Shown one piece after another: positions 1-64,000 of a stretch of DNA of 64,000 nt (its first letter is position 1; each line of letters opens with the position of its first letter). The stretch spans positions 1,302,001 to 1,366,000 of the forward strand of contig JBBPEB010000007.1 in the NCBI GenBank assembly GCA_039096225.1, in the 5' to 3' direction. Below the pieces are notes generated by a model that was given only the letters and a program-made list of their open reading frames with translations, did no database searches and had not been told where the DNA came from. The position numbers and the translations under genes were made by a program. Source of the stretch: Blastocystis sp. Blastoise. Taxonomy: Eukaryota > Protista > Bigyra: Opalinata.

Positions 1-3000
1 TACTTCCTCTCTTCCTCCTTCCTCGACTATATAGCTAATCCCTATATATATATAACCGATAAGGACGAGCTGTCGCTTGTGAATGAAGACACAGAAGTCA
101 TTAACTTGGCTATTAAAGAAACTCAAAAACATATTTCCAAACATCTGTATATATATATATATATATATATTTATTATTTATTATTTATTTATAGGGATAT
201 GTTTTTCTGTGGTAATTCTGTGACAGAATCCAATATAAATGAATTATTTATCTATTTCTCTTCTATATTAAAAACAGTTAAAACTATTTCTCAAAAACTC
301 TTTGTATATATTATTATTATTATATACTTATTCTCATTATTATTATTATATATAATGTATTTATAGTATGTGAATATCTTTACATACTTATTAAACATAT
401 CTACACCTCGTCTTCCCGATTCTCTTTCTATTCCTCTCTGTTCTCTCCTCTACTCACTAATGGAGGCTGACCATATTATCGCAGACAATCTCTCCGTATA
501 CCTTCTTCTTATCCTCAATAAAAAGATCCATTCCTTTATTAATACATATATTACATTCCTTAAAGAGAAAGATAATATTCAACTCTTCTTCAAAGTATTC
601 TAATATATCCTATTCTATATCTATATATACATTATTACTCTTATATATATATATATATAGACCTTGTATAGTTCCTGTACCATGGGGACCTCCATGTTGA
701 GTCCCGAATTGAAGGCCATTCACGCCTGGTACACGGGCTGCTATCTGTTTTTTATTCATCCATTTTATTCAAAGACAAATACAGTCTTCGCTATCAGTCA
801 TGGATATCTCATTCTATTATTCGTATATATATATATATATATATATTATTCATATAATATTCATATAATATTCATATATTATTCATATAATATTCATATA
901 TTATTCATATAATATTCATATAATATTCATATAATATTCATATAATATTCATATAATATTCATATACTATTCATATAATATTCATATACTATTTATAATA
1001 TGACTTCTATATATAGAATGTGATGAAGACTCAGAGTGATTTGTTATTACCCTATATGATCAAAGAAATAGAAGAGAAAACGAAACAATTTGGTATATAT
1101 ATATCAAGTTAAACTATATATATATATATATATAGATGAGAATAACATAAAGAGTATTCATTATACGTCTATTCTCTATTACGCTTCTCTCCCTTCTCTC
1201 CTCTCTCTGCCTTCCTCTTCTCCCTATTATCAACAGGTCCAGGACCTTCATCAGTGTATACATCTGTGCATCAACCTCGTTCGCGCTAGCTATATGACCG
1301 TATTCGCTTTTCTAGCTACTGTTCATGACGTCACATTATATATGAAGTATATATATATATTATTATATTATTATATTCTTATTCATATCAGACATATATG
1401 TATTATTCTTATTCATTTTGTTTGTTCTTATTGTAGAATAGTAATTCTATAATAATAATAATTATTATTATTATATTAATATTTATTATTCTATAAAGGA
1501 TTCTATTGGATCAAGTGCGTGCGATGAACACTCCGTCATCCATGAGTATATTTATTGCGTCATTTGAACCAGTTTTAGCAGCTTATTTATGGAAAATTAA
1601 AGCTATGACGAATGGGTGCGTCACGAGTATGTTTGGACCTATTGGCGAAGCACAATCCCTCACAGAAATTCAAACGGAACTTAACGGCATTTATGAATAT
1701 TTCTTTGACACAATTGCTGCTAATGATATTTTTAGTAGCTCTGTATATATATGTATTAATATTAGTATATCATATATAGTATTTGGTCTCTCCTGTTGTA
1801 TATATATATCTCGATATATACATGAATATCAAAGGAAACAAGAAATATGAAGAGAAAATCTCTCAGTTTATGGAATCTAGTATTGCTCTCTTTAAAGATA
1901 ATATTATAAATCCTCCTACAGACCGTCCTATTTGTATTCCTCATTTCTCAATGCCTCTTATCGAATTCTATGCACATGACGATGAAATGGTATCAAAATG
2001 GTGTTTTGAATTATTCAAAATATGTGTACAAGCTTCTGTATATAAATGACTATATATGATTATATATATATATATGACTATATATGACTATATATATATA
2101 GTCCTCCCAGAGTGAGCAAGTATTGGATTGTACTCAGTGTATTTCTGGCTATTGTTTCATAAATCATGAATCACTCTCTTATTTAGATTATCTTATTTCA
2201 TATATTACCAAGTCACATGCACATCAGAATTCACCCAATCATTTGATGGCACACATAAGTATATTCTTCAGCGTCATCATGATTCTGGAGGGAATTGACA
2301 AATTAATTCCCTATTTGGAGAAACTCGAAACAGTATTCTTTTCTCCTTTTGATTTAGTATGTATATATTGTCAACATTATATATATATATAATGATTTTG
2401 ATTTTAATTATTCTATCTACCTATCTATCTATATATATAGGTTCGTATTAATTTGCAAAGTCTTTTAGATTATATATATTCATTCTTACCTAATGAGTAT
2501 ATGGAAAAGAAAGTGAAACGATTAGCGAAAATATTAAAGAAAAAACATCTCACTGAAGAACAAGTATATATATAAATATATATAAATATATAACTATAAA
2601 TATATACAACTATATATAACTATATATATATAGAAAGCAATTGATCCTCAATTATTAAAAGAAGGAGCTGTATATACTTATAGTTTATATATAATAAATA
2701 TATATATAAATCTCTTTATTATTGATCATTTTCTAGATACGTGAGTTATGTTCCATTCTTCAAAGTGGATATACTACACGATCTTGTGCTGTTAGTGCTA
2801 TCAAAGTACTCTTAGATTATATGCCACTTCCAAAGTATATTTCTTATATACATATTTATAGTTTATACTTCTTTATATCACAAATGAATAATAATTGCTT
2901 TTTTTTATAGGCAATATCAAAACATTATTGATGAATCCTTCCAAATCTTATTAAAGGCTTCTATTAGTTATCGTGTTCCTCTTAAATCTTTATTTACAGA

Positions 3001-3055
3001 AGAAGAATGGGACATCATTACGTCTTCTAACACTTCTTTATCTTATTTTTCTTAA
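1..3055 (+). CDS. PSME4: Proteasome activator PA200/Blm10-like HEAT protein, 3' part (5' end outside window), multi-exon
   Basis: GT-AG exons join in phase to ...DLVRINLQSLL...KEGAIRELCSIL...LFTEEEWDIITSSNTSLSYFS*. This matches the PA200/Blm10 C-terminal pattern (EVR..A..TL, HAGVLGL, FT..QL..L...YYA). Stop TAA at 3053-3055. Confidence 0.7.
845..995. repeat. Intronic 11-bp minisatellite (tattcatataa)n
   Basis: About 13 tandem copies inside a PSME4 intron. Confidence 0.85.
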
Positions 3056-3356
3056 TATACATATATATAGCTATGTAAAAGAACAATTTACAGAATAAAA
3101 TTCTTTTCTTTTTTATTTTTTTCAATCAATTTTATTAGTATATATATTATATAATGTTGTTGTTGTGTTGTACACTATGATTTCCACAACTATTCATAAT
3201 TGAAAAAATACAAAATGCTTTTATCTGTTTTTAATACATAAAATTATAAACTGGAAGAAATTACTAAAGAAAAAATAAATCATTATTCTTTTTTGTATTA
3301 TTTACTTTTAGTGTTTTAAATAAATACTTATAAATCTTTTTTTGTATTTCATTTCT

Positions 3357-4585
3357 ATGTCCGAGAAAGAAACTAAAGAAACTAAACAAGAATCAAAATG
3401 TATTAAGGGTTGGGGATGCGTATGTAAGTCGTTCCTAATTTATATTTTGATATCCGCTGTTGTTGGCTATATGTATATTTGTCACTTTTTTTATTTATAA
3501 TATGTCTTTTCTTAAGAGTATTAACTCCACAGAATCCTATATTTAAGATTGCATATGATAACAATATGGAAATGATGAAAAATCTAATTGAGAATGGTGG
3601 AGATGTGAATGTTCTTGATTATCAGAATAATACGGCTCTCTTCTGGGCTGCAAAAGCTGGAAACATAGATATGATTAATTATCTTTGCAGAAATGGTATA
3701 AATGTTAATGCTAAGAATTCTATTCAAGCGACAGCCTTGCATTGGGCTGTTTTTTCTAATAGTGTATACATATATTAATAATTATAATATGTATATATTC
3801 TATATTATTGATCTATTAACAGATTCTTTGTTCATTATTGCTTTTTCTATTCTACATGTATATGTATATTTGTATATTTCCTAGAGTCAAACAATTACTT
3901 CTCTTATAATGAATGGTTTAGACCCAGATTCAAAGGATGAAGATGGAAACACACCATTACATTTAGCATGTGAATATCACTTAGAAGAAAGTGTGAAAGA
4001 ACTCTTATTTAATCAAGCCAATCCAAACATCACAAATAACCTTGGAAATTCACCGTTACATCTTGTAGGCAAGAATTGTTGGGAAGACAAAAGGTATATA
4101 TTGAATTTATTATATATATTATGATATATGTTTATTATACTCTTTTGCTATTTTTTAATATATTTATATCATTATATATATATGATTTATATATATGATT
4201 TTTATTGATTGTTTTTATACGATATTTTGTTAATTATTAAATATAATATATTTGTATTATATATATATTTTGTATTATATATGTATTTTATTATATATTA
4301 TATTATTATTATTTTATATTCTTATTTATATATATCATTAATATATATAACATAATAATAATATATAGTTGTAAAGCGATTGTTGATGAAATGAAAGAGT
4401 TTTATGCTGATTTTAGTATTGTGAATAAGGAAGGTATACCAGCAATAGAAGTTATTTTAGATTCAAACACACTTGAGAAAATGAAGGAGTATTCAAAACA
4501 AGCAAGAAATGATGAGAATACTCAAAGAAATCATCATACACATGAAGTATCTGAAGATATTCCTAACGATACTGTAGATTTGTAA
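3357..4585 (+). CDS. Ankyrin-repeat protein with N-terminal signal anchor, 4 exons
   Basis: MSEKETK...FLIYILISAVVGYIVL, followed by ANK motifs TALFWAA, TALHWAV, GNTPLHLA and GNSPLHLV. Ends ...DTVDL*. Confidence 0.85.
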
Positions 4586-5237
4586 CTGTAAACATTCATG
4601 CTATTATTCTATTTTCTTGTTTTTATTAAAGTTTTCTTCATAGTTATAATGACTGCCTATTTTGAAAAGTCAATACAAATATTTACAATGATTTTTGAAG
4701 AGTAAACAGGACACAATTTATAACATACTTATTTTTTCGATTTTATGAGTATAAATTATTTCCAATTTTGAATATAGATTTATATAAATAGATAAAAAAT
4801 CAAAATGATAAATCTAATTGAAAACAAAAATGTGAATTAGTACCATTAATCTACCTATCTAGAATATATTTCAATTAAATGACAATATATTCACACTGAT
4901 TAATACGATACGTACTATAAATATTAGATATATGCAAAACAGACAATGATTAGCAATTAGAATTTATTCAGAGATTGAATTAGTTTCATATAGTGTTAGT
5001 ACTTTAAAGACAGAAGACAACGTATTCATTTAAAATAACAAAAGGTAAGGCACTTTAAAGATAAGAATAATCAACAAAATATTATCATGGGGATTTTGGT
5101 TTCTTCTCTTTTTATTCCAAAAGAAATCAATGGAAAAAGAGAAACAACAATATTTTTCTAGAAATACATTATTATTAGGTAAATTTCCAATTACTCTTTT
5201 TAACACATATAGAGCTATTTGCTATTAATATTTAATC

Positions 5238-5746
5238 ATGGTATATAATTTTGTTCTTTTTGTTTGGTTTATTAATGAATATGTATAGTCTTGGGCTGCT
5301 AAATTTGTTCCTTTTGCTGATCGTGTTTTAGTTAAGAAAATTACTCAAACTGCTAAGACCGTCAGTGGTATTATGCTTCCGGAATCTGCTGCTCCTAAAT
5401 TAAATCAAGCTGAAGTATATATATATAAATTTACGGAATGCATTCTATTTACATGTTTGATTATAACAATACAATAATACTACTTGTTTATAGATTATTG
5501 CTGTAGGACCTGGTAGATATCTTACTAATGGTCAATTTATGGCTTCTACTTTAAAGAAGGGTGATAAGTATATATATATACATATATCAGATATTGTCAT
5601 TATTCATATTATTCTATATATGGAGCATAGTTTATTATATTTTTTATAGGGTTTTATTACCTTCTTATGGTGGTACTGAAATTCAACTTAATAACGAAGA
5701 ATATATAATTTATAATCATGGTGATATCTTAGCTAAGTTTAATTAA
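5238..5746 (+). CDS. HSP10: 10 kDa chaperonin (Hsp10/Cpn10), 4 exons, first intron directly after ATG
   Basis: M/SWAAKFVPFADRVLVKKI...SGIMLPE.../IIAVGPG...KKGDK/VLLPSYGGTEIQLNNEEYIIYNHGDILAKFN*. Confidence 0.97.
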
Positions 5747-6483
5747 ATTGGGGAATATTAAATGTGCTTGGTTTTGCTGTTATTATAAAATGTTTTCTCT
5801 TATCTCTCAATATAGAAAAAAATTATTTTTGTTAAAAAAAAAATAAAACATAGTTGTATATATAGGACAAAATTAGTTTTTATGTAAGATTATCGTGTTC
5901 TATATTAATGTTATGTTGATTATACTTTGTTTCGTTTATTAATTCTAATAAAAAGACTTTTGTGTGAATGAACAAAACTCCATAAAATAAAAAAGACATG
6001 TGATTGATGATGAATAAATGCAACTATTTATAAATAGTAAGACAGGATAAAAATATGGACAAAAGAAGAAAAAGATGAAAATATACAAATAAATCTATAA
6101 ATGTAGAGAAATAAATCATAGGAAGTGATTTATTGAGCAATATATAGAAGAAGAACAAATAAATATAATATAATTGTAGAATATATATAAAAAATGAAAC
6201 GGTAAAAATGTTTTTAAAAAATAGAAAATATAATATAAATATTAAATATATGTATATATATTAATAGATTTTAAAAACAGACTTTGAAAAGAGCAAAAAT
6301 AAAAATAATAAAATAAAATAATTAAAAGATAGTTCACTAATATATATACAATTCATTTGTTTATATATATATATCTATTAAGAATAGAATGAAAATATAA
6401 GGTAGAATTAATGTTCTTATGAAAAATGAATGATATATATTGAATGCATAAGAGTATAATAATATAAATAGTTACATTATAAT

Positions 6484-9072
<2,589 letters not shown>

Positions 9073-9881
9073 AATGAGAATCAAAAAGTTCAATAATTAT
9101 CAAAGGATTGCTTTTATTTAATTTAAATATAAAAGAATAGCTAAGGCTAATAAAGGTTTTATAAGATCCAAAAAAATGAAGTAATTCTTATACAATACTT
9201 AAAGTTTAGAGTTAATGTAAAAATTTAAACTCATATAAACTTGCTTATTAGAACCGTGGGAATCTTGTTTTAATGTGGAGTTTTCATCAATTACCATAAA
9301 TAACACAAAACTTCACTTTTTTTAATATATACATCTTTTCATGAAAAGCAATTGTGTTTTTTGTATCATTTTGACTAAAAAAATCGACTGTCCCATGGGG
9401 AATACAGATATTCTATTATAGTTGGGTTTTCTCTGTTTTTTTACTTTGTATGAAGTTGATTTATAATTGATCATACATTGGTATGTCTTTGAAACCAGTT
9501 GTGTTTATGTGTAGTCTATAATATTTTAAAGATGTGCTAAAAAGATTATTTTTCTTAGTTCATATACGTTCCTTTTATTTACTGAAACATTTTAAAGTGT
9601 TTGATACATATTAGTGAATAGCAGAATCGTTCGTAAAGCGTGATTATTTAAGACAGTCATTATTTTATATGGTAATTCTTTATTATTTTATTCTTAACAT
9701 AGCATAAGAATTATAGTAATGTGGTGAATCATTCTGATATATAAAAATAATCAAAATTCATTGTAAATTGACAATTATTGCATTAATATAATTAATCATG
9801 AATATAATAAAAAAATGAGCCAAAATATTTCTTTAATTCAATAATGATCAAAGTATCACCTTTTGATAATTACTAATTAAA

Positions 9882-11209
9882 ATGCCATATCTTAATAAAG
9901 GTCAGCGTGAACCCTCTTGGAAATCGAAGCAGAAACGAGAAGGAGATGCTTTTGCATCATTAAATCAGAAAAAAGATATGTCAAAAGAAGCTAGTATATA
10001 CTATCTCCTTAACAAATAGATTTTTAATGCTTTATAATGATATATTAATTTATAAATAGGACAATGCTATTGCCAAAAGTGTGGAAGTAATGAACATTGG
10101 ACATATGAATGTAAAAAGGAACGTACTTATGTATCCAGACCTTCACGTACACAACAGGTATGATAATTATGTTTTTATTTTTAAAAACTTATTACAGAAT
10201 ATAATTATTATTTTTTTGATTGTATTATATATATTGAATTTATAATATATTTAAATAGTTACAACATCCGAAGTTGATTCCCAAGTTAAGTGAAGAGTTA
10301 CCTCCAGAAGAAGAGATTAAAAAAGAAGTTGAAACTCCATTGACAGTGACAGATATTGTTCAGATGACAAAGGATAAAAATAGTAAGAAGACTGAATCAG
10401 GTTCAGAATCTTATTCTTATTCTGATTCTGCATCTTATTCATATTCTTATTCTGATAGTGATACAGGATCTTATTCGAATTCTGGTTCTTATTCTTATTC
10501 CAGTTACTCTTATAGTGATAGTGACAGTGATAGTGATAGTAAGAAAGAAAAGGATAATGATAAGAAAGAAAAGGATAATGATAAGGATAAAAAAGAAAAG
10601 GATAATGATAAGAAAGAAAAGGATAATGATAAGAAAGAAAAGGATAATGATAAGGATAAAAAAGAAAAAGAGAACGATAAGGATAAAATACAAAAAGAGA
10701 ACGATAATGACAAGAAAGATACTGATAAGAAAGATACTACTTTAAAGACAGTTGTGAATACAAAAGAACATGATAGTACATCAGAGAACATTCTAGAACG
10801 TAAGGGATCACGTTCAAAATCTCTTGAAGAATCTATTCAGAAATCATCAAGGGCAATGATTGAGAAGAAATATAAAGAAATGGATAAAAAGGAGACTTCT
10901 GCTTCTACTGTTCAGTTACAAGCTAAACCAACAGCTAAGAAGAATCGATATATGGAAAGTTCCTCAGAGTCTTATTCTAAGTCTTCTCAGACTGATAAAT
11001 CCTATAGCGGATACTCTTCTGCTTCTTATTCATATTCTGATTATTCGTATTCAGATTCAAATAGTGAAAGCGACTCAGAGAAAGAAAAGAAGAATCAATC
11101 CAAAGAGTATAAACATTATCCTAGTCGTTCTTCTCATTCTAACAGTTATTCAAGAACTAAACGTACTCGATCTTCATCAGTAGATCGTAAAAAACTAAGA
11201 AAACATTAA
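9882..11209 (+). CDS. ZCCHC10: ZCCHC10-like zinc-knuckle protein with Ser/Tyr- and KKEKDND-rich tail, 3 exons
   Basis: Exon 2 encodes [30 protein letters not shown], the ZCCHC10 signature. A low-complexity C-terminus follows. Confidence 0.85.
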
Positions 11210-11592
11210 ATTTTATTCTCTACTTTTTTATTCTTTCATTTTTTTTTGATATCTGTTTCTTATTTGATGTTATTTATATATAAACTTGTTTCTTAAAAAA
11301 GTTTTTATTTTATTTAAAACATACTGCTATGATTTATACCAATCTACAGAACTCAAATATAAAAACAAATCACAAGTTTTTATTAACATATTAAACAACA
11401 AGAATTATAACTTACGAGGTAAATAAAAAAAAAAGCAAAAAAGACATAAAAACAATAGAACTTGAACTGTATATCTATGTAATAGTTGCTTTAAAAAAAG
11501 ATGAAAGAAGAAAACAAAGTATTTGAATATAAAATAGTGAATAAATATAAAATAGTTGTATAATGAAATAGAATCATAGAACTAAATACTGT

Positions 11593-14114
11593 TTAGTTTG
11601 TTCCAGGAGCAGCTTCTTCATCGGTAGTCTTTGTTTCAGGTACTTCAGTATTTGTAGTAGTAGCAGTAGTAGCAGCATTTGTAGTAGTAGCAGTAGCATT
11701 TGTAGTAGTAGTAGCAGCATTTCCAGTACTGCTAGCGATGATTTGATTGGCTGCTGCTTCAGATTGTTCCTGTGAATACCCAGCTTGTACATAGTACGTG
11801 ATCCACATTTGACGGATCTGTTCTGTAGTATATTGCTGACCATCTGCGGCAGTAGTAGTAGTAGCAGTAGTATCAGTAGTGGCAGTAGTAGTAGCAGCAG
11901 GAGCAGTAGTAGTAGCAGTAGTAGTAGCACCAGGAGCAGCAGTAGCAGGAGCAGCAGTAGCTTGTGCAGGCCATTGTTGGCCGTACATTCCATAAGATGC
12001 ATATCCATTGGCACCATAGGCATTGTAACCACCGTAAGCATTATACATTCCATAAGGTTCATAAGGATTATTATAACCCATTGGTTGGCTAGGTCTGATG
12101 TTATCTACAATTTGGCCAATAATACTAGAGATCTCATCACGTGCTATAGCTATACTGTGAGGGTCACCTGAAATAGTAATAGTACGAACAGGGGGATTGG
12201 TATTAGGATCAGCGACTTGGGGGATATGAATGTTACAACCCGTCTTTTCGCGAATACCTCGTAATGTGTCTCCTCCTTTACCAATAATAAGACCTACCTA
12301 TATAGAAAATAGAATAGAGAATAAAATAGAGAATAAAATAGAGAATAAAATAGAGGATAGAATAGGGAATAAATTAGAGAATAAAAAAGAGAATAAAATA
12401 GAGGATAAAATAGAGGATAGAATAGAGGATAGAATAGAGGATAGAATAGAGAATAAAAATAGAGAATAAAAATAGAGAATAAAAATAGAGAATAAAAATA
12501 GAGAATATACTTTATCGTTAGGAACAACGATGCTTTCATTTGGATAATTATTAGGAATAAAGCCCATTTGACCCTATATATAATAATATATACATATATT
12601 TAATGAAATTAATAAAAAGAGAATAAAAGCATATATATATATATGTACTTCAACAATATTCATAATTTCTTGGATGGCTGTTTTGACATTATCTCCGGGT
12701 CCTGTGAGCGTTAAAGTACGTTTCGTATGATCATCGTCATCGGGGACTTGAGGCATTTGAATACGAATAGAATTACGTTGTTGAATAGACTTGATCGTAA
12801 TACCTCCTTTTCCTATTACCATACCTACTTTATCATTAGGAATACGTAACTATATATATATATATAATGAATGGATTCAACAGAATCAGGATGACCATGT
12901 AAAACATGGTATATATATTAAATCTATATATATATATATACCTTTTCCACTCTTACATTCATAGCTACACTATTACTATCCATACCTAATACAGAAACAC
13001 TACCTGTTTGAATAATCGTTAAAATAGCTTTCTTGGCTCCTTCTATATTCTCCTTTTTCCCGTGGAACTTGACAAGTCGAGTAAGAGCACCTGGAAGTAC
13101 TTCTTCATTCTTTTGTAACTAGAAGTATATATATATTGTTAATAGTATATATAAAGAATGAATAAGATAAAAATAATAAATATAAATATAATACTACATA
13201 TAATACTACATATAAATAAAAATATAATACTAAATATAAATGAATACTTGTATTTGACACCCAAGAGTAGCATTAAGACTCTTAATTGTTTCTCCACCTC
13301 TACCTATAATTATACCGACAATCGAATTACTTATACTCATCTCATCATCTATCTCTCCTATATATATATTCAAATAAAATAAATAATAAATAAAAAAATA
13401 ATAAATAAAAATATAAAAAAAAATAAAATAAAAATAATAAAATAAAAATAAATAAAATAAATAATAAAATAAAATAAATAAAATAAATAAAAAAAAAATA
13501 AAATAAAAATTACCTGCTGTAGGGAAGAGATCTAAGGTTCTAGAAGCACTAGTAGAAGCTACTCCACCACAATGTTCTTTATAAAGTGCATTGCACTTAT
13601 CTTTATCTTCAAAAATTGCCTTAATATTAGCAATAGCTTTTTCAATACTTAACGAATCAGAACCAGTAATTGTTATATTAAATGGCTCCTCATTTCCCAT
13701 AGGTAAAGCATATTCGCCTGCAGTTGTTAATATTGTGTTTGTTTCAGTACTAATTTTATGAAGAAGATCTTCATTAAAGACTATTCTATAATTCAAATCG
13801 GCAGCAGTCGGTGGAACATAAACACGCTTTTTTGTAACATCATCTGAAAATTTTGTTGATGCAGCACGCTTTACAGTTCCAACTATATATATAGATATTT
13901 AAAATAATATAATAATAACAATAAAATAATAATAAAAGAGATACTTGAGCTAAGACCGAGTTTTTGAGCTATTTCAAGTGCACGAGCTTTAGCTTCATCG
14001 ACTTTATTGATCTAATTGGAATCGTACAAAGATAAAATAAACAGATTTTAAACAAAAAAACAAATGTTCTTTTAAATCTTGAAAAAAACTTACATCTTCT
14101 GAATTACCTGACAT
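11593..14114 (-). CDS. FUBP/KSRP-like multi-KH RNA-binding protein
   Basis: Three intact KH loops (VGIIIGRGGETI, VGMVIGKGGITI, VGLIIGKGGDTL) plus a degenerate first KH. C-terminal WITYY motif resembles FUBP tyrosine motifs. N-terminal 'AKARALEIAQKL' helix. Confidence 0.85.
12300..12505. repeat. Intronic 12-13-bp minisatellite (gaataaaataga/ggatagaataga)
   Basis: Fills the last intron of the KH gene. Confidence 0.85.
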
Positions 14115-14417
14115 ATTCTATCTTCTCTTTAATAAATTTAATGATATTAAATGTATTAAAGACAACCCTTTTCTTATATTATAAGAAATAAGAAAAAAAA
14201 TTTGTTCCAAAAGTGTAATCATTGATTTTGAATCGCATAAGTATATAATTTCTATATATAAAAGTGAGTCCACAGTTTTACGCTTAGGAATTCACTAGTT
14301 ATGGAAATAGAGTATAGTTGTCCGTATTAATGATTTTATTCGCGGAAATAATTAAAAGAAGAAAAATGTTTTTTTTTAACATTTTTATAGTTGACTATTC
14401 TGTTTTATTACATAAAT

Positions 14418-15606
14418 ATGAGTATCGACTATTTATCTCAATTAGTAGAAGGACATTTATTTATTCAAAATGCTTCAGGCCAATTTGATGAGATTATGAG
14501 TAACAAAGTTGTTTTTGGTTCCGAGAAAAAAGATAAAGATGATGCTATTCATATTATGAATAAACTGTTTAATCTTATTCAATCAGACGATTCTCAAGAT
14601 GTTTCTTTTTCTCTTGTTGCAATGAACTCTTTTATTCTGAATATACCTTCTTTCATATTGGATGATGTTGCAAGTAAGATAATTGATAATTTCAAGTCTC
14701 ATTTAAAGTCCCAAACACCAGAACGACAACAAATTGGTATTTTTTAAAATTTTATTATTGAATTTATCATATTATATATATATATATATTTGTTTATTAT
14801 TGTAGGTATTCAAATATATGCTAATTTATTTATGCGAATGAATGAGTGTTCAGCTACCGTTCTTCATGAATTATCACCAAAATGTAAAGAATTACTCTAT
14901 GTATTATTAGATAATATGACTCAAACAAAAAATGTATTTATTACTATAGTTATCCTTATATGTTCTTTATTATTACAAATATATAGCCTATTCTTATTGA
15001 GAATAATTTACGTTGTTTGTGCCAATGTGTCTATTTAATTAAGACTGCCATTCGTTCTATTATCGTTAATATTGAACAGAAACTAGTAAGTCACTAGATT
15101 TTATAGCTTATAATGCTTAACAACCTTTATTTATTTATTGTTATTATATATTTATAGTATAATTATTGTGTTAAAAATAAGAATTATATGTTTATTTGTA
15201 TTATAATTGTGGTTTATTTATTATTATTATAATGACTGGATTATTTGAATTTATCATATTATATATATATTAATGAGTATTATATATGTAGTTCCCGTTC
15301 TTGGATCATTATGAAGAAACAATTCGAGAATTAACAGCTACTTGCTTAGCTTATATATATCATGTATATTATAACTTTATTATTTATTTTTTTTATTATT
15401 GACGTTATTTATTTTCTTAATTTTTTATTTATTATTTATTTATTTATTATTCTACAGTGCGATAAAACGAGTGAATATTTCCAGAACTGTTTAAGCCTGA
15501 TCTTAAACACGTTGAATATGACTATATGTCTTTCCTTCGGTAAACCTTATGAACTCTCTCTTCCTACACTTAAACTCGATAATAATGTTCTTGTATATAG
15601 AATATA

Positions 15607-15692
<86 letters not shown>

Positions 15693-18445
15693 CATAATAA
15701 TAATAATAATAATAATAATATTAAGTATAATAATATATATAATAACTAATAGCAACTATCTCTATAAAAAATAATTTATTTTTATTCTGTTGATTCTCTA
15801 TAGACTGGTAAATTGAGTTTATGTGTAATTCAGAATCGTGTTCATTCTCTCTTTCTTCTTCTCTCTACTTATCTATCTACATTCGATTCTCTCTCTATTC
15901 CTCTTTCTCTTCCTGTTCAAGCCATTCTCTCTACTATCTTACCTCTTCTGGATCTCTATATTCCCACGGGAAATAGATCTATAGATATTTCAGAGAATGG
16001 TATTGCTCTCTCTCCATCAGAACAAGCACTGCTTCTACCATCAATTTATAGATATTCTATGAATGTATATTTATATATTTATTTTATATAATATATCATT
16101 ATTATTTATTATTATCATGCTATATTATATAAGTATGATCTATTCATTTATTTTTATTGCTTTATATATATATATATATATAGTTCTTATCGAAGCTCTT
16201 TAGAATGATAGGATCATCCCTTTATGTTTATGGAGCTCAAATAACCACGGTTCTTCCTTCTTTTGTAGATCGTGCTCTTCGTGATAATGATATTTATGTT
16301 GTTATCGATACATTGAAATTTCTTACTACTTTGTATACACTTTGTCCTGCATTTTATCCTTCTCTTTCTTCACGTTATATGGATATATATATCTATTTAC
16401 TCAATAAACATAATCAAAGATATGAAAATACGTCTATTATTATTGAAGATTTAGGTATATATATATATATATTATATATATATTATAGTTGTCTATTTAT
16501 TTTTATATATAGGCAAACGTAAGGCTCAGAATAAGAAGAAGAAGATCCCTATAAATGTCTGTTTAACCAATGAAAATGACTCCAAGTCACGTGTTACATA
16601 TCAAGAACAAGAGGAAAAGATCCAAATCACGTGGGATACACATGATCGCTATCAAGATGCTTTGACATCTCTTCTTGATTTTATGAATGTATGTATATTG
16701 AATTGTTCTATTTATATTACTGTCGAACAACGAGAATCAATTGATATATTCTTATGGAAATATATATATCAATATATATTTACTTCTTATTTCACACAGT
16801 ATCTATTATTTCTATCTCTATTTATCTATATACTATATATAACTGTATATATCTGTATATGTATACTTTATGTTATATATATATATAATATATAGTAAGA
16901 ATATGGGTATTCATGTGGATCCAATATCAACTGTGTATTCTATACTTCGTCTTATTCATTCATCTATATTATCTCCTTATCCTAATGGTTTCTTATCTCC
17001 TCTTCTTTCCTTATCAATGTATATATATTCAACAATAGCTACACTTTCAGAAGATTTACAGGTATTCTAATATTATTCTATATTATTAAACTATTATTTA
17101 CATTTATATATTATTAAACTATTCTATACATTTTATATATTATTAAACTATTCTATACATTTATATATTATTAAACTATTCTATACATTTTATATTATTA
17201 AATTATTCTCTACATTTATTCTATACATTAATTCGATACTATTATCTAATATAATATACTCTATATAGCTTCGTAGCTACAGTACTATGTGTAATGCGTC
17301 TATATCTCTTCTTCTTCATTCTCCTTCTCCTCATATCTGGATCCATAAAGATAGTATATATTTACTATTTCTATTCTATATATATATATATATAGTACCT
17401 ACCAAAGTAGAGTTGATTTCTATGCCTGAAACATGTATATTACTCATTTTTATTCATTTATTTATCTACTTTTCTACTTATATAGATTCTATATCAGAGG
17501 AAAAAACTAGTGAAACTCCTGAAGAAACTTCTATTAAATCAATCGACTCCCACGGGAATATTGCTTCGTTACCTGAACCTATTTTGCCAAAGGATAGTAT
17601 CTTTTTCTCATCTTCATATATAGAAGGTATTAAAAGAGAACGAGACATATTTGTAGAGCAAGACAAGAATCAATCCATTGTTAAACGACTGAAAACAGAA
17701 GAAGTTTCTGATGAACCAATTCATTCTAGTCATATCTCTTCTTCTGCTCCATCTACTGATATCTCAATGGAGGCACAAAGCGAAACTCAACTAGAACAAT
17801 CAGTTCCTAAGAATATCATGAACAATCAATCGTCTTCTTCTGAATTCTTACCATCAAATTTATTCCTTAGTTATAAGAAGCAGGAGCCTCAACCAAATAC
17901 TACGTATATACTATTTATATAAAAAATATATAGATATTTCAATAAATTATTTTTATTTCGTTTCTGATTTCATTTTTTTTGTTTGTTTTTACTAATTCTT
18001 GAGTATTATGATATATAGAACTGTACAAGACAATACGACTATGCCGATAGATCATATTGATACTTCTATTCTTACAAATAGTAACAATATGGATATATCG
18101 ATATCATCTTTAAATGAATCTAAATCGGTCAATGTACAGGGCAACACTTCTCCTATACCTGACAATACTGAGAATACTAGCGTATCTAATTCTACGCCTG
18201 TAGTCAATGAGAAACAAGTTGAAATTAAATTAGTGGAACAAGGTCACGTGACTTCTAGCCAAGATTTCAGCGAAATTGAGAATAATGAAAATCAGCCATC
18301 GTCTTCCGGAACCACCAACTTAAAATTGACAACCAATCTTGAAATTGAAAAACCTCTTGATTATACTGCTGATACTCTTGTTGGAAGCAGTGAATTAGAT
18401 ATGGATATTGAGCTTCCTGATATTGTGGATTATGATATGGAGTAG
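14418..18445 (+). CDS. Rix1/PELP1-like rixosome subunit, multi-exon
   Basis: HEAT-like N-terminal half with LPVQAIL..., LLLPSIY and LLLHSPSPHI (Rix1 HPR.P-like). Acidic disordered tail ends DIELPDIVDYDME*, typical of Rix1/PELP1 homologues. Confidence 0.65.
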
Positions 18446-18804
18446 ACAAGCTACTAACTATTTTATAAGCTATTTTTTTTTAAAGAATTTTTTTAAAACC
18501 AATTTTATATATCGTTTTCATTGTAAGTTAGCTATGTTTGGTTCCATGGTCTATTGGTCCTTAGAGTCCAAAGAAATAGACTTCTTTCCAAAATTATTTC
18601 TTTCAGTCACTTATGCCAAATTAACAAGCTTTGTTGTCCATTCACGTTTGGAAAACATGTACCACAACACGTTGGAAAGGACTATTACATATAGGAGTAT
18701 TGAAATCAATACATATTTTTGTATTTATAAAGAAAATAGTGGTTCATATATAGAAAAATAAAGAAAAAAATATTATTTTTGGGTTGAATTGAGTGAGTGG
18801 TGGA

Positions 18805-22308
<3,504 letters not shown>

Positions 22309-22712
22309 GTGGTGGAGAATAAATTCGTTTAAATTATATGTACCAAAAGAATTGAGCCCTAATTCAATGTTTGAAAGGTTATTATTCTGGAAGAAAACAC
22401 AAATTAAATGGGAAGGGTATGGACATTATTGTGTTTGCGATTAATTTTGATAAACGCTACAACTTCTTATTATAATCACGAATATGAAAAAAAGTGGGAA
22501 AAGTTTATGTTTCCCTCAAAGAAACAAAGATTCCGCGGGACTATGGCTATTGAAATTTTCATGAAACGTTTAAGTATTATAAAAAACTTATAATTATCAT
22601 GGGTTTTTAGGGAAAGTGGAAGCAAATAGAATTTTAATTACAAATTCATGACTTGAATACCACTCAAGAAAAAATCAAAAATAATTTGTTTTTGTTTGGA
22701 TTTACTTTCAAA

Positions 22713-23564
22713 ATGAACAATAGAGTCTCTGAAGACTACCCTGACTTAAGTGAAGACACACTTGTTGCGTATGCTTATTTGATTTTGAATAAAACAAAAA
22801 CATCGATCTTATTTGCTATTTACTCTTCTTCTATAGTATCGATTTGACTAAATTGAATCAAGGCCTGATTACTCAAGTAAGTTATACACTATTTCTAGGA
22901 TCTAGATACATTTTTACAGTTTGAAACTCTTCGTGTATTACTTGAAAAGATTAAGAATGATCCGAAAGCTCGAGCTGATCTTTGGGATTATGTGTTCACG
23001 AGTCTGGACTTTTTAAAGACCAAGATTTATGACCCTGAGTCGTATCGTTTTAATCAATTTATTTGTGTATGTTACTATTTTTATTCTATATTTAAATCAT
23101 ATCTTTTATTACAAAAAATAAATATATTACATTTTTTTTATTTATCATTTAAATATTTTTTATTTATTTATCATTTGAATATTTTATTATTATTATTATT
23201 GAATATATATGTAGTTACATTTGGCTGCTCTCGGTGCGATGAGTTCTGTTGAGGATCGTAAAGTCATCCAACAGCTGTTGCATAGTATTTATCGTTGTGC
23301 CGGAAACTGCAAAGATAGCAGTCTAGGTTTTTTCCTATTCTGTGAGTGTATTTTATATGCTCAAGACGATAGCGTAAGTATTCTAAATTTTTTATGTTTT
23401 TATTCTACCTATTTTATATTTGCTATTATGCTATTTGTACTATATTTATAATATTGTCTTTATGCCGATACGTTATATTTTAAACAATAAAATCATAAAT
23501 AATTAAAAAAAAAATACGGAAGATGAATTCATTTCCGGAATGTTAACGTGGCTATTTAATAGAA

Positions 23565-23601
<37 letters not shown>

Positions 23602-26600
23602 TTATTGCATTTCTTTGCTTGAACGCTTTTGCTTATTCGCTATTCTTTCTCTATATATATAATACATTTTCTTTTTGTGTGTTACGTCATAAATAATGAT
23701 TTGCCTTCTGTATACATTCTGTTGGAGACTTTCTAAGTCTGTTAAACGTATACTTTAATAAAGACATTTATGATTGTAAACAAATTATAAAAATGAGAAT
23801 TTTTGATTATGTATATATGGTGTCTAATCTTTAAATAGACTGTTTATATATTGTAATATTCTTGACATTATACATTTTTATATATAAACAATTATATATG
23901 TTAACTATATTTATTGATTTATATATATATAGTTGATATACAGTCAAATTGAGTGTATGATTTTTGATTACTCTCGTAGTCATCGTTTCATGTTTGGAAC
24001 GACTTGCTTTTTCGCTGGTTTAAAGGTTTTTAGAGAAAGTCCACTGAGTATATTGTTTATACTATATATATGTTCATAATATATACAAATCTATTTTATT
24101 CTTTATTATATTATATATACATTTTTATTTTTAAAGATATATATATAATATTTATTAATTTTATATAAAATTCATTAGTTATATATATATTTTTCTAGTT
24201 TTATCACGTCTGTGGCATACAGTTACTGGCTATATATTTATATATATGAGTATATGGTTACAACGTGCTCTTTTGAAGACCACGTTGGCTCAATTCTATA
24301 CTTGTCTTGTTGGCTCCGTTGGCCGATTACCCTCTAGCTGGGAAATGGTTTATCATATTCTAGATACGTATATATATATATATTATTTATAATAAAACCA
24401 TTAACATATTATATTATATAGGTTTCAGAAAAATGAACTAACCAAAGATATAGCCTCTGTTAACTTTATAGCTGGTGATATACCTGATTTATGTATATAT
24501 ATGTTTTTTATATTATTATATTATTATATTATTATATTATTATATTATTATATTATATATAATATACAAATCTATTTTCTATATAGATAAGCCATATAAT
24601 TCATGGTTGGAATATAATCATAGTTGGATTCATTATTTGAGTCCTGTTGATCCTAAAGAAACAATACCTTGCCCTGAGTCGCTGGACACGCTTCTCAAGG
24701 ATACGTATTATCTCCCTCCTCAAGGTGTGCCTGTATTTAAACCTTTTAAGTACTTTGAAGCACATCCTGAATTACCTCTTGCTCAAGAATACTTAAGTAA
24801 CCCTTCTGTATGTATTATTAAACTTATACTCTTATTACTTTATATCTATCATCTATATACTATTCTATTATTACTCTTTATAGGCAATTCTTACCGAAGC
24901 TATGCCAAGTCTTTCGGATAAGGCTGTATATATTATATATATTATATATATTATATTATATTATATTATATTATATTATATTATATTATATTATATTATA
25001 TTATATTATATTATATTATATTATATTATATTATATTATATGACTAACGATAATATATATTATATAGTTTGTAGAACCGATTTCAATTCGTGCTCCAGGT
25101 GCAGTACCTGAAATGGATAATGACGAAGTATATAAAGATGTAATCACCGTTAAAAAGATGTTGGAAGGAACTATTAATTTTACTCATTACGTACCTTCGA
25201 AAAGATTAGAACCAGAAGCATTTGAAGCATTCCAAGAGGAATTAGATAAATCAAGAGGATATAAGAAACTTGTAACTACAAGAGTTGATAATGATGGGTT
25301 ACCATACTATGTTTCTGCTCCTATTCGACCCACTGGTATTGCTTCATCAATGGCTGATTCTTTAAGAACATCATCTCTCTCTGCTTCTGCTCCTAGTGCA
25401 CTTCCTATAAATTCATTAAATAAGTCTGGTGTTGTCAATCCATATGTTCAGACTAATACTGTGAAGAAATGGACTTCATTACTAGATCCTAAAGAATATG
25501 TACCAACGGAACTCGATATAGCATTTGAAAAAGCTGTAAATACCGTTCACGAACCTTTACCTAGTTTTGAAAGCATTAAGCAGAAGAGCAAATTTTATCA
25601 GTCTATGCATAAACAACCAGATACAGTAGAAGGTAGTTCAGGTAGTATTGTACAATCCAAGGGGATTCAATTTACTAATACTCCTTCTGTTGTTCCTACT
25701 GGTACTGGAACTAAACCTCTTAATATACCACTTAAACGTATTCATTATGCTAGAGGTCCTAATGATAGTACGTATATAATTAATGATGATGATGATGAGA
25801 ATAATCCCGATTATTCTGCATTCACGAATAATAATGATAGTACTTCTATACGTCGTCCTGGAATAGAATTTAAAGATCCACTTGCTGCCTATAGAAATGG
25901 AACTCATATTATTGATTATAATTCTCCTCGTTTAACAGAAATTAAACCTGCTGTTGCTCCTGTTACTAGTATAGCTCCTGCTTCTGTAACTACTCCTGTT
26001 GTAGTTCCTGCTTCTGTAACTACTCCTGTTGTAGTTTCTGATGTTACTACTACTCCTGTTGTAGTTCCTGATGTTACTACTACTCCTGTTGTAGTTCCTG
26101 CTTCTGTAACTACTCCTGTTGTAGTTCCTGCTTCTGTAACTACTCCTGTTGTAGTTTCTGATGTTACTACTACTCCTGTTGTAGTTCCTGATGTTACTAC
26201 TACTCCTGTTGTAGTTCCTGATGTTGCGACTTCTGGTGCTGCTTTGTCTGAAGTGAATATCAATGAGAATGTGATTAGTTCTAGTTCAGTGCCTGTCGCA
26301 GGTTCTAGTTTAATTACTCCCTCTGATAATAGTAATTACGTAAAATGGAATGCTAATTCTGATGAAGAAGAGAGCAGTGTTCTTTATGAAGGCAATGCTA
26401 ATTCTGATGAAGAAGAGAGCAGCGTTCTTTATGAAGGCAATGCTAATTCTGATGAAGAAGAGAGCAGCGTTCTTTATGAAGGCAATGCTAATTCTGATGA
26501 AGAAGAGAGTAGTGTTCTTTATGAAGGCAATGCTAATTCTGATGAAGAAGAGAGTAGTGTTCTTTATGAAGGCAATGCTAATTCTGATGAAGAAGAGAGC

Positions 26601-29600
26601 AGCGTTCTTTATGAAGGCAATGCTAATTCTGATGAAGAAGAGAGTAGTGTTCTTTATGAAGGCAATGCTAATTCTGATGAAGAAGAGAGTAGTGTTCTTT
26701 ATGAAGGCAATGCTAATTCTGATGAAGATGTTCATAATAGTGATGATGTCACTGGCTATACTGATAATGTTAACGTTGAATATGTTAATAATACTAGTAA
26801 CGAACAAGTGGCTAATGAACAAGAAGAAGGTGATTACAATGATGAACAAGTAACTAGTGAACAAGAAGAAGAAGAAGAAGAAGAAGAAGAGGTTACTAGT
26901 GAACCAGTTACTAGTGAACAAGAAGAAGAAGAAGAAGTAACTGATGAAAAAGAAGAAGATGCTAATGCTGTTATTGCTCCTATTGATTCTACGTCCCAAG
27001 AAGTTGTTTATCCTCAGGAAACTATTAGCAATTATGAAAATAATGGTGAAAATAGTTCTTTTGTTATTCAAAATGAGGATGAAAACGTAGAACAGATAGG
27101 AGATCAATTTAATACTGATAGCAGTGCTGAAGAAATTGAAGAACCTGATTTTTCTGATGAAAATGATGATTCTAATGTCCCTTCGAATACTAGTTCTCGT
27201 ACTGGATCACCTGTGACGAACACTGATGTTGCCACTGGTGGTATCAATGAAGACCATTCCTACGAGAATAATGATGTTGCCGAAGAACAAGAATGCCAAG
27301 AAGAAGAAGAAGTAGAAGAAGAATGTAATGATGATGATGAAGAAGAAAAAGAAGAAGAAGAAGAATGTAATGAAGAAGAAGAACAAGAAGAATGTAATGA
27401 TGATGAAGAAGAACAAGAAGAACAAGAAGAATGTAATGATGAAGAAGAAGAACAAGAAGAAGAATGTGACCAAGTCCCTGAGGCTGTAAGTATGGATGAG
27501 TCTACTATTACTCAAGACAACCAAGTATATATTTACTTATACATTAATTTTTATTTCATTATATTTAGTATGAAGACATTAGTGTGCAGGATGCTCCTAC
27601 TACTACTATTCCTATTGCTGTTGCTGCTTCGTCTCCTATTTCTAAAGAAATACATGATGACAATGTAGTTCCTAGTAGTACTTCTATTCCTACAAGTTTC
27701 AAACCAACTCCTCTTGTAATTCCTCAACATGAAGATCAATCTGTCATGTCTGTTGATACGACTCCATCCTCTTATTCTCAGGCTACGAATTCCGCTGAAT
27801 ATCCTAATGTTGATGCTGAAACTATCGATTATATTCGTAAATCTACTCCTGGTCTTGTTGTACCTAATACGGATCGAGGTCAAGAAGAACCACCTTTAAG
27901 TCCAGGTCATGTCTCTGTCTCTCCTATTATAAGTAATCCTAATATACTTATAGATACGAAAAAGATATATGAAGAAGGAGACATTGATCAACTTTTTGAT
28001 TTACCCACTTCTATGGATAGTCCTATAGTGAAAGCTCGTGCTACTCCTCTCAGTATGCAACATAGTCTTAGTAGTTCCTCATTGAAGCTTGAAACTCCTT
28101 TGAATACTCCTTCTACTACTCCTATTCATACTCCTTTGAATACTCCTACTCCTACAGAGAAAGATATTCATATTGATAGTAATGATGCTATAGGTCGTGA
28201 TGCTTCTCGTATTACTCCTGTTAATACGACTCCTATTACTCCTATTACTCCTACTACTCCTACTAGTAATACGAGTACAGATACAACTACAACCACATCT
28301 ACTATTCCTACTTCTATTCCTCATCCCTTAAGTATGAATCCAAGTATTCAATCGACTCCTAGTGCTTCTCCTTATCCTGCACTTGCCCCTTTTGTTCGTC
28401 GTCCAAGTAGCAGACCTAGTACACCTAAAACACCTATCATGGGATCTTTTATTGTTGCTAAACCTCATGAAGATTCTGGATCTACTACTCCTATTATTGC
28501 CTTGAATAAGAATACGAGCAACTTAAAACGTATTATTCGTTCTCAAACACCGCTAATTCATTCCTTTACTCCTCAAGATCCGTGTCGAAGCCCTCTAAAT
28601 CTACCTAAGGAAGAAGAAGGAACTGACACTGAATCCTCTGTCATGGATTCCGAAATGAAAATATCTATGGACCCCTCTGCTAATGAAGTAGAATTAAGGC
28701 ATATATTTATATATATTTTTTTAAAAATTATATATATATAAATATATATTATATATATATATTATTTTAAAATTATAATTATATATATATATTATATATA
28801 TATTTTTTAAAATTAATTATTATATATATATACTATATTTACTATTCATTACAATATATTAATATACATTATATTCTATAGATCGTCCAATAATGATACT
28901 TTCTTGCCTCCTAATTCCCCTGGGAATCATGCTACTTCTCTTAATGCCTCTATTACTTCTGGAGTTCCTACACCTACTGCCTATCGTGGTATTCGTCCTA
29001 TGACCCCTAAAACAGGGTATCTTAACCATGTTGGTAGTTCCAATGACTTCGGTAGTCCAAAGAATTCTAGTGGCATGCTTCGTCCATCTACACCTCAATT
29101 GAAGTCTCCTTATAATCTCTATAGTCCTCAATTGAACAATAGTAATAATAGACCTACTACTCCTAGTGGATATCGTATTCCTTCGTCTCCTTCTATTTAT
29201 ACGAATTTGAAGAGATATCCTTCTCCTGCTCCCTCACCTTATATGCGTGCTAGTACACCTAGTTATATCCCCTCTCATATTTATTCTAGTACCAATAGTA
29301 ATGGAAATGGATATAATAGTCCTGCACCCCTTCCTCCTTCAACACCGAATTCCCACGCTTATATGAACCGTGTACCAGGTACTCCTACGTCACGTTATAG
29401 TCCCGCTCCTAACAGTAATGTATTATCACGTTTAACTCAACAAGATAGTAATTCTGTTAGTGTCAGTTCTTCTCCTCTTTTCAGTTATTCCTTTAATTCG
29501 ACTTCATCTCCTATTCTGAAGAATATTATGAATAGCCCTCGTATCGCTCTTACTCAAAGTCCATCTTTAGCCCCTACTCTAAATAATACTGTTATTCATT

Positions 29601-29808
29601 ATTTAGATTCACCTAAACCTCCTTCTATTTTAGATACTATTAACCAACCTGTATATAGAATATTTTATTTTATATTTAGATATATTATTATTATTAAAAT
29701 ATTATTTTTATTATATATAGAAAGAATACGATACAATTCCCGACTTAGATTTACAGAGTGATAAAGAATATCATGATCCTGATGAAGATAACAAGGTATA
29801 TATATATA

Positions 29809-29849
<41 letters not shown>

Positions 29850-32409
29850 TTATATAGAAAGGATTATTACCTGGATTATATAGTATTCCCATATTCAAAC
29901 GTGCGAAGAAACCATTATCGGTATATAGAATCATATATTATATATTATATATATTATATGGATCCTTATTTTTATAATTTTGTACCTATAGTTATGTTGT
30001 CGTGCATTTAAAAGACTGCTTATTATTCTTGTTGCTCTTATTACGGTTGTTGTTTTAATCCCTATAACTGTGATGCGAAATAGTTCTACTATGATTGACT
30101 ATGTTGAACACGCTGATTATTTCCCCTATCGTAATAGTACACTCGATTTGCTGCATCAGATTAAAGCCGCGGATACAAGAACTGTATGTTATCTTTAAAT
30201 AATAATTTTATGTATTATAATATTCTCTTTCTTTTTTAAACATTATTTCATATTATAATAATATATATATAATTATATATATATATAGTTTGGTGCTTAT
30301 ACGCCGAATGACCGTAATAGTATATTCCGGTATATGGAATATTATGAGCGTACTCATTTATTTAATTTCCGTTGGGGTGTTTTCCCTGAAATTGAACAAT
30401 GGGATTATGATCCTATGGAAGTACCTGAAAGAGATCGAGATCAACATGTTGAAGTTAATGCTAATAAAGTTCCGGGTGTCGAGTTTATTCCTGATTTAAC
30501 TCCTGAACAATTAGCTCGTATGTGTGAAATTACGTCTGATCTGATATTCCCATTCATTCATATTGATAAACAAAGCAAATATAGAATTGAAGATATGACT
30601 ATAAAGAAAGATGCAGATGCTATTGATGTTGACGATGATGACGATGTGTCATCACGTGCTCGTAGTAGTGTCTCTTCTGAAACGGATAGTAATAAAGATG
30701 AAATTATTTATGATGATAAGAATGGTATTGATCGATTAGATTTAAATAATAATGATATTTGCTTACGATGGAATGTCACAGAAGAAGTAACTGAAATCGA
30801 AGTACCTATTGATGAAGAAGGTAATGAAATTATTTCTACTGTTTGTCCTATTGAAGAAGTTGCTGCTAATACTACTGTTAATGCTGTTACAGATACTAAA
30901 CATAATATAACTCTAAGTTCTAATAAGACTTCAAGTTCTAATATGACTACTATCAATAGTATTCTAAATGCTAAAAATAATAGAACTTCTAATATTACGA
31001 CTCCTCTTTCAATGAAGCTTCCTAAAAAGAATATTAATGTTAAACGTTTGGATCCATTATACGATGATGACGAAGATGAAGATAATGATGTTGAATATGT
31101 TCCTCCATTTCCTACTCATAAAACTAAGAAGGAACAAAATACTCGTGTTATTAAAAACAATATTATTCCTGTTACTAACAGTAAAAAGCAACGTGCTGTT
31201 CCTGAAGATATACCTACTGCTGTTGATGAAAGTGAACAATCTATTGCTATTACTGATAGTAAACAATTCACTCCAATTACAGAAGGTTTACCTACTGCTA
31301 TTACTGATAGTCAACAATGTTATCCTCGTACAAAGAAAGTTATTCGAATAATTAAACATTATATTTGTATTCGTAATAATATGACTGCTATTGCTACTAA
31401 TGATACTACTCCCTCTTCTATGAATGAAACTGCTACTACTACTACTACTCCTGTTACTCCTCCTACTATTACTATTCCTATCATGAACGATATATGTCCT
31501 CTTTCTACTCTTGCTACTGTTATTAATCCTCAATGTTTATATCATGTTGTTGTTTCTAATGGTGCACTTACTCTTTCTCTTCCTGAAGATCAAGATCCTC
31601 TCTATATAATGTCCATTCCTACAATCACCACCAAATGTAAGGATGAAATGAATATAGAGACGGAGTCAAAGGCTCAGAGATCACCACACTCTGTTCCTGA
31701 GACAAATCTTCCTAAAGAAGAAGAAGATATTGATGTCCCTAGCACCTCTAAGACTTCTAGTGTTGTTCCAAATTCTCCTCTGACTGCTGATGAAATGAAG
31801 GATACTACTGTCACCACCTCTAGTATCTCTCCTTCTGATGCTCACACAACACAGAATCTTGAAGATAAACAGTATGTAAATACTCTTGAAGAGATTTCTA
31901 CTACTCGTAAACCTATTGTTCATGGCTGGATTCGATCTTATCATCTCTGGTTAAGTAGTTTTATTCATTATTTAGATAGTATTCTATGCAGTATTCTAAG
32001 TTGTTTCTTTGATGTTCAGTTCTCTGATTATTCTTATTATATTGACACGACATCTATTGTTGGATTCTTCTGCTATATGATTTATTTCGGTTCTATTCTC
32101 TATGGTATTTATTTATTCTTCTGTTCTCTTTACAGTCATTACCATCAATTCTTTATGGATCACGTGACCGACCGCAATCTACTGGTCAAGATAGACGCTT
32201 TCTTCCGTTATGATACTAATCAATATATATATTATGATGAAGATAGTGGCTGTTATCGTGATGTCTTTGGAAAGGAAACTACTTTCGGCTGTGAGAGACC
32301 TGCTGAGTATAATTTGGAATATCACGACACTTGGTATAATACAGTTAGTGATATCAGTGATATCAGTGATAATACTGATGATGAAATGGAAAGAATTATG
32401 AATATGTAA
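22713..32409 (+). CDS. Giant (>2500 aa) repeat-rich protein with at least 2 predicted TM segments, function unknown
   Basis: All exons from ATG 22713 to TAA 32409 join in phase, including a 22-nt intron and a GC-AG intron. Order: helical N-terminal domain, tandem repeats, acidic block, SP/TP-rich block, TM ~30016-30075, N-x-S/T-rich segment, TM ~32055-32130. Confidence 0.7.
25977..26222 (+). repeat. Coding 30-bp tandem repeat x8 (PASVTTPVVV / PDVTTTPVVV)
   Basis: cctgcttctgtaactactcctgttgtagtt and its variant, arranged as AABB blocks repeated twice. Confidence 0.9.
26349..26727 (+). repeat. Coding 45-bp tandem repeat x8 plus a partial copy (NANSDEEESSVLYEG)
   Basis: Unit starts at 26349, 26394 ... 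26709. Copies differ only at synonymous agc/agt positions. Confidence 0.95.
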
Positions 32410-32805
32410 ATATTAAAATATGTATTCATCTTATTGAATCATATTCTCTACTTATCTATTTATATTTATATATTCTCTCTTATTTTACATCTTTTCTAAT
32501 TCATTTTCTTTATTTTGTTTGATCTATTTCTTCGTATATTCTTCACAATATATTCTATTCATTCTTCTTTTTTTTTTAAACATTGATTCTGATCTTTATC
32601 TTTTTTCATTTTTATTTCGTTCTTCCTTTTGGTTGATTATTCTTGGCTATGTATGTTTCTCTTCTAAGATATATACTTCTGCTTGTTCTATTTACGCGAG
32701 ATTTTTTGCGTTGTAAGAGTTAATTCTTGAAATAAGGAGCAATCATTTATTTCTAGAATTCGTTATTTTTTCTATATATATATGTTATATTTTTATATAT
32801 ATAGA

Positions 32806-33010
32806 TTCGTTTTTATTTATATTTAATATATATTTCGTTTTTATTTATATTTAATATATATTTCGTTTTTATTTATATTTAATATATATTTCGTTTTTAT
32901 TTATATTTAATATATTTTTCGTTTTTATTTATATTTAATATATATTTCGTTTTTATTTATATTTAATATATATTTCGTTTTTATTTATATTTAATATATA
33001 TTTTGTTTTT
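32806..33010. repeat. 28-bp intergenic minisatellite x7
   Basis: Unit ttcgtttttatttatatttaatatatat. Confidence 0.9.
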
Positions 33011-33359
33011 GCTAGTTCCCTAGCTTTATTATATATGTACATATATTGTTATTCTTTATACTTGCTTTTTTTTTTGCATTTATTTTTAGAATAATGTTAT
33101 TTACTTCGTTTTTCTTTTTATAAATATATCTTTTTTTTTTTTAATAATTGCTATATGTAGATTATTTAGGGATAATTTATATATTTATGTTGTTTTATTT
33201 GTAACATAGCGTCGTATATATATATTTATATATATACATATATTGATTATCATCACTAAACATATTTTTTTTACAGAAATATGATGATAATCGTAAAACA
33301 ACTATAATATATATTTTGTCTTTATCTTTCTATATATATATCTAATAGGTGTTTTTTTC

Positions 33360-34294
33360 GCTGCTATTTTATGCAGCTTGATTATTTTATTTTAAAAATT
33401 TGTTTATATGTATTTTTTGCTGCTATTTTATGCAGCTTGATTATTTTATTTTAAAAATTTGTTTATATGTATTTTTTGCTGCTATTTTTGTGCAGCCTGA
33501 TTATTTTATTAAAAATTTGTTTATATGTATTTTTTTGCTGCTACTTTATGCAGCTTGATTATTTTATTAAAAATTTGTTTATATATATTTTTTGCTGCTT
33601 GTTTATGCAGCCTGATTATTTTTTTCTATAGTTGTTTATATATATATATTTTGCTGCTTTTTTATGCAGCTTGATTATTTTATTAAAAATTTGTTTATAT
33701 ATATTTTTTGCTGCTTGTTTATGCAGCCTGATTATTTTTTTCTATAGTTGTTTATATATATATATTTTGCTGCTTTTTTATGCAGCTTGATTATTTTATT
33801 AAAAATTTGTTTATATATATCTTTTGCTGCTTGTTTATGCAGCCTGATTATTTTAAAACTTTGTTTATATATACTTTTTGCTGCTTGTTTATGCAGCCTG
33901 ATTATTTTTTTCTATAGTTGTTTATATATATATCTTTTGCTGCTTTTTTATGCAGCTTGATTATTTTATTAAAAATTTGTTTATATATTTTATTGCTTCT
34001 ATTTTATGCAGCTTGATTATTTTATTAAAAATTTGTTTATATATTTTTTGCTGTTATTTTTGTGCAGCTTGATTATTTTATTAAAATTTGTTTATATATT
34101 TTTTGCTGCTATTTTTGTGCAGCCTGATTTTTTTTCTATAGTTTGTTTATATATTTTTTGCTGCTACTTTATGCAGCTTGATTATTTTATTAAAAATTTG
34201 TTTATATATATATATTTTTTTGCTGCTATTTTATGCAGCTTGAATTTTTGTTTATGTGTTTGATATTTTTTTTTTGCTGCTATTTTTCTGCAGC
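33360..34294. repeat. Tandem array of 17 units of ~54-62 bp, each with a GCTGC-N8/9-GCAGC inverted repeat
   Basis: Stems start at ~33360, 33419, 33478, 33537, 33594, 33653, 33710, 33769, 33826, 33880, 33939, 33995, 34050, 34105, 34160, 34222 and 34276. Two linker variants. Confidence 0.92.
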
Positions 34295-34711
34295 TTTTTT
34301 TTAAAAATTTGTTTATATGTTATAGTTATCAGATAATATATATGTATTGATTCTTAAAGACTTTAGGATTGGAAGAATTTTTCGTTTCTAAAAGGTGTTT
34401 CTACCTTGTGTCCAGTTGATTCGTGAAGTTTATTCTATATTCTATGTTTGTTTGTCTTTAATTGAAGGTTTGTTTATTTTGTCTTAAATTATCTGATGCT
34501 AATATTATATATATTATTATAGTATGTATTGCTTTTGAATAACTTCTTTATTCTTTTTACTATAATAATATATATATTATATTAAAATTTTAAAATAGAA
34601 AAAAAAAATAATTGTGTTTTGTTTGACTTTGTTTTTATAAATGTATTAAACAACTAAACAATAAATAAAAACGACATAAATTTAAAAATAAAAAAACAAA
34701 TAAGAGTAATT

Positions 34712-35960
34712 TTAGAGCATTGGTATTCCAAGAAGAGTATGTATATGATAATTATAAGAGGAACTGAGAGAGAGAATAGGTAGTAATTCAATGATATTGT
34801 TTTTGAGTATTTCTGTTTGTTGTTGATAGGATTCATGAATTGTGCATGAATATAGGATATTAAGAGTTATAAAGCAAATCATTTGACTTATTTCTTGAAG
34901 AATGGATGAATATTTCTGTTTATAGGATTGTTGTTCTAGGAAATGAATAAATGTGGGATATATATTCATAAATTCATTTAAATAATTAATAAGAAGTAAT
35001 ATATTATCTTGATTATTTGATGTGATAGGAATGGTGTGAATGGAATAATCGACTTGAGATAAGGAAAGATAAGTATCAAATAAAGTATTATATGTATTAT
35101 GTATGTAATAATAAAAGATAAAACCAGATAAACCCATCGAATTCCAAAAATGTAATTCTGTTTTATTAGAATCAATTTTATTCAGAATAGAGAGAAGATT
35201 ATTACTGTAGAATATCTTTTCTTTTTGAGTAAAAAATGAAAAATACTGAGGGATAGAAAACTGATAGATAATCTAAGAAATAAATGAATGATAATAATAT
35301 AGTTATTTAATAATTTATATAAGTATATATACTTGAGAAGCTTTTAAAAAGTTTTGTTGTAAGATATTCATGAATATTTCGGATAAATAATCGTGAATAT
35401 AATGATAATAAGAAGCTGCATGTGTATAAAATATATCTAGTTCAATATTTAAATTCTTAAATATATTTGTAAGTTTTACAATATCTTGTTTATATATATT
35501 AATATATTCACCTATATAAAGCGACAGTTGTGTATCTATGCACTCAATTCGTTTCTTAGGATCCTGAATGAAGGAAAGTATATATAACGGCATAATAAAA
35601 TCATCTATAAAGTATAATAAATATTATATTATGTTTAATAATAAGTATAATAATATGTTTAATGATAAGAAATATAATATGTTTAATGATAAGTATTATA
35701 ATATGTTTAATGATAAGAAATATAATATGTTTAATGATAAGTATAATAATATGTTTAATGATAAGAAATATAAATATAATAAGATATGTTTAATAATAAT
35801 AAATATAAATATATACTACGTAGGTTAAGTTGAAATATAAGTTCATTACTTATATAAATAGAACTCCATAAATCATTTGAATAAGAACGTAATGGATATA
35901 CAAGAGGAAGGAATGTATATATATACCAATTAAAAACAACTGATATATAGGAATCAGGAA

Positions 35961-36050
<90 letters not shown>

Positions 36051-36375
36051 CTGTTCATATTGAGGAATTGCTCCTTGTCACATGATAATTGGCCAATAAT
36101 TAGCAAGATGTTCCAAAGAGAATCATAATAATGAATAGAATCATCAATATTAGAAATATTTGAAAACAAAGGATTTGGAGTAGGATATAGAATAGCTTCA
36201 TTCCCGCGGTTATTCGATGAATTATAGGAATGATCCATATAATAATTAATAAGAGAAGTGAATGACGTGATATTAACATCTGGTGTATACCTATATATAT
36301 ATATATTTAGTTATATATATATATATACATATAGTAATAAAAAAATAATAATAAATAAATAAATAAATAAATGAA

Positions 36376-36411
<36 letters not shown>

Positions 36412-38461
36412 AAATAAATGAATAAATAAATAAATAAATAAATAAATACCAAAGAAGGAAAGAAAGTGCTTGAATATAGTTCATTCCTGTTAAACAGGAA
36501 ATACATTGATTTCTGTCAATAAATAGAGAATAAAAAATATAACGAGAGGAATTCGATATATCTAGAGGATTCGACTGAAAGTATTCTGAAAGTTGCTGAA
36601 TGACGGATGCGAAAACAAATGGAGAATCAACTATGTAATTAATTAATAATAAACAATATAATAATAAGAATAGTATAAAAATAGTATAATAATAATTATC
36701 TATAAGATTTTGTATTAAACGAATAATGATATATAGAAAATACATAATAAAGAGATAATAGATATTAATTGAGGATCTTCGTTAGCTTCTGTTAAGAATT
36801 GAATTGTATTCAGTACATCTCTTCTCAATAATGAGTAGAATGCTTTCATATATATATCTTGGTCATTAAATAAAGATGATGATAAAGGATAGAGAGAATA
36901 TGATATAGTAGTACTAGTAGTACTAGTAGTACTAGTAGAAGTATATTGTAAGATCGATTCTAAGAAGACAGAAAAGTTATATAGATCAAAGCTTTGGGTA
37001 CTTGGCCTATATATTATTATTAGAGAGAATAATCAATACTATATATATATATATATATACAAATTTATGGATTTCTTGTCCATTTGAATGAGAAGATTAA
37101 GAATAAAATGAACATATATAATAATCTCAATATGATCTCGTTGATCTATAATAATAACATGAATATAAGATAATATATTAAATAAAAAGAATAATAAAAA
37201 TAATATTAAAATAAAAATAATATAAAAGATATATAAAAATAAAAATGCAATTATATAAATATAAAAATAACAAAAACATATAAAAAAATAATATAAAATT
37301 AAAATAAATAAAAACACTATATACTCTGTTCAATAATATTTTGAATGTACATATCGATCTGTTGAATAATATTCATACATTGATTTTTTATGACTTCTTT
37401 AGTATCTATATCATTATGAATAGAAGAATAAGAAGATTTCAGAAGATCAAATAACCAACTGAAAATAGAATCATCAGATACAGAAGAGTTTCTTAATAAT
37501 AATTCATGTATATTATATATAGATAAAGAATTCTTTAAAGAAAAATCATTGAATTGATGTGTTTCAGTATAAGATATTTCTTTACTAGGAATAATGATAT
37601 TCCCTTGGGAATTCATAGAGGAACCAAATGAAAAATGATTATATAAAGAAATAGGATTTGAAGTATATTTTAAACTAATATTATTTTGTAACTTTGATTC
37701 TATCATTTTCATTGTATTAGACGAATGGTCTTGAGATTGTTCTGATTCTGTTTGATTAGAATCCATATAAAAACGAGAAGAAGGAGAAACAGATAATAAA
37801 TGGGTAAGTATTTTTTGATTAGACTTCTTATTGATAGTATTTGTATTATAATCTGTATTCTTTAAAATTGATTGTTTCATTATTTCAGAATTATCATAAT
37901 TATTATCTTCAGAAACAGATTCAGAAATCTTGTTTTCAGAAGATGTAAAACGAAATAAACTAAGTAATGTTTCATTTTGAAGATTTCGTTTATTTAATAC
38001 ATTAAATTCTATATTCTTATCATTCAATCCATTCGATCCCTCTTCATTACAAAAAGTACCTGGAGCAGGAACACAAGAAAACCTTAAATAATCATCTAAA
38101 ATAGATTTTGTAAAATCAATAGTATCTTGAATAGGACTCATCATTTTTTTATATTCTTCATTAACTTTAGATTCAATAGACAAACTGTCAGACATTGGAT
38201 GTTGTTGAAGAGAATCATTTGTTTCATAATCTATAATCAAATTAATATTCCTAAATAATTAATTAATTCTATACTTTTATCATATGATTCTTGCATGGTT
38301 AAATTGGTACAATTTGTATTTTGCTCAACACATTGATTTAGTGAAGTGTCTATAAGATATATAAGTACACAGTAATGTAATATATAGTATATAATAAAAA
38401 TACTATGATCCAAGATCGGTAAATCATGTCTTCCAGAAGAAGAGTTGCTTATCATATCCAT
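34712..38461 (-). CDS. NUP96: Nup96 (Nup145C-like) nucleoporin, separate ORF, multi-exon
   Basis: Helical C-terminal domain with Nup96-like pattern: [78 protein letters not shown]. Lies directly downstream of Nup98. Start codon inferred. Confidence 0.75.
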
Positions 38462-38937
38462 AATTGTTTGAAAATAGAATATTCTAATGATCCCTATATC
38501 TATATATGACTGAGATAGATATAAGTGAATTGTTTATGATGAGAAATAAGTAATAGTTTATACTTTGTTGGCAAACAATGAATTGTTTTTTCTTTTTAAA
38601 AATAAACGCTTCTGTATCAGTTTATTCGTGGAAATTACATAGATTTAAAAAGAAATGTTTTTATAGAATTAAATGACTATTAGAAATAAATATTACAGTT
38701 TTAAATAGTATTTCTATGTATGGACAACTTTTGCTAATATACAGAGATGAACGAAACAAGTAAATAAAAAATTCAAAAATAATTAAAAAAAAGATATATT
38801 AATAATGTTAATAAAAGATGATAATAAAATAAAAGATCATGAATAATTATATAAAGAATAAAAATAAAAACAATTTGGAAATAAGTTTAGTAGAGAATAT
38901 TTTAGAATAAAATATGAAAATTTCTTTTATAGCAAAT

Positions 38938-40163
38938 TTAGAAATGATCAATAGTGAAACACCAAATTTGTTCTTCTTCATCGAAGCTTAAGAAAGTAGC
39001 CATTTGGTCTTTGCAATAATCTTGAAGGAATTGAGTTTGAGTTTTTCCTTTTAAAACGGATTCCGATAAAGGAGTGGTATGGAGAACCAAAGTACATTTG
39101 GTATTCAATTTTTTACCATTTTCAGGATAATCTGATTCTTTATATGTAGGATAAAGCTATATAAATGATAATTATACATGATATTAATGATTTATAATAA
39201 TAATATAAAATTTATAATAAAAATAATAAAATTTATAATAAAAATAATAGAATTTATAATAAATATATATACAGTAACAATAGGAATGCCTTGTTGATTT
39301 TTTGAGAATACAATATCTTTATCGATATTGAGATCTCTAACATCGACGTGTTCTTGCCATTCAATAGATCCAAATTCAGGATTTTCGACTTTAAAAGGGT
39401 AAATATCCGAGAGTTGAAGATCATTCATAGATTGTAATTTAGATAATGAAGGAGTAATAACGAGATTTGGCATATAAGAAACAGGAGCATGAATATTAGT
39501 AGAGAGAGGAGAAGAAATAGAAGCGGCTTTAGGAGAGGAAGGAGAGGAAGGAGCTATAGGAGAGGAAGGAGAAGAAGAAGAAGGAGAAGAAGAAGAAGAA
39601 GAAGGAGAAACATGAGATGGAGAGAGCATATAATCATCTATAAAATATATAAATAAATATAAATATAAATAAATAATAAATAAAAAATTAAAATAAAAAA
39701 AAAATAAATAAATAAAAAGATCACAATAATAATTGATATATACTAGGAATATTATAGATTTGAAGACAGTCATTATCTGAAATATTATAATCACGGAGAG
39801 TTTTCTTATTATTAAGAGAATGATTGTCAAATGAAAGAACTACAGACTCAGGAGAAGAACAAATTATACCCTATATATATATAATAATAATGAATAAATA
39901 ATATTAATAATAAAAATAATAATAAGTAATATTAAAAATAATAAATAAATAATATAAATAGTAAAAATAATAATGAATAGAATTACATTGACTTCTAAGT
40001 AAAGAGTTTTGATGGCAAGAACAGTATCTAATTCATAGCATTTAATTGTAGTTGTCTGATTTCCATTAATAACAATAATAGAAAGAGCCTATATATAAAA
40101 AGAACAATAGAAATAAAAGAAAAATAATTTGAGTAATATAATGTGAATAACAAGTATAATATA

Positions 40164-40225
<62 letters not shown>

Positions 40226-43200
40226 TTTAGGAATATCACTTGTTTCTGAAATAACATCCTTTGAATTAGCAACAGGTTTATTCGATAATAATTGTAATAT
40301 ATCTTTACGAATAACAATAGAATCACGAATAACAAGATCCTTAGGATTCTTCATAAGATTTCCTGATGTCATATAACGACCTGGTTTATAGAAATTATCT
40401 CCAAGGGAAAAGGGTACCATACCATCAGAGTAATTTCCATGAGAAATTGAACTACGAGAAATAGGATTTTTTGGTTTAATTTTCGCATGATCTTTATTAT
40501 CAACAGGAGAAGCAGAGGATTGAATTAATATATAGATATATATATATATATGTTAAACATAAAGAATATATATTGATTTAAAAGAAACATAAAGAATAGC
40601 AATAAGACAAGTATAATGATATTTTTTATTACTATTAATATATATATATATATAAATAATAAAAATAATTAGTGACACAAATAAAAGACATACATATATT
40701 CATTGTATTATTACGAATTGCATTAAGTTTACCATCAATTTGAATCATATCAGCAAAATCATTTGAAAGAGGAGGAACTTCTATAGAGATTCAATGATAT
40801 AGAATAAGGATTCAATATATATATATATAGATATATACGAGTATTATTATTATTAGCACCTTGTTGATTCCAATTCATACCACCATTAGTACCAAAACCA
40901 GTTGAAGTACCAAAACCACTAGTACCAAACCCACTAGTTCCAAATCCAGTTGTTGCAGGTTTATTAGTACCAAATCCACTAGTACCAAAACCACTAGTAC
41001 CAAATCCAGTAGTAGTATTAGTACCAAATCCAGTAGTACCAGTAGTACCAAATCCAGTAGTACCTGTAGTTCCAAATCCAGTTGTACCAGTAGTACCAAA
41101 TCCAGTTGTACCAGTAGTACCAAATCCAGTTGTACCAGTGGTACCAAATCCAGTTGAAGTACCAAATCCAGTGGTTGCAGGTTTATTAGTACCAAAGCCA
41201 GTAGTACCTGTTGTACCAAAACCAGTAGTATTAGTACCAAAACCAGTGGTTGCAGGTTTATTAGTTCCAAAACCAGTTGTACCAAAACCAGTAGTACCAG
41301 TAGTATTAGTACCAAATCCAGTAGTACCAGTAGTATTAGTACCAAAACCAGTAGTACCTGTTGTACCAAATCCAGTAGTACCAGTAGTATTAGTACCAAA
41401 ACCAGTAGTACCAGTGGTACCAAATCCAGTAGTACCAGTGGTACCAAAACCAGTAGTACCAGTAGTACCAAAACCTGTAGTATTAGTACCAAAACCAGTA
41501 GTTGCAGGTTTATTAGTTCCAAAACCAGTAGTACCAAAACCAGTAGTAGTATTAGTACCAAAACCAGTAGTACCAGTAGTATTAGTACCAAATCCAGTAG
41601 TACCTGTTGTACCAAATCCAGTAGTACCTGTTGTACCAAATCCAGTAGTACCTGTTGTACCAAATCCAGTAGTATTAGTACCAAAACCAGTAGTAGTATT
41701 ATTAGTAGCACCAAATCCAGTAGTATTACCGAATCCAGTAACAGCAGTAGTATTAGTACCAAATCCAGTTGTATTAGTACCAAAACCAGTAGTACCACTA
41801 GTATTAGTACCAAAACCAGTAGTATTACCGAATCCAGTAGTACCAGTAGTATTAGTAGCACCAAATCCAGTAGTATTACCAAAACCAGTAGTATTACCAA
41901 ATCCAGTAACAGCAGTAGTTGCTATATATAAAGATAATAATATAGATAGGATTATATATATATGATAGAAAACATACGTTGTTGTTGAGTGAGAGCAGGA
42001 TTAGCATTCTAGAGAGAAAAATAAGTTTTATATATAATGTATAATAAAAATAAATAAAAAATGAATAATAAAATAATAAAAAAATTTGATTATTAAATAG
42101 GAAAAATAAATATATATAAATTAAGATTATTACATACACATTTCTTATTGGCAATATAATCAGCCATACGTATTTCTAAAATTGTTTTATCTTTATAATC
42201 AGGCATAGCACAAAGAGAGCAATAATGAACATTTTCTTTTCCTTCATTCTATAGAGTAGATATAATTAGTAAATAATAAAACATATCAATCGTAAAATAA
42301 TTAATATAATTATTCGAATAGAATAGTAATAACATTGATAATTACATACTTTAATAGTTTCTTTATAAACAGTTGTTGTACCAGGTTGAGAACTGGTACC
42401 AAAACCAGTATTAGTAGCACCAAAACCAGTATTAGTAGCACCAAAACCAGTTGTATTACCAAAACCAGTAGTATTACCAAAACCAGTTGAAGTATTATTA
42501 GTATTACCAAAACCAGTTGTATTACCGAATCCAGTAACAGCAGTAGTATTAGTAGCACCAAATCCAGTTGTATTACCAAATCCAGTAGTATTACCAAATC
42601 CAGTAGTATTACCAAATCCAGTAGTATTACCAAATCCAGTACCAGCAGTAGTATTAGTAGCACCAAAACCAGTAGTATTAGTAGCACCAAAACCAGTAGT
42701 ATTAGTAGCACCAAAACCAGTAGTATTACCGAATCCAGTACCAGTATTAGTAGCACCGAATCCAGTAACAGCAGTAGTATTAGTAGCACCAAAACCATTA
42801 GGATTACCGAATCCAGTACCAGTAGTATTAGTAGCTCCGAATCCAGTATTAGTAGCACCGAATCCAGTATTAGTAGCACCGAATCCAGTATTGTTAGTAG
42901 CACCAAATCCTGTTGTAGTTTTTGATGCACCAAAATTAGTTGTTGTACCAAAAGTAGATTTAGGTTTATTACCAAAACCTGTTGCCTATATAAATAATAA
43001 AAATAAATATTTGAGAAAAAGTAGAGTATAAGATTTTATAAATGCATATATTTTGTGAATTCTATTATATATTAATAAGAAAATAAATATTTACGTTGTT
43101 ACCAAATAAATTCGTAGAGGAAGCTGTATTAAAAGGATTAGTTACACCAAATCCTGAAGTTGATCCAAAGCCAGTACCAGCATTATTTCCAAATCCAGTT

Positions 43201-43460
43201 GAACCACCAAAACCACTATATATATAAAGAATAATGATTATGAAAAATGAATATAAAAATATTACGTTGATTGATTATTGTTTCCAAATGAAGACGGGTT
43301 AGCTGCATTATTCTATATATATATGGATGATAGAAACAAAAAAAACTATCAAATAAATGAAAAACTTACAGTACCAAAACCGTTGTTATTACCAAAAGAG
43401 TTTCCTAGATATAGATATAGACATAGTGTTGATTTTATATTAGATTAGCATACCGAACAT
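38938..43460 (-). CDS. NUP98: Nup98 FG nucleoporin (FG repeats, GLEBS, ubiquitin-like insert, autoproteolytic-type domain ending HF*)
   Basis: MFG start and dozens of TGFG repeats. GLEBS (SLCAMPDYKDKTILEIRMADY). Nucleoporin2 domain (PSLSKLQSM...FGSIEW..VDVRDLNID...YPENGKKLN...FLSFD....IWCFTIDHF*). Confidence 0.95.
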
Positions 43461-44557
43461 ATTGATTCTAGGGATATAGAAACAAAAATAATATAACAAA
43501 AATGTTATTTAAAATTATCTTGGTTTTTTTTCACTAACAAAAATAGCCAACCAAATTCTTTTTCAAAGCTTTTTTAAGAATTATGAATAATTATTAAATT
43601 TGAATAAGAAAAGGAGTTAAAACCAAGAAACAACTTTTTTAATCATTTCAGTTTTTATTTGAAATTCGTATGTTTATAAGGGCTTTACTAGGTATTATGA
43701 ATTGTTTAGTTTAGAATTATCATCTAGTTAATCGATAGAGTTGGAACACTGATATGTTGGCGATAGTTTGTTTTGGATTCATTTTCAGAAGACAATTTCT
43801 GATTTCTTAAGTATTCTATTAATACAAAATTATAGGAAATAGTGTTCTGATATAGAATTTGCGTTGATTATATATATCTATTGAGTGTTGGATGTCATGT
43901 CATTAAAAGAATAGTAATAAAGTTTTGAGAATGATATAAGAATACGTTTATGAGTTTATGAAAATGAGTTCGAATTCTATGATAAAGTAAATATCACATA
44001 TAAATTTTTTTCTTGTTTTATAAATAAAGCTTTATTAAAATATATATTGAAATAAGACTTAAAACCATAATAATTCTGTGTATTAGAGAGTAATGGATAT
44101 TATTCATTGGAACGAAACCAAAATTAAAAGAAGAAAACAAAGATAGATAGAGATATAGAAATAGTAGGAAAAGAAAGTAATGAATAAAATAAAATATAGA
44201 CTCATTCAATAGTATTCGACTATATGAGAAAAAGATTCTCTTTTATTCAAAAGAATACTATAAAGAAAATACTCAATATAAAAAATATTAATGAAAAGAA
44301 GCAATAAATCTTCTAGTAATATACATGGACATACGGATTATTGTATTCATATGTATAAATAGTATAATATACATTTAAAAAAAACAAATATTAAAAAGTA
44401 GAAAATAAAAATAGTATTATAAGAAAATGAATAATATGTATATTTATAGTGGAATTCAATAGAAATAAATATTAAATAGAAAAACATAAACCAAAAAAAA
44501 AAAGAAAGAATACAAAAAGGAATAGTTTATGTTTAAATAAGAATATATATATATATA

Positions 44558-46027
44558 TTATTGTGTCCATTGTTTGGCAACATCAAGGAGTTCTCCAAGA
44601 ACTTTATTTCCTTCTGTTCCATAATATAAATTACCATGTACGGTATCTTTAGCGATTCTTATTTGAACTGGAACATTCTGTGACTATATATATATATATA
44701 GAATAGAAAATGGAATAGAAATATAGATAACCATATAAATAGTAATATACATAAAGGCTAATGAAATAATACATTAATGAAGAATATATATTTATTTATA
44801 TATTTAGAGATGCTAATAATATATAATAAATAATGATAAATACCTTCATATTTTTAACAAAATTGAGAACAGTGTCTCGAAGAGGGTCGTGTTCTGATGC
44901 CACAATATAAAATGGAGGATAATCGTGGAAATCTGTAGTAAGAGCATAATAATCCTTATACATCTCATAGAGTTCCTATAGAAAAGAAAGGATAAAGAAA
45001 AGAATAGATAGGGTATTCTATAGTAGTAACTTGAATGAAAAAATAGTAATGATAATAAATAGAGAATTTATTCAATATAATAATTAAAATATATAAAATA
45101 ATTAAAATAAATGAAATTATAAAATAATTAAAATAAATGAAATTATAAAATAATTAAAATATATAAAATAATTAAAATAATAAAAATAATAAAAATAATT
45201 AAAATAATTAAAATAATAAAAATAATAAAAATAATAAAAATAATTAAAATAAATAAAATATTTAAAATAAAATAAATGAAAACTTATTCTATAAATATAC
45301 TTCAGTTTTATTATATAAGATGGAGTTGAGAATTACTACTTGATGGAAATTGGTTCCAAATCCACTTCGATATTTCATAAAACTGGAAAAGTTGGTACCG
45401 CCTGGAACAACACCATATAAAATTATCTATACATATAATTATATAATTATTCGAACAAACATACTATTATTATAAATTAAAAAAAAAAATCATATTTTTA
45501 ATATTTTATATTAAATGATATAATATATATATATAAATATATATATATATACAACTCCTTTAATTGTTCCTGGCATATGTAAATTTCGATGCATCATAAC
45601 CGCGGGAGATAAGAAGGTTGCTCCTGCACTTTGACCAAATAATACTATATTATTAATATCAATATTATACTCATCCTTGTGGCTTGTTATATACTATATA
45701 TAATTATATAAGAAAAACAATATATATAATATCTCTAGAGTATAAATTAAAATTTAAAAAATAATAATAAAATTATAAATATTTATATATATAATTAAAA
45801 TTAAAAAAAAGTAAAATATACTTCTAAAGCTTGTTTCATATTGTTTACTTGATAAGGATGTTTATATTCAGGACATAAGAAATATTCTACATAAACGACA
45901 AAGAATCCAGCTTGAGAGAGCAATTCACAAGTATGTTTAAACCATTTAAAATTACCCATAACATACCCACCTGGATGTATATAGACCAAAACTGGCTTCT
46001 TTTGATTCTGTAATTGATTCGGAGATA

Positions 46028-46067
<40 letters not shown>

Positions 46068-46683
46068 TAAATATTAATAAATGAAAAAATATACATATAG
46101 TTATAAATATTAATAAATGAAAAAATACATATAGTTATAAATATTAATAAATGAAAAAATATACATATAGTTATAAATATTAATAAATGAAAAAATATAC
46201 ATATAGTTATAAATATTAATAAATAAAATAAACATAAATAATAAACAAATAAATAAATACCAAAATATAATTTCAATTGTAAATCTTTGTTCATTTCACA
46301 AGGAATCTCTACAGAACTAATAGTAGCTCCTTTAATATCTTCTATAGAATGAAAATACAATATATATAACAAATAATTAATACATAAAAAAAATAACTTA
46401 CCTGTTTTACGAAGCCATTCCACAAATTTAATTAGAGCATTTCTACGTGTACAAAACTCTTGTTCATCAAATTCTCTACCCCAAAACCTATAGAATATAA
46501 ACAAAACAATGATACAAAAACTTACATATGAGCAATAAAATCAAATGCAGTTGAATTCAATATATTTACCCAGTCAAGCGCTAATTCAAGGAAGATATGT
46601 ACTTGACGAGAAAAATATTGAATTAGAAAACCAAGAATGGCTCCACAAATAAATTCTGAAATGTTACAAAGATTCTCTTGCAT
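44558..46683 (-). CDS. HSL-family alpha/beta hydrolase (esterase), 8 exons
   Basis: PVLVYIHPGGYV, EYFLCPEYKHP, GQSAG nucleophile, HDPLRD (Asp) and TVHGN (His). Confidence 0.92.
46060..46225. repeat. Intronic ~34-36-bp minisatellite
   Basis: About 4.5 copies of atagttataaatattaataaatgaaaaaat(at)acat in an esterase intron. Confidence 0.8.
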
Positions 46684-47736
46684 TGTCCTATAAGTTCTTC
46701 TATCTAAACAAATAATGAACTGATTAATTCAATGAAGTTAAAATAGAAAAAATAAAATAATATTTTGCTAAAAAATAAAATGTGAATAATAATGTAAATG
46801 AGCGTTTCCTATCATTCAATGAAGAATCTTGTTATTCTTTGTTTATTGGCTATTTTTATTCATTTAGTCGTGGGAAGTCATCATATCTGTAGAAGATTTC
46901 GAACTTCTATTTCTTTTATAATTCTTTATTATATTCTTTTATAATTACAAGATTTGCTACATTAAAAAATTACTTGAACAATTACGAATCGATTGATAAT
47001 TCTAAGATGGAGTTATAAATAAATATCTGTCGTTCATATCTTCCATTTATGTATTTGACACAACTATATTCTCTTTTTAGCACCGTATACTGAACTAGTT
47101 ATTGCTACGAAATATGTAAGAAGACTGTGAGATGATTTAGAATTCACATAAAGTGGTGATTAAAAAAATAAATTCTTCAAGTGTTAAGCATGTTATTTGA
47201 TTTTACTTTGGAGACAGTGCTGAACTGATGAAATTATATCGTAAACATTTTATATAAGAATAGCTCGTTGAATAGTTTAGAATTCAAGAATAACATGTAT
47301 TTTATTAATTATATTAAACCATATGATTCATAAAAATACTTTAATTTACATATAGAGGAAGAATAAATATTAAAAATAGTGTTTTTCTTGAATGGATACT
47401 TGTTTTCAAAGAGATTTGAGTTTTAAAGCGAGAATACTTTCTATACAAAATAAATGTGTAATTATTAAATTACTTTTATGACTTTATAATAGATAGTATG
47501 AATTTAGAATCTAATTGGATGATCATTTGGTGATTCAATTCTATATTCTTTTTTTTATAATTCTTTATATGTGTATAGATAATTTATTTTATTATATATA
47601 GCATATTTCAAAATAAATTTTATAGAAAAAATGTTCATGAAAGTAGTTTTGACACGAGAAAAATCCAAAAGGATCTAGTTTCATAAATAGAACGTGATAA
47701 ATAAATAAATAAAAATCTCATTTGGAAAAGAAAAGA

Positions 47737-49120
47737 ATGGAACAGTCTATATCTCATTCTAATGAATTAGAGACTTCTCTCTTAGAGAATCGAGTTTCAT
47801 CAGAAACTCAAACTGATTCAACAAAGTCAAATGTTTTGTTTTTGGAGCTCAAGCAATCTTTCGTTACAATGCTTGGAATCACAATTATTCATCTAGTATA
47901 TTGAATAGTCAACAATACTGTTATTCTACATTTAGATATGGACAAATCTTCAATGTATTATTCTATATCAACTATGGGAAGGAAAGGGTTTATTTTCATT
48001 TCAACTGTTTTTAGTGATTGCAGTAACATCAATCATACCTATTATTGGGTATTCTACTATATATAACGATTATTATATTTTTTTTTATAGAATATGTGCT
48101 ACTGTTTTGCGTAGTTCTTTTCTTGTCATTTCAGTATATTTATTGAAATATTAATTACTCTATCATACTAAACCACATTAGTATTGCGTACTAACAGGGA
48201 TTGGTGTGTTTATATATATATCCTTTTGAAATGTGTTTTAAAAATGTGCTAATTTTATTAGTTTCTTAATATGTAATTGCTTAATACTACATTGCTCCTT
48301 GTAATACTTCCCCAGATGGACGCAGTGTATATTTTTATTTAATTTAATAATCACGTTGTCTATTCTTTTTCATAAATTTCAGTTATCAGCAATGTTTGAA
48401 AAACTTATCTTTTTCTGATTGTTCTTTATACGATAACAGAGTAATTCAACCTATGGTTGTATATCAGATGATTATGACAACATCAAATGCATTAATCAAA
48501 GTATTTTATTCTTGACAGTTGATGTTTCTTTTATCACTGATCATTTGTTTTTCTTTTGTTTTAATGATTATCTTTTAGACTTTAATATTATAAATATGAT
48601 ATACATATATATTCACATATATATAGTGCCTTGGATGTTTCTTTTCTATTCGATATTATCGATTATTAGTTAATGATGTTTATCCATATCTTCATCTTCA
48701 AAACAAGAAATCGAAAGAATTAGGAATTTATTTCCCTTTATTTACAAAAGAAAAACAATATAATCAACAAGATATTGCTAGTAAAGTATGCTAAAAATAG
48801 TTTTTAGAAGATATATAGAATATGAATTTTTTTTTTATATATATATGAATTATATTATATATATATGAATTATATTATATATATATGAATTATATTATAT
48901 ATATATGAATTATATTATATATATATGAATTCTATTTATATATAGAATATGAATTATATTTATATATAGAATATGAATTATATTTATATAGAATAAACAG
49001 GAACTATCGATAGTTTTACCTAAAACAACTATGATAGAATTATCAGATCTAAGTATATATATATATATATATATTTATCTAAAAACAAATATATAAATAG
49101 GTATTTCAAATTCAAAATAA
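47737..49120 (+). CDS. Small multi-pass membrane protein (about 4 TM, Cys-containing loop), many short exons, one U12-type intron
   Basis: Hydrophobic exons (MLGITIIHLIW, LFLVIAVTSIIPIIGICATV, YCVLTGIGVFIY, ALIKCLGCFFSI) join in phase to TAA 49118-49120. The cleanest join uses the ATATCCTTT donor at 48218. Confidence 0.6.
48218..48287 (+). other. U12-type intron (AT donor; 3' end AA at 48276 or AC at 48287/48290)
   Basis: Donor ATATCCTTTT. Branch-like TTTCTTAAT at 48262-48270 and TTGCTTAAT at 48277-48285. Confidence 0.65.
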
Positions 49121-49475
49121 TATGATTTTCAAAATAATGTCATTCTCTTTCAATTTTATTATTAATTATGTATATAAACTTTATAACAAAACAAACTTGA
49201 TATAAGTAATAATAAACATCTATTATATATATGATATAATAAAAAAAATTGATTATTAAATGTTAGTATAAACTGTATTTTGTAGAATCGAGAAAGAATT
49301 ATTGTAAATAATAATAGTGACGTTATAAAAGAAAGAATTAGAAATGTATTTTTATATATAATACATGTAAGAGATAACCATGAAAAAAAAAAGAAATATA
49401 AAATATATATTATAAATAATATGTATATTGAGATATGATTGATTCTATATATTTAAAAAACTATAAAGTTTTCAA

Positions 49476-50413
49476 TTAAGAGCTTGATATTTTTTCAACG
49501 AGTTCCTTTCCAGAGAAATAAGTACATATACACATTAATAAGAAGAAGATAATACATAATATATAATGTCCAATAAGTTTAGCTTTACTTTCATACTTTG
49601 TATGATTATGATCATAAACTATATTCAAAATAGAAGGAAGGAAAAGAGCAGCAAATGTAGCTGAAAAACTGCCAAGTAACTTATTAAGGAATATATTTGA
49701 TTTACTATTGTTGATTAATATAAATATATGTGTTGGTAATATATATATATATATATATTTATAATATATATAATAATAATAATTCTAAAGGATATTAAAA
49801 CTCATAATACTACCAAAGAAAGGGACATAGAAGGAAATGAGAGAAACAAGAATAACTTGAGCAAGACGTAAAATAACTCGAGCTTTATCAATAACGAAAA
49901 ATTTATTTGTTTTTGGTTTAGCAAATTTAGCTTCTAATATTTCATTAATACCAAGATAATTAAGAGGATAAGCACCTATAACTGATACTAGCATACCAAT
50001 ACATATTATTGTATTTTCAACAGAATTAGGATCTAAATTTAATAATACATTTGATTTTAATCCATTAGGATCATTCTTGAAGATAAGGAAAAGAGGAGCT
50101 CCAGTACATATATGATGATAATAAAAAAATAATAATAAAATAATAATAAATATAATAAAATAATAATAAAATAATAATAAGCATACATATATAAATAAGA
50201 ACAATAAGAATAACAGAGATGAAAATCGATTTTGAGGCTTTACTCTTTTGAGAGGGACGAATATCACTATAAAGAGGGAATACAAAGAAGATGAATTCTA
50301 AAGAATATTCTAGAACACCTATGTATGTTAATGTTCCTTCAAAGTTTGTGGGGAAGAGATCTGCCATCGAAAACTGAAGACCATAAGACATACCTCCTTT
50401 TCTATATAATAAT

Positions 50414-50454
<41 letters not shown>

Positions 50455-51381
50455 TAAACAGAATAATAAACAGAATAATAAACATAATAATAAACATAAT
50501 AATACATACATGAAAAGTATAATAAAAGAGATAATCATAGCAAATAGTCCAAATGAAGAAATGTATACTAGAGGTTGTGTATTCTTAAAGAGGACCAGAA
50601 TGGCTCCTATAATAGTAAGAATAATACAACAACAAAGACGAATCGTAGAATTATCAGCAGTAACACCTATAGAATTAATATGTCAATTATTTATATATAC
50701 CCATTTGAGCATAAGGCAATTGAGAAGCGAAATCAGTTAAAACAACCTATATAATATATAATATAATATATAATAAAAAAAAAATAAAAAAATAATAATA
50801 ATAATAAAATATATACCATGGTTCCTATGGCACCACCCCAGAGAGATATAACAATATCCCATTTTATTATTTCATATCCTGTTTTACCTAATACGGTATA
50901 AACAACTCGAGAATATTCGCTACTTGTAAAAAGAATGGATTCTTCATATTTCTTTGTTTTAACAAGCATATTCTTTAGCTTCAAAACAGAATCAGCTCCA
51001 TAAAAATTTGCATAAGCAAGGAAAAAATATCCAATGACACCAATTAAAAGACCCATCTAAAGTGTATTATACATGAAAATAACATAAGAAAATAATTATC
51101 GATAAAACTAAATTGCAAATAATATATCATACTTGTGAAAAAGCATATGGAATTGCTAATGCACCTGTACCAGCGATACCTTTCATTAAATTAATAATAA
51201 ATTCTGTAGAAGTTAAACCTTGTTCAGGTGCATGTCTCTTCACTTTAACTTCACCTAAATTATCAAGATTTTGAGGTTTCTCTGGCTCTTCATTGCTTAT
51301 TTCAACTTTTACATCGGGCTTTTCAGGCTCTATAGTATTAAGTTCAATATCATTCAAACCTGTAACTTTTTGATCACTCAT
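49476..51381 (-). CDS. AAAP-family (Aa_trans) amino-acid transporter, multi-exon
   Basis: FIINLMKGIAGTGALAIPYAFSQMG, EYSRVV..VLG, YSLEFIFFVFPL, AYPL, VPFFGSIMSFIGSFSAT..LFLP. Confidence 0.93.
49676..49795 (-). other. U12-type AT-AC intron (120 nt)
   Basis: Donor ATATCCTTT, branch TTCCTTAAT (49691-49683), then AAGTTAC. Splicing gives in-frame IMSFIGS, and no GT-AG pair preserves the conserved helix. Confidence 0.9.
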
Positions 51382-52974
51382 ACTTTCCAACAACTTTATA
51401 ATATATAAAAGCTTTGATTACAAAGATCCTGTATTAAAGGAAAAAATGAAAAATTTTAATTTTATCAAGATGAATTTCTGTCTCGATTTTAGAGAAACCA
51501 TTCAACAATTTACTGGAAAAGAATGTTCTTTTTATCTCTTTTTATTTTGACAAGTCAATCATTACCAATCATTTCGACGAAAGAGCCAGTGTCATCAACA
51601 TATCGAGATACTTTAGAGAAAAAAATGGAAAAATAATGAATTTTCTGAAGCGTCTTATGTGTAATAGTAGCCTTTTTAAGGAAATACACTTTATCTTTCT
51701 TGCATCTATTCAATTTGATATAAGGGAAGATACTAGGTATTCAGGACTAATGGAAAGATGTATCTTTTTTGTGGTGTAATGAAATCTTCATTCTTTTAGA
51801 CATGAATAATTGGAGTATAATGGATCATATTCAGAAAAATTGAAAATAGAACACAATTGTATCAAAAAAACAGTGTCTTTCTTGTTCAGTATCGTTTTTA
51901 AATTTATGTAGATAGTCTTAGAGCTGTTTTATTAGTTTGGATATGGCTGGAGGTGTAGTTAGATATCACATAAATAAGTTAAGCTTGTTTAGAGATGATG
52001 TTGAAGGTATAATACAACGAATATGGTTGAGAGTGCTGGTTTTTAATATTATAATAATCAAAAAAAGATTAAAAGTGATATATAGATATCGAAATTACAA
52101 AAATCACAAAATAAATGGAAGAATTTAAATAAGAAAAAAAGGAAAAATACGAATAGTTAGTGAATTTGGGATAGGATAGTATACAATAAATATAAATATA
52201 GTTTTTAATATATATACATGAGTTGAATACAATAATCAACATGAAAAATAGGAAAATCACATAAGAAAAGCATGATTAGAATAATTATAATATAGAGAGT
52301 ATTATAGTGATATAAGAAAAGAAAGGTTAGGAGAATAATGTTATATGTATATTTATGATCGCTTTATTTTAAGGAAATACAATGTATATATATTATATAT
52401 CTTTATGAAATTAAACTAGAGTAAAAAAAAGATAAAAATGTGGAAGAGGAAAAATAAAATAAGTGAATTAGAGGAGAAATATATGTAGATATAAATAAAT
52501 AGTAGTATTTCAAATATATAAATGCCCACGATAATTAATTTAAATAGAGTATATATAAACAATTAAAAGAAAAATAATAAATTCATGTTAGAAATATATT
52601 TTGACTGAGAATATTATTATATTTATTAAGAAAAAGTGTTTATTAAATATGTTTATTACGAGAAAGTGTATAAAAAAAGGTTATTAAATATGTATATTAA
52701 ATTATTTTTATTTAAGAATACACGATAGATCCATAAGATAAAACAAAGTATTACAAATATATATATATATATAATTATAAAAAGATTACAAAATAATACA
52801 AAAATCAAAAAGGAAATAATAAATAAGAAAAATAATAAATAGATATATTAAACGAATATACTTATGAATCACTACAGTGATTGACCAATAAAATATGCAA
52901 ATTATAAGAATATATTAATTACCTATAAAATCTTTATATATAATAGTTTATAATATATCATAAATACAGAAGCA

Positions 52975-55900
52975 TTAGAATGTTGATACAAGTGAGACTG
53001 ACGCAGAGGGTGTCATAGAATTAGATAGTTTTATATATGATGATTGAATAGCATTCGTTTTATCATTTGAGGAGCAACAATCTTTTGAAGAGGATTTTGA
53101 AAGAGTAGACGTAGGAGTATTTGAAAGAGAAGGAGAAACTAGAGAAGTAGAAGAAGAAGGAATAGTATTATGAGGAGAATCTGTTGGATATATAGAATTA
53201 TCATGAGATTCTTTCGAATTCGAAGAACTAGATTCTCTATTAAGGTTTAGATTTATAGTAGTATCTATACATAGTTGTTTTTCTTTCTTTTCTCTTTCAG
53301 TATAGTTATTTGGGAATGAACGTGGAGATATACATATAGATTGATTATTTTGGGATATATTAATATCTTTATTAGTTTTAGTAGATGTACACGTATTGGA
53401 TGAATCAATAGTATTAGTAGATATTGATTGAAGAGAGTTTTGTTCTTTTCTTATTGAGGGACTTGTGATTATCGAAGTATTGTTTCGAGAAGAAGTAACT
53501 GAATTTATCTTAATCTTTGTTGTTTTAGAATATATAGTTTTATTCTTATTGCTTACAGTTTCAGTTTCACAAGGATTTTGAATAGTATGATCTTTTGTAT
53601 TCGATTCAGTTGAAGAAGTAGTATTACTATTAAAAGACATAGTATTACTCACTATAGTAGTAGTTGTTGGAATTGAATTTATACTAGAATTATTGATAAC
53701 GGATGGTTGATTATGCATGACTTCTTCAGAGATTAAGGTCTGTTTCTGATTGGATGAATTTTGAAAAGGAGGTGAAACATTATTATTGATATTGTTTGAA
53801 TTCCCTATGAATGTCTCTTCAGATAAAAAGGAGGATGAAAGTTCTTTACTCTTCATCTTCTTCTTATTTATATATGTATAAGGATGACTGGTTTTATTTG
53901 AAGACTGATTTTGTTTTATTAGAGTATTGTTTTCATCTCTATATATTTGTGAATGCGTATTGCTTATTTGAGTATCAAGAGATCTTTTATTTCCTTTTTG
54001 TATAGATGTTTTATTCTCCGATAAAATAGAATCATCTATGGTTTGTTTGTCTATAGACTTTGTATTATAATTATTTATGGATGAATCCTTAGAAATAGAA
54101 GAAGGCGATATATTTTGTGTTGATTGAAGACCATTCATATACATATTATGATGTTTATTGTTTGTTTGTTTCTTTTTAAAATTCATTTTATTGTTATTAA
54201 ATGTATAGAGATACTCTTTATTATTGGGTTTAGTTGGAAAAGGACGAATACTAGTATAATCAGAAGAATAATTATATGGAAGATAAGCAGTATTAGTATT
54301 CCCACGGTAAAAAAAAGAATGATTGTTATTTTTATTATCAATATTATTATCATCATCATCTATGTTATTATTACCAATACTATTATTACTTTTTTTCTTC
54401 TTTTTATTTTTCTTCTCTTTAAGTGCAGAGTATAAAGAGATAGAAGATTGAGAAGTGATAGGTATATAATAGTTACTATTATTAATAGAGAGAGATGACG
54501 CAGCGAGGGATTGTGAACATAAAGAAGGATTGACTAATGTCATTTGATTGGTTGCTGTATTATTCTGTTGATAATAAAAGGGTTTATTGAGAATCTTGTT
54601 TGAACGATTACTATTCATACTATTACTATTATTATATGTCTGTTTAAGAAAAGTCCTAGGAATAGTTAAGGAGTTCATTTTTAATTGAGTATACCAGACA
54701 TCATACGATTCTTGACTATTCATAGATACAGGAATGGGTGAAGTCATAGAAACACATTGAGTAGTTGAAATCGGCATATTAGCAGCTTCTTGTTGAGAAC
54801 TGATAGAAGTTTGATTAAATGGTATTGTAATATTATTAGCATAGGATGGAGAATACACAGTAGATGTAGTAGAAGACACAGGTGTTGACGATACATATAT
54901 CGTTTTATTATGGTTAACTTTCTTATGTTTTGAATTACGTTTACTTTCTTTATGTTGATCTTTAGTTTTATGATAGAAGTCTTCTACAGCTGTATAAGGA
55001 TGAATGATAATAAGCATAGCTCCAGGAGTAATCTTAACTACAGGCAATATCGATAATTCTCCTTCTGGCATATTTGGAAGTTGTAGACATATAACATCAG
55101 GATATAAATCGTAATCTATATTTATTTATATATAAATGAAGAAATACTATAAGTATATTGATATGATATAATATATATATAGAATAATACCTGAGACTTG
55201 GTCAATCACTATTATAACACAAGGAGCTGGATAAATAAGTATTCGAGAGGATTGGAAATCGACTGTAGAGGGTAGGGAGGAAGGAATAGAATCCTCGGTA
55301 GTTAGGGCAGTGCTGATTATATCAGATTCATATTTTACTCCTGATATTGTACTTTCAATATTCTTGGAATAATTACTGGAATTCTCTGAAGGTATTGCTG
55401 TTGAATCATTTTTCTTGCTTTCTTTATTATTGTTATCTTTATTGTTGTTATCTTTATTGTTGTTATCTTTATTGTTGTTATCTTTATTGTTGTTATCTTT
55501 ATTGTTGTAATCTTTATTATCACCATTATCATCACTATTACCATTATCACCATTATTACTATTATCACCATTATTATTACCATTATCATCACTATTATTA
55601 CTATCATCACCATTACTATTATCACCATTACTATCATCATTATTATCACCATTATTATCACTATTATTATCACCATTATTATCACTATTATTATCACCAT
55701 TATTATCACAAACACCATTCTCATCACAATTACAATTACCATTATCATCATAATTATCTTCATTAATATCATCACTAGTCTTTTCTTCACAATAACAACG
55801 ATTATAACTATTGCTAATAAAAGAACCATTCACTAAGGTTTCATATATATTGATATTATGCATTCTAGTATAGCATATCATTTGACTATAAATATAAATA

Positions 55901-56684
55901 ATCAAAACCAGAGACTGTTTTGTGAGAAAATATATATATATATATATATATATTCATATAAATCGGGAAAAAAAAAATGTAACCAAAATAAACATAATAA
56001 TATACTTATCTTTCATTATAAAAGAAGAATATACGAAGAAAATATATAGCTCAACTACAGTAAAATAATAATATAACTGACACACTATAGAAGAGAAATA
56101 AAATAAAAACAATATCATAAATATATAAACATATATATATATATAATAGTATAATAAAGTTAGAAATATTTACTCTTAACTAATAATAGTATATGATAAT
56201 TCTTGTTCGATATTATATTCTTTGATGGCAAATGACCAAGTCTGTTCCTTAGTGTACACTGAATAAAAACAAATATAAAATAACACAAATTATTATCATT
56301 GAGTATATTGTTAATAATAAAGAAAATAAACATATAATTATCTATATTACTTGCAAACAATACCACCAATTTGACGATGATTTCTTTTTCTCAAATAAAA
56401 CAAAAAGATTCATAGCGTTACATTCTTGCCTATATGTTTCTGATACTATCAATCGAATATAGAACCGTTTCATGTGATTAAAAAAGGTATATGGATTACA
56501 TATAGTCGAAAAAACATATTTATTGAACTCTATAATTTCCTATACATCATAAATATTAAAAAAATAAAAAAATATGAATGAATAAAAAATAAACAAATAC
56601 CGTGCCATTTTGTAAATGTGGATAGAAATGATGACAGTTAATTTCACATTCTAATAGACTATCATTCAGAGAGATCCCATTCAT
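52975..56684 (-). CDS. Large low-complexity protein with a possible divergent DENN-like N-terminal region
   Basis: Five exons join in phase from ATG 56684. N-terminal FYP...FVLF...WWYCLQC...ILLLV and later IYPAPCVIIVID loosely resemble uDENN/DENN. Contains an N/D/G repeat insert and a long S/N/T-rich tail. Confidence 0.5.
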
Positions 56685-56950
56685 CTTTGATGTTGTAGAA
56701 GCAGAATAAATGATATTCTGAATAAAAATACTTTTTTAAATTTTTGGTGGGAAATTGGGTATAAAAATAATAATAATTTTTCTTCAAGTTGATTATTTGC
56801 TTTGAATATAATAAAACAAAGTTTTTTTTTGTATTATTCATTATCTCAACACTATACACATTTAACGAACAATAATCAAAACATAATTTCGTTAATTCTT
56901 CATGACGTCTATCGATTATATCTTCAAGAAGCTTGAAATAAATGATAAGA

Positions 56951-58207
56951 ATGTCATCTCAAAAGCTATAGAAATTCAAAACAATGCTTACAGGAAATGT
57001 ACTTCTCTAGGATCTGTATTTTAAAAAAGAATTTGTTATTCTTTTATATTTATTATTTTAAATAATACATTAGGAAATTGTCTGTGTTCCAGCTGCATCT
57101 GTAGAGATTGCTTCAAAGTATATTTTTTATAAATTAGCGAGATTTTGTTAAATAAATTAGGTTTTATGGTTTACCTATTGATTTAGAAGAGATATATAAA
57201 CGTTCTGGTGCTCTTGATAAATCTAAATATCAAAGAGCTCTCTCCTATATATCTAATGTTTTGAATATAAGTATTGTGCCTTCGTTGTCCCAGTTCTGTG
57301 AAAAATATAAAGTAAAAACATTAGAAAAACAAATTCAGAATTATCTAGATGACTATCGTGTATATAGTTTATGATTTTATTAGTATATTATTTTTTTTCA
57401 TTTATATATATATAAATATATTTTATTCAAAAAAATAGTCTAGAAAATTATCATATTTACCATCGTCACAACGTTCTTTATTTCCCATGCCACCCTATAT
57501 GCGAGGTGTTTTTTTATATTTAGTTGCAAAGAAATATTCAATTACCCTCGATAGACTTAATATATGCCGAGATAGTAATGTACCCATAGAATCCTTTATA
57601 GAATCCTGCCAAATGGTTATTGATTTATTTCCTGAATTAGGTATATATATAATTTAGTATCTATTAAGCAAATTACATATATCAATATATTTATATCTTT
57701 TAAGAAACATTTTTTATAGAAGATATATTTATTATTAATATAATTATATATATATGATTATAATTATAGCTGATGTTGCGACACAGAATAAAGTCAAAGA
57801 AGAAAATAGTATGCTAAAAATATATATAATTATATATAGCAAATTGGAAATACAGTTATTTTTATCATGATATATATAGAAATATTACAAAAAGAAATAA
57901 AAGTAGATATTGAGAGAAAACTACAAAAAGGGGAAATTATAAAAGCTGAGCATGCTACAAATGAAAAGGAATATGACATGATTCAGAAAACGCTTGAAAA
58001 TGTAAAGTGGAAGGAAGAAGTTCTTAAAAAGAGACAAATGGAGAAAGAAACTATTAAGAAACGAAAAGGTAGTCTATATACTCATTTTTAATGGACAACA
58101 TTTGTTTTATTTTCTCTATAGTCAATGAAAAAGAATCTATTGATCATGAATCCCAAATTAAATCTAAACCTAAAAAGCAATTGTCACTTTTGAATATGTT
58201 TCAATAG
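56951..58207 (+). CDS. ORC6: Origin recognition complex subunit 6, multi-exon
   Basis: TFIIB-like pattern AASVEIAS...KRSGA..SKYQRALSYISNVLNI, LDDY, FLYLVAKKY..TLDR and the C-terminal KWKEEVL helix. Ends KKQLSLLNMFQ*. Confidence 0.8.
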
Positions 58208-58571
58208 GTCAAAAAAGACATTTCATGATTTGTTTGATTTAGATGTATCTAACGATTTCTGATGTGTTTGGAATGTCCTGGTGAATACTGAATATAATTC
58301 ATTATGTGCTTAAAACAGTTTTATTTGGATTGATAATGACATATGTATTGTTATTGTAAATATATATTCCATAGTTGAGTTGTTTAATTTATTCCACATG
58401 CAACTGATGATTATAAAAGTAATTTTACTCTTTATCAGCTATTAAATTAAGAAAGAATCAAAATAAAACAAAAAACAAGTTTTATTTTTTTGAAACTCCG
58501 AAAGAACATTATTCCCTTGAGAGATTCTTATAGATATCAAAAAAAATATTTTGTTTAATATCGTTGCTAAT

Positions 58572-61500
58572 ATGAGTAGAATTACATTTCCTTATACAGA
58601 TACAGACACTATTTTTGATGTATTACAGAATCTGTTTACTTGTTTTAGCCAGAATACTCATAATGACCCTTCTGATATCTTAGTGGTATATAGATTCTTT
58701 ATTTATTTATGAACAATAGGAGTATTGGAAAGAGATAACAGGAGAAGATAGTTTAGAGACTTTTCTCCGTAATAAAGTCGATGATGTGGCATCAAATCAT
58801 CATTGTATGAATGTTATTGGGTTCAATGGTATCGCGTATCATTGCCTGACCTGTTGTCCACATGATCCCATAGTTTTATGTTCTGACTGTTTTTGCCTCC
58901 AAAGTCACGAAGTATCTTTTAAAAAATATTTTTCATATTTCTTATAATAGAATCATAATTACTATATGGAAAAATCTAAAATACATATGCTTTGTCAATG
59001 TAATCAATTTCAAGAACAATCAAAGATTCCTTGCTTGATTCATACAGCAATCGACAATAAAGTTACTAAAAAAATGGATATTGAGTATTTTATTTATTTT
59101 AAATAATGTATATATATATATATATATATATAGTACAATGGGTAAAGTGGCTCAAGGATGTGGAATTCTGATAATGGCTTTATTAAAATATTTTTATGAT
59201 TCTCATGTTGTTCGCGTATTTTTATAATTATAAAAATAATAATATATAGTATTTGTTTTTTTAGAATAATAATAATATATATAAATAATATTTGTATTTT
59301 TAGAATAATAATAATATATATAATAATTATATTTTTTGAATAATAATAAGAATAATAATATATTAATAATATTCATATTTTTAGAATACTGATAATAATA
59401 ATAATAATATATATAATATTTGTTTTTTAGAATAATAACAAGGTATATACAGTTACTGTAGCAAGAGGAATATTAGCGAATTTGATAAAGATTGCAAAAA
59501 CAAGTTTCTTAGCTCAGAAAATCATAAGTTCCCTTTTTATTTCTTCTTGTGTACCTGTAATATTTCCAAATGATATTCCCAATTGTTCTTCTAGAATTAT
59601 TACCCTATTTCAATCTGAACCTCTATTTTTAGATGGTATTCAAAAGAAATATAATCCTTTACAATTACTATTTTGTAAAGAAACACTTTTAAATCGTATT
59701 ACACTTGTATATATTTATATTATTATATTTATAATGCTATTATTTGTGAACATAGTTTTATTAATTATTTTTTTTTATTATTATTGATTTTATTCGTTAT
59801 TTTAATTATTTAATTATATTATTGTTTAATTATATTATTATTTAATTATATGATTCTATTCAATATATTATTATTTAATTAAATTATTCTATTCATTATA
59901 TATATATATTAGGGAGGACCATTATGTGTGTTATTAAATATTCTGATGGCTGAAACGACACTTGTACCTATATTTCAACAAATATATACTTCTGTATATA
60001 TACAATGTATAGAAGCTGCTATAGACCCGAATCATCGTATATATTGAATTATTATTATAATTATTGTTTTTATTAGAATATAATAATAATAATTAATATT
60101 ATTTTCTATATATTTAAATGAATTCTATTCTTTATTTATTATTTTATTTTATTTTATTTCCAATATTTCTTATTTTTTTGTTATAGGAAAATTCTTTGGT
60201 AATGATAATAGAATATTACTGAAGAGTTGTTTTTATTCTATTTATGTATCCTTAAAGAAAACAAAACATCCTTCAACAAGTACTTTTATTCGAAATTTAT
60301 TCTTATTAATTGCAAATAAGAAGAAATCGTGTGATCAACCCAGTATTTAGAATATATTTTATATAACATATATATAGATATATTATTTTTATTATCCATT
60401 TTATTTTCTCTGTAGAGCAATTCCCATTCTGTTTAAATAAAGGAGATCTTATAATATATGATACTCTTCTCTATGTTATGGAGAATATACTTGTCGATTC
60501 ATCAACAATAGCTACATACCTTGTGGATGACTCAAATCAAATCATCGAAGAATTAAAAACATTTCTATTTGAATTCCAAGTATACAATATATTTATTATT
60601 ATATCATTATTATATCATTATAATAGAATATTTCTGTATTTGGTGTATCTATTTTTAATACCTATTCTACAAATCAAAGTGAAATAAAAGAAAAGGAATC
60701 AATTCTTAATCGTTTTATTAAGATTATTCTGCTAATTCTAAGTTCATTATTACATCATCCTTATTATCATGAAGTATATATAGAGTTCTATAAGTTTAAA
60801 CTAGTATTCTATAGGATATCAATCTTCTGTACACATGCCTTTTTATTCCATTGGCCAATCAATTCATGGATTATCACATGACATCTCCTATGTATCCAGT
60901 AAATACAGATATTAATACATATAAACAAGATCTATTGTATTCTCCATCTCTTCCTATACCATCAACATCATCCACTTTTCATTATGAAGAAGACACAGCA
61001 TTCTTCAACTTATTCACTATTTTCTCTATCTATTTAATGTATTGATATATTGTTTATATTATATTATTTTATATATTTTATTAATTTTTATTTTATTATT
61101 TTATATAATTTATTAATTTATATTTTATTAACATATATTTTTTTAACATATATTTTATTAACATATATTTTTTTAACATATATTTTATTATTTTATATTT
61201 TATTATTTTATATATTTTATTAATATATATTTTATTAATATATATTCCAATATATATATTTCATAAATCCTCTAGTCGTCGTGTATCTCCTTCTACATTA
61301 GAAACCTCTCTTTCTTCCTCCTCTTCATTATCTTCTTTCTATATTCTTCAAATTCATTATATATTTAGATTACTTCAAAGTATTCAATATATACAGACAA
61401 TTGATATTAATACTCGATCGTTCTTTCAATCTATTCTCTATAAATATTTCACTACACCATTTGTTTATTTATCCATTCAATCTCTATATGCATCTGCTTT

Positions 61501-61936
61501 AAGTGTATATTATTCTTTATATATCTAAATGATATTATATATATATATATAGCTATTTACTCAATTTATTCCAATTCCCGTGATTATAAACATAGCATAT
61601 TATTATCTTTCTGAGGGATATACTTGGTCTCTTAAAGATGCTATACATACCTATTATGTATCTATCAATGACAACGTAGATCTAGAGAAGAAGCGAAATA
61701 GTATTTCTGGAGAATCTATTCATAATCAAGAGACAGAAGAATCAAGCGATGAATCGATTACTATTCACGTTCATGGATCAGATAAGAATGAGAAGAAGGA
61801 TAGATTTTATGATTGTAATAATAATAATAATAATATTGTTGGTGGTAGTGTCAATAGTAATAATAATTCTATTAATAATAATAATTCTATTAATAATAAT
61901 AATAATAATTCTATTAATAATAATAATTCTATTATT

Positions 61937-61972
<36 letters not shown>

Positions 61973-64000
61973 ATTTCTGATGCTGATACTAGTGAAACAG
62001 ATGATTCTGAAGAAGAAACAACAACAGGAGATAGTTATGATAGTTATGATAGTTATGATGAAGAAGACGAAGAAGAAGAAAGAAGATTAGAAAAGAATAT
62101 CTTTTCATTTCTTCCTTCGTTTCTTCACCTTCTTATTTGTATTATTCAAAGTGATTTTCAATATATAAATGATTTAAATGTATATTTAATTGTTATTCTA
62201 TAGAATTATATATATTTCTAAAGGATATTATATCTACTCAATTCTTCAACTCATTATGTATTTCTCCATTTCCTTTGTCTTTCTATTGGAATATCGTTTC
62301 AACAAATAATATATTTGTATCAACAGAGAGTCAATGTAAGATTACAAATGCTATTAATACTATTATATCTACAGTATATATATTTATTATTTATTAATAA
62401 TACTCTTTAATAACAATCATCATTAAATATATATAAATAGTATGTTCGATCATCTTCTGAAGATAAACAAAATAAAGATATACCTATATTTATACTAAAT
62501 GAAGACTATTATAACCAATTAAAACCATTTACTCTCTTTATTCCTGAATCCAATTTTCATTCCATTATGAATGTATTGTTGTTTTATCATTATATTCTTA
62601 TATTTATTATTTAATTATATATTTATTATTATATATTATTATTTGATTATTATTATTATATTTTTATTATTTAATTATTATTATTATATATTATTATTTA
62701 ATTATTATTATTATTATATATTTATTATTTATTATTATATATTTATTATTTATTATAATCCATTTTATTCTAAATATACGTATATAGACTTATCAGCTAT
62801 ATAATAATAAAGATAATACGAAATATATTCCATTATTAGAAACAGATACGTCTCATAATTTATTATTGTATTCATATATATATAAATAATGTTTTCTTTT
62901 ATTTATAAGTTTCAATAATATATATATAGGTCGAATCTAAATTCATTTTCTGCTTCAACATTGTTTAAAGAGTTATATATATATATTTATCTATATATAA
63001 TTCAGAATCCAGAGAAAAATACAGATTTATTATGCTATTTCTTATGGATCATTGAAATCTACTCTTTAAGTATATATATAAGTTTTTGTATATTGTTTTT
63101 AGTATATTTATATAGATATCAGTTCAACTATACATGATCAAATAATACAAACTATTATTGATATAGATCAAATATCTTCATCTAATTATACACTATTAGA
63201 AATGTGTTTCTGTTCATTTACTTGTAATCATCATAAAATACCTTCAATTCTTTCTGTATATAGTTTTATTTTATGTTTTTTATTTCAATAGTATCTTGTT
63301 ATACATATTTTTGTCTATATATATATAGTCATTACAATCTCTCTCTTTATCAAAAACATCGTTTCCCCACGGAATTAAACAACAAATTACATATATAGTC
63401 TCTTTATTATCCAAGATGATTTCCATAAAAAAAAATGATGATGAAAATAATGATGATATACCAGAATATGATAGGTATATATCCATTTAATCTATATAAT
63501 TTTATAGTCAACAAGTGAAACGAAAAGTCATTGAAGATCAAGTAATTATTATTATTATTATACGTATTGATATTATAATATATAGTTTAGTTCGATGAAT
63601 AATCATTTAAATGCATTTTTAGACCAATGGTCAATTGATGATTCTCAAGGTATATTAAATATATAAATATAATAATAATCATTATTATTATGATTAGATG
63701 TAAGTTTTGTAAAAGAAGACGAGCTGTTCTTAGAATGTTCTATTTGCCATAAGAAGATGAATAGTATTCCTGATCCATCCAATAAAAATGCGCTTTTTAT
63801 TCCAATATCTAAACATATTGATGATTCTTTATGTATATTATTTTGAATTTAAACATATATGTTTATATATATAGTTACATACATAATGAATGGATATATT
63901 GATAATGAGATGAAAGGGAATACTATAGATGATTCAAATTGTATATGAACTATAATATTATTATTTCTATTTCTATATAAAGGGAATAATTGTCAACAAT
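58572..64000 (+). CDS. UBR-box N-recognin-like E3 ligase (UBR1/3/PRT6-like), 3' end outside window
   Basis: UBR box C...AYHCLTC..DP.VLCSDCF...HENH...CQC...C..H, then FILNEDYYNQLKPF (winged-helix-like), and the start of a RING, LECSICH, near 63730. Exons in phase. Confidence 0.75.

Follow-up and report, generated by a model that had tools for sequence, protein, structure and literature searches.

In the genome of Blastocystis sp. Blastoise, an isolate from the tortoise gut, a Nup98-type gene and a second gene that is probably Nup96 lie side by side on the (-) strand of the 64-kb window, that is, the whole stretch of DNA analysed here. The N-terminal region of the Nup98-type gene, at approximately 40870..43450 (-), is spread over several exons whose frame translations contain Thr-rich TGFG/GFG repeats, and at 40875-41900 it includes an ORF of 341 aa without interruption that carries the TGFGT/NTTGFG runs of the Nup98 repeat region. 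This N-terminal FG-repeat domain, the repeats of which are not of the GLFG type, is located on the same strand as a peptidase S59 (Nucleoporin2) domain divided between two exons. The exon at 39273..39461 (-) encodes the first half of the domain (PF04096 profile 5-62, 36.1 bits, E 8.8e-9) and ends in phase 0 at 39273, where the sequence goes on with the donor GTATATAT. A GTAT...TAG intron of 116 bp (39157..39272 (-)) follows, with phase 0 exons on both sides and with profile positions 62 and 68 abutting across it. The last coding exon of Nup98 (38941..39156 (-)) encodes the second half of the domain (PF04096 profile 68-143 of 148, 33.1 bits) and ends in ...IWCFTIDHF; a protein atlas search with this exon gave nothing useful. 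The Nup98 exons were scored one by one against PF04096 (Nup98-96 autopeptidase S59), not as a joined spliced model, and both S59 exons exceed the Pfam cut-off of 28.4 bits, the same match being obtained by a six-frame search of the isolate's own genome.

Read from 39156 to 38941 (-), the last Nup98 exon is ...EEEQIWCFTIDHF and is directly followed by TAA (38938..38940 (-)), a stop codon where the HF|S cleavage site would have the codon for its Ser/Thr nucleophile. The letters of the assembly across the HF end and the stop, at 38946-38934 (-), are CATTTCTAAATTT. Blastocystis Nup98 has the conserved His-Phe at the scissile position, while the Ser/Thr nucleophile right after it is absent in frame and a TCT Ser codon occurs off-frame only. 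An earlier sequence-only reading of this DNA had described Nup98 as ending in ...WCFTIDHF and then TAA at 38940-38938, which holds. In comparison with a solved structure, the terminal ...TIDHF aligns to the last residue with ...VWAFSVEHF of Chaetomium Nup145N (chain 5cww_A), so that HF is homologous to the mature, self-cleaved C-terminus of that protein. The Nup116 domain of C. glabrata was also seen in the solved-structure comparison of the Nup98 end. A Lys and an Asn eight residues apart have been given as catalytic residues of S59 domains (Entamoeba preprint). In one pairwise alignment with Chaetomium, the Asn is kept in the Blastocystis domain (GKKLN aligned to GKGLN), and the Lys located eight residues before it (the second K of Chaetomium KKPP) aligns with a Tyr, a replacement that hints at a relaxed constraint on catalysis.

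Between the Nup98 stop and the next gene lies a spacer of 476 bp (38462..38937 (-)) with 19% GC, which presumably accommodates the 3' UTR of Nup98 as well as the 5' UTR and promoter of the gene that follows. None of the spacer frames stays open (27 stops in 474 codons, 6 to 12 per frame), and an in-frame TAA at 38536-38534 stands upstream of the downstream ATG at 38461. Towards its end, the last Nup98 exon has GT dinucleotides at 38962 and 38960 only, both upstream of the CFTIDHF codons. As GT is absent beyond 38960 and the nine local introns all have GTAT donors, there is no splice donor, canonical or U12-type, that removes the stop while keeping HF, as had been asserted for GT donors from the sequence alone. 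Skipping of the last Nup98 exon cannot fuse the genes in frame either, since the preceding S59 exon ends in phase 0 and exons 2 and 3 of the Nup96 candidate start in phase 1. With a stop at the junction, closed spacer frames and no bypassing splice, a single ORF spanning Nup98 and Nup96 is absent. The sequence TGTTTCGTT is found within the spacer at 38758-38750. A TGTTTTGTT-like motif, of which one copy lies 180 nt past the Nup98 stop, was considered as a 3'-end marker and dropped, since the genome paper found this motif not to be enriched in tortoise Blastocystis isolates (PMC12129017).

Exact spliced mapping of the 920-aa product places the downstream gene at 34712..38461 (-), with 10 exons and a TAA at 34714-34712. 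Exons 1-5 lie at 38461-38404, 38349-38275, 38230-37325, 37145-37061 and 37006-36744, and exons 6-10 at 36630-36450, 36290-36052, 35939-35817, 35604-35333 and 35272-34715 (all (-)), separated by introns that are of the GTAT...YAG type in 9/9 cases. The second gene that the sequence-only reading had expected about 480 bp downstream on the same strand thus starts with the ATG at 38461, after the 476-bp spacer. Its product, P0001, is the NCBI hypothetical protein WA158_007331 and was recovered in a HMMER library search, and the gene is modelled separately in an annotation for which RNA-seq evidence was used.

The same reading had named this gene Nup96. The sole Pfam family found for P0001, even at E up to 10, is indeed Nup96 (PF12110), and the match of residues 429-707 covers the whole profile (2-293 of 295, E 8e-5), while its score of 22.3 bits stays below the cut-off of 25. 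The full annotated protein is needed for this match, since neither single downstream exons nor a six-frame search of the own genome gave any PF12110 signal. The language-model neighbours of P0001 are all ACE1-type scaffold nucleoporins, with scores of 0.91-0.95; the 30 neighbours comprise 19 Nup85, 10 Nic96 and 1 Nup84, with Nup85-type proteins ranked first and no Nup96 cluster. When all 920 aa were searched by sequence against solved structures, only noise and no Nup96/Nup145C relative came back, and a single-sequence AlphaFold model of residues 330-920, all-helical with a pLDDT of 37, was too poor for a fold search. When the C-terminal 186 aa were used as a HMMER query against 1.84 billion representatives, only P0001 itself and an unrelated repeat protein (P0002) were retrieved, and word searches with the whole protein or with residues 400-920, as well as metagenome scans, returned P0001 itself or nothing. 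No S59 domain was detected in this Nup96 candidate by Pfam on P0001 or by the six-frame genome search, and no SK[FY] motif, as in an N-terminus of the Ser-Lys-Tyr-Gly-Leu type, occurs within its first 120 residues. Nic96 proper is encoded elsewhere in the genome, and a weak Nup85-like exon is found on another contig. Together with the location of the gene, right behind the S59 coding region of Nup98 in the same orientation and 476 bp away, these data make it probable, though not proven, that the 920-aa protein is Nup96.

The junction itself carries an untranslated off-frame remnant, TCT AAA TTT GCT ATA AAA GAA (38922..38942 (-)), which overlaps the Phe and stop codons and reads S-K-F-A-I-K-E, resembling the human precursor, in which HF is followed by SKYGLQD. 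The likeness of K-F-A-I in the shifted frame to S-K-Y-G-L, remarked upon in the sequence-only reading, holds and is rare in the window. Indeed, the pattern SK[FY][GA][LIVM] has 1 occurrence in the six frames of the 64-kb window, at the remnant, and just 11 of the 127,960 six-frame positions (8.6e-5) have a BLOSUM62 score of at least 17 against SKYGLQD, a figure to be read with the human reference peptide having been picked after the fact. The SKFAI(KE) remnant holds up and is unlikely to be a chance product, and its position across the stop fits the removal of 2 bp at the Ser codon. The remainder of the shifted frame (38847..38921 (-)) runs to a TAA, giving 31 open codons in all with 15% GC, and looks non-coding. 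Its openness was rejected as a sign of coding, 31 open codons being expected about 1 time in 6 at the stop density of the spacer.

A six-frame search of the genome gave a single S59 domain, and the downstream gene likewise occurs only once in the genome; therefore no fused precursor is present elsewhere in the genome. The assembly is Nanopore-based and was polished with racon (four rounds) and with Illumina reads in Polypolish (three rounds), and stop codons are canonical in the tortoise isolates (PMC12129017).

With a stop at the cleavage site, no splice to bypass it, a separate model for the downstream gene, single copies and a remnant at the junction, all directly observed, we consider it likely that Nup98 and Nup96 are separate, adjacent genes on the same strand, that Nup98 is translated straight to His-Phe and that the split came about through a 2-bp deletion. 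Translation of Nup98 itself would yield the C-terminus that others obtain by S59 autoproteolysis of HF|S, and self-cleavage would be neither needed nor possible because the codon of the nucleophile is a stop. The S59 domain would be retained, presumably as a pore-docking module, and Nup96, devoid of an S59 domain and of a SKYGL-type N-terminus, would have its translation start at a separate ATG 476 bp downstream. The stop would most likely stem from the loss of 2 bp within or beside the Ser codon in an ancestral ...HF-S-K-F-A-I-K-E... sequence, a change that would have left SKFAIKE as an out-of-frame relic in the 3' UTR and would have been nearly neutral because mature Nup98 is unchanged. The mutation would thus have led from a coding junction to a stop, the two genes would be transcribed separately and the tether between Nup98 and Nup96 would have been lost. 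The ancestor, the state of which is suggested by analogy with distant eukaryotes only, may have been either a complete fusion or a short-tailed Nup98. In terms of sequence, these findings support the earlier proposal of fission in place of autoproteolysis with the ancestral gene order kept. We lean, with somewhat less assurance, towards the more specific view that the sole Nup98-Nup96 gene broke exactly at the autoproteolytic bond, with an S59 domain that would now serve for docking only, catalytic residues that are possibly decaying and SKFAIKE still legible.

Other explanations of the junction have to be weighed against this split. A 2-bp error of assembly or consensus would imply a real gene reading HF-S-K-F-A-I-K-E with a 31-residue tail removed by autoproteolysis, and Nup96 would still be separate. 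A near-canonical SKFAIKE straight after HF in a shifted frame open over 31 codons is what such an error would produce, the assembly being Nanopore-based and the locus very AT-rich, and short cleaved Nup98 tails are known from the human and S. pombe Nup98-only isoforms and from the stand-alone Entamoeba protein. However, after the polishing described above, a leftover 2-bp error exactly here is far less likely than a near-neutral fixed mutation, the tail has a low GC content, a non-coding look and an open length that is not significant, and the Tyr aligned with the catalytic Lys hints at a relaxed catalytic constraint; we thus regard an error as quite unlikely. It is even harder to credit that a joined Nup98-Nup96 protein is made by recoding, be it through read-through of the stop, a ribosomal frameshift at TTC-TAA-A or unconventional splicing. 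While a +1 shift at the stop would lead into the KFAIKE frame, it would leave out the Ser nucleophile and end after about 30 codons; read-through would meet further stops within 12 codons, and the spacer, with its 6 to 12 stops in each frame and no splice donor, as well as the canonical stop codons of the tortoise isolates (PMC12129017), make recoding highly improbable.

A different doubt bears on the downstream gene, which could encode another ACE1-type scaffold nucleoporin, for example a relative of Nup85, or an unrelated helical protein, next to a stand-alone Nup98 ending in HF; the gene order would then be coincidental. The sub-threshold Pfam score, neighbours dominated by Nup85 and Nic96 with no Nup96 cluster among them, and the lack of a match by sequence to any solved Nup96 or Nup145C chain are in line with such an identity. 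On the other hand, Nup96 is the only Pfam family to appear and its profile is covered throughout, the occurrence of Nup96 in most organisms only within long fusions may explain why the atlas clusters lack it, and the candidates for the alternative names are found elsewhere, as a weak Nup85-like exon on a different contig and as Nic96. Furthermore, a length of 920 aa and a place right after the S59 domain are what is expected of Nup96, and the SKFAIKE remnant indicates that coding once ran on beyond HF. A different identity for the downstream gene is therefore unlikely.

The split of Nup98 and Nup96 can be compared with known systems. Human NUP98-NUP96, S. cerevisiae Nup145 and S. pombe Nup189 share with the Blastocystis locus the order of FG repeats, an S59 domain ending in His-Phe and Nup96. 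While the canonical precursor is one ORF cut post-translationally at HF|S, Blastocystis has a stop for the Ser codon, a 476-bp spacer and an ATG proper to Nup96. S. pombe is viable when Nup98 and Nup96 are expressed from separate loci but dies if Nup98 carries a tail that cannot be cleaved off (Asakawa et al. 2015, PMC4483485). This lethality would explain why a stop exactly at HF is tolerated. The separate-loci strain and Blastocystis both make the two proteins apart and without cleavage, but the former is a laboratory construct whereas the latter is natural, with the genes in tandem at the ancestral locus and a remnant at the junction. Nup98 is also not joined to Nup96 in the Nup98-only splice isoforms of human and S. 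pombe and in the Nup98-like protein of Entamoeba histolytica (HFT); these stand-alone proteins, however, keep HF-S/T and a tail of about 30-60 residues and self-process, whereas the predicted Blastocystis Nup98 has nothing to cleave. In Arabidopsis, Nup98a/b and Nup96 are, as in Blastocystis, products of different genes. Plants were nevertheless rejected as a simple precedent for the split, since Nup96 of Arabidopsis still has an autoproteolytic domain at its N-terminus and matures by cutting it off (PMC13370221), whereas the Blastocystis Nup96 candidate is devoid of any S59 domain. Further protist versions of the precursor scheme, or departures from it, are found in Trypanosoma brucei, whose Nup158 is an uncleaved Nup98-Nup96 fusion and has lost cleavage by staying fused, the opposite of the Blastocystis outcome, and in Tetrahymena, whose MicNup98B-Nup96 is a single transcription unit with its parts joined at the gene level, while those of Blastocystis are split. 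The GLFG nucleoporins Nup100 and Nup116 of S. cerevisiae stand alone, each with a C-terminal domain of the S59 fold and no Nup96 part, and are extra paralogues beside the cleaving Nup145. In Blastocystis, by contrast, the gene without the cleavage site is the sole S59 gene of the genome. We judge the system itself, the Nup98-Nup96 precursor, to be known and the variant with a stop at the cleavage site to be new.

Why most eukaryotes make Nup98 and Nup96 as one self-cleaving precursor is a long-standing question. The need for cleavage is disputed, since human cells depend on it for localisation while yeasts can do without it (PMC4483485). In Blastocystis, a stop codon appears to stand in place of this ancient self-processing step. 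The split, with both genes still adjacent, would be a natural counterpart of the S. pombe separate-loci experiment and would argue that a free His-Phe end on Nup98 matters, not co-synthesis or equal stoichiometry. If true, this reading supports the notion that cleavage serves mainly to free the C-terminus of Nup98, provides a datable case of post-translational processing replaced by gene structure and offers a system for asking whether unused S59 catalytic residues decay. Both genes, unnamed or hypothetical in the public annotation, can now receive names.

Frame translations of the minus strand reveal a Thr-rich TGFG/GFG repeat region at about 43400-40870, followed on its 3' side by two exons that, searched one by one against Pfam, each match PF04096 (Nup98-96 autopeptidase S59) over the curated cut-off. 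The first covers profile positions 5-62 with 36.1 bits and the second positions 68-143 of 148 with 33.1 bits, a six-frame search being concordant for both, and the domain is interrupted by a 116-bp intron (39272-39157, minus strand, GTAT...TAG, phase 0 on both sides). The FG domain at 43400-40870 carries Thr-rich TGFG/NTTGFG repeats in place of GLFG. The last Nup98 exon (39156-38941, minus strand) ends in ...EEEQIWCFTIDHF, directly followed by a TAA codon (38940-38938). In a search of solved structures, this exon can be aligned through its final residue with Chaetomium thermophilum Nup145N (5cww_A), whose chain end, ...VWAFSVEHF, is the mature C-terminus after autoproteolysis; Nup98 therefore stops exactly at the residue after which the precursor is cleaved in other eukaryotes, as the sequence-only reading had stated. 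Within the S59 domain (39156-39100, minus strand), the single pairwise alignment (SDYPENGKKLN here, KKPPMGKGLN in Chaetomium) keeps the Asn of the G-x-G-L-N motif and places a Tyr opposite the Lys eight residues before it, a Lys described as catalytic in an Entamoeba preprint. On this one alignment, the change from Lys to Tyr may reflect relaxed constraint after loss of self-cleavage.

The human precursor continues after His-Phe with S-K-Y-G-L-Q-D. One base out of frame across the stop, positions 38942-38922 read TCT AAA TTT GCT ATA AAA GAA, that is S-K-F-A-I-K-E, which is identical or conservative at 7/7 positions, and HFS is the cleavage site of the precursor (PMC4483485). Over six frames of the 64-kb window, the pattern SK[FY][GA][LIVM] occurs once, at the Nup98 stop, and 11 of 127,960 positions reach a BLOSUM62 score of at least 17 against SKYGLQD. 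Counting two frames and a few admissible positions, such a remnant would arise by chance with a probability of about 1 in 1,000 or less, a figure to be read with the fact that the comparison peptide was picked after the match had been seen. An ancestral CAT TTC TCT AAA (or CAT TTT TCT AAA) that lost two bases would read exactly as the observed CATTTCTAAA. The off-frame K-F-A-I resembling S-K-Y-G-L was borne out, and the sequence fits the 2-bp deletion proposed to explain it. The shifted frame is open for 31 codons in total at 15% G+C, and past the seven residues it looks non-coding by composition, its open length being unremarkable.

A bypass of the stop would require recoding or unconventional splicing, which we consider very improbable. 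It had been claimed that no GT donor skips the stop and keeps His-Phe, and this holds: no donor is able to excise the stop while keeping these residues, the final GT dinucleotides of the exon (38962 and 38960) lying 5' of the CFTIDHF codons and neither being GTA. S59 exon 1 ends in phase 0 and the downstream gene has phase 1 starts at its exons 2 and 3, so exon skipping gives no in-frame fusion. Read-through would meet the next stop within 12 codons, and each frame of the spacer contains between 6 and 12 stops. Stop codons are canonical in tortoise-derived Blastocystis genomes (PMC12129017). Searches of the isolate's own genome (33.34 Mb in 34 contigs) found no fused Nup98-Nup96 copy elsewhere, the S59 matches being the two exons of the present gene only, and the downstream gene is single-copy. 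A 2-bp assembly error, the true gene then encoding HF-Ser and a cleavable 31-residue tail, is less far-fetched than recoding and still improbable, since the tortoise Blastocystis assemblies, built from Nanopore reads, were polished with racon and Illumina/Polypolish (annotation being RNA-seq-supported; PMC12129017), and the error would need to hit exactly the Ser/stop codon. The window is eukaryotic in character, with 25% G+C and many short introns; its isolate agrees with the tortoise-derived genomes of Lind et al. (Genome Res 2025, PMC12129017), which are described as up to 33.3 Mb, very AT-rich and with longer introns.

The third alternative concerns the downstream gene, which could encode a different helical nucleoporin, a reading that is unlikely, if slightly less so than an assembly error. 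This gene runs on the minus strand from ATG 38461 to TAA 34714-34712, with an upstream in-frame TAA at 38536-38534, and the spacer from the Nup98 stop is 476 bp (19% G+C), in agreement with the roughly 480 bp announced for a Nup96 start on the same strand. A sequence-library search with its last exon retrieved P0001, whose 920 aa are identical to the product encoded in the window and which is named hypothetical protein WA158_007331 [Blastocystis sp. Blastoise] at NCBI; exact mapping to the DNA gives ten exons and nine introns, all nine starting with GTAT and ending with TAG or CAG. Searched singly, the exons match no Pfam family; the whole protein, with E allowed up to 10, still has exactly one match, Nup96 (PF12110), over residues 429-707 and profile positions 2-293 of 295 (E 8e-5, 22.3 bits, just below the cut-off of 25). 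A protein-language-model search with residues 330-920 returned ACE1-type scaffold nucleoporins only (scores 0.91-0.95), namely Nup85 (19/30), Nic96 (10/30) and Nup84 (1/30); no Nup96 cluster appears among these 30 matches, and Nup96 belongs to the same fold class. A solved-structure sequence search with the protein found nothing, and its single-sequence AlphaFold model is all-helical and unreliable (pLDDT 37). Taking together the matches, the size and the place directly after the S59 domain, the downstream protein is very probably Nup96. Sequence and metagenome searches for relatives of Nup98 and of the downstream protein retrieved none.

Elsewhere in the genome, contig 29, which holds the window, also encodes a clear Nic96/Nup93 homologue (517572-519714, PF04097 at 43.3 bits) about 0.8 Mb away, and a candidate Nup85 is found on contig 13 (475448-475615), where a 231-aa exon with a weak PF07575 match (16.5 bits, E 0.003) adjoins an Hsp70-like gene. 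The introns of the downstream gene (38461-34715) measure 44-212 bp with 9.5% G+C, against 26% in exons, and several contain lengthy microsatellites of the (TA)n or TTTA type, as at 36050-35960.

Canonically, Nup98 and Nup96 arise from one self-cleaving precursor (PMC4483485). Departures differ from the present arrangement: Trypanosoma leaves the fusion uncleaved, Tetrahymena has MicNup98B-Nup96 in a single transcription unit, and the stand-alone Nup98 of Entamoeba and of human and S. pombe splice isoforms keeps HF-S/T and cleaves off a tail; Arabidopsis Nup96 still cleaves off its own N-terminal autoproteolytic domain (PMC13370221). In the open-access literature, we found no described lineage in which the sole Nup98 gene terminates at His-Phe and is followed directly 3' by a Nup96 gene lacking S59.

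In this Blastocystis, translation would yield 'mature' Nup98 straight away, its C-terminus being a free His-Phe and the S59 fold being kept presumably as a pore-docking module, and Nup96 would have a message and a start codon of its own. A stop placed exactly at the Ser codon is the sole truncation leaving mature Nup98 unaltered, so that fixation by drift would be possible once the tail was functionless. Such fixation fits the results in S. pombe, which is viable with Nup98 and Nup96 expressed separately and not viable with an uncleavable tail on Nup98 (PMC4483485). No SKYGL-type motif was seen at the N-terminus of the candidate Nup96 (MDMISN...), and judging from this new N-terminus the non-covalent tether known to link Nup98 and Nup96 may be missing or changed.

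Regarding 3' ends, TGTTTCGTT occurs at 38758-38750 (minus strand), about 180 nt 3' of the Nup98 stop, and TGTTTAGTT at 34660-34652 (minus strand), about 55 nt 3' of the downstream-gene stop. TGTTTTGTT-like 9-mers with at most one mismatch number 89 in the window against an expectation of 34, an over-representation; the core motif is not enriched at 3' ends in tortoise isolates (PMC12129017). Shortly 3' of the Nup96 candidate, a tandem repeat array (33360-34294) gives repeated KIIKLHK.AAK translations.
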